Positions 1-64,000 are shown, counted from the stretch's first letter. The stretch: DNA of 64,000 bases from Klebsormidium nitens (GCA_000708835.1 DF237085.1:62001-126000), one strand, 5' to 3'. Notes: a model not told the origin generated them from the letters alone. Made by a program: numbers and translations.

Positions 1-49
1 GAGACCGGCAACCTCAATAACCGGGATTCGATTTCTTGTCCCGACTGCT

Positions 50-1420
50 TGATACCGGTAGTATCCGGTACACATGCCTACAGCCTGCCTTAGAACGTAC
101 CGTACCTCCAATGTCACGGGTACCATAGGTACGTCCCTAGGCCTACTGCCTAGTACCTACCTATGCCCCGGCCCGAGTACCCACCGCACGTTGGCCTACT
201 GCGGGCAGCCTGTGGGCTGTGTCGGAGTGCCCCCGGTGAGTCAGTAATGCATGGTATGCTACGGTACCAACTTGCATGTTCGAGTTCGCACGCTGGCTAC
301 CTACCCACTAGTAGGCCCTAGACTCGTCGTGACGTTTCTGCATTCAAACTTCTCTCAAACTTCTTCGGAACAAACTAGGTAGGTACCTAACCCAATTTTG
401 GTTGTAGGCTGGTCTCCGAAAGCTACCAGAGGGAGCGGTATCTGCAAGGACTTAAACCCTCCTGTAGATTCGTAACCCAGGTTGAAGATTTGGCGTTTGC
501 GGTAAACGCCGGCCGGCACGTTTGAATTGTACAAACGTGCATGCACAAATGCACAAATGCACATTGTACATGATAGGTACCTACGGAGTGCGCATGGAAT
601 CCCGGTAGGTCATATAGGGATAAACTTTAATAGTAATAAGGAACTTAAGGTACACGAGTACGGGTGCGGTTAGTTTGGTGGTTAGGGTGGGTTCGGGTGC
701 GGAGCAGGTGAGTTTGTTCGTAGGGTTTTAGTGTTGGTTAAGCCAAGAAATTGAGTACTTCAGTACCTAAGATCCTTATTACTATTAGAGTTTATGGTTA
801 TGGTCGTAGTGGCACGACCCATTCGCACCAAAAAAATTCGTAAGGCCTTGGTGCGAAAAAATCCGGAAATCATTTTGAGCTTGGTGCGAAATGGCGAAAT
901 GGAAATAAACCCAAATGAAGCCTAAAATCGCGTAAAAATAGGCTAAAACACTACAAATTTGCTCTCGTGCGAAAACTAAATATCCCCCAAAACCTTTGTG
1001 CGAAATCAGAAAGGGAAAAAAAATAATTTTCGTAAGGGCTTGGTGCGAATGGGTCGTGCCACTACGGTAGGTCATTGAAATTGGTGAAACTTGGTAGCCT
1101 GAGCCTGAGGTCCTGGGCTTCATATACGGTACGCAGTGCCGCCGCACTGCGGCCATACCTACCTATTGTGACTGTGAGTGGCTGAGTGGTTGCAACTACC
1201 GTACAATCCTATCCAGGATGATTTCACTTGGGGATTCAGTCCCATGAAACAGCTCACGTCCATTGCCAGGTGCCAAGCTGAGAGCATGCTGCTTTCGCAG
1301 CTTTCGGCAAGTGGCACGTTTGGCGCCGCGCGGAGCGATTGCAGTGAACCGGTGAACCACCTACCTAGGAGGCTACTACCTACCGACCTAGATCCAGACT
1401 ACCCACCTAACTACCTATGT
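50..1420. repeat. Degenerate GGTAC/CCTAC-rich repetitive DNA surrounding the MITE (possible older TE remnant)
   Basis: Dense recurrence of gtac/cctac/ggtagg words on both sides of the MITE and an atgcacaa triplet at ~541-565. No credible ORF. Confidence 0.35.
805..1066. mobile_element. MITE (262 bp) with perfect 27-bp terminal inverted repeats
   Basis: CGTAGTGGCACGACCCATTCGCACCAA (805-831) is the exact reverse complement of 1040-1066. The interior is A-rich and non-coding, with about five GTGCGAA(A) motifs (~851, 883, 967, 998, 1043). Only a 2-bp GT is shared by both flanks, so the superfamily is unassigned. Confidence 0.85.
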
Positions 1421-3647
1421 GATGATCTTTGTAGCCTGCTGATTCCGTGCTTGATTCAATGGCGTTGAACCCTCTAACAGCCCGTTTTTGAGCTTCGCTG
1501 CACTGATTGAATTTGAGAAGAATCATGCAGGCGTGGTCGGGTTTTGAGAGAAAGAGTGAAAAGGCTTTGGGGTGTTAGTCAGTGACATTGTGGGGCCGAT
1601 TCGTGAGCTGCTGTTCAGCTGTTACTCCGAAGCGGCTGGAAAGCTAGTCTCTCCAGGTACATTACCAGTTTCTCCAGGTGTGAAAACACATGTTTGAACA
1701 TCTAGCAGGCTGAGGAAGCAGCTGCTTCGTAAAATGAATCTGGTGGTGCATCTTCAGATCCAGTGACGTTATAGAGTTTCTTACATCACAAAATCCATGC
1801 ATTGAAGTGTATTTCACCAATGTGGCGCGCAGCCGCTTATCAATTACAAAGGGCGGGTTATGCCCAGCCGGCTTCGCGAGTCAGCGAAAATTATAAAGGC
1901 GTGCATTGATCTGGCCTTGACGAGGCCTCATTGTCAGGTAAGCTGCCAATGCCACTGCATTGCAGACACGTTGCAGATTGTCTTTATTTGCTGTGGATTG
2001 GATTCGTTGTAGCTCCTTCTGTGAAATCTGTTGACACTGGTGGTGCAGAATAAAACTCTGTTTTTACTGTATTCGAATGACTCTATAGCCCCCACAATCG
2101 CTCACTTTGAGGCTACATCAGATTGCAAAGGATCCACTCATGAAAATCGTATCACTCTCCTAATGATGGCCCCTGCGTTGCCCAACATATGCTGGGCAGT
2201 GACTCTTCCAACCTCAGAATGCCGATTCATCAGCAATCGGTGTCCGGCCCACAGCTTAGCAGTCTAATGCAAAGGCGGACATTAAGCTAAACTGCAACTG
2301 GGAGAGTCCAAGTTGAAGCCTTTCTGGTTTTTTAGAAGTCAATACTTTCATTGGTATAGTGTCCAGGCTAGGCGCTGAATGCATTATCCCTGGTAAGGGC
2401 CGGGTATGCCAAAGCATCAGTGTTATCGAGTGGTTACAGGTATGCCAACTTGAATTGGCTCATGGCGAAACTAATCGGGCACACAGGCTGAACCTCCCAA
2501 GCTCAAATGCATTCAGAGTCAAACAATAAGCTTGTTATGGGGCCAGGAATTCAATTACCATCCTTGTTATGCCGCTTGATTGATTGTTTGTCTAGGAGAG
2601 GAGATCCAGTTTGAAAACTTTGGGTATTCAGAAGTCCAGCACATTTTTAGCCTAGAGACACCTGGGCGATTGAATGGGCACATTTTTTCCAACATCAGTA
2701 CAATGCACCAAAGGCCTTTGTGTTCGCATGCAACTCGACCTTTCAGCGCCATCCCCTTTTACACATTCTCGTCGGGTCCACACAAATTGAGCGGTTCTGA
2801 AGAAAACCAGATTTGGTTTCTGCCATATGCACAAGTTCTCTTCAACGGTCAATTCTTTTACTTTGAAGCTGGTAGTGCAAAAGTTTACGTTTGACTCGAG
2901 AAGAACGACAGAACAGCAGTGATACCCTGCTCCACTGAGAGAAACTCAGTGCTGCAAAGCTACGGGTCCATTAGCAGCTTACACTGATGGAGGGCTGGTA
3001 TATACAAAGGGCAGGGTAAGATGAGCCCAATTTTGGAGACAGCTTGGTGAAGAGGGCTATGCGGACGCGGGCCATCATTGTAACGCCCTGTTCCGCAGTC
3101 CTCAATACTCTTGCCCATTGCGCCTGCTTGTTGCATTTTTCAGTGTGCATCCAAGAGCCTGGCGCTGCTGAATGATTGCTTATCCTCCGCTTTTGCCTAT
3201 TTGGTCAAGGAAAAGTTGGGGAAAAGTCCTTACCTGATATAGCCCATCCCAGATCAATAGGCAATTCTTCCTATCTCCCCAAAACACCAGTGCACTCTGA
3301 TAAGCAGCATGGCACTGGTTTGATCAGTGACAGGTGTACGCTGAAGGACAGATGGAAGAGGTACCGCTTTCTGCCAACGCTGTGCTTGACAACACGTAAT
3401 GTACAAGTTCCTCTCCCTGCAGTGATTGCACAGCTAAATCTTGGGGCGGTCATCTTGGGGGCGGGGGCAGGGCGCTCACTGCTTCAGCAAAATTGGTCTT
3501 TGACACCTGGCCATTTGTTACGGTGATATATGTTGTTTTATCAGGCGTGCGCGCTATCCCAAGCAGCGAAACAAAGGGAAATTCTGTAAGAGAAACAACC
3601 ATGCTCTGAAGCTTTGAAGAACTGCCCATGCAGAACGGGCGCCTGTA

Positions 3648-6600
3648 ATGGGGTTCCTCAAGAGGTTATTCAGTGGGGGCAGTGCGCAGCCGAGGGGGGG
3701 GGTGCAACGCCCGGGCACTGCACCCCCCCAAAGGACAGGGAGCGCACCTGTACTGCGCCAGAATGCGGCGCAGCAGCAGGCTAACTCAAGAGAAGTCAAG
3801 CTGGCAGACTTGGTCAACTGGACCAACCTCCAGAGGCCGCGGACAGCTCTTGACGACAAGGTAAGGTGACGTCTTCCTTGTGGGGCTCAATGTTGAGACC
3901 TTGGATGGTTCCGCTGGCAACACCTACTGTCGGAGAAAGTGCGGGCCAGAAAAAGATGCTCTCTTGGCAGCCAAGTTGGGGCCCTCGTGCCAGTGGAAAG
4001 AGAGTGCCAAAGACGAGGCCAAATCATGGGGCAGTGCCGTTGCTGGTGGCCTTCTTTTTGGAGGGCCTGGCCTCGTGTGCAATGGAGGACTCCCCCGAGA
4101 TCCTGTGTCCATCCTCGACTGGTTTGCGTATCTGCTGTCATAGCAAGTGCTTGGAAAATGGTCTTAGTGCGCAGCATGTGCCTTCAGTGTGAGGCAGAGC
4201 TTCAAGCCCCGAAGACGGCGAATGTTGAGCACTCGGCCATCTGTGGCGAGCTCATGCTTTGGAAGATAAGCCTCTGAGTGTCAGCGAGTAGAATTGACAA
4301 TGGAAGACCAGTAGAGTTCAATGGATGCAGGTCTGTTTTGGGGAGCCCCTAGTGCATAATACATTGCGCCCCTTCTGAAACCTGCAAGTACAAGATTCGT
4401 AGAGGTAGTGCCAGTTGTTGGAATGCACTCACTGCGCTGGATTGTGCTGACGTCAGGCTGATCACTGCAGGCTGAAGCACGGCGGCGAATGGCGGAGTGG
4501 ACCAGGCAAGGAAGGGGAGAGACAGAGCGGGAAGACCATGTTCTGATAAAAGCGGCGGAAGGATCAAGTGAGCACTTGCACACGCTATGACTGCTGGCAG
4601 ACAGTCCTTGCCCTGACTCCTATGTAACCTGCTAGCTGTTGTGTAATACTCTCATGTCTTAGTCAACCTCTCTCAGTAGTCGGACCACTGAATTTCAGCT
4701 TGATCAATAAGTGATGTTCGGACAACTTTTCTCTCCCCCTGTTGCAGTCTCCCTAGAGAATTATCCCATTCAAGTGCTGCAGTTCTTATTGAACCTTGAC
4801 TGTGCAGCCTGGAGTCTGCACTATCCCACCCTGCGGTCGGGGCATGCCTACCTTTCACAAGTCTTTGAGCTGCGGGAACTCCAGCTAGCCACCCGGGGGT
4901 TCCACCAGGCAGACCTAGTCGGAGAAGGGGGCTTCGGCAAGGTGTTCAAAGCAGTCCTGACAGACGGCCGGGTGGCGGCGGTGAAGCAACTAGACCGAGG
5001 CAGGACGCAGGGGGATCAGGAGTTTTGGGTGGAGGTGAGGGGCATGCTGGACCTCAGCTTGCATAGTGTTGGAAGCTTGTCCTAGCGAGCGTGCTGACAT
5101 AAGCTGGTGCTCGTGACTGCTTGCTGAGGAGGTTCGTGGTGAAGGAGTGAAAGTTGTAATGACCAGCCCCTGCTTAGCTAGCACGTGTCAAGTGGGGCTC
5201 CTGTCAATCAGGCTTGATCCACAAGCCGCTGATGCTGCACACGATCTGATTGTTGCTGTTCCTATCTAGCTCCAGCTCAATATTAGGCTGACATAATGAA
5301 AACATCTTAACTTACTTTGATCTATGCTAAGCTGGCTGAGCGCAGAGAGCAGGAACAGCACTAAGCAATCTGTACCACACTTCCAGGTTGAGATGCTGAG
5401 TAGGCTGAGGTCCCCCCACGTGCTGACCCTGTGGGGCTTCTGCGCGGAGAGCAACCAGCGGTTGCTGGTCTACGAATACATGCGCAATGGGAGCCTGCAA
5501 GACCAGTTGCATCGAGATGGTAAGAATCGTGACTCTTGCTCAGATGAATTCGAATTTGCTAACATGAAACGACAGGTAATCAGAGACAGGCTAGAGACAC
5601 ACGGGAATGAGAACTCTGGCAGGACGATGGTGAGATGGAATTGTGGATCCGATCAAAAGGAAGGTCGAAATGAGGTCGAAGGAAGACGAGAAGTATTGAG
5701 ATGGGACGAACTCGGACCAATATCAGAACGAATAGGGGTGAGCACGAGGCTAAGTCCAACAGACCGAAGTTTGACAAAGACGTTACTGAATCAACCCTGA
5801 ACGAAGCAGAGTCGATTTCGACCAGAAGGAAGAGCAGTGAAAGTCCAGAACGAATTTGAAAAGCGACCTCGAAGTACCAGCTCTTCATTGAAAGAGGGAA
5901 GATAAAACAGCAAGGAGACCATGTGTACACTGACGGTCCAAGCCTCAACCTCGCGTCGCCCTTCCCCTGCAGAAAAAATGATGGGCCGGCCCCCCTTGGA
6001 CTGGCCCGCACGGTTACAGATCGCTCTGGACGTCGCCTGTGCATTGGAATATCTGCACGAGGTGGCGCAACCCCCTGTCATTCATGGAGACCTCAAGTCG
6101 AGCAACATTCTTTTGGACTTTGATTTCAAGGTGAGCACGGCATGCGCCGTCGATGCTGGGAGCCTGCGACTGATTTTCTCGGCCATCTAGTCTGGTTGCG
6201 AACAGGAGTGGAGACGTTTTTGTCTGTCCTCGTCCGGCAAACATGTGCCTCCCCTCCTGGCTTAGGAAAACGCAATTGAAAGTTGATAAGAAAGGAAGCC
6301 TGCAAATCTCTTCGAACGATTTGCAGAGTACTCTTCAAACGCTAGAAAGTGGGTGGAATAAAAAGCTGACACAGACTCTGACCGCTTTTAAGCCCTGGAT
6401 TGTGCATAGATCGATTCATTTGAAATCGATGCCCTGACTGACAGCACCAAAATCTCAGCGGTGCTTTCAACCATTCAGCGATCCTGGCCCCTCGTGACAT
6501 TACTGCAAGGGATCATCAAATCGGACCGCGGGGCTTTGGAGAAATGGACAAAGAAGGCTGCACATCGTCCTTACTCCTGCTCTCACTCAACCATTATCAA

Positions 6601-9600
6601 GCGCGCGAGTCAGAAACTCGGCTTCCCAAGCGCCACAGTCGCCTCTTAGAACCGCTTTCGGACCCTAGAACACTACTGTAGCAACGCTCTCAAGAGCCTC
6701 AAACCCTGTAACCCAAATCCTTAGGCCAGACCTTGAGAGCCTAAGCTGAAACATTTTCCAGGCGAAGCTAGCCGACCTGGGCCTGGCGAAACGCGTTCCG
6801 GCGGGGGGCCAGGTCCGCGCGGACGTCCTGGGCACGCACGGCTACTGCGCGCCGGACTACGCCGCGACCGGGCGCATGACGACCAAGAGTGACGTGTACA
6901 GCTTCGGGGTGGTGCTGCTGGAGCTCATCACGGGGCGCGCGCCGCTGGACTTGAAGAAGAAACGGTCACTTGTGTCGTGGGTGAGTCTCGAGGACAAGAT
7001 TCGGAGGCAAGGAACGGCTAATGCATTTTCCAGATTACGAGTAGGTAATGAGAGTATACTCTCCGTATCGTGGAGCTTGGTTTGCGGCTCTGGCGGGTCG
7101 GCGTTGCTTGATCGTGGGAGCATTTGCGATTTCAGAAACGGAACCGGCCTCTGTTCCAAAAGAGTCCGGAACCACCGAGCCCGACCTGCTTGCCTGCAGG
7201 GTCAAAATGTTGGCCAATCAGAACGCCCAGATGGGAATCGATCTGTCGTAAGTCTCAAAAGCTCGGATCTTCCAGTGACAGGCGGGAGTAACCGGGTCCC
7301 TCATCAAGCGTTTCCACTTGCGTCAAGCTGCTCAAGGCGCTTGCTAACCTCCTCAAACCCCTCCCCGGCAAAGACTAACCCGCGCCTAGTCAGGCCCCTT
7401 TTGCTGAACAACCACCGCTTCCCTTGAACCCTAGCTTGCTCACCTCCTCAACCCCCTTGTTAAGCTGCTTCGACACCCACTAGCCCCTCTGTACCCCTCC
7501 CTTAAACCAGGCACTCCCCCTGCTGCGCGACAAGCGCGGGCTGGCCAAGATGGTGGACCCTGCCCTGGAGGGTTGCTACTCGATGAAGGACCTTTGCCAG
7601 GTGGCGGCCATCGCGACCCTCTGCTTGCAATCCAAGGGCGAGTACCGGCCGTTGATGGGGGATGTCGTCACCAGCCTGCTCCCGCTGGTCATCAACTCGT
7701 ACAACGGGGCGGAAGGTTTCGCCTCGGAGCTGGAGGAGGTAACTTTATATCCGCTTTTGCTTGAATCATCTTGCGACCTTTTGTATGCAAGGTATCCTTC
7801 TTCTGTGGCCGACATCGGTTTGAGTCTGGCATAGTTTTAGTCGTGCTCTATCGTCTAGATGCAGTTGTGTTGACCCGTACAATGGCCAGATTCTCAAAGC
7901 AAGCTCTTCACTTTTGCGGGTCAATTTTCGTGAAGAGGACTTCGTTTGAAGCATGATACAGCAGCCGGTTTTAGAACTACACAGCCAAAACCTCAAGCAA
8001 CGGCAACGGCTTCAGTAGCCAGCTTCTGCATCATGACCATTGAGCTCGTTCAGCAGCGAAACCCTCATGCTTTCCCAACAGTCAACTCCCTTCGCCCCAA
8101 CATCATTCACATTCACAGAGACAAAGTTCGATGTAAACCCGTTGCACAGTCGAAGCTGCCCGACACTAAAGCCACACTCGAAGCTCTATTACGTCACACT
8201 TATAACGTCGTCTGCAAAATTCGCTTCCTGCAGTTGCTGGGAATCAAGCAGCAGCAACAAGCGAGTCGGGAGCAGTCCGCGTCCGAGGCTCAGCCCGGTT
8301 CGGTTCACCGGGCGTTTTTGGCCGACGGCCGGGAGGTCATTCTGGCGGAAGTGGGCGGGGCCTGGGTGCGGCTGGCCAAGGAAGAGTTTGCGACCGAGGT
8401 CAGTCACAGCCGCCAGAATCCGCCGTGTTGGTTGCACGGCATGGGAGCAAATTCTGGATCTGAGAATTTGTGAGAACATTTCTAATTTAGCAAGGCAGGC
8501 TTTGGCTATCGAGAGGCCTGGCGATTCTCCGGCGCCACGGTGGGAATGTAAGGACTCACCCAGCCTCTTCATGGGGTGCTGAATTGAATCAGTGTATGTG
8601 AAGCTTACAACTCTTTGTCAAGTGGAAGGCAAGCAAAGCTTCGGGACAAAGTTTGCCTGGAGGCAGCATTCGTTCAATCCTACTCCAGAAAGATGTCTGG
8701 GGACTGTGGCTACCTGACCCCTTCGACCAAAACAGGAAAAACCATCCGAACGGCTGGAGACTCTGGATTGCAGGATTTTCCGTTGTATGCGCCTCTTTTG
8801 GACTTAGTTGCTTTGTTGGAAAACCACTGTAAAATTCCCTACGAACACATGTTTAAATGCTTCTCTTCCCCCCTTTGCAGGCCACAATAATGACCCAGCT
8901 CAGCTCGCCGCACCTGCTGACCCCCTGGGGCTACTCCTCCAGTCCCGCTCACCGGCTGCTCATGTTCAACTCCGTGCCGAACGGCAGCCTGGAAGAACGC
9001 CTTGGTACAACGGGTGAGTTCTCAAGAAAGCATCCTTTGGTTTTGAAGCGGGTCAAGGAATCTAACTTGGATATCGGAATTTGTTTGACGGATTTCGTGG
9101 GCAATGGATCTAAGACGCGCCAGGTAACTCTGGTTCAGCAAACGGCCGCTGGATGGGACGCCACGTCAACCGTATCAAACAGAGTCAACGGCCATTCTGG
9201 GCTCTCTCCACAATCTAAATGTTTCTGTTCAGAGGGACATCTATCACTGCCACTTGACTGAGTCCAACGTTCGAGTTTCTGTCAATCGAATCCGCAAAAA
9301 GCCGCACCTTTTCAACCGCCCTTCTTCTTTCGTGCCGTTTTCAGGTGCGCCCAGGAGTCCTCGGCCCTTGGACTGGGACACGCGCGTGCAGGTCGCCCTC
9401 GATTGCGCTCGGGGACTCGGCTGCCTCCACGAGAAAGGGCTGGTGCACGGCGACTTCAGGGCGACCAACGTACTCCTGGATCAAACCAACACGGTAAGAG
9501 GAGAGGGAGGGAAAAGGAACCTCGCGCAAGGACTGCGAACTTTCGAATGCCTGTGAGACAAAGGCGACATAGAAAGGTTGAGCATTCATGTATTGACAAG

Positions 9601-12600
9601 CAAGGAGGTGGAAGCATGGATCGCAGTCGGAAAACATATTGCGGTGAAAGGGGAGAGCATTGAGAAGAGGAAGATAAAGCAGGAGGGGAAGCCAAGGAAA
9701 TGCTTTCTAGCAACTGAGAAAGGTTGGCGAAAGAGGTGAAAGAATCAGGGAGGAGGCTTGTTGGAAGTCCATAATGTGTTGCTTCAAAATCGGGCTTGAA
9801 TCTGGTAATGTTTCGGGACAGCGTAATCCGATAATCGAGTAGGATGCATCCCTCGTGTTTCGATTCCAGGCGCAAGTTTCGGCGTTTGGAGTGACGAAGC
9901 CCAGCACCGGCAGGAGAGGGGCCGTTTGCCACGTGGCACCCGAGGCGGCTTTCACGGGGACGGCCACGCCGCGAAGTGACGTGTATAGCTACGGGTTGAT
10001 GCTGCTGCAGCTGATCACGGGAGAGCACCCGGCGGGGGCAAACCCCGTAGCCTGGGTGAGAACCTGACCTGCGACCCCCTGAAAATGTTACGCGCCGAAC
10101 GGCATCCTTTACCAATTCGCCATGCAAATGCGTCGTCAACCTCGATGCGCTTATTCGAGTCTTTTCGAGATTCATCTTTCGTGCCAACCTTTGTCTCCCG
10201 CAAAATCCAGACGACTTGATAAGCCGACGTTTCTATCGAGTCGGCAGACCAAATTTGTCCTCCTGTCGTTCTCAGCAACACTGACGGAATCACACGCATC
10301 GCCCGCAGCCCTTTCCTTTCTCCGTTTTTCCGTCCGTTGCGCCTCTAAGCCACGTTCCTGGTCCACGTAACCCACTAGTTGTTTTGAGCATCCTTCTGAA
10401 CCTGAACTTTCATAGGCAGCTGCTTCGGTTTCACAAACCCCAATTTCGAAACCCTAACCCCCTTTTCCATCCTCCCCATAGGCTATGTCTCTGGTGACCG
10501 ACCACAAGCGCCTGGCCCACGTGACCGACCCGCACCTGCAAGGCCAGTACCCCTTCCGAGACGTCAGCCACGTGGCAGCCATCGCGGCCATGTGCCTCCA
10601 GCCGGAGCCTGCCCACCGTCCGTTGATGACCGACATCGTGACGAGCTTAATGGGGATTGCAGGCAGACCCAAAACCGTGGTTCCGCCTCAGGAAAGGGGG
10701 GCCGGAACGCGGGCGGCTGAGGGGGTAGCGCGCAGCGCACCGCAATTGGAAGAGGTGGGGCCATGTCTGTGCGGCGTGTGTGGTCTCTTCGACTCATCGA
10801 GTTTTGCGGGGAAACTTGGAACTTTTTATTCCTGTTGCTTGGTCACGCTCCAAGTCAGAAATAAGGCCGTGCATTGGTTTGGGTGTGCGGTGACGTTTTT
10901 GGAACTGGGAACGCCTCGGAGGCCTCCAAGCACTTGGAAACGTACAACTTACCCGCCTGGAAGGCAGTGATGGGCTTTTGCAACGTCAGTCATCGACCGC
11001 GAGCAAACACTGATTGCGTTTTCTGGTCGTGCTTACAGCTGGCAGTCCCAGAGGATGCACACCTTTGTCACGCTGAAAATTCGGACATCTCAGTAAGTTA
11101 CGGGGATTCCGTGTCAGAGAATCAATCTTCAGTGCTTAGCTTTACTTGGGAGATACCCTTTACTGCACCCTACCTGGCATCTGCCTTGCACATTGTTCGT
11201 GCTGGCAACCTGGTGTCCTGAGCAACGTTGACCGTTTGGAAGTCCCTCGCTGTGGGGATTCCCTGACGGACACGTGTCCTCCTGCTTCGTGCAGGTCTTT
11301 GGCGAGCGCACGCCCGCGGCCGCAGACTACTGCGAGCCGGACGATTTTAGCAGCGACGAGCTGCAGATATCGCTCAGGCAAAGGTCGCCGGTAAGTCTTC
11401 CCCCAGTCGTTCGCCCACCGCATGCAGATGGCGTGACCACAAGAACCCAAGTTGTCAGACCCTTAATCTTCTCCGCGGTTTTATTTAATCTGATGAACGC
11501 GATGTGATTCCGCTGTCGGCTTGCTTTCGAGCACTTCTTGGCGCAAGACGGCCCTTTACGGTGCTCAGCAAACCACCAATGCGAAGGCGTGCCAGCCAAA
11601 GGGTTGAGAGGCACGTCTTCGTTTCAGTATTTGTGTCACACACCCCGCAAACGAACGCCTCTCAGTCGCCGTTGCACGAGAAGCATCATACTGCATCTTA
11701 CCATGGATAAAGGAGGGCTAAGGGATGAAACGCGCTTCAGGGAGTAAAAGGAGGAGGGGGAGTAAGAAAAGTCGCAGCAAACAGTCAGGGCCGAGGAAAA
11801 TTTCAGAAGGTGGGGAGACGCTGCGCTCTTCAAAAGATGCTACTCAGTTGCATCTACGGACTGACGGAGCGCATGTCTGGCTTTGCAGGCCAAACCTCGA
11901 AAGATGCCGCTTGTGTCGACGTCCGAAGACTCGGAGGGCGAACAGCATCCAGTCATCTCACGACAACACGACGAGGAGCTGGTGACCGAGGTGAGGGCTC
12001 GGGAGGCTTCCCAGAGCTATGCTTTGTATTATCCAGATGTCCAGTTTCAATGTCTTCAGCCCTTGTCTGAGGGTTTCGAAGCTTTTTCGATCTTGGAATT
12101 GCTCAGTTTGTGGGTTTTCACCTCTTTTAGTCACAGCTTCGAGGCTTCAGGTTTTCATTCACTTCATAGATGGGTGAAAAACGCATCCTCGATTGCAAGG
12201 CCGTCGTTCCAGTTCGCAGTGGTCTCTGAGCACCTCGCCTCTCGACGGCTCTCGTTTCTCTCGTTTCATTTTGGACGTGCATAAAAGCTTCGGTTTCTGC
12301 GGGGCTATATTTCCAAAGGCACGAAGACAATCCCAAGGTGGCAAACCCCTGAAGTTCCGTCGTTCCGCCGTTCCGCCCCGCAGCCGTCCAGCAGCCGCAC
12401 CGCGTTCTTGCTACGCGACGAGTTTCCGCTGTACGAACGTGACGGCCCGCTGTCCGACGCGGACGATGCGGACTTCGCGTCGGACCGCGAGGAGCAGTTC
12501 CTGGACGAGGACGATGACGTCAGCGACCAGGGCACCGGCGCGCCGTCCGTGCACGACGGCTGGAAGTCTACCCCCTCCGGCCAGGTGGGGATGCGCGCCG

Positions 12601-13371
12601 TTGCCTGGCTTGAGTGCGGCCTTTTGCGCCTCCTCGGTCGCTTTTATCGCTTGGTCGCTTTCTTGCTTGTTAGAAAAGAGCGCTTTTCGTTGAGTTTTCG
12701 GTTAGCTGATTTCACGGTTAGCGCGGGGCTTCGCCGAGCGGACCTGCGAGCGGACTGTTCGGAGGAGACGAGGTGCTGAGCGAAAAGTTCAGATGCGTCC
12801 TTGTGTCGTAGCGACCGCTCTTGACACCCTGGGCTGTGGTATGCTTGTGACTTCGATGGAATACTGCCTCCGCGCCCCGCCGTTTGAATGTCCACACGCC
12901 AAAACGAGACGCTCAGAAGATGTTTTCGGCCAGAACGAGCCAATCCAAAGCAGCCTCCCTCTTTCCGCCGAGTTGCGCGCCGGCATTGCACAACCCGTCC
13001 GCTGACGTCACCTCCACGTCAACAAGCCGTGCTCTGACGTCACCTCCACGTCACCTTCCCTCCCCCAGGTGTACGTCAGCCGGGACTACGACTTCGCGGA
13101 GCTGCAGGCCAGCACCGACGAGTCCAGCAGCGCCTTCGAGAGCGACGCCCGGGGATCCTCCTCCGCGAGGGGCCGCCACGTGGCAGCGCCGGGACCGTCC
13201 GTCCGATCGCACCGGCGCCAACGGTCGTTCGAGTTCGACGACGCTCTGCGCCGGGAGGTGAAGCTGTGGCCGATTGGCTCCACCCGGAGTGACGTGGGCG
13301 TGGCGTCCGTTGGCCGCTTTCGGCGCGGACGGCCCGCGAGCGCGCGCGGGCCGTTGTTTGGGGGGAGATGA
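3648..13371 (+). CDS. Receptor-like cytoplasmic tandem kinase-pseudokinase (RLK/Pelle family), multi-exon
   Basis: N-terminal exons 3648-3860 (MGFLKRLF...) and probably 4471-4567. Kinase 1 exons: 4808-5034 ([13 protein letters not shown]), 5387-5519, 5973-6130 (HGDLKSSN), 6762-6980 ([19 protein letters not shown]), 7511-7738. Kinase 2 exons: 8234-8398, 8881-9013, 9345-9493 (HGDFRATN), 9870-10055 (SAFG, APE, SDVYSYG), 10482-10754. All are GT-AG and phase-compatible. Probable acidic/Ser-rich tail exons at ~11298-11390, 11890-11991, ~12394-12584 and 13070-13371; these and the final stop are less certain. Confidence 0.85.
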
Positions 13372-13568
13372 CGGGTTATCGGGTAGCGCGCTAAGGGGTC
13401 GGGTTACCGGGCAGCGTGCTCGGGAATACGGGTTATTTGGTAGTGTGCGCGAGGTTACGGGTTATCGGGGAGCGTGCTAAGGGGACGGGTTATCAGATAG
13501 CGGGCTCGAGGTTACGGGTTACCGGACAGTGTGCTCGAGATGACGGGTTAATCGGGTAGCGTGCTGAG
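13371..13568. repeat. Minisatellite, 7 x 28-29 bp, core ACGGGTTA
   Basis: Units start at 13371, 13399, 13428, 13457, 13485, 13514 and 13543; consensus approximately acgggttaYcggRtagcgtgctcgaggtt. Confidence 0.9.
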
Positions 13569-15781
13569 CAGCAGTACGTCGGGTGCACATTGTGGCCGCC
13601 AAATCGGTCGGAGGAGGATCTCGGCCGGCTCATATTCTTTATTCATCGGCCGAAATAAGGTCGCCGGCTTGGTAACGGTATTTTGCGGACGGACTTCGGT
13701 TGTCGGGTTCCGTCCTAAAAGCCGGTCGGCAGATGCATTTAGCCCTTTGCCTCCATCGTAGCTAATCGAATAGACATACGTCAATTGGCTGCGCCCATTA
13801 GCCGGTGAGTCAGTCATCCGATGGTTTGCGTACGCGTCAGCCGGTCGCTATATCGACCGCGATTTTGCGCCGAGTCTCTTCGGTGGTGTAAGACTAGGGC
13901 GGGTTGCTCGGAGTAGCCGATACGGGTGTTGACGTCAGCCGGGGATTTGACGCGGTCCGGCTTGGGAGCCAGAAAGAAGAGAATAAGAAGCTTTTTCTGC
14001 GGGAAGCCGAGTCGGGAGTCCCGACTGGTCGATGGCCATAACGGCGGAGTGGGCATCAACACACGCATTCTAGATTGCACCAAAGGAGACGTTGGTGCTT
14101 GCCAATCGCAGCCCTGATCGCCGTAGGGACAAACTAGTCATTCGTGTTGCTTTGTCGGCCGGTTTGCTGGAGGGGGTTGCTGTCCGCAAAGATAGGAAGA
14201 TGCAGCAGGTTGGCTATCAAGTCGATCGTGTTGCGAAATGCTTTGCCGTCAAAAGGAGGAGGGTAGTTGGAAGGTTCTGAGCCGGGGGCGAGGATCGTGA
14301 GGAGGACATCGTGAGGAAGAGAGATACTTTCGAATGGGCTAGTTGGATAGTGTGTTTGCGGCAGTGTTAAGCAAGCGCGTTTGTAAAGAAGTTCTTGTAA
14401 ACTAAGACACTGCGACGGGAGTATAGCAGATCATCTGCAGGCGCGGTTGATAAGCCACCAACAGCAAGTTGGCAGGGAAACGTCCATTGCAAAAGCAAGC
14501 CGCCGGCATATCGCAGTACGAGGATAAGTACGTAGGTTTGACGCTGAATAAAGATGAAGCATGTGCGAAGTGTTTTTGGTAACCGAAGACACGCACATTT
14601 TGATAGAGTAGGAACATTTCAGGCAAGGATACTGATTTTAGAATTGGCATTATAAATCAAAGTGAATCCGAGTATTCCATCTTCTCACCGGGCTTGTCAT
14701 TCTGGCAGTGGAGGAGGCGTGGAGTCTAACTGAAGAAGTTGCCAACATGAATCAAGAGCGGCTGATCCGCCTGCTTTCGACTTCGAAGCTAGGGCACACA
14801 AAAGGAGCTACGCGCTCCTCTCTAAGGGCCCGAGGCGTGCAATTTTTCGAAATGTCGGACAGGCTAACATGTGTCAAGCCAAGAAACAATAAAGATGGTC
14901 GACCGCCGGCGCAATCTTGCGTCACGGTAAAAGTGTGGACGAGCTTCTGACTCTGTTGATGCCAAGACAATTATGGGCAAACGCCATGCACGCTCGCGAA
15001 CATCGCTGTTACTGAGCAAGAAAACTGTCTTCCGGGCGGCGGCTCCGATTCATGCAAAGCAAAACACGTGCTGCCGTCGATGGATCGTTGAAAGGCTGTA
15101 GCAGGGTCGTGTCGCTGTGCGCGGGCCTGGCGGCAGCGCCTACGTGATAGAACGCAACGAGGTCACAACCGTACAATCTGAAACATTTTCGGCTGTCCCA
15201 AATAGGCCTCGCTGGCCTTTGAGCATCTTCTTACAAGAGGCTTAATCATGGTGAACCATGCAATTGCGAAAACCTTTCATTCCTTGGGCGGGCCGAGCAA
15301 GTCCTTCGTGAAGTCGACTTGTAGGAGGTCAGTAAAGAAAGCCATGCCCCCTCAATGCAGGGGGCTCAGAGAGGGCTCGGGGGCGCAAGAGGTCGTTTTC
15401 GCTTTGAATGAGGCTAGAGCACCAGTTTTTCGTGCCAGGTCTAGGCACGTCCGTCCAGAGTTTCATCAAGTGCAGTAATGGTCGGACTCCTGAGTAGTGA
15501 GAAGACTGACCGAGCCTGTAAACAGCTCCGAACTCCAAACATCGTTCCCACATAACGTCAGTCTAAAAATAACACCAAGGTGCAGCTAAACAAGTTTGTC
15601 TAGACCAATACACAATCCTGCGGGACCACGGTTCAGGTTTTTAGCCCCTACATGCACTTCAAACCCTTTGCGAACAAGCTGCATACAAGAGCATAGAAGT
15701 GTGGTACTACCCAGCTTACACCAGGATCCTCAAGAGGGGCCTTACACTTGGTCGACATAACAAAGCCTCTTCCCTCTAGTG

Positions 15782-16063
15782 TCACTTGAGGACTGCCGAA
15801 GGGGTCCATTGTGTCGGCCCCGGGAATGGTATGCAACGAAGACAGAGTGTGCGTCCATACTGGTCCTTTCCGACGCACTGGAGGTCCGCGGTTGCTTCGG
15901 TGCACTTCGAGCAGGGCAGCGTTGTGGCGCATTGCGTCAGCAAAGTGCGCGCGCCCGCCTGGTCGCTCTCAGGAACTAGGCGTGCAGCATCCACGGCCAT
16001 GAACAGGAGCAGGGCCACCAGCACAGCAGCGACTCTGGGGAGGTGAGTTGGAGAAGTTTCCAT
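15782..16063 (-). CDS. Small secreted cysteine-rich prepropeptide (93 aa)
   Basis: METSPTHLPRVAAVLVALLLFMAVDA-ARLVPESDQAGARTLL-TQCATTLPCSKCTEATADLQCVGKDQYGRTLCLRCIPFPGPTQWTPSAVLK. Hydrophobic signal peptide, short pro-region, six Cys; intronless. Confidence 0.7.
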   Translation of the reverse strand: METSPTHLPRVAAVLVALLLFMAVDAARLVPESDQAGARTLLTQCATTLPCSKCTEATADLQCVGKDQYGRTLCLRCIPFPGPTQWTPSAVLK

Positions 16064-16154
16064 TGCGGTGATGCAAGCGGGCCTGCGAGACTCCGCAATT
16101 CGCTGTGGTCGAAGGAATTGTAAACTGCCTCTCTCCTGCCATCCTCCAAGCCTT

Positions 16155-16162
16155 CTTATAAA
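16155..16162 (-). promoter_or_regulatory. Candidate TATA box of the Cys-rich peptide gene
   Basis: TTTATAAG on the minus strand ~92 bp upstream of the ATG at 16063. Confidence 0.3.
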
Positions 16163-17748
16163 CAAAACCAAACGCACAAAAGTAAGCCTTTAATGCACCC
16201 ACCACATGGTTGACAATGAGGACCTGTTTTGATAGATACATCAAACCGATTCGCAGAGAAGCTCATGACTCTTCTCCCCAGGAACGTTGACCCCCTTCAA
16301 GACGACAGCTGATTACACACACTACATGATGCAGGATGGAAAGCGCAGCTCTGACTTCAAAGCAACATACAAATTTTCCAGTCTGATCGTTACACAGAGC
16401 AGGAGCTCATGGTCTCCTGCTGAACCTACCTGCCACATGCCTGAAAGGTGTAGTTCACTGGCAAACACTATGATGCCTTTATAGATGAAAGCAGTGCAGC
16501 CAGCTGGCAGGGAACGAACTTCCTTGCAAGACACCTCCAAGCATGCGTACAAGAGTCTGTGTCCTTGCATGCCAGCATTGACAATCTTGACCCCCTTTAT
16601 GCTGGATAGGTGCTTAAGAGAAACTGAAATGCAACTTTATCGTAAAAGAACCAGAACAATTATACCGTGACCATCGAGCCCCGGAATTGATCACTATCCC
16701 ACTTCTAACCCCTTCAGTCAATGGGATAAAGGATCCTCCAGAACCCCACCTGAACTACCGAGCCAGGCGAGCTCCAGCTCGCCGCCTGCAGAGCCAGCAC
16801 AATCAATGACTGCAGAGACAAAGCTTCACAGGCCAACAGGAATCGTACGCTGCTTCCTTTCGTTCTTCTGAAGACCGGCCCTCCAAAGAAACATCGATAA
16901 AGTACTACCAATGGTCTTCAATGATGTGCCAGCAACTTTGTTTGGTGCAGACATCGACAACTCTATGGAACGAAGGGACTGATGAAATGCGAAAGAGCTT
17001 CATTTATACCTCAAGTACACAGCGATAGAAACTCAAGAAAGGGCGAAACAACAGAATCAGGGCAAGCTGGCGGCGAGCTGCAATCAGGGTCCTCACCTCT
17101 TCGATGCAGCCATGGCTCAGTGGGTTCTCCAGTCGGCCAAAGCCTCCTGCTTGGAGGGTGCGAATCTTTGTAATTTTTAGCTCAAGCCTAAGGAGTCCCG
17201 CGAGATGGAGAACACAAAAGACTCTCTATATGTGTTGAACAGCGTTTGTTGCCTTCGAAACTGAACGTGCAGGGAAGCAATTCATTATGCTGAGGCCCAT
17301 GGCGGCGTGGTGGCTTGCAAGTTGCAGTGTGCACTGTGCAGTGTGCACTACGCGACCGCTAGTGATTCGTAGGTACGGTCGCTGCTTCGACTTTACGATG
17401 ACGACAAAGTTACAAACCCTTGGCGACCGGAAAGCCCCGAGGCGCTGGCAGACAGTCGCTCTTGTGACGTCTGCGGCCACCTAAATGATTGGCCTACTAA
17501 CTCACGCGCCCGGAGGTTTCGGAGCTGCATTGCCTACTGGCCCTACTCAATCTGCTCAGGAGCACACAGACTGTACAGACGAAACGTGGGCCGTTGATGT
17601 GGAAGCCGACTAGAAGTTTGGAGGCTCGAAGAAGCTTGAAGGCTGCCCTGCTAGACGCCTCTTCTTTCTATGTATTTCATTGTCATCGTTCATGGCCGAG
17701 AAGACAAGCGTCGAACGTTGATATGTTGCATAACCAAAACACATTACT

Positions 17749-18977
17749 GGAACGCTAATCAGGGCCTTGGGGGATTATGGAGGAATTCGGGTTTGAAACG
17801 GATCACAACAGGGGTTCACAAAGGCCCCATACTCTATGCAGACACATCAAAGGGGTTTTGCTACCCTTATGATAAGCCTTTGTAAACTATGTAAGAGAGT
17901 CATTCTATCCAAATAACACGATAAGTAAGTAATATGCACATCCATACATACAAAGAGGGGTGCACCTTCGAAATTACCTGTAATCCGAGCAATCAAGCAA
18001 TTAAGGTCAACCATCATGATACAGAGGGGTGGCGCATGCCGTAATTAGCCTAATTCGAGTAACGTGAGAAAACATGCACATTCAGGCATACATACAAAGG
18101 GGTGCATCTTGAAAATTACTTGTAATTTGAGCAATCATGAGATTCCGATCGACCAGATAGATACAGAGGGGCCACGCATGCCGTAACTAGCCTAATCCGA
18201 GTAACGTGAGCAATTGACATTGGGTCATACACTAGAGAGCATTGCATGGTCCTATAATTAGCCTAATTCAAGCCATCAAGCAATTCTTCATGAGAGGGGT
18301 TGATTGAAAGCTAGCTCCCACGCCATAATTAGCGTAATTTGAGTAACACGAGCAATACGCCATCCGCAATCATGCTGAAAGCCTTGTAAATACGTAATTC
18401 AGCTAATTTGAGCAATTCAGAGGTGCAAATAGCAGAATTGCTCGAATCAGGCTAATTCAACATGGAAAACATGGTGAGCATGCACTTGTAGGCTCTTAGT
18501 ATCTGAGCGGGGATAAACAAGACACCCTTTGAAGTCCAAAACACCTTGTAATTCGGCTAATTCGAGCAATTGAGGAGGTGCAATTAGCAGAATTGCTCAA
18601 ATTAGCTAACTAAGATGGAAAACATGGTGGGCGTGCACCGTGGGTCTTGATGTTATGAACGAAGGAAGATCCAAGGGGTGTCACGTTCTTGTAATTAGCT
18701 ACTTTGGCTAATTCAAGCAACTCTGAGAGGTGCAATTAGCAGAATTTCTCAAATTAGCTAATAAATGATGTTTATAGCCCGGTGATCACGCCCACTATGG
18801 TAACTCAACTTCTACTCTAGAAACATAGGCAGAAAGGGCTTAAAATAACCTCATAAGATGGAAAAAAGCGTTCAGAAGTCTTCACATATAGGTTCAGGGG
18901 TTATAACAAATGCAACCATGTTACAAAATACGTTCCCGAATTCCTCCAGAATCCCCCAAGGCCCGGATTAGCGTCCC
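17749..18977. mobile_element. Non-autonomous DNA transposon (~1.2 kb) with 40-bp TIRs and internal ~70/150-bp repeat and hairpin array
   Basis: 17752-17791 matches the reverse complement of 18935-18974 at 38/40 positions. The interior has ~9 copies of a TAATT(A/C)GC(C)TAATT(C/T)GAG(C/T)AA-like motif and three hairpin units. No coding capacity. Confidence 0.8.
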
Positions 18978-19627
18978 CCTAAAACATACCGTACGCATGC
19001 TGTTAAACGCTCGAAGATCGTTCGACATGTTCGAAAGTGGCTTCCGACCGGGTAAAAGAGGCGCTCCATGACTGTCTGATATATGCTTCGGACATTTTTG
19101 CTTTCTCTGATTCGCCAAGCGGCGGTGGAGCGGGCGGCGACACAGGTAGCAGGTACGGATGGAAAACTTGGCAATAATTGGTAGAAGGGAGAAGGACCTT
19201 TATAGTCCCTTGATTCGATTATCTAAACAAGAGGAGGATGCTTTGTGTTATTCTCAGCGAGTCCAACAGCCGATGGCGATTTCACTTTCGTGAACCGCAT
19301 CTAGGAGAAAGACCACATCATACATATCATGTACATACGTACTTTCACATGGTGCGTCAATGGTTTCATAACCTTAAACCAGAGATAAACCTTCATGTGG
19401 TCTGATTGGGTCATCATGTGCCATCAAGGTCACTACAGATGGCCTTACAATGATTGACATTGCACATGACCCAATGCCGACCAACCGCTAATATAGCGCA
19501 TGCAGCCCTATCGACAGCCGGAAAGATCCCACTCCAATCTGTTCAACATGCAAGCGTTTCAATCAAACAAGCACCTTTTAGCCCAATTTGATGACTCAGA
19601 AAGTGTCTGATTGAATGCGGTTTGCTG

Positions 19628-26221
<6,594 letters not shown>

Positions 26222-27077
26222 GTTTCCGCAACACCTCAATCACCGCAGCTCTAGTGCTGCAATTTGAACTAAATATGGGAGAATCTGAAGTTTTCAGAAC
26301 GTAAAAAGCTCGGCCATCATGTACAGATCATGTGTGCCACAGAAGCTTCCCACCTGCCAGTGCAAATGCGAAGAAAATGGCAATTGCTTGATCGTCTTCG
26401 TATTAGGGAAGAACCTACCTCGTCCTGTGCGCGAGCGTGGCGAACAGCTTGAATGCAATTTATCCAGTTTAGGTCTCCAGCTGTTGCACTATTGTCGGCG
26501 TCACGAAAGCCGTTGGTTTGGAACCGGTTTGCATCGGACGGCGACGTAATACTGGATACCGGCTGCGGAATTTCCGGGAAATCCCTTGTCAGGAGGACCC
26601 TAATCGGTGCGACTCGAGCAAAGCTAGTGTCAACTGCTTCTGGAAGCCGTGTATGTTCAAAAGCCTGTGTTGACTTTGGACAATTGACACCAGGTAGTTA
26701 AAAGCAGATATGCAGTTCATGAGAACGAGGAGAGGGGCACATGAGAACGAAGAGAAGGGCCAGACAAGACAGGTCACCGTCTACGAATCCTGCAGGAAGG
26801 GCAAGCTTGTAAGTTGTTGTACCTTGTACCCAGAGGAGGCTAGGGCGGAACACCTCTTGTGAAGCAAGCTAGAGCAGGGATACGGGTTCTTTAATTCACG
26901 TTTTCTTTAATGGATTGCTGACCCTCTGCTAAGTGAAGGGCACGGACGGATGTGAAGAACCTGTGGAGCAGTCCCTAAATTGCATCAAGAGTTGCTGATG
27001 TCAGAGTACTGAGCTGGGGGTGCTCATCTGGTCTTATTTGAATAAGCGTTTTGAGACAGGCACTTCAGTCGACAGAG

Positions 27078-30000
27078 ATGGCGAGACAGGGGGTTGGTCT
27101 CCTGCTTCTGGTAGCTCTCGGATGCATTCTTGCCGAAGCTGATGCTAGGAGCATTGAGTTTCTCAGCGTTAGAGTGCGTACATTGCTTTCAGCAAGCGAC
27201 CACAAGTACAGAGACCATGAGAAACCACCCTTGTTTGCCAACAAAGTGGGCCCCTTCCATAATCCAACGTGAGTCAGAACGGTTTAGGGGTGGGTATTGC
27301 CAAGGATCTGAGGCATAATGGAGTTGTTGCTCAAGTCATCCCACGAATTGAACTTTTGCATTGAGCAGATGCTTGCTTCCTTCGATCAGGGATGATCTCC
27401 TTCAGCTACTTCTGCTGGAAGCTAGCATTGTGGCACGGGTTCTTTCGAGCTCTGAACATGAAGATAATAAGGTGTTTTTGTCCGACTTGCAGAGAAACAT
27501 ACAAGTACTACGATCTTCCCTTCTGCCCTCCTGGTAAGAAGGAATAGGGTTTCTTCTCGAGATCTATGATTTGCATTGCAATGCGTTGTTACTGTAGGGT
27601 TTGGATATATCCATGCCATCAACCGGCAAAAGGTGGACGTGAAATGTATTGCCGAAGCTTTAAATCCTCTCAAGAAGCAGATTGGATTTGCAGCCTGATT
27701 TTTGACCGAGTGCAAGATAGATCTATTGTAGACCCATATGTCGCAACACAAGCAGAGCGCAGCTAGCTCTCAATGTTGTTGGCAATACCGCTCTGTTATT
27801 TCCAACTGCAGAGTGTCTGCCGAATCTTGGAGCAAGCTGATAGTTCGTGAAGTTTCTGTCTCCTAGCTCTGGTTGTGTATGCTCATGTCCAGTTTTGATT
27901 CAGAAGAGGATTACTCAAGTCTGCATTTCAGCAAACATTGAACGAAATTTGGACATTGAGAAGTGGGTGGTCACCTAGTCGCCAGCAGGTGATGGCTGCT
28001 CTGAACATCTATCGCTGCCTAATCGATGGCATTGGTGCAAGTGCATCATTGACCATACAGGAATTACTGGATAGATGGACTCGTTTTTGCACGAATTTTT
28101 TTTTGAATCTGTAACATGCTTGACTCAACAAGGCACTTGGTAACTTTCAGCTGTTGATCTCTAGCACCACAACAGCGTCATGTTCTTTCTGTCTGCAGCG
28201 CTTTTTCTTTTGATGCTCTCCTTACTGCAGCTGAAGTATGAATTGAAATGTTCAGTAGCTCGCATCTTTTTCACCTTGCTTGGTATCTTTTGCACCTTTC
28301 GAGTCCAGCAGGTTTGCTAGGAGTCCATTCCAGCCCTCAGCATCTGGGTGCATTGTAAATGGGCCTCTGTAGCCGGCTGATTCTTGGCTCTCCCTGCAGT
28401 GGTCCTGAATGAGAAGGTGGAGGATCTGGGCGAGGTACTGAATGGGGACCGCATGGTGACGGCCGCGTACGATCTGAGCTTCAAGGTGGACAAGGAGAAG
28501 GAGACTCTCTGCGTGCAGAAGTTGTCCGTGAAGGATGTGCGCAAGTTCCGGGACGCTGTGAAGAATGATTACTACTTCCAGATGTACTACGACGACCTCC
28601 CTATCTGGGGCTTCATCGGCAAGATCGACCCCCCCGACGAGAAAGATGCGCGCTACTATCTCTTCACGCATGTGCACTTTGACATCCAGTACAACAAGGA
28701 CCGTGTGATTGAGATCAATGTGGCGACCGACCCCCTGCGCACAGTTGACATCACTGAGGATGCAGAGGTGGAGGTGGAATTCTCATATTCCGCCAAGTGG
28801 CAGGAGGTGGACAAAGCTTTCGAGAAGCGGATGGACAAGTACTCGCGTTACTCGTTCCTGCCCCAGCACCTCGAGATCCACTGGTTCTCCATCATCAACA
28901 GCTGCGTCACCGTGCTGCTGCTCACCGGTTTCCTGGCGACTATCTTGATGAGGGTGCTCAAGAACGACTTCATCAAGTGAGTGCATCACAATTGCGGCAA
29001 GTTACTGGATAACTGCACTTGAGAAGCCAAGGGCGCTCAAGATTGTCTTCATTCAGTGTTTGCATTTAGAATGGATCACTTTGACCAGCAGTTGCGGGGA
29101 AGATAAGCCGGCATCCGACCACCAGCTGCTGGTGAAAGCCGCAAAGTGGACCATGAGTGAGAAGTGGTCTAGATTGTGAATCTGCCCGATGGGGCAGATC
29201 TACCCCCTTAAATAGACCTTTCAAGTATTTGGACTTGCAACAAAGGATGTCTGCTTTTATATGTATGAGCGCCACGTTCTAGTTGAGTCACTTACCTGTC
29301 CTTACATGTCAAATCATTTCGCAGGTACTCCCGTGATGAGGAGACCCTGGAGGATCAGGAGGAGACCGGGTGGAAGTATGTGCATGGCGACGTGTTCCGC
29401 TTCCCCAAGAACAAGACCCTCTTTGCGGCTGTGATCGGAAGTGGCAGCCAGCTTCTGGCACTGTAAGTCACAAGCTTCTTGGCGAAAACACTTGCTGTGA
29501 CAGTCTTTTGGTATGTCATCCTTGAGTAAAGATGCAAAGGAGCCAATGCTCGGTTTCTTGAATCTGGAAACTGTTTCTGCCAATATTGGTCGTCATGGTC
29601 ATGCCAAGTTGGGCACCCTGATCCTCGTAATCACTTCTGTTGTTCAGTGCTTGCCCCTAGCAGCTGTCGTCATGAAACCCATCCTTGCTCGTTGCTAGCT
29701 AGCAAACACTGTTCTGATGCCCTTTTCCCAGGACGCTCTGCATCTTTGGCTTGGCTCTGGTGGGCGTGTTCTACCCCTACAACCGGGGCGCCCTGTTCAC
29801 CGCCCTTGTGGTCCTGTATGCGCTGACCTCCGGTGTGGCCGGCTACGTCTCTGCCTCCTACTACAAGCAGCTGGAGGGGACTGCATGGGTGAGCATCAAG
29901 CTTCAAGACTCGTTACTTTATCTCTCTACTATGGTGGACCTTTGTTCTCTTTGCTCCTTTTGTTCCTTGTTGCTGCTTGGAGATTAGCAATTGTCCGGCG

Positions 30001-32062
30001 GGGCACTGAATTCAAAAGCCATGGTTTTGTCGTGTCCCGCATGACACCAAGAAAGGAAGGCGTTCAATGTAACAAGAGACAATGCAGCTGCTTGGGGGAG
30101 TAAAGGGACTCAGCGACCATTGACTTCTAAAGTGCAAGGGTTGACATTAGTCAATCTTGGAGAACATCTTGGAGTGTTTCAAACCTGACTCCAGTTCGGC
30201 TGTTCCAGGTGCGCAACATCATCCTGACGGGCTGCCTCTTCTGCGGCCCGCTCTTTCTGACCTTCTGCTTCCTCAACTCGGTCGCCTGGGGCTCCAACTC
30301 GACCGCCGCGCTGCCAGCTGGCACCATCGTCATCATCCTGCTCATCTGGATGCTGGTCACGGCGCCGCTGCTCATCATCGGAGGCATTGCGGGCAAGAAC
30401 AACAAGGTGAGGCGCACTTTGTTTTGTTTGATTAGAGCGCGAGCCCTTGCCGGGAAAAATCTGACCTCTTCCTACACAATCGTCACCAAGAAAGCGAGCA
30501 CGATTGTCAAGCACCAGCACTTCGACGTTTGGGTGTCAGCCGAACCCAACAGTGCTCATTGTGCAACAGTTCTTTCGATTGCTGTGTAAGCATTCTCCAC
30601 TTGTAAGTCTTGGTAATCCTATCGTCATTTCCGCTGCTGACCCCTCTCTTTTGTCACCATAAACTTCTCCCTCCGTTTCCCCCCTCATTGTTTGGTTTTG
30701 GCTTCGGGCCCCCTTTGGATCTGCCTGGTCTCACCATCTCTCCCCCTCCTGAGCTTCTCAATTTCTCCGTTGTCCCTGCAGATCCTTGTTGATTCGTTTT
30801 CTTCCTTCTTGATTTGCCGATTCTCTGCCTCCCACCTTCTCTGATCCTCCCTTTTATCCTTATCCACACAGGCGGAGTTCAACGCGCCCGTGCGTACCAC
30901 CAAGTACCCGCGCGAGATCCCCCCGCTGCCGTGGTACCGCAGCACGGTGCCCCAGATGGCGATGGCGGGCTTCCTGCCGTTCAGCGCGATCTACATCGAG
31001 CTGTACTACATCTTTGCGAGCGTGTGGGGGCACAAGGTGTACACGATCTACAGCATCCTCTTCATCGTGTTCATCATCCTCATCATCGTGACCGCCTTCA
31101 TCACGATCGCGCTCACCTACTTCCAACTAGCCGTCGAGGACCACGAGTGGTGGTGGAGGTGAGGCGGGAGAATCCCGCTCTAGTTTCGCGGTCCTGGTTT
31201 GATTTGTGGCGCCTCTCTTCAAGCGTTGTTGAAATCGCTCTTGTGTTCCAAACGTTTCTTCTGGTGTTTGTCTTCTTTTCCTACGTCGTTGCTGTCTCCT
31301 TTTTGTATTCAGTCTTTTAATCTCCACTTCAATGTTGTCCTCTTCTCGAGCCTGGCGTCCGTCATCCAGTCTGTTATCATGGTTCTTTGTTCTATTGCGG
31401 TGCATGTCTGGTTCCGCCTGCCCTCTTTGCTTTCGTGTAGACCTCTTACCCTTATCCTATTGCTCCTTATATGGTATGCAACTCGTTCTCTGCCTTTTCT
31501 ACTTCTCCGTTAAGTGAGGCATGAACCCGCTGATGTTGGGGCCTCCTTATGCCTTCCTTTGCTGTGGCCAAGTTCTTTGCGTCTCTTTCCTGGCGTGCAT
31601 TGTGGCCCTCCATGTGCCGTTTACCATGCAATTACAGCGGACATATACTTGCCGAAGTAGCTGCGATGCCGTTCTACACTCACAGATTGACCTCCGAGCT
31701 TCGATTGCAATGTGCTTGGACTGGTCATGCTCGCAGTCATTGGCATGGGTGCTTTGAACAGACACTGGCGTGTGTGCTCAAACTTTGAGTTCCATTAGAT
31801 AACAAATTGATATGCTCAAGTCGGAGATCGCCTCCCATGCAGGAGCGTCCTCTGCGGAGGTTCGACCGGGCTCTTCATCTTCGGGTACTGCTTCTACTAC
31901 TACTACGCGAGGTCCGACATGAGCGGGTTCATGCAGACGTCGTTCTTCTTCGGGTACATGGCGTGTGTGTGCTACGGCTTCTTCCTCATGTTGGGCACCG
32001 TCGGGTTCCGGGCGTCTCTCACCTTTGTACGCCACATATACCGCTCCATCAAGTGTGAATAA
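27078..32062 (+). CDS. Transmembrane 9 superfamily protein (EMP70/TM9SF/TMN family), 8 exons
   Basis: Signal peptide [15 protein letters not shown]; ASDHKY...[10 protein letters not shown]; [11 protein letters not shown]; [17 protein letters not shown]; HWFSIINS; [16 protein letters not shown]; TTKYPREIP; EDHEWWWR. C-terminal RSIKCE* carries the KxD/E Golgi-retention motif. Confidence 0.97.
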
Positions 32063-33607
32063 GCGACCCTGTCAGATACGAGCAGCCGTCAGAGACGTTT
32101 TTACTTACAGCACTATGCTGCTCGGAATGCTGTGGGGTAACGGTTTCACACGGGGTCGGAATCTGGTGGGAATAGCAGTTTGCAAGGGTTGTGGATCAGG
32201 ATATGATAGTGGATTGATTGTGCTTTCCTTTGGAGGTAAGCAGGCTGTATGTCAGGCTGTCGTGGGACTAGATTTGGGATTCTTTTACTTTACATTACCT
32301 GCTGGGGCTCATCAATCATCAACGGGGTGCACATCAATTGACCACCGTAAACGCCGATATTTTCACCCCTGGCAAACTTGACCAGTGGGATTCTTGGTGT
32401 TGAAGCAGGCGTACATCACCCTGAAATGACTTATAGCATCCGAGCTCATTGGTGTTCTTTGCAAGGAGAGATTCTGATCAAGTTTGGCCTCTTTCTTGGT
32501 CCCTCGTCAGCCGAGTGCACATGTCAATCTGTGTGGTTGATACATCCAAGTAAAGGATACTGCATGAACAAAGCAAACGCAGGCGCACAAGGCGCAAGTC
32601 AAGGACTTGTCCTGCGCTGAAAGTAGTGATAGCAGAACTTCCGATGGACTTGGAGGCCACGATTGCTGGCATGCTCTGAGGATGCTCGGCCGGACCTAAC
32701 GCTGTGCCTTCTCATCAGTCCTGCACGCATGGAATTCTCGATCACATATGCTTGCGTGCACCGCATCATTCACCGACATATGGGCAGCTAGCTAGATTCA
32801 GATTCAGTCGAGTTTCACTCTATCCGACACATGATGCGAATGGATTAATGCTTTTTGATCGAAACACTGCCAATCATTGCTTGCATGCACTTTTTGTGCG
32901 CGCAAATGCGCCGCGCACATGGTTCCACGCTGATGTGTAAGCGCGTGTGGTGCTACAAGTTAGAATAATTAACATACTGCCATGGCGTATGCTGCACGCG
33001 CACTAGCGAGCTATGCATATAACCGCATGCGTGCATGTCTGTGCTCCACGTAGTAAGTTTGATTTTCTTCACATGGGATACATGCTGATACATCATGAAT
33101 TTGAGCTACAGGTACCTCCATGAGAACGTCATGTCCTACAAAGAAGGAAGTCATGGGACTGGGCTGCAGCGATTTCGAATATACGCGTAGAAAAGAAAGC
33201 TTGAAATGAGGATAATTTACAGCTCACTGCAGATTGTTGGCCAGAAAGTAAATGCGAGTGGGAAATACATGAGATAAGCTTGACACCTCGTTCTCTGCGC
33301 ATGGCACTGATGTCCATAAGTCGTACGGCCGTGGAAAATCGACGGACTAGGGCAGTGGAAAACCAACGGGTGCGGATCCTCCGTCATTCAAGCTGACCCA
33401 CATGCGCAATTCTGGTGCCTTTTTATTCTGGCCAGCTCCGAAGGATGTCGTCGCAACTCTGCATGCGTTGAGATACTTCTTGCTGGTCCACGGTCCGCCA
33501 CTAAATCATCACGACCCGGCCTTTGTGGTCGATCCAATTCTGGCCAAACCAGATATGAGCATGGAAAGTCTATGGCCGCACACGCAGAAACCCACAATCC
33601 GTAAGCG

Positions 33608-36600
33608 TCAGTTCAACTGTGCCCAGTCGGGCAGTGGGCACTCATACGTCCACGTCTTCCCCGTATACCGTATGCAATGCAGCCATAAGCCCTCCTGGTC
33701 CTCTTCGTACCTGGTAAAGGCAAATCGAGATTCAAAGTCAAGACGACAATCTGTGTCACGTGGTACATGGATGATGAACCGATAAGATCAGCTGAAGCAG
33801 AAGCAAACTCTGTCCGACGAACATTTGGCCTCATTGCTCTGGGATACCCCGTGCATTTGAAAAAAGCAACATTAGCACAGCAGAAAAAGAGTCGAAACCC
33901 CGGCAAACAGCCGTTTCCGCAGATGATTCCCGCAGCAAGGAAAAGCCGACAATTCCCTCCGCCTAATTCACATCCCCCCAAAACTTGGCCGAAACGGGGG
34001 AGACTTCAAGCATTCTGAGGCCTTGTTCTCCGCGGTGCCTCACCCCGTCGGCCCTATGCTTGGGCAGTTGGTGCAGTACGGGTCCACCTCAAACAGGGCC
34101 TCCGACCCCACCCCTGTACCGGCCCCATCTCCCCCTGCTCCGACAGGCCTCGTTCCAGATCCTGTCTCAGGAATCGCACCCCCAGCGGACGGCACGTCTG
34201 CAACACCAGCTTCCTGTGACCTCTCCTCCCCCGTGAGATTGCCAACATTCAACTCTCCCCTCGCCAGCCCGTGAACGAGGGGCTCTCCGCTCGTCTCGCC
34301 GGCTTCTCCGTTTCCGAAAGTGCCTCCGCCAATTGCCTCCGCCAAGCCCGCTGAACTCAACCCGTCTCCCAGAGCTGACCCCTCATTTTCCTGTCGCCGC
34401 GCCGCCTCGGCATCCTCCCGCGCTTTCCTCGCCTTCGCGGCGACCACGACGCGGATCGCCCCCGCCAGAGTGGCGCCCGCGACCGTGGCCGCGGCCGCCA
34501 TTTTGGCGGCGCCCCGCGCGGCCGCGACGTCGGCGGTGGTGTCCCCGCCCTTCTTGCGCGCCTCCTCGGGAAGAGGCCCCGGGTACAGGTACAGGAAATC
34601 GTTGGCAATCGGGTGACCCAAGTACTGTAGGTGGACTCGGATCTGGCAGAAGGAAGTGTTTTCGCGATTAGTCGAAAGGATCTTGCTAATGGAGTTCAGA
34701 GAAGGGGAGCTTTAAAAGAAGTTAAAAACCGCACACTGAGACAGAGTTCGCACACCAGCAAAAGCCGTCACTGGGCGGCAGATCCTTGAATATTTGAGCC
34801 TTGGGGTCTGAGCATCCAGACTCGACCGGGGACAAGCACAAGCTGGTCAACGTAGTAAAGAAACAGACGACTATCTCACTAATGCAGGGTCCGCAGGGTC
34901 CGCATAGCAATCCTCATTCTGTGCGTCATCCTGGTTAGCGGCAGGCTAGGCTGGAGAACCGGGAAAGTTGACGCATCCAGCAAAGCTGTCGACCTTGCCG
35001 TATGCAATCTTAGGATTCGCGTTAACCGAAGCTATTGCTCTTTTTGCTCTAATCATGGCCTCCCTAATCTTATTCGTATTCTAAACCGGGTACCTTTCAG
35101 GTATTGAAGCCTCTTAGATGCAACCCATATCTGTTCATTGTTGCAACAGAAAAAGAGGCTGAAATCAATCTGTAAATGGTTGTTCAAGGATAAAAAAATA
35201 TATGAGGCTATTAAAGGGGTCCCTATTACTTGTTCCGGCCGCCTCAATGGCAAGGCTATTGCTCGAACAGACTTGCGGAAGTTAGGCGAAACCTCTTTAC
35301 ATACATCCATTTTTTCTTTTGACTTACTGTACATCCTACGCCCTGAGAATTGGACAACTACAGCAGGGTCCACGCAAACATCCGACGCACCAGCTACGCA
35401 CGGTCCAAAATGATGAGAACCCTCAAAACTCTAAAACCCAAAGCCCTCAAACTCTTCAAACCCCTGACGCGAAGTTCGGTAGCGGTCCCCACCTGGTGCG
35501 TTCTCCCGGTCAGCGGCTGGCACGCCACGACGCTCGTGGCGCCGTCCGTGCTGAGCCGCCGGAAGCGTGTGAGCGCGTCGCGCGTGCGGCCGCCGTTGAG
35601 CATCGCGGCCGCAATCGCCTCCGGATCGTTTTCCTCTTCCGGAACCTGCCAAAGGGATGTGTCAAAGCACGTGAGAGGAAGGAAAAAGTTGGTGGAATAG
35701 AGATCAGATAGTGCGTTTCGCTTGCGCTATACAGAACATTTGGGCCACAATCGCCCAGATCGTTCCCCTTCTCCGGAACCTGCCAAAGAGACACGCAGGT
35801 GAACAGAGCAGAGATGGTGAAGGAAAAAGGAAAGTGGGTGGTCTTGAGTGCTGCCACCGACACCTGCATAATCTAGGACTATGAAAGAAGGGGTTCTAAG
35901 CGTACCTCAATACATCAAGGTGCACTTTTATGCAGACTTTTGAAGGAGATAGTCTCCCCAGGTACCGCATCCCACCTTGCTACTTGTCATGAGCTACCGG
36001 TAAAGACTCGTCGACACTGTCACTCAATCTCAGGCGGCCGGTCTTCACACGCCCCCTTCAAGGACGTCGACAGCTCCCTAACACGGGTGCCAACTCGTCA
36101 CGAGTCTCTTTGCGCAATGACCTCCCTTACAATCGACCTTCTGCCACGTGGCAGCCCCACGCACCTCCACGATGGCGCGCCCCTCCTTGCCGTCGTACAG
36201 CAGCGGCGCTGCCGCCTCGACGGGCCCTTCGGGGAAAACGCCCACTACGCGCGCCACGTACTCCTTCTGGACCTCGTTCGCCGTGATCTGCGGGGAGAGC
36301 GGCTGACGTCAGCGTGCTTGCCGATGCAATGACGTCAGCACAGCGTCGGGACTTGCAAACTCAAGAATGATTTCATCGTTTTGTAGCAGGTGCCCATTAA
36401 AGCGGCGCCACGTACTCCTTCTGCACCTCGTTTGCGTGATCTGCGGAGGGGAGGGTCAAGACGTTAGCGTGCTCCCCAAGACCATGACGTCAGCACAGCG
36501 TGAGGACTTGATTGCGCCGCGTCTGTTCGCTTTCACGGGCCACTCAAAAAACGTCGTGATCGCGTGCCACGTGCTCCTTGCGACTTTTGGTTGCCGCGAT

Positions 36601-39600
36601 TTAAGTCAACGGCCGATGTCAGCACGCGGGGACATGCTGACGTCAAGATGCTGGGTCTCTATTTTGGCTGGATCACGATGGAGCGAGGGAAGGAACAATA
36701 CGAGAAGGGCGACCAAGCAAGAACGACCCGAGAGTAGATCAGAATCAAGCGAATATGGAGAAAATAACCTCCCTTTCGCTAGAGCTGAATTTACACATCA
36801 ATTTTGGTCTTTCAAAGAGAGCTTTTTCGATTGAACAAAATCTGCTCTCGAGTTCATTCGCCTGGAACCAGCGGAGCGCCACTCACGTCCTGTCGGAATC
36901 GGTCGGCGGTCTCCGGGTTGCGCGCCAGGATGAGCAGGCCGGAAACGAGTCGGTCCAGCCGGTGAATCGCTGGACGAGGCGGACGGTGTCAAGGATCACA
37001 AAGGACATATAGGCTCCATCGTTTGACACTATAGCAGAAGCAAGGGAACGGAACCAGTCGGTCCAGCCGGTGAAGTGCTGGACGGGGGTGACGGTTTCAA
37101 GGATCACAAAGGACTTGAGGACTTCAGCATTTGACACTGTGCGTGAGCAAGGGGAAGGAAAAGAACCACGAATGAGGAAAGAGGCTGGCGTCAAGAAAAG
37201 GGCCAAAAACCTGGCACTCCGTGCAGCAGAAGTGCCCAGGGCGGAAACGGCGAGCTTAGACGGCGCACAGCGGACCAGCAGAACGGAACTGACGGCATTT
37301 ACTGTAAGCCCGGACTTTGACACGTTCATAAGGTGGAAGCTCCGCCGGTGAAGTCCTCGAAAAGGTGGCCATGTTCGAGGACGTGCCGAGCTTTGGGTGC
37401 TTGCCAAATTATGGAAGACGCGCGGAAAAGGCCCGAAGAAGAGAGAAGCAGCAGCAAAATGAACAGCGAACTAGTGGCGGAGGGGGGATACGCGAGAGCG
37501 TGCCGAGCTCCGGATGCTTTGGCAGATCATAGACAACGCGCAAAAACGGCCAAGAGAAAGAAGAGCAGCAGAAAGGACGGCAGAACTAGAGGCGGGGGGA
37601 AGGGTACGCGAGAGCGTACCGAGCTCCGGGCGCGTGACAGGCCATCAAAACAACGCACAACGGGCAAGAGAAGATAACCGGCAGCAGAGAGGAGAGCAGA
37701 ACTAGAGGCAGGGTGAGGATACGCGAGAGCGTGCCAAGCTCCGGGTGCTTTGGCAGATCATAAACCAAGCGCAAAAGTAGCCAAAACCCAAAAATCAGCA
37801 AAATGGAGAGCCGAACTAGAGGCGGGGGGAAGGATACGCGAGAGCGTGCCGAGCTCCGGGTGCTCCGCCTGCAGGATCCCGAGCACCGTGTTCTTGCGGT
37901 ACTGCCCGCACGGGTGCACGGGGACGGACGCCGGCTTCCGGACGACAACGACGTCCGCGTCCGAGAAGAGGACCGTTACCGGATCCGCCATTACCGGGGG
38001 CTCGTGCCGGTGCACGAAGTGGACCACGGTCTGGCCCTGCGTGAGGCGGTAGCTCGTGGGGACTTTGCGGCCGTCGACCTGGAGGCGCCCGTCTTCGACG
38101 GCTTGCATCTGCGGGTTTGGGTACGATCGGGTCGGTGGGTTTGGGAGGGGTTAGGACTGGAAATGCGAATTGCGAAGTCGTTAAAACTTCGCCGGTCTGG
38201 CCTTGCGTGAGGCTGTAGCTGGTGGGCACTTTGCGGCCGTCGACCTGGAGGCGCCCGTCCTCGACGGCTTGCATCTGCAGGTTTGAAGGAAGTTTTGAAA
38301 CTGGGTCAGGTTGCGAGTGAGCGAACTCATTAGGGTACGTTGAATGCGAATTCAACGCGTTGGCTTCTCTCGTGGAAGTAGGTGGCTGATTGAAACTTTG
38401 CGGCCGCCTAATTGGGAGGCGCCGGTCCTCGAAGGCTTGCATCTGCGGGTTTACAGGAGGGTGAGAGTCCGTTAGGGAGGGTTTGGGAGGGGGTCCGAGG
38501 TGGTTAGGGATTCGGAAAAGCGATTTGACAACCGAAACTATTGTCGAAGGATCTACGGGTCAGCTGCTTTGGCGATTCATTGAAGATTCGACCTTGAGGC
38601 GGCCGTCCTCAAAGACTTGCGTTGTGTGGAGCTAAAAATGAGACTGTAATGTTCATAGAAAGCGGCTCGAGGATGATTTACTGGAGCAAGTGTTGTCTTT
38701 TGGCCTCACGCGTGGCATTAGCTAGTTAAAATCGCGCCCCGTCAACCTGAAGGCAGCTTTCCTCGACGGCCTGTGTCTGCGAGGTTAGAAAAATTGAGAA
38801 GACGTTCTGAACAGATCCTCGCGAGTTGGTTGAATACATCGAGTTTTTGAAGTTCTGGCCTGCTTGAAAGGAAGTACACTTTTCTCGAAGCACGGAATGC
38901 ATTGCGCTTCGGATGGACGCAGTTTAGGACTAACCTAGCTAGGCGAAAAGGGAAGGCATCTCGGTTGAAGGCGTTCAGATGGCCATTGCCACTTTGCCCC
39001 TAACCCCATATCAAGTGGGCAATCTCTGACACCAAACGGAAGATCGTAAACATTACAACGAACCGTGACAGGCCGCAAGTCAACTACTAATGCCGGGCAG
39101 CTCCCACATCTTTCGACAACCTCAAACATCAACGGACGTTTTAGCCATCTAACTCATCCACGAAATTAATAGAAAGTCGGCAGCCCCGCCGGTGGCTTCT
39201 GCTGAAAACATCGCGCGACTTGTGATATGTTTCTACCCCTCGTTCGGCCATCTCGGAAATTCGAAGACCAAAGTTGTTCTGGAATAGGAGCTCACGTAGT
39301 ACTGGCGGTCCCGCTGGCGGAACTCGTTGGAGAAGAGTTCCACGATGTTCTGGCCCGCCCAGCGGCTCTTCACGTGCGACACAAACTCGAAAAAGTACGG
39401 ACGAACTAGGCGCCGCCCTGCAAATAAAGGCGGTAGATTGTTTGATGACATTCACGACTTCCCTCACGGAACTTGATCTTCAAAAACTGTGATCGAGTGG
39501 TTTGAGTAACTCCAGACCTCAGCAGTTTCACAGCAGATGAATCACACATGTATGCGAAAGCGAGCGGCATCAAGTCATAGGGCGCCCTTGAATACCTATG

Positions 39601-41083
39601 CTTGGTCGATGCCCCACCAGTGGGAAACACAATCAGGCCAAGAGTGAGAGGCAGATGACTTTGCAACTAGCAAGAAACAAGTAAGTCTGCCAGCACACAG
39701 GGGTCGACAGACTCCAGGTTTTTCCAAGGTCACTCAAAGCTATGAACCTCTGTTCCTGCCACCACATCGATGAGGTCAACACGGCCGGCCAGCGGAATTG
39801 GCACAGAAGCCCACTGCAGATCTGTTGCCACTGGATGAACGAGGGTCTTTAGAAACAAGCATCAATAGTCGCCCGCTCGTCAGAGAAAGCATCCATTCGT
39901 TCATGGGGAATTGCGATTTTTCCAAGAGTGATGTAACACGAGATTATCAGAGATCATCCAATAGTCTGTGAAGTCTCGATCAATCACTACACAGCGTCGT
40001 CGACGTGTTGTCCTGCATACTCTTGGCAACGAGAGTGCCAACCTTCCCAACACACACCGTGAGAAACTTCTGAAGAAGCAGAGCCCAAAGAACTGTAAAA
40101 GCCGCGTGCTCACCATCCTGGAAGATGTAATCCCCCGGCTCTGACAAGATGACATGCTCCGGCCCCGCCATCATGAGCTGCACCCACAGCCGAAACTCTT
40201 CCGGCGCCCGGTATGGGATTCCCTCGGCCGCACTGTATCGGCAGGCCAAGACGGCGCGCGCCTCCTCCGGGGCAATCTCGGTGAACTGGGCGCGCTTGAA
40301 CTTCTGCTTTTGTTTCCTAGTATTGGTTTGTTTCGAGCGCCCGGGGTGGTTGGACTCTTTCAGTCCTCCTTTTGTACGTCCAACTCGGGTCTCTCCGGCG
40401 AATGCTGCTTTTGAGGGTCCAGTAGAAGTTGAGGTTGTGAGAGACTCTTGAGGGCGCCTGATGGACGTGCCCCCCTTTGGTGCTTCTTTTGGCTGTCCGG
40501 GGTGATCGCTAGCGAGGCTGCGAGCGGTTGAGCGTGGGCGATTATGCCTGGATGAGAATGCCACAAGGAGGAAAGGGACAAGGTTGTTCCAGGAAGACGA
40601 CGTAGCGGGGGGGGGAGCAAGATTGATTGCGGTGCTGCGAGGCAGAGTGCAAGACCGGCGCCCCTGAGGAATGCCGCCAGGTTCTGCTGTGCTCGACAGC
40701 AACACCCTTTCTGTTGCGAACCGGGTGCGATGGGAAGGGTGGTGTGCCCTGGGCTTATGTCTCGAGCACTTATGTTGCTTCGTTTTCCATAAGTGCTCAG
40801 TCCTGGGAGTGGAAGGCGCTCCTGTAAAAGTTACGTCTGCCCTACTGTTGTCAAAACACGTGGCTACACTTCTCCTTGACTGCTGTGCTCCTCTGCTTTC
40901 GAGAAGTCTTGCGCTGCTAAAAGGAGTCGGGCGCCTCGAGTACTGTTGTTGCAGCGTCAGTGGCGCCAGATGGGGTCTTCCTGCGGACACCTTATTTGGA
41001 GAGGATTGGGAAGGAAGAACAGCTAATGCGGGGTGGTGCTGGCAGAAAGAAAAGTTGGTGCTCCCGCCTGCCGCTCCGTGCAT
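33608..41083 (-). CDS. RluA-family RNA pseudouridine synthase (RPUSD2 / plant PUS7-like), 8 exons
   Basis: Exons: 41083(or 40174)-40114 (...DYIFQDG); 39417-39296 ([18 protein letters not shown]); 38108-37838 (S4-like region, [25 protein letters not shown]); ~36968-36886 ([11 protein letters not shown], catalytic Asp); ~36287-36165 ([10 protein letters not shown]); ~35645-35493 (TGRTHQ); 34642-~34045 ([15 protein letters not shown]); last exon ending LWLHC..Y....[10 protein letters not shown]. The start codon is uncertain. Confidence 0.93.
35111..35326 (+). pseudogene. rps3: NUMT: degraded fragment of mitochondrial rps3 inside an intron of the pseudouridine synthase gene
   Basis: AT-rich island translating [63 protein letters not shown]. 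This resembles the C-terminal S3 domain of mitochondrial Rps3 (KGIRI-CSGRL-GAEIARTE--KYGETSLH). No start codon context, and an in-frame TGA lies just upstream. Confidence 0.75.
37370..37860 (-). repeat. ~115-bp tandem copies of the exon-3 donor junction of the pseudouridine synthase gene
   Basis: GAGCTCGGCACGCTCTCGC|GTATCC-like junction at 37838 (true) and at 37723, 37608 and 37492 (copies), with a faint fifth copy at ~37380. Confidence 0.9.
38108..38800 (-). repeat. ~167-bp tandem copies of the exon-3 acceptor junction
   Basis: GCAG|ATGCAAGCCGTCGA(A/G)GACGGGCGCCTCCAGGTCGAC at 38108 (true), 38274 and 38442, with degenerate copies at ~38622 and ~38776. Confidence 0.9.
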
Positions 41084-41787
41084 CGTTGCTCAGAGCCAAC
41101 TTTGCATCGCTCCTGCCACCACCCCAGCTCGCATTGTTTGAGCACTCTCCCTGCTGATTTCTAACCAGCTAATATCAATGACAATGTGAACAGGACATGG
41201 TTAAGAAGTTGGTTAGTGGGCCAATGGTTAAGAGGTGGGTCAGCGTGGCAAGTCTTTTAAATACGGCGGACTCCTCCTGAACTGTCAGTGTATTTCTGCG
41301 CAACCCACTTTGTTAACCTACCTCCTGACCCTCGGGTTCAAACGAGGGTGATTCCTGTAACCTGCAATGCCAATAGCCCACACATAGATCAATGCCACCA
41401 TTCTCCAACAAGGGCACTACATAGTGCATTTGCCGCCTTCCAATGGTCGAGCAGCTGCACAGTGATCAATCAGTCTATTTGAGGTGAGCTTTTCAAAGAG
41501 CAGGTGCCCTTGGCTCTGCTAGGTGTAGGTGGGTGTAGGCATGCTGGTTTGCGTCTCTGCACCTCACTGCATTGCTAAGGTGCTCCTGATGAAGGTCGTA
41601 CACTGATGGGAGTGAGCTTTTGTCATCAAGCAATCAAGCAGCATTTCTTCCAAGAGTCTCATCCTCGATTCAAACCACCACTCACGAGTCGGCGCCGTGT
41701 CCGCAGTCGCTGATGCTGTCTGAAACGCGGCCGGGAGCTTCTCAATGAATTGACAGCGTCCAAGTGTGGCTGGGTCTTTTGGGGGAC

Positions 41788-43892
41788 ATGAACAAGGAGC
41801 TTGTAATCAGGAAGAGGATCCAAAGCATGTGAGGTTCCAAAGCTTCCTGCAGTTTTCGTGTGTGGACATTGGTGGCATGTCTCCTCTTTAGCTAAGCTGT
41901 ACCTTCGAATACTTCAACCGTACTCACTCAGGCCCCCCTTCAAACTTCCTGGAACACTCTTGTCCTCCTGTACAGACCTCTTAATTTTCAGCATAGCTCT
42001 GCACAAACTTCAGGGACTGTTGATACTTTTGCCCCGGGCTGAAGCTTGGCGCTTCTGAAAGAGTATGTGTCCTGTCCATACCGAAGCAGCGCTTTCCCAT
42101 GTCCAGCATTTGAATCAGAAGCAGATATAGCGCCACCACTAAAGCATCAAGGCTGAGTGGATTTTGTGGATTCTGGTTCCATGCAGTTACAACAAGGAGC
42201 GGGAAGACTTCCAAGAGTTGAAGGAGTACAATGACTACCTTGAGACCATAGAAGACATCGGTGAGTCATGCTATGAAACATCCCTCATGCGACATATCAT
42301 TGGCGGATTTAGCATGCAAAGGCTCTACTGGCGTGTCCTTTTGTCACTGTTTTGAGAGGTTCGAATTGGAAATCGTACGAAGTTTCTGCCCTTGACTGTT
42401 GTTCTTTCTTCAACATTCTCTTTAGTCTATTCATATAGACTAAACAGTGTCAAAACAGTTCTAATTTCACCTGTGTTTTGAACAGACTTCTGGCTTATGA
42501 ATCAGGAGGCCTGCTTGGTTCTGTCTTATTGTCCATTGCTTCATTTGAGCAGTGTGTCCAACAGGATCGATTAGATTCTGAATAATTGACAAAATCAGAT
42601 GCAACGCAAGCCCTGGCCATTGTTGATAATCCACCATAGACCATCGTCTGCAGTCTTCAATCTTGTTGAGGGCATTGATGTAACTGCGACTGAGGCCAGT
42701 GTGGCCCGCTATCAAGAAGAGAATCAGGAGCAGATTCTCTCGTCACACGCGCGGAAGGCAAGTCAACATCTGGATCAATTACTTGCAAGAAAAGTAGAGC
42801 CACTTCTCAAGCTCACACAATACCACTCAGATCTGCATCAACTGCTTCTGGATGTCAAGTGCTGATTTGGAGTACCTCGCTGTTCGAAGGCCCCTTGTGT
42901 ATGTTCTTGTCCAGAAAGGGAAAGATTTTACTGGACACATTCGAGATTGGCCTCGGTGGCGAATGTAAAGGTAAAACAGCTAAGACGTGTTGAAATGAGG
43001 GTTGTGTTTGTATGTGCAGGCAAGTGAAAAGGCAGCAAACTTGAAGGCCCAGAGGGCTGCTGTCGAGCCATCTGTTGAGGAACTCGAGGTAAACTTGCTC
43101 TCACTTCGGAGGGCTTATTGTCATTATTTCTTCGATCCGTCGAGAATTCTTCGATTCTTCAGTTGTTTGACCCCTCGACGGACTCATCAAGGTGTACAGA
43201 TGTCGAGCAAAGCGACGAGTATGACGTTGGGGTGCACGTACTTGCCTCTGGGAGTTGAATTGATCGTATCAACACGAGTCTGGTTGACTTGTTCTCGTTT
43301 TCTGGTTGTCTTCCCTTTGTTTCGATGATGCAGTCGCCAGGTTGGACAAGACTCTGGAATGGACTTGTTTGACATAGGATGATGATCATGAGCAAGGGAC
43401 CATCCACGTTGATATTCTGCCCACAGCAGCTCGGAGAAGGTTCGATAGCGAGGGACGTGTGTTAGAGCCGAAGGTATTTGTACTCTACTTTGGAGTTGTG
43501 TAGCCCCTCTCAGATCGACTCTGATCAAGAAAAGCTGTCTTTTAAGGCCTCCCATTTGCAACGGCTGCTGATTCGGGTACTCAATCAGTTGGCTTGCATG
43601 AAACGTCTCCATACTTAACCCACTGCAGGCGGAGCATGAAATCCATGGCAGTGCCGAGCGATCCGGCGGTATGCAATATGCCCCTTCCGCTCTGGGGCAT
43701 GCGCAGCCCCCAGCTGTCCCATTGCAGCCTACCCCTGTGGCGCAAGCACGACATGTGAATGGAGACTCTGAAGGGTTGGATGATGAGAGCCGAAGACTAC
43801 GGACAGAGTTGGCTGCGAAGGCAGGTGGATACGTGTCTGCCTTTGCAGTACGACGAGCAATTGACGAGGCTATGGCGAGCATTGCATTGTGA
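41788..43892 (+). CDS. MAT1: CDK-activating kinase assembly factor MAT1 (plant-type, no RING finger), 5 exons
   Basis: Exons 41788-41828 (MNKELVIRKRIQS), ~42188-42260 (YNKEREDFQELKEYNDYLETIEDI), 42654-42757 (VFNLVEGIDV...EENQEQI), 43020-43088, and ~43630-43892 (AAKAGGY...RRAIDEAMASI*). Confidence 0.9.
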
Positions 43893-44960
43893 AACTCGAG
43901 CATGCAGATATAGTGAGTGAGGCACTCGTTGACATGTCTAAGGTCTGATGCTGGCTTCCGAGTTCGACACCAAGTAAAATTCTCCATGCTGTGGGCAATC
44001 AAGCTAATTGGCAGTAGCAGCTACACTGGCAAGCAGCAGGAGTTCCCTCTGAATGCAGTGTAGGCTATATGCGTACAATCAACAAGATCAGAGCACGCAG
44101 CTTGGTCGTTTTAGTGTATGCTGACTCAACTTTGTAAGGCCCTTCTGCCACTAAGATGCTGTTTACATCAAACATAGCCTGGCCTTCTCCTGCAGAGTAT
44201 ATTAGTAAGATAGAGTGCCCGTTCTTGGCGACAATGAAACGGTGGGTGGTACAAGTACATACGATTCAACAATGTTAGATGCTAGGTACTGGCCCCGGTG
44301 CCTTCTACATCGCATCAAACATGCATACGTATGTGCCAGCGCGCGATCGCCGTAATTTGACCATATATAGTACCTGGTCCCATGATCGCCATGCATTTGC
44401 GCTGATTGTAATCCCATTGACTCTTTAATTGTTTGGTCGCTGCACAGCAATCATGGTTCGACCATGTCTACCTCGATTGCATGCATCCATATGTCGACAA
44501 CCTGCTTTAAAAGAGAACTGCAGAACCAGAACATTGCGGCTGACTCGGCACAAAAACCCATTTCATGAACGGATGCACTGAGCAGCCAGGAGTGGATTCA
44601 CAGGGGTCTCGACCGCCCTTTCTATCAAGCTTTCAACGCGAGTACTGCAATGAAAATCACAAGCATGGCCTTTCAGATGCATAGAACAGGTAAGCACACG
44701 GCTGTTTTGAGCCTTGCTGATATTTGAATGCATCAATCGACGTGGGCACGACGAGCAACATGGACTTACGGGACGCTCTGGTTTGAATGGATTCAACCAA
44801 GAATGTGCAGTATGGCAATGAAACAACTGCGGGCAGAACTTGGCTATGAGAGCAGTAACCGGACTTATAAATGTCGCAACTCGCTCAACACGTTTTTGTC
44901 AACCCATCAAATCGAATACCCAACCCTCAAGTTAACCTCGCTCAGTGTTTCACAGTCGGC

Positions 44961-46091
44961 TTAGCTGACGGTGATCTTGCCAGTCATGCCCGCTCCCTGG
45001 TGAGGCTCGCAATAGTACTCGTACTCGCCAGCCTTGGTCAAGGTGATGGTCACAACGTCACCCTTGGCGTTGACGAGGTCCTAGCAAAGACAAGAGAGCC
45101 GGGTCAAGCTTGTTTACCGTGTGCCACAATGCACATTGATGCAGACTGTATGACAGCTGTCAACTCCGTAACACATGTGCAAAGCACAATCTTCAAGGAC
45201 GAAAGCCCTTGAAGATGTCATACATTCGATATGTCATCGTCTCTCGTCTACCCTTCCCACAATGTGCCCTTTCTGACGGATTCTTTATCATGTTGCATAT
45301 TTTCTGCTGTAATGACCACAGGAGGTGCCCCTCAAGAATGCATTGAAGTCCACATAAACCTCGCATTCCCTGTAATTCTCCAACACAAACTCACAACTAC
45401 AAAGGGCTGAAAGACATAGGAGTCTCTGTTTGCCGCCTACAAATTCCCCCTACTGATGCAGTCCAGCTGACGAATACAAAACCTACAGATTCCCCGTCCT
45501 GATACAGTCCAGCTGACTTTTTCAAACCCCCCCCTCTGCTAGGGAAGGGATTCGCTAGAATCAACGACTATCTCAGACACGAGCGCGCAATCATCATTGA
45601 CCACAAAGCACAGTATCAGAAGATTCAGTGCTGAAGATTAAGTACTATGTAAGCTTGTGACAGTACAGTCAGGTCTGACCACCAAACAACATGCTGGCCA
45701 CCCCAACACACAGGAGAGGGTGACTTACATCGTGAGACAGAGCGCCAGCGTCCACGCCTGCAGGAACCGCATCCTCATCGAACACGATGTTGTGGGGGAA
45801 CCCAGCATTGTTCGTGAAAGTGATGGTCTCGCCAGCAGACACATTCACAGAGCTAGGGATGAAGGCGAGCTCGCCACCGTCTCCCCCCATCTTAATGTTA
45901 GCAGCGTTGGCGCTGAAAGCAACGGCAAGGGTGGCGACCGACACACCCGCGGTCTGAGCAATCTTCTTAAAGCTGGGGAGAGCTGCGCGGGGGGCCACAA
46001 CCCGGGGGCCGGTCATGGCAGCGGGCTTGGCAGCGACCGCAAGGCCAGCCACGGAGGAGACGCACCGGGAGGAGGCGAGAGCGGAAGCCAT
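44961..46091 (-). CDS. PETE: Plastocyanin precursor (one intron)
   Basis: Bipartite transit peptide ending in A-N-A; mature [15 protein letters not shown]...[17 protein letters not shown]. Exon 2 reads DLVNAKG...[20 protein letters not shown]. Cu ligands H, C, H, M are present. Confidence 0.98.
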
Positions 46092-46438
46092 GGCGTTAGG
46101 AGGAAGGCACGAGCAGCGAGTTGAGAGGAGCTCTTTTAATTTAGCAGAACTGCAATTGATCGGAGGAAGAGACTCGGAGAAACAGTCTTCGCTGCAAACT
46201 TTAAAATTAAAGTTTATTACCTTGCAGCAAGGAATGTTCTTAATATTTGGAAGCAGTTTGAAATCTTCCAGGGGGGGTCAATCCAAGAAATTTCTACGTT
46301 TTGTGGGGGACGATCTCCGGCGCCATAGTGCCCATGGAAATGAAAGCATGGAGGGGTATATATCGCCAATGCGCAACAGCAGCGGCCAATTAGGTGCACA
46401 TATGGGCGAGAGACAGAGGCAGAGACTGCTGCTAAGGG

Positions 46439-46519
46439 NNNNNNNNNNNNNNNNNNNNNNNNNNNNNNNNNNNNNNNNNNNNNNNNNNNNNNNNNNNNNN
46501 NNNNNNNNNNNNNNNNNNN
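46439..46519. other. Assembly gap (81 N), probably hiding the 5' part/RT of the retrotransposon
   Basis: Run of N. The sequence immediately after it (DQGLHNISAL) resembles the GGLGL-x-N motif that follows the RT thumb. Confidence 0.9.
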
Positions 46520-49500
46520 TCGATCAAGGATTACACAACATCAGCGCCCTTCAGTCATGCATAAGGGCCGAATTCATGCAGACCGCTCTTCAAGCCGTAG
46601 ACTTACCTTGCCGTGTCACGTCACAAATCTGCTACACGCACCTCCGCCACCACCTTAAAGGGATTGAACCTTTCAGCCGACTTGGCCGTGACCTCCCATG
46701 GACGGGTCGTAAATTCTCGCCGCTGTTTCAGGGAGTTCGCCAACACCTGAACAAGATGAACATGTCCCTCAGAGTTTTGTTTGATACTCGCGCCGATATG
46801 AGCAGCCGCAAGATCAGGCACACGCTCGCTCCGATTGCACACGAACATCAGATGCTTCTTCTAGTATGTAAGGGTCTCTCAGAAACCCACACTACCAGAC
46901 TGCTACAAAACCTCTCCCGCGCCGGCATAACCGACCTAGAGGATCTCTCACCGCTGTTTGAAACCACAATAGCAGAACTGGCAAACAGCGGAACCGATAT
47001 AAGTCCCAGAGAACGGTGGGAAAGTCACAAAGGGCGCCCCACAAGAACTGCCCAAGAACTCATACAAGACAGGTCAACAAAAACTCCCAACTTTATACTA
47101 CATCCAGATCTACGGATCCCTGGAGCAAGTGCAATGCAACTCAAACTCCTACGACTACTTATCCGCATCTATATCGAACAACTTTTGGAACCTTTTGCAC
47201 GCAGCAATTCCCAACCCAGCAAAGAGACGCAAACCAACTGGGGACTGCACAAGAAACACTCACTCGATGTTACCAAAGCATACCCAGATGGAAGCACAAA
47301 CAAGGACCAGTCCAGAACAAGGATTCGGGATTTACTTCCCAGAACTGGACCAAACCGACTCATACAAGAAAGTACTGTCCCGTATTCCCGGATACCAAAG
47401 TATTGCACGTGCCGAAGCGTTCGGAGTACTTGCAGCACTTATACTCACAAAACAAGAAACTAACCTCACCATACACTGCGACAGAAAACCTCTGGTCGAT
47501 CAGATTAACAAATTCCAGAAGAGGAAACCTTGCGCACACGAGCTGCGCCGGCTGAAAGATGGATCACTGCAACTACGAATCCTTGAAGAGATCCAAGCGC
47601 GAACAGGACATACAACAATTGTCCATGTCAAAGCTCACATGCGGGATAAGCCCACAGTCACCCCGTCTGGACAGGAACCTGACACCCCACAAATCGCAGC
47701 AACTAAAGAGCATCAAGAACATAACAAAAAGGCAGACGCAATTGCTAAAATGAGCATCGAGGGAGAAGACCTTACAGTCCCAGACGAGCAGAAATATTTA
47801 GCACCTGTCTCCATCCTACTCGACGGACTCGGAGACAAACGGTCAAGCCCCACCTTTGAAAACCACCCCCTCAAACTCTACCAAACCACGTACAGACAAA
47901 CACGGCAAATCTACCAATACAATGGCAAATGGCACGAATACCTGTTCAATGAAAGTATATGGCAAACCCCCTCACTATCTATACTTCATGGCAAAAAAGA
48001 CTACCCGCTCAAAAAATTTATGGTACAAATTCAGGCTAGGCAGAACCCTACCAACACTGCATCGTCTCCACAAGATCCGGCCACAAATCTTCCCGGACAC
48101 AAAGTGCTATCTATGCAATCAAGAAATCAACGAAACAATCGAACACATCAGTTACTGGTGCCCATTCTTTGAAAAGAATCGACAAAATCTCATACAAGAA
48201 TGCACGACCATATGCAAACGGCAGACCAGCAGAGTTTCCCGGAACGAGATCAGCCGCACCCTGCGGAACTGCCTTTTCTCCCCAACACAGGACTCGGAGC
48301 GGCTTCTATCTGCAGGCCAACTCCCCCTGTCTCTGAAAACATGGCTCATGGCCAACTCCAAAACAACCGAAGACGCCACAGAGAAAGCGGGGAAGAAAAT
48401 CCACCGGACAATAATCTCAGCGTACAAAGAGATGTGGAATGCGCGCTGTGCTGAAATGCGCGATCGCAAACTCTTGTTCAAGGACAGACTCAAACTTTTC
48501 CCGATACAAAAACCTCTACATGAGATGACCGAAGACGACTTCCTGAGCTTTGCAAAAGCCTGGCAAAAGCAAGAGAAGAAGAATAACCCGACCACTGACC
48601 GGAATCGCCTTCCCCAGAAGGCAGGAGCTCGAACAGGAAACAAACGGACTGTGGGCACCAACGGACCCCCATCCATCCGAGGTAAACCTACACAGTCCAA
48701 CGGAAGTAAGTTAGCAGAGCCTACAATTACAAACTCAAAAGCACCCGTTGCCAAAAATATTGCACAGCACAACAACCTCAAACGCCTAAGAAATCCTACC
48801 ACACAAAACCCAAAACCTAATGACGCCTTCGAAACGGATGACGAATACTTCAAAGGCCTGTTACACAAACAAATAGTAGCGGGCGATGGAAACTGCCTCT
48901 TCCGAGCCTTCCTTCGAGCTGTAGGCCAGTGCGACAGTAATCACGACCAACTTCGTCAGGCCTGTGTCCAGCATATCATCGCACACTGGCCCCGATACAA
49001 TGCCCAAGCCAATTGGATTCATAGGGAAGCGCCACAATTACAGGCAATGCAACACCCCTTCCCGACAGCCACACACTACAAAGACTATATGCTCCTGACC
49101 GATAGTGCATGGGGCTCTGATCTGGAGGCCCTGGCAGCAGCCGAACTGCACAATCGGTCAATCCTAATCTGGTCAACAAGAGGCAATATACATGGATTCC
49201 TCATGAACTATACGGAACAAACAGCCACCCAAGGAGCAATACACCTGCTACACTCTGGGAATCATTACGATGCTCTTATACCAAGCTCGGTTGATCGAAA
49301 TCGACTCAGCACTAGCATCCTCGCAACAAGATCTTCTGCAAGATTTGCCTCAAGAATTGACTTGACGGTACGGTTGATGAACACAGAACCACAACTAAAA
49401 CGACAGAAGACAGGACCCACATCGGATAACAGGACACAACCCGAGCACAGCAAGCTGAAGGTCAAATCTCTTCGTTCCTCTGACCATGAATCACACAACC

Positions 49501-50139
49501 ACCAAGCGGACAGCCAAGTGCCACCCCCAACCCCCCATCAAAAAGGCCCCCAGATGCCCCAACCGCTGCCTCATACTATAACTTCCAACAAAACACAACC
49601 ACTTCACGTTTCCAATCCGGAAGCTCACACGCTCTTAGGCAAACGAAGACTTCCCCTGTGGCTGACAGACAATGCAAAAAACTTTACTACCAAAAGACAG
49701 CGCCTACTCAATATGAAACCAGACCACCTAGCACACACCATGACCAGCAATCAGCAGAAGTTTGGCACTGCAGCCATCAACACTAAAAGGAAGAGGCCCC
49801 ACCAGCAGCAACCCTGCCCAGCAACCCAGGTTACCAAAAAACCCAAGTGCAAACTCACCTCAATTACAATGGAGACAATGACGGGACGGTTGCCCAGCAA
49901 TCAACACCACCTTACCCAAACGCGGACCGCCCACCAGCAGCCCTGCGCCCAAAGAACACGATAACCCCAGGAGACCACTCCAGCCGCTGTGCCCCAACAT
50001 GCAGACGGTGACCAGACTCAACTACGACTCAGTGTGACAGAATCGCCAGTAAAAGCGCGCCATCGCGTATGCCAGCCAGCAGTCTCCTTTTGACGAGCTG
50101 CTTACGGCCAGATTGTTGACCCAAAAAAAAAAAAAAAAA
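46520..50139 (+). mobile_element. Non-LTR (LINE-like) retrotransposon, 3' portion, with RNase H, CCHC zinc knuckle, OTU-like protease domain and poly(A) tail
   Basis: A/C-rich intronless sequence. RNase H residues YPDGS (47281), ARAEA, HCDRK, HVKAH...HNKKADAIAK. zf-RVT-like CYLC..ETIEH..WC (48105-48161) followed by GQLP...EMWNARC. OTU motifs GDGNCLFRA (C at 48894) and NHYDAL (H at 49263). Stop at 49964 and A17 at 50123-50139. Two single-base frameshifts (~47319, ~48011). Confidence 0.88.
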
Positions 50140-50979
50140 CCCTTGCTCCGCTGAACGCTTATGCGTCTCAAAGCCACTGTCCGCCCCACTGCTCCAAGCT
50201 CGCCACGCGCTACTGCGCCGCGGCTCGATGGTCAAACCCTGTCCGCTCGCGTCCCCGCGCGCGGTCCTAAATCCGCCGATCGAGTCCACGTCACCACCGC
50301 GAACCTTCAAACCATTCGCGGACGGTCAGCACTGGATCAGAGCCTTTACAGATCTCTGGACCATGCACCCGACTTTGACTCGCTCGGTGGGTTCGGCCCA
50401 AAATTTTATGATCGACCATCAGCAGCAGCGCAAGCAGTGCATAAGTTTTACACGAGACTCTAGTCGATAGAGCTCCTTAGTTTTCAGCTTGAGAAGCTGG
50501 CACAGACTGTGAATCGAGGTCAAAGCGCCAGGCCTTCATTGACCTTGCTTCATCGGGGCATGGCGATAGGTCTTGAAGATCCAAGAGCCAAACGCATCAG
50601 ATGGTGAAGACATGATATCGTCTAGGGCCGTCAGTCTCAGGCCGTCAGTCTCGAAGTTGTGGTCCGGTGAAGGGAATTAAAGACAGCTTACTGGCGGGGT
50701 CAGGTGCATATGCATGGCTGCAACCACCTCATAGCAGCTGTGGTTCCTGCCACCGGTTTGGGCCAAATTTGGTGACGTCCAGGAGGGAATGACCTGGATG
50801 GCAAGGATGCAAAGTGCGTCGATTTTGAGAAATGGACTTCAAGCCGTTCCCTAGTTGTTGTGCATTCCGCATTCTTTGGCACACCCTCTGGTGCATTGTA
50901 TGCGGGCGCCTGATGAGTGCCATGTTGAGCGGCTAGTCTGTGGCTGCACGTAACGCATTCCGTTGGGAGGTCCCCGAGC

Positions 50980-53900
50980 ATGAGCCCCATGCAGTCGCTA
51001 GGCCCCACTTGGGACCTCCAGGCGCCAGCCCCAGGCGTATTAAAACGTCTGAGTTCCTTACCTAGTGAGATGGACAACACTCGGTTGCTGAAGATCAAGA
51101 GTAGCACGGGCGCAAAAGGGCCCTGCCTAAGGGAGGCCGACCGTGCCAGCTTAAAGGAAGCGGCGCCGTTGACGCAACAGGATGATGTCAGCGCCTCCTC
51201 CACTGGTATCAGAGCCGTCGCTCTTCTCCAGAGCGACCACGCCCTCCATGCTCTGACCACCACCGTAGGGCAAGAACTAGGCACTGCGCTGATGCCAGCG
51301 GAGCGGCCCAAGGGCCCCGCTGACGTCGGCGAGGTCGTCGGCTATGCTGATCTCCTGCGGTCTCGGGGAAAGACAGCGGAAGCGATGTCGCTCTACGACT
51401 GCGCCCTCGGGGCGGACCCGCGCTGCGCCCCGGCGCTCGTCGGGAAAGGCGCCTGTTTGCAGCAGCAGCAGCAGCCGCGCGCGGCGTTCGCGTGCTTCGT
51501 CGGGGCGCTCGCGCTGGACCCCCTGAACGTGCAAGCCCTGACGTGGTGCGGGTTGTTTTACACGGAGGAGGGGCACCTGATGGAGGGGATTGAAGTGAGC
51601 GCATTCACAAGAATAAGACTTGAGAATTAAAGGGTTGACGTGACAGGGACAAAATGGAGAAGGGTGGCAAGTGTAGTGTGGCGTCGCCGTTGGGAGGCAA
51701 TCGATGGGAGCCTTTGTAAAGCGGAACAGATCGGTGGGAGCCTCAAATGGTCCAAACAGAGTTTTTTGATCTCAGTCGCTTCTGATGGATACCTGTCAAG
51801 GTGCCCAAAAGGTGGCAGCTTTACAACAAAGTATGCAGAGTTTCAACTGTTGGTCCGTCTGCCAAGCTGAACCTACCGTCTTGTTTGTCCATATCATGAT
51901 AAGAGGATGTCGGTTCGAAGAGCGCGGTCCTTTGAAGCTTGCTTCCTTCACTTTGATGAGCTTTGTGTCTCGCACCTGGGACTGGGCTTCCTTGTGGCAA
52001 TGTCCGTATTACTCGGTGAACGGTCACACATATACATGGGGTGCAGGCATTTCAACCCGTTAGATGAACAAGGTCCCACATATGGTTATTTTATCACGAC
52101 GTTCTGCAGGCGTTCCGGAAGGCGCTGGTGCTGCAGCCGGACTTTGCGGAGGCAAAGGAGCACCTGGCGATCGTGCTCACGGACCTAGGCACGCGGTTCA
52201 AGCTGGCGGGCAACGCGCAGGAGGGCATCCAACGCTACTATGAGGCAATTGAGGTCAACCCGCGCTGTGCGGTGAGCCACTCTGCGCAGCACTGAGCCGT
52301 ACTTGAGTTTACGTTTTGCGTCATGCCGCTGACACTTTGGGGCGCTTGAAAAACGTAAGAACGGCTCTCATGTTTTGAACTGTTCGGTGTGGACAGCGTG
52401 GGGGATGCTCGAATTTTGTCTAATGATCGTAACGAGCTTCGCAGATTTGTGTCGTCTTTGGAGGGGCCTGCCCCTGGTAAAGCTTGCTTACCTACAGAGT
52501 TGGTTAAGGGGGTTTGGATAACGTCATGAGGTTGTACGTCCGCATCACGTTTTTGCCGTCTTTGTCTGAGGTGCAGCCAAAGCGCTACACGTTCAAATTT
52601 CCGTGTAGTTTGACGATCAGATTTGCCACATGCACCTTCTCTCACATAGTAGGCTTCCCCCGGAAACTGCTGCTAAAGATCAACTGATTTGTGCACTGAT
52701 TGACCATACAATCCCTCTTGTCCCAGCCCGCATACTACAACTTGGGCGTTGTGTACTCTGAGATGGGCCAGTACGCGCACGCGCTCAGCTTTTACGAGAA
52801 GGCGGCCCAGCTGCGGCCGCTTTACGCCGAGGCGCACTGCAACATGGGCGTCATCTACAAGGACCGGGGAGACTTGCTCGCGGCCATTGCGTGCTACGAA
52901 AGGTGGGGTTAAATCCTAGGACACTACTGTAAAGATCGTTATTGTGAACGATGTCAAAGCAATTGCCAGAGATATCAAAAAGTTTGCTGACGACCGTCAT
53001 TGCTTGCCGAGAACTGATCCCGTTGCGTCCTTTGCGGCTTTGATTGAATTGTGGATTAGAAGTCTCATTATCTGCCGACGGATCCGAGTCGATGAGCGGT
53101 GGAAGCGAAAACATTGGTGCATGAGCCGTTTTGGCAAGACAGGCAAGTCTTGTGAGGTCGGCTGATTGGAAAGTCTCTGGCTAGTCCAGGTCAAGGGAAA
53201 CTTGTGTAAGCTTCTGAGAGGTGGAAGTATTCTTCTTGAAAGAAAAGCAAGGCTTCCAAGAAGCCACCCTTTCAAGACCCTTTAAGGACGCGTTGGTGGC
53301 GGCTCGGCAGGTGTCTAATGGTCGCCCCCAACTTCACAATCGCCCGCAACAACCTCGCCATCGCGCTCACCGACCTGGGCACCAAGGTGAGACGAGTGGA
53401 GCTTTTTTTGGCCTGTTGCCAACACTTGACTTCATGGACACAATCAGTTTCAGCGTTCAGAATCCTATATCATTCTCAAGAGGGCGTCAAATTTCAAAGC
53501 ACATGCGTGCATCTGATTCCTGAGGGGACAAAGATTTCATCTGACGGCTCAGATTCGATCTTGAAAGCTGCCTTTGGCGACCGATGCGGAGCACTTTGGT
53601 CGCTTGAGGTAGGACCGGCGCCCACTTCAACTAGCCATCCTGTCTGAGTCAACCAAGTTACCAAGCTACGAATCGTGCCACTACAGAACAGCTGGGTTCC
53701 TGAGGCAAAGTAGTGAGAAAATGCGTGCGCGGCATTCTTTCAAACCTCTGTGCTTCAGTCCGAGGCTAGGTTCTGCGCCTGATTTGGCTGATGTTTGTCG
53801 TGTCGTCTCAGGAGGTGCGCGCTCTTTGACGTGGTTAGTTGTGTTAATATTTGGTGGGTGCATCTGGTGCGTGAAAGGCCTGGTTGAAGTTGTTTCGTGT

Positions 53901-56900
53901 CCGTCCCGAGTCAAGGGTTCCCGTCTTTCCAAACAGAAGCTGTAACCGATGACCATCCCCAGTGGTAAGAGCCGGTCCAGAAACCGCGAACCCAGCCGCT
54001 TTGCAGCACAGAAAAATACTTCTTTGCGCAAGCTGCAAGCCAGCCGTCACAGCGTTAGGATAGAGGCCAAGAATCTGGTCGTCATCCTGATCAGAGCGGA
54101 GTCAAAGACCGACGTTCTTTCGAGCAGAATTTATCTCGATTTCTCTCTATCTCAGCCTTTTTGGCTTCTGTTGGAAATCTCTCGATCTCAGCAGAAATTG
54201 TTAAACGCCACGTCAGATTTGACATGCGAAATACATACCAAGCCGTATCAAACCACGTGGCACCGTGCAGGTCAAACTGGACGGCAACCTGCAGCAGGGC
54301 ATCGCATACTACAAGCGAGCGCTCGTGTACAACTCGCACTATGCGGATGCTATGTATAACCTGGGGGTGGCCTATGGCGAGATGCTCAACTTCGACATGG
54401 TGGGCCCATGCTCCATTCTTGAGTGACTCTGCTGCATCCAAACCTGTTTGCACGAGGGTCTGAACAAGAGGTTTGCGCACAACCGGCCTGCCTGCAGTAT
54501 TATGGTCGTTCGCTTTCTTTTGAGTCGTTCCGTTTGACTTCCTTTTCCTTGCAGAGCAAGATCAGGGCGACTTCAGTGTTTCGTCAAACAGGTTTTTCAC
54601 ACTGCCCGACTTTTGGATAAAGGATCTCCGGGCTTTCACGTGACCCTGTGGTCGCCCCGGAGTGGGCCCCAATGTTGCTTCTTACATTTTTGGCGTGGGC
54701 TTATGCACGATCAAATCAGGGTTTGCCCAAGAAGCATCTGATTGGTTGAAGTTTTTCACCCGAGGGTCGAGAACCTTGAACCCCTTAAAAAAAGCGTTGT
54801 TAACTCCCTGCCGATGGCGTCTCAAGCAATCCCTTTGCACCCTACAAATCCTCAGCCTCAAGACTCTGAAATCCTAACATCCGACACCTCTGCAGGCGAT
54901 CGTGATGTACGAGCTGGCGCTGCACTTCAACCCGCAGTGCGCAGAGGCATGCAACAACCTGGGTGTCATCTACAAAGACCGCGACAACCTGGACCGCGCC
55001 GTCGAGTGCTACACCGTATGCCTTTCGACCTTCAGCAAACATTCGCTCTGATGTTCGTCGCACTTCCAAAAAGTGCTGAATTGGATTCCGGAAATTGGGT
55101 ACTTGAGCCTGACCGATCGTTTAGCATAGCCGGAAATGCCGCGAATCCCCGTATGGTTGACTTTGCCACCCTCGGTACAGTTGTTTTGCCGCGGCGACAG
55201 GGTTCCAACAAACCCCTCGTTCTACTGGTAGTGTATCCCCGCATTAGCCAGCGAATATTGATACTTTGTGACATTTCCGCTGTTAGCTTTTCGAGGAAAG
55301 TTGGACCCATTACACAACTTTTCCACTTCTTGCACAACCAGACAAGAAGTATGCCAAAACGAAGAACCCGTTTCTCTACTGCAGATGGCGCTGCGCATTA
55401 AGCCTAGCTTCTCCCAATCGCTCAACAACCTGGGCGTAGTCTACACGGTGCAAGGCAAGATGGACGCCGCGCTCACCATGATCCAGGCCGCCCTGGCCGC
55501 CAGCCCTAGTTACTCAGAAGCATATAATAACCTGGGTGAGTGAGAGCTTTCAGAATTTCATAGGTTGACCCGTTCTGCAACCGGCTCCGAAGCAGACGAC
55601 CGAGCAGTTTAGACCATGAAACATGTCAAATTTTCGTTGGAGTCCAGGGTTTGTGAGCCGAAAGCTTTCTTCGTCGGCCAACGGCGAGTAAACAGTTTTC
55701 GTCTGTTTCTGACGTGCTAGAGAACCTGACAGCTCCTTTTGCAACTGGGAGACCAGCTCTTTGAGTGACGCCAAGGTTGTTTGGGCGTCGACAGAGTCAG
55801 TATTGGCATGATTGGGGCGAACGGTCCGGCAGGATGCTTCGGGCTGGATATACAGGCGTAAACGCCCTTTTTAACCCCAGTCAACTCTCACAATCGTGCA
55901 ATGGCAGAAGCACAATTGCGCAAGCCTCCGTGTTGACCACATGAAGCACAGGGGACTGGGTTGCGAGGCCTGACTGACGAAACGCACCATGACCGAAGTT
56001 AGAGGGCACAAGTCGGGGGTAGTGCACCTTTACTGCTTGTTACGTAACGCTAAACGGTGTTTGCTGCTTCGCGTTACGTAAAGCCGTTCGCTGCTCGCAG
56101 GCGTGCTGCACCGGGATGCGGGGAACATCCCGGCCGCAATCAAGGCGTACGAGCAGTGCCTCAGCCTAGACCCGGACTCGAGGAACGCGGGGCAGGTACG
56201 CGAGCCAAGTCGGGGTTCTCCTGGGAGTCCGCGGTTGAGGGCTTAGCCGCATGTTGCTGTCTCGTATCCTCCGTTTGGCAGGATATTTCACAGTGCTGTG
56301 CCTGAAACCGTCTCAACCTGAAATCGCATGGAGACAAGTGTTGCTACGCGTCATGACCGTGTGGGAGGATGCGAAAAGTGCTTGCCGGTGATTAGGGGCG
56401 GCCGTCTTGGTTTATGAGTCCCCAAACAGATAGCTATCGTCCTCATAACGTGGTCGAGACCGTTCTTTTCAGTTCGAAGACTTCCAGAAACCCCTCCTGT
56501 ACCTCGAGTTCATGAAAGCAGTCCGCAAGCACAACCATCGAGCTTTTGCCAACTGTGAATTGTCCCCTCTTTCTGCGCTCCAGAACCGGCTCCTTGCCCT
56601 GAATTACATCCACGGGGGCGAAGACGACTCTCTGTTTGAAGCCCACAGGTGAGCCGCTCGCGCACGCAGCGTTTGCACTTGCCACGTGGGCAGCCACTAT
56701 GAATGCTTTACGAACCTCGGTGTCTACCCGTCCTGAGTCGGACCTCGCTCATGACATACACGCCTTCCTTAGGAGTACCTGCATTCCAGCGGCATCGCTT
56801 TTGAGGTCTGGAAACCCTCGATACAAACCCTGGTAGTTTACGACCCTAGCGAAAGAACGCCTCCTGGCTGTGGTGGTCGAATCTGGCTTCGAGACCCCTG

Positions 56901-59900
56901 CAGTGCTCCCTCTCTACTTGATATCGTGTCTGTATCCGGGGCTGTCTAGAATCTGGTCGGCCGCTGTCATGCGTCCTGGTCGGGCCTTCGGTTCATCGTC
57001 ACGACATCGTCTCAAGACTCAACTGGCAGTTTGTCGGGCAAGTAGGCTGGTAAAATAAGCAGCGTAGATACAAATCGTCATATCAATCTTGACCAGTTTG
57101 GTTTTGTTGTCGGTTTGTGTCCCAAGCTTTGGTGTTTTACCCTCAGCAGTTGTGGTGTTGTCTCAGGTGTTACCTTCAACAACTCATCAAGAGTTTAAAG
57201 GGAGGCTGGTTCTGCCTTCAAGTTCGTTGTTTGCACTATGTTTGTCTCAATTGCAACAAGCGTACCAAAGTTGCACTTCTCCCAATCACAGAGACTGGGG
57301 CCGCCGGTTCAGCACCCTGTTCCCGAAGTTCGACACGTGGCCCAATGAGAAGGACCCAGAGCGGCCGCTCGTGATTGGCTACATCTCCCCCGACTATTTC
57401 ACGCATTCGGTGTCCTACTTCATCGAGGCGCCGCTCACGCACCACGACCCGCAAAAGTACAAGGTCGTAATCTACTCAGCAGTTGTAAAGGTGAGTTGTT
57501 GCGAAAATGCGAGATAGTCTTTTGTGGGAGCGTGCGACAGCCTTACCATTTACGGAAGTTTGCTGGTCCGTTGAGGAGCGGACAAAGGATTGTTATCGAT
57601 TCTCGAACACGGGGTCACGCAGGCTGGGCGGGAAGTTCAGGATGTTTTCATCAACACTTTGTCAGGACAGCCCGCAGCTCGTCTTTTCATCGCTTCCCTG
57701 GCCGCCGCTTGTGGACTGGCATGCGTAATCTTCTCTGTGACCCACCTAAAGACCTATCATCTGAAAACCAGAGACCCGCGAAAACTCGCGCCAATTGGTG
57801 TTAATCCCGTTTCATCTTGGTTTGAACGCTGACTGAACCCGGTCCGAAACGTGTTCGAAAGTGGACCACTCCTCGTCCCAACTCGGTCTGAGTCTTGTCC
57901 AAAGCCGGTCCGAGGGTGCCGAGTGTATGGAATATTCTTGATTCCTACACAGGCGGACGCTAAGACCCTGCGTTTCCGGGAGGCGGTTGTGGCGCGCGGC
58001 GGAGTATGGAAGGACGTATACGGCGTGGATGAGAAGCTGGTGGCGCAGGCGGTGCGCTCCGACGGGGTGGACATTCTGGTGGAGCTCACGGGGCACACAG
58101 CCAACAACAAACTAGGCGTGGCAGCGTGCAAGCCTGCACCCGTGCAGGTGGATTTCTGGCAGCTCTGACTCCAAGGTTTCGTCCCCCACTGACGCATGCG
58201 CAACTCGGAACTCTGTCTTTCACAAAATCAAGATATATTGTAGTCCTGGAAGACCTGATGAAGTGCACTGGGCACAGCGGCAAGAAAAATACGCGTAGCG
58301 GCGTTACAAGATTGAGCGCCCGTGCACTTCGTATCACTCTGGAAGTCTTGCTTTCAGAGGTGCAACCTTGCTGGAGGCTCCTTCAAGTCTTCACTGAGTC
58401 GCCTGTCAACGCAGGCACCTTGACGCGGGGCTTATCCATCTGATCATAGACTCCTTCAAAAACTTTCGTATCCAGAGCACGAGGCGGCTGACGATTGCAA
58501 AACGTTAACACCAGCGCTCATCGCAAGCTTCCGCACGAATGCGCAGGTAACTTGGATCGGCTATCCTAACACCACCGGACTCAGTACAGTCGACTACCGG
58601 ATAACGGACGAGCTTGCGGATCCGTCCACCACAAAGCAACGGTGAGCGGCGCGAATCTGTTTGGAGCGTCGACATTGAAGCCGTCTTCTCGCTCTTCATT
58701 TGGTGTCACGTTGGACTGTACCTTGGCCCGTTATGGAAAGGCGTGCCCAAAGTCTTTAAGTTCTGAGGTTACACCCACCAATCTGGGTTTATAGAGCGGA
58801 AAAAAGGCCACACGTGAAAGGTTTGACGTTGTCGTGAATGTTTGGCTTTTGACGGTTTGGGATGCACGAAGATGCACGAGTATTTGTCGCAGGGTTTCCC
58901 CCTCTCCCGATCTGCAAAATTTCAAATCATACAACTCCTTCGAATCATCACGTCTGCGCGCAAGTTCTATCAATATCAGACCCTCCATCCCAGTGCTTCC
59001 GACGACTCGTTTCAGCCTCTGCACCTTTCTTTTCCGTCTCCACTTGAAGAGCCCTGCTGTTCTCTACACAGGTCTTAGCCCTCTCCGCCCTTCAAATTTT
59101 TCTTCGTTTGTTTTGTTTTACCCTATTCTCAATTCTATGATCATCTTCACGTTTTCAACTCAGACTTCTGCGCCCTTTCCGCAGGCACATTGAGACCCCC
59201 CTCCGGCTGCCCCGCTGCTTCCTGTGCTACACCCCCTCCCTGGAGGCCGGCCCAGTCGCCCCCACCCCCGCGCTGTCCAACAACTTCGTCACCTTTGGGT
59301 CGTTCAACAACCTGGCCAAGATCACCCCGCGCGTGCTCAAGCTGTGGGCGCGCATCCTCAAGGCGCTGCCGGGTGAGCGGACTACTATAATCTGAAGTTT
59401 TTAGGGTTTTGGGCTTCTGGTTGTTCGAGATTTCGATCGTTAAGTGGTGTCAGGGTCGTTTTATTTTCAGGCTGGGTTAGAAGGCTTTTCAGGTCAATTC
59501 TCTTCGCTCGTCTAAGATGAGGAATGTCAAAGATTGATCTCTGTCTCTTTGTGAAGCTTTCTGCTGGTAGTTGGAGATCAGGATTGAGAGTCGCTGTCAG
59601 TCAGACGGGGGTGAACGAAACCTTTTGTTCGACGTGGCCGAGCGATGACGGTGGTGACTGGTCGCCTCTCCACCGATTCGGCTCTTTCCCAAGATTCTTT
59701 CCACAAATACTTGACCCGAAACCCTCATTCCATTCCTCCAGGCGCCCGCCTGGTGGTGAAGTGCAAGCCGTTTTCGTGCCGCTCCATCAGCGAGCGGTTC
59801 ATGGCGTCCCTGGAGGCCGAGGGCGTGGACCCCGTGCGCGTCGACCTGCTGCCGCTCATCCTGCTCAACCACGACCACATGCAGGTACGTCTCGATCTGG

Positions 59901-61407
59901 TTGAAGTGGGCGCAGGACATGCGTGTCCAATCCAGGCAATTCACGTCGCTGGGCGGTACATCGGGTCCTTCTAGAACCTCCAACTTACTGAGGGTCGATC
60001 TTCCGAGCTTACCGTTTTCCGGCGCCCACTTTCCCAATAACCCCAGTGAAGAGTAAGCTTATTGACTTCGAGTAGAACCTTAAAGCAACGGCTCCTGCTC
60101 TCCGCCTTTCACATAACCTAAGCTCATACGTAACCTCACCCGTCTTGACGACTGTTCACCGGCCATGGATGGACCAACCCAGTCGCACATCCCAAGGCTC
60201 TCACAAACTGGACGTTTGAAACCGTGGTCGTGGAAACCGTGACGCTGTCGGAGACATCTGCTGACGTGAGACAAACTCCGACTCTCACCTTGAATGTTGC
60301 CTGAACCAACCGTCACACGTGCAGAGCTACGCGCTGATGGACATCAGCCTCGACACGTTTCCGTACGCGGGAACTACGACCACGTGCGAATCGCTCTACA
60401 TGGGCGTCCCTTGCGTGACCATGGCGGGCGGCACGCACGCGCACAACGTCGGGGTCACGCTCCTCAAGCAGCTCGGTGAGGGCGTTCATATAACTTTGTG
60501 GCCGGTTTCGGATGCGTTTTTATCGCTTCTATTCCGGATTCCTTTTCGTAGTAAAGAAAAAAAGGACTGCTTCTGCTCTTTTTCCAGTCTCTGAGTACGC
60601 TTCAGCAGCAGCGCTTTTACCCCTCCCTTGTATCCTCGTTCTGTATTGCACGCCTCCTTTCGGCTCTTTTGCTCCTTTCTTTCGTTGATTTTTTCTTTTC
60701 CTTCCCCTTGTCTATAAGGCCATGTCGATCTTTCGCCCAATCAAAGGTTGTTACAAATCAAGTTTTCACACAAAGAGTGACGTGCTACTGGCTAGGTCGT
60801 TTCCGGAATGATGATTGAGGCGTCCGGCACTCAGTAGGAGTCTTGAGCGGACATGAGAATCGCTGTTCTGGACTTCAACGAAGCAACGGTGTTTCGAATG
60901 GCACCCAAGCACACAAGCCACATAAGCATCTAACAAAAGCTTTTCCCATCCGCAGGCCTCGAGTGTCTCACCGCCCACTCTCCGGACGAGTACGTCACCA
61001 CCGCCGTCCGGCTCGCGTCCGACATCCCCCGCCTTGCCGCGATGCGCGCCGGCATGCGGGACCGCATGCTCACCTCCCCCCTGTGCGACGGGCCCTCTTT
61101 CGTACGCGACTTGGAATCCGCATATCGCAAAGTATGGCGAAACTACTGCGCCGGGCGGCCGCCCTCCGGCGTCGGGGCGGAGAGTTCCGCGACGCCCACG
61201 GATGGGGGGGAAGTTGTTGCCCCCAAGGAGACCCCCCCGCTGCCGCACAGCGGCAGCTCGGGGAGCTCGGCGGAGTCCCCGACGTCGTCGCTGTTTCTAC
61301 GGACGGACGACTCGGGGGGGAGCTCCGGGGGAAGTTTGGAGGAGATGGCGGAGGAAGCGGCGGGCCGGGGAAAGACGCTGAGCCGGCTTCGAAATGCCTC
61401 TAGCTGA
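50980..61407 (+). CDS. SPY: SPINDLY, TPR-containing protein O-fucosyltransferase (GT41), ~17 exons
   Basis: TPR exons (YADLLRSRGK, AYYNLGVVYSEM, AEAHCNMGVIYK, NNLAIALTDLGTK, AEACNNLGVIYKDRDNLD, SLNNLGVVYTVQGKMD). Catalytic region NRLLALNY, GYISPDYFTHSVSYFIE, DILVELTGHTANNKLG, TWIGYPNTTGL, FGSFNNLAKIT, DTFPYAGTTTTCESLYMGVP. Colinear with Arabidopsis SPY as recalled. Confidence 0.97.
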
Positions 61408-62766
61408 TTTTCGAGGGTCTCTGTCTGAGGAGAATCAATTGCGGTGGGTGTTGTGCGTGAGCGCCAGCCGAAATTGCGTCGGAATCGGGTAACACATAAC
61501 GACAAGGCGTTTGAGCTTGTCGGAGGGGGGGAGTCTGGCGCAAGATCCCTCCGTCGCACAGTCAACTAACACGTAAAATAGAGACTGACATGAGCAGGGG
61601 GAGGGCTTCAGCGTCCGGGATTTGAAGTGGGGAAGGCGCTGAGGGCGGGGTCTGGGTACGAAAGGTATTTGTGTCTTCCAAGGCAGGCGTGCGAAAGCGG
61701 CTTGTCGAACATCCATACGCTCAGCAGACATTTGACAGATAAGATTCTTGATGATTGGGTCGATAACAACCTTAAGGTGCTTTTCATGGCAGACGGTTTA
61801 AGGCTGTAGGAAACGCCATTTCGACTTCCATGTGACTCAAAGTACATTGCAGTGCTTGTGGTACGGAGATGTGCGTCGAGCTTTTCATTTGCGGGTCAAG
61901 TAAATTGGTTGACCACACGTGACACCATTTCACTCAGCATTGACCAATCAACTAATCATTTACAGGCTTGCCCCAAACGATATCGAGCCGATGGCGCGTT
62001 CCAGAGCTAGCCGCGTACAATCATAGCCTGAGGCTTCAATGATGTGTGTATTCGCAAATATAATGATCATGCACATGCACTCTGAAGGCATCCGGACCGA
62101 ACATCACAAGCCTAGTTCGTATCTGCTGGTTTTGGTGGTTCAGATCCCGCGGGGGCGGCTGCGCATATACATTATGCAGTGAAGCATGATGGTGCGTGTC
62201 TATCTTTGTAATATATATGCCATCATTATAGCATGCGCGAGCTGCGATCGAGCTGCCAAGTGACCTCTTTGCAGTCAACGGTCGTCGATCAACTATATGG
62301 CTTCTCTGAGAAGTTCTCAAGACAACATCCGTCAAGTCGAACCGTGCTAGCTCATTGCAACTATACTACTATGATAGCATCCAACAAGTGACTTGATCTG
62401 GATCTGCTTTCAATCTGATCGCAAACAGACCTCTTCGTGTTATTGCAGCTTGAATGCTTGTTGAGTGAAACCATTCAGGTCCACCAGATTGTAGGTCGTA
62501 AAATATAAGCACGTCTCAATACTAATGGTTTGGTACAGCTACCTACACTTCTGATTCAAGTACACTCTCTTTGCAGAAGCTTATCCACAATGAGGATTCA
62601 ACGAAGTATGACCATGATCTATCCAACACAATATGTAGATATATACCACAAAGAAATGTTCCTGCATACATGAACCTTGCAACATGCCAGAACTGTACAC
62701 TCAAAAACACAAGAACGTTCACAAGGCACCCTCCGCAAGACAACAGTAGCCCGCCTGCTGCAATCC

Positions 62767-63958
62767 CTAGCTTTTGAGCTCTTCAATCATTTGACTTGGC
62801 TTCTTTGACTCCTGACTCGTGGCTACGTGCGCCAGTACTCCGGCGGCTGCCCCTACGCATGCGCCCCCGAGCGCAGTGCGGGGGGCTATTAGCACTGCCG
62901 AAGCTGCCCCCCCGGCGAGCATTCCCACCAGGCTGAAGTAGTCGGTGCGCTTTTGGCCCTGGTTGTAGTGCAGCTTGTAAACACGCTCCCGGATGCCTTC
63001 CTCGTCTAGGGGGGTGCCCCAGACTTTGTAGACGCCAAGACCGCCTAGTGTGAACGGGCAAAGATGTGAGATTCGCCACATCGAGACGCATCTGGGCGCT
63101 TGTGTTGGAGGTCAGACTCTCTTTCTTTCTGGCTTCGTCTGGGGGGGCTCATTGGGATTTTAAAAGCGGCCAGTTAGTTGGAGAAAAGGAGCCCTGAGAA
63201 AAATAAGAGGAAGTTGTTGCTTGTAGTGACTGGTCCACAATGTTCTTGCTGCGGTATTTGGACCTGTCTTTGGTTGTCAGGACACCTCTTTGTGTGGAAT
63301 GCTATGGGGCTTTGGACTATATAATCGCTTCTTTCTAAAAGCTGAGAAAAGCATTCAATCGTGAACGATGAAGGGGACAAGGACAGTCGTTCCAGAGAAA
63401 GCACGTCAGGTCTAAGGGGGTGAATCAAATGGTCAAGATTCTACCCTTGAGGGAAACCTGGACTACCAGACAATCATGTTGACCAGACGCTGGTTGCGTC
63501 ATACCAAGTACAGGCCACTAGGTTTTGACAATTTGGGGCCATTTCAATGTTAGCATGAGGACTTCTCCAAGGCAAAAAACTCAGAGCAGCATCACTGCGC
63601 AATGAGCCATCCCAATGACCAATTCTTTGACCAACCTCAAACCAGCATTTGCACCTGACGGTCATGCACGCAAAGCAAAGGACCCACCTGAGAGCAACGT
63701 GCCCACTCCCGCCGACCGTTCCACCACCGCAAGCGCAGACGGGATATAGCTTCCGGCAGCCTTACGGAACACGTAATGCCGCACCGCAAGGGGCAGCGCG
63801 ATTGCGCACCCGAGGAGGGAGCCCGCTTGGAGGCCCTTAACCAGAATGTGCATAAACAGCTTTTGCGTGGCGTTCTCTGTGATGGTGTCAACGTGCTCGT
63901 TGGCGCCGACCGATGCCGGCGGGGGAGCCGCGGGCCCTGCGTCTGTCATTGTGCGCAA
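62767..63958 (-). CDS. Small membrane protein, DUF1757-like (2 exons)
   Basis: Exon 1 63958(or 63949)-~63685 encodes LFMHILVKGLQAGSLLG...; donor CAG|GTGGGT; acceptor near 63045. Exon 2 encodes DEEGIRERVYKLHYNQGQKRTDYFSLVG plus Gly/Ala-rich hydrophobic helices. The H-x3-K-x2-Q-xG-x2-LG and DR/ER-xY-xL-xYN-xGQ-xR-xD pattern is recalled for DUF1757. Confidence 0.6.
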
Positions 63959-64000
63959 CAGAGAAGCGTTACACAGCGAAATGCGGAGTGCGAGTTGATG

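Follow-up and report, generated by a model that had tools for sequence, protein, structure and literature searches.

Tandem kinase proteins (TKPs), such as barley RPG1 and wheat WTK1/Yr15, WTK3/Pm24 and Sr62, make up a class of plant immune receptors under active study. They have multiple origins, and duplication has been proposed for 52 of 92 proteins (PMC6170490). The surveys cited here cover land plants, with those 92 proteins in one case (PMC6170490) and 2682 TKPs from 104 species in the other (Reveguk 2025, as cited in PMC12365797), and our literature search found no paper pairing "tandem kinase" with Klebsormidium or green algae. The locus described here, from a window of 64,000 nucleotides of Klebsormidium nitens (the whole stretch of DNA analyzed), resembles these proteins in that two RLK/Pelle kinase-like domains are predicted to lie in one soluble protein devoid of a membrane segment or other domains, the first domain (D1) keeping the key residues and the second (D2) lacking them. 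We regard it as a genuine but not unprecedented instance of a design, the tandem kinase, that is familiar from disease-resistance genes of cereals.

The locus is likely to be a single gene of 12 exons, with a coding sequence spanning about 3648-10970 and a product of ~798 amino acids that would be a soluble cytoplasmic tandem kinase of the RLK/Pelle family (Table 1). The D1-D2 tandem is also present in three algal contigs (L001, L002, and L004), with all 10 exons, 20 of 20 splice sites and no broken exon; between the window and L001, exons are 81-100% identical and introns unalignable. Accessions of these contigs appear in no paper that we found, and JGI metagenome contigs scanned with alignments of D2 exons 5 and 3 yielded no relatives. 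Two further sequences, L005 and L006, were ruled out as cDNA fragments, being collinear genomic pieces of L004 with intron sequence. The initial annotation had given the range 4808-10754; the gene does not begin at 4808, as two coding exons (0 and 0b) lie further 5'. A stop is found in frame just upstream of exon 0, whose start motif is kept in L002 (MGLLKKLLSGG, 955-1149, likewise with a phase 0 donor), and exon 0b has its equivalent in the same contig (2462-2567), with identical phases and a similar peptide (..EHVVIQGVDGT). An acceptor at 4783, leading from exon 0 straight to D1 exon 1, was dropped because all loci share the phase 1 acceptor at 4808 and the intermediate 97-nt exon fits. Both splice sites of D1 exon 1 are kept in L001, L002, and L004, and the introns of both modules are all GT..AG. 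No exon holds a membrane segment (Kyte-Doolittle mean over 19-residue windows, maximum 1.15) and Pfam gave no match in either N-terminal exon (0, 0b), in the tail, or in the open stretches further downstream, in agreement with the earlier reading that neither a transmembrane segment nor an ectodomain is visible. The N-terminal MGFLKR falls outside the PROSITE myristoylation pattern as we read it. The predicted protein is thus without membrane-targeting motif, receptor sequence or extra conserved domain, as is asked of a TKP. A search of Rfam returned nothing within 3000-14000.

Table 1. Predicted exons of the probable tandem kinase gene and the putative intron between its two domains (positions in the window; a slash marks the splice site).
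Feature	Position	Strand	Description
Exon 0	3648..3860	+	Start codon and N-terminal region; phase 0 donor AAG/gtaagg
Exon 0b	4471..4567	+	97 nt, phase 0 to 1; cag/GCT...TCAA/gtgagc; leads from exon 0 to the acceptor at 4808 (phase 1)
D1 exon 1	4808..5034	+	FELRELQ motif, G-loop GEGGFGKV, beta3 AAVK, alphaC EF..E; Pfam Pkinase positions 2-41
D1 exon 2	5387..5519	+	133 nt; alphaC to hinge; PK_Tyr_Ser-Thr positions 53-94, 31.1 bits; 93% identical in L001
D1 exon 3	5973..6130	+	LDW helix, catalytic loop HGDLKSSN (non-RD); Pfam 25.3 bits; identity 96% in L001, 88% in L002
D1 exon 4	6762..6980	+	DLG, activation loop, APD, alphaF; Pkinase positions 138-203, 49.5 bits; 100% identical in L001
D1 exon 5	7511..7738	+	C-lobe end and linker, ends ...ELEE/gtaact; GAG/gtaa donor in 4 of 4 loci
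D1-D2 junction intron	7739..8233	+	495 nt, phase 0; GAG/gtaact...ctgcag/TTG
D2 exon 1	8234..8398	+	Linker, degenerate beta2-beta3 without G-loop or Lys, alphaC EEF..E; 89% identical in L001
D2 exon 2	8881..9013	+	133 nt; 41% identical to D1 exon 2, same length and phases
D2 exon 3	9345..9493	+	LDW helix, HGDFRATN; PK_Tyr_Ser-Thr positions 97-139, 29.4 bits
D2 exon 4	9870..10055	+	SAFG (DFG Asp lost), short activation loop, APE; Pfam 25.7 bits
D2 exon 5	10482..10970	+	C-lobe end (to 10754), unconserved tail read through to TGA 10968-10970

The two domains are built alike. Intron phases are 0,1,0,0 in each, the second exon has the same length in both, and equivalent D1 and D2 exons fall on the same positions of the Pkinase and PK_Tyr_Ser-Thr profiles. 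All comparisons were run exon by exon; summed in this way, D1 and D2 are identical at 97 of 201 positions (48%), with 41-56% identity in exons 2-5, where none of 2000 shuffles reached the observed scores, and a weak similarity in exon 1, where 48 of 2000 did. D1 exons 1-4 and D2 exons 2-4 match the kinase profiles collinearly, several single exons scoring above the gathering threshold on their own, and the fifth exons of both domains match kinases in protein searches, so that profile matches extend across both lobes, as in the protein kinase superfamily. The initial annotation had described two tandem copies of one 5-exon module with introns at equivalent positions, and on both counts it is upheld by these phases, identities and profile matches. 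No third kinase copy was found within the window. By per-exon scores, D1 and D2 are not each other's nearest relatives: D1 is nearer to outside kinases and D2 about equidistant. Of the four intron positions that D1 and D2 share, three recur in the gene of a 425-aa membrane-anchored kinase (P0020) and two in a Nymphaea PBL27-like gene; the intron after LLDxxxx was seen in D1 and D2 only, among the genes examined. The tandem may have originated when the five kinase exons, or an entire neighboring gene, were duplicated in tandem; splicing would later have taken the former end of D1 as a phase 0 donor and recruited an acceptor, in frame, inside the duplicated first exon. Such a recruitment would have removed the beta1/G-loop region of D2, and the predicted order is a short N-terminal region without known domain, the D1 kinase, a linker of ~37 residues, and D2 with a truncated N-lobe.

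As judged by best matches, both domains belong to the RLK/Pelle (IRAK) family. The nearest solved structures in the PDB ranking are PBL2, RIPK, SYMRK, BIK1, BRI1, BAK1, Pto, and IRAK4 for D1 exon 4, and RIPK, BAK1, PBL2, SYMRK, BIK1, and CERK1 for D2 exon 5. The top named matches, in a search that covered only proteins of 124-394 aa, were PBL5/7/21/23/27, CDL1, and RLCK-VIIa-1; for D1, the PBLs are equaled or surpassed as matches by P0020 and by P0080, a Chara LRR kinase.

All catalytic motifs are present in D1, in the forms HGD (non-RD), DLG, and APD, and they are identical across all loci; HGDLKSSN, found in 4 of 4, marks the domain as non-RD. By residue criteria D1 is probably an active, non-RD Ser/Thr kinase, the deviations HGD, DLG, and APD weighing against certainty for this inferred activity. 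A definition given in PMC13519141 counts a kinase-like sequence as a pseudokinase once the beta3 Lys, the catalytic-loop Asp or the DFG Asp is missing, and by these residues D2 is one. In the window it has no G-loop, beta3 Lys or DFG Asp, and in both the window and L001 the Lys is replaced by Ala and DFG by AFG; in L002 and L004 the Lys has become Arg and HGD has become HGR (L002) or HGK (L004), with SDFG retained. The G-loop is thus degenerate and the Lys lost in D2 of all loci, and the catalytic Asp that was lost differs by lineage, which fits an old pseudokinase. For the window, the motifs read as first described, namely a D1 that keeps the G-loop, Lys, catalytic Asp and DLG, and a pseudokinase D2 that has lost the G-loop, Lys and Mg-binding Asp (SAFG) and keeps HGD and APE.

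The loss of these residues could also mean that D2, once duplicated in tandem, is now dead and untranslated, a pseudogene in decay. At non-synonymous sites D2 evolves faster than D1 by a factor of 2-4, and the protein searches revealed no expressed D2 product: those with D2 exons 1 and 5 gave no transcript-derived peptide and no annotated D2 protein, a D2 exon 5 query against 1.84 billion representative proteins found genomic ORF fragments only and no long protein containing this exon, and word-indexed searches with D2 exon 1, D1 exon 4, and D2 exon 5, each inside its open stretch, yielded neither a peptide across an exon junction nor any protein from the genome of the window itself. Against decay, D2 carries no stop or frameshift at any of the four loci, its 10 splice sites are all kept and its indels are codon-sized. 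The introns of the same loci are saturated. D2 exon 1 is shorter and more diverged in L002 and L004 (LVGKLPGAS...VVVRE), and over the 91 aa up to 10754 D2 exon 5 keeps 81% identity in L001 and 60-69% in L002. The dN/dS of D2 is 0.21 between the window and L001 (Fisher p 2e-11 against neutrality), 0.28 between the window and L002, and 0.084 between L002 and L004 (Fisher p 2e-12), that is, a range of 0.08-0.28 compared with 0.02-0.15 for D1, and the dS between related loci, from 0.14 to above 1, excludes recent copies of one sequence. D2 is clearly a functional coding sequence under purifying selection in the four loci, and therefore not a pseudogene, a reading that we hold to be close to refuted. 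Catalysis by D2 would have been lost before the sampled lineages split, selection having since kept the domain as a non-catalytic module.

Whether this selected domain belongs to the same gene as D1 depends on the junction, which the initial annotation had interpreted as a phase 0 intron; its splice signals recur in the four loci, but no joining transcript or protein was found. With the intron retained, translation in the window would stop after 31 codons (7832-7834), and an in-frame stop follows the D1 exon 5 donor in every locus (after 31, 4, and 11 codons), so that a D1-only product is possible. The locus could then consist of two genes, D1 being an ordinary cytoplasmic receptor-like kinase that ends shortly after 7738, and D2 a separate, N-terminally truncated pseudokinase gene starting in the spacer. 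This would agree with the stops 4-31 codons past D1 exon 5, with the in-frame ATGs 5' of D2 exon 1 at 8033 (window) and 3281 (L001), and with the lack of a database protein joining the two domains, but these ATGs are at non-homologous positions and L002 has no ATG at all in the open frame, leaving D2 without a conserved in-frame start. The spacer measures 495, 496, 552, and 586 nt across loci (other introns, 240-631 nt), gives no blastn match when the window is compared with L001, and contains no conserved block fit for a promoter or 5' exon. In each locus a cag/ acceptor stands before the open D2 frame, its phase 0 being a weak test because it was picked at a codon boundary of that frame, and the strong GAG/GTAA donor, right after the last conserved D1 codon, has been kept across a dS of about 1. 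We thus find two separate genes unlikely and favor with fair confidence a fusion of D1 and D2 in one gene, with predicted splicing at the junction, because the donor is conserved, the spacer is intron-sized and unalignable, and D2 has no conserved start. The 3' end of this fused gene is uncertain. Beyond the EE position the window has a tail of 71 codons, L001 one of 32, and L002 one of 6; the L002 stop corresponds to CAA in L004, and GAG/gtgggg at 10754 is a candidate donor instead of read-through. As a true phase 0 donor, joined to a phase 0 exon at 11296-11393, it would add a conserved acidic C-terminal region, a variant compatible with our main model. In its favor, every locus has a GT after the homologous codon (GAG/gtgggg in the window and L001, AGG/gtaggt in L002), neither the length nor the sequence of the read-through tail is constrained, all downstream exons have phase 0 and the same strand, and in the window the next candidate start codon lies only about 85 nt past the kinase stop. 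A small conserved exon at about 11039-11093, with a canonical donor and an ATG in frame and phase with the 11296 exon, would instead suit a distinct gene further downstream that has a start of its own (ATG CAC is common to the window and L002, and the L001 ATG comes three codons later), and the stop sits in the final exon of both outside relatives examined. We consider this extension unlikely.

Most likely, D2 would neither bind nor use ATP and would act as an intramolecular regulator of D1, a docking surface for it, or both, comparable to the pseudokinases of plant TKPs and to JH2 for JH1 in Janus kinases, which serve as a working model; the output of D1 would then depend on what binds or modifies D2. 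An immune role of the algal tandem is speculation. It is conceivable, if rather improbable, that it is a kinase-pseudokinase sensor fixed in the ancestor of the sampled Klebsormidium-like algae, an integrated decoy whose live kinase keeps watch over the dead, PBS1-like domain attached to it; surveillance by tandem kinases in the cereal style would then predate land plants and work without a neighboring NLR. The weight of the case is limited by the repeated emergence of this architecture and by a fusion that we infer here from sequence. The fused product is apparently missing from protein databases and would therefore be missed by proteome-based surveys. A conserved pair in a streptophyte alga would offer a simple, culturable system to ask what such proteins do outside crop immunity, and the D2 variants across loci constitute a natural series with different catalytic residues lost.

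Among known systems, the RLCK-VII kinases PBL2, BIK1, RIPK, and PBS1 provide the best named and solved matches to D1 exon 4 (about 60% identity) and D2 exon 5, and share the cytoplasmic layout and the FxxxEL...GEGGFG domain start; yet they are single-domain RD kinases with DFG and APE, often with N-terminal acylation motifs, whereas the algal D1 has HGD, DLG, and APD and is followed by a second, dead domain. Janus kinases likewise combine a kinase and a pseudokinase of the same fold in a single polypeptide, where selection has maintained the dead domain, but they belong to an unrelated family (animal tyrosine kinases), have the reverse order (pseudokinase before kinase), and also carry FERM and SH2 domains; their JH2 keeps nucleotide binding, whereas the algal D2 is without G-loop and Lys. 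Likenesses to TKPs include an active domain of the non-RD type, found in WTK1 KinI and predicted for the algal D1, and a plausible origin by duplication. The host, in contrast, is here a streptophyte alga and not a land plant, the algal domains are nearest to PBL/RLCK-VII-like and P0020-like kinases whereas the cereal genes are of WAK, LRR_8B/DLSV, and RLCK-VIII types, and the algal fusion is predicted from genomic sequence and has no known resistance phenotype, effector or partner NLR. No NB-ARC turned up among the long open stretches of the window. Given the multiple origins of the TKP family, it is plausible that the algal tandem arose independently of the cereal tandem kinases and is not their ortholog.

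The window consists of eukaryotic DNA of ~52% GC whose introns are of the GT-AG type and 240-631 nt long, and the ten exons on its forward strand between 4808 and 10754 make up two homologous modules of five exons each, a first kinase module (D1) followed by a second, pseudokinase module (D2). The intron phases are 0, 1, 0, 0 within each of them, exon 2 measures 133 nt in both, and in an exon-by-exon scan equivalent exons align to matching positions of the Pfam kinase profiles. Exons 2 to 5 of D1 and D2 share 41-56% identity, with scores reached by 0 of 2000 shuffles, while the similarity of the two first exons is marginal in the shuffle test; summed over all exons, identity is 48%. No third copy of the module was found within the 64-kb window. 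Exons, phases and profile positions thus agree with the tandem of two homologous five-exon kinase modules proposed in the initial annotation.

Coordinates of predicted features in the window
Feature	Position	Strand	Remarks
Exon 0	3648-3860	+	start corresponds to MGLLKKLLSGG in L002; the donor is phase 0 in both loci
Upstream second exon	4471-4567	+	97 nt, phase 0 to 1; counterpart in L002
D1 exons 1-5	4808-5034, 5387-5519, 5973-6130, 6762-6980, 7511-7738	+	
D2 exons 1-5	8234-8398, 8881-9013, 9345-9493, 9870-10055, 10482-10754	+	
Acidic-protein exons	~11039-11093, 11296-11393, ~11886-11987, continuing	+	conserved
Class II fumarase / Lyase_1 gene	19628-24492	-	Pfam match 24034-24492; C-terminal exons 19628-19984
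EMP70/TM9SF endomembrane protein exons	28381-28977	+	
Plastocyanin-type copper protein exons	45672-46277	-	
TPR protein exons	50929-51627	+	

When D2 exon 5 served as query in a full HMMER search, only two close matches came back, both ORF fragments from genomic contigs: L001 (Logan SRR23617307, 7.8 kb) and L002 (a JGI metagenome contig). A later search added L004 (Logan SRR14092358), a close relative of L002. All three carry D1 followed by D2 with all ten exons, the phases seen in the window, and GT-AG at every boundary. Downstream of the tandem, synteny reaches the fumarase gene (that of the window being syntenic with L002 15304-15937), and the loci are therefore orthologous.

This comparison bears on whether D2 is a pseudogene, an outcome that the initial annotation had named as contrary to its proposal. 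Based on Nei-Gojobori counts summed per exon, without joining the sequences, dN/dS was 0.06 for D1 and 0.21 for D2 between the window and L001 (dS ~0.4), 0.15 and 0.28 between the window and L002 (dS ~1), and 0.023 and 0.084 between L002 and L004, where D2 shows 30 synonymous versus 8 non-synonymous changes. D2 departs from neutrality in the first and last of these pairs (Fisher p = 2e-11 and 2e-12, respectively). Its exons contain neither stops nor frameshifts in any locus, and every indel is a multiple of three; no similarity between the window and L001 was detectable in the intron that joins the modules (7739-8233). Because of the low dN/dS, the intact frames and the dissimilar junction intron, D2 is best read as a translated sequence under constraint, with a rate of evolution a few times that of D1. 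A pseudogene is extremely improbable, and for practical purposes excluded, given the purifying selection (D2 dN/dS 0.084-0.28) and the open exons.

The claim that D1 is intact and D2 catalytically degenerate proved accurate on inspection of the residues. D1 retains the alphaC Glu and every catalytic residue; it is a non-RD kinase, in which Leu replaces the DFG Phe and Asp the APE Glu (APD), and its motifs do not differ among the four loci. D2 lacks the glycine loop, carries Ala where the beta3 Lys would be and has its DFG replaced, while APE is kept, so that its motifs bring it within the usual definition of a pseudokinase. The four D2 copies are all without the beta3 Lys (Ala or Arg) and without a proper G-loop, but have lost different catalytic Asp residues: the window and L001 keep that of the catalytic loop (HGD) and have lost that of DFG (AFG), whereas L002 and L004 keep DFG and show HGR and HGK, respectively, in the catalytic loop. 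The simplest reading of this pattern is that D2 catalysis would already have been gone in the common ancestor, and that the other catalytic residues then drifted independently.

D1 and D2 probably form one fused gene, in which 7738 would be joined to 8234. Right behind the last conserved codon of D1, all four loci have a GAG/GTAA donor (gtaact, gtaaag, gtaagt and gtaagt), and each also has a cag acceptor that opens into the D2 frame. The remainder of the spacer is not alignable, and its length (495, 496, 552 and 586 nt) falls within the size range of the other introns of the gene. The start codon that a separate D2 gene would use is not conserved, the in-frame ATGs of the window and L001 being non-homologous and L002 having none. 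It is the kept donor, the intron-sized spacer, the acceptor and the absence of a conserved D2 start that favour a single gene over two separate ones, which we regard as unlikely, even though an in-frame stop follows the D1 donor after 31, 4 and 11 codons, making an unspliced, D1-only product possible, and although no transcript-derived or annotated protein with any D2 exon was found in protein database searches, a result that speaks weakly against D2 being expressed under the conditions sampled.

The acceptor at 4808 is a conserved phase 1 site, and coding exons must therefore exist upstream; neither Pfam domains nor membrane segments occur in exon 0 or the 97-nt exon. Coding exons total 2394 nt (798 codons) if reading continues past 10754 to a TGA at 10968-10970. 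Where coding ends on the 3' side is uncertain. The tail that follows ...QLEE is unconstrained: its 71 codons in the window compare with 32 in L001 and 6 in L002, and the stop codon of the L002 tail is CAA in L004. At every locus GT directly follows the homologous D2-end codon (at 10754 in the window). This could serve as a donor, and the downstream exons encoding an acidic protein might then form a C-terminal extension of the kinase gene. We consider this rather doubtful, since the exon at ~11039-11093 has an ATG of its own, and in three loci (the window, L001 and, with a weaker donor, L002) this ATG is in phase with the exon that follows; we favour a separate downstream gene for the acidic protein.

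That putative gene (11039-13400, forward strand) is composed of small phase 0 exons conserved in L001 and L002, has no Pfam domain, and repeats the motifs DDFSSDELQ (11296-11393) and YDFAELQ (13066-13113); in L001 its start codon is apparently shifted by three codons. The 11-nt block GACACGTGTCC (~11263-11273), which contains a G-box-like CACGTG core, is identical in the window, L001 and L002, ~25 nt upstream of the 11296 acceptor in an otherwise diverged intron. Another intronic block of ~100 nt (11516-11619), conserved between the window and L001, lacks a coding pattern and has no Rfam match. In L002, a short tandem-repeat array (10300-10640; units similar to GAAAGGGTCCGTCTTTCC) is situated beyond the stop of the kinase gene; the window and L001 do not have it. 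The window also holds two small MITE-like elements, at 805-1066 and 620-795, of which one has perfect terminal inverted repeats of 27 nt separated by 208 nt and the other 28-nt repeats (93% complementary) separated by 120 nt.

Among solved structures, D1 exon 4 ranks PBL2, RIPK, SYMRK and BIK1 at the top, then BRI1, BAK1 and IRAK4, and the order for D2 exon 5 begins with RIPK, BAK1 and PBL2; by this ranking both domains are assigned to the RLK/Pelle family. The named database matches of D1 exon 4 are PBS1-like RLCK-VIIa kinases at ~60% identity, from a search that covered proteins of 124-394 aa. D1 is matched at least as well by a membrane-anchored kinase of 425 aa (P0020) and an LRR kinase (P0080; assembly GCA_003427395.1, which we take to be Chara braunii). 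Exon by exon, D1 scores closer to these outside kinases than it does to D2, and D2 is about as far from D1 as from them. The scores therefore do not support sisterhood of D1 and D2, as one would expect if a dead domain evolves fast. Two of the four intron positions recur in a Nymphaea PBL27-like gene and three in the P0020 gene, so the five-exon structure is largely ancestral to this kinase group; the intron after LLDxxxx, found only in D1 and D2 among the genes examined, hints at a specific link between the two. In each of the database proteins P0003-P0007 and P0011, two to five distinct stretches match D2 exon 5; P0006, for example, has a segment of the kinase C-lobe four times within its 774 aa. 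Such entries may be genuine multi-kinase proteins or gene models wrongly joined across tandem arrays.

Plants have an established family of tandem kinase-pseudokinase proteins, which arose several times through duplication or fusion, and Klymiuk et al. (2018) listed 92 of them, one in a moss (PMC6170490); a later survey, as cited in PMC12365797, counted 2682 in 104 species. A review gives 91-94 RLKs for Klebsormidium and does not mention tandem kinases (PMC10868138), and our literature search retrieved no paper pairing tandem kinases with Klebsormidium or green algae. No NB-ARC gene was found when the window's long open stretches were examined. Comparison of the four loci indicates that the pair of kinase and pseudokinase is real and conserved, and it is most likely one gene. 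The locus fits the structural definition of tandem kinase proteins, the join of the polypeptide being predicted from sequence, and D1 resembles the active domain of WTK1 in being non-RD, its activity being judged by residues. It thus adds to the known class of tandem kinases rather than defining a new one.
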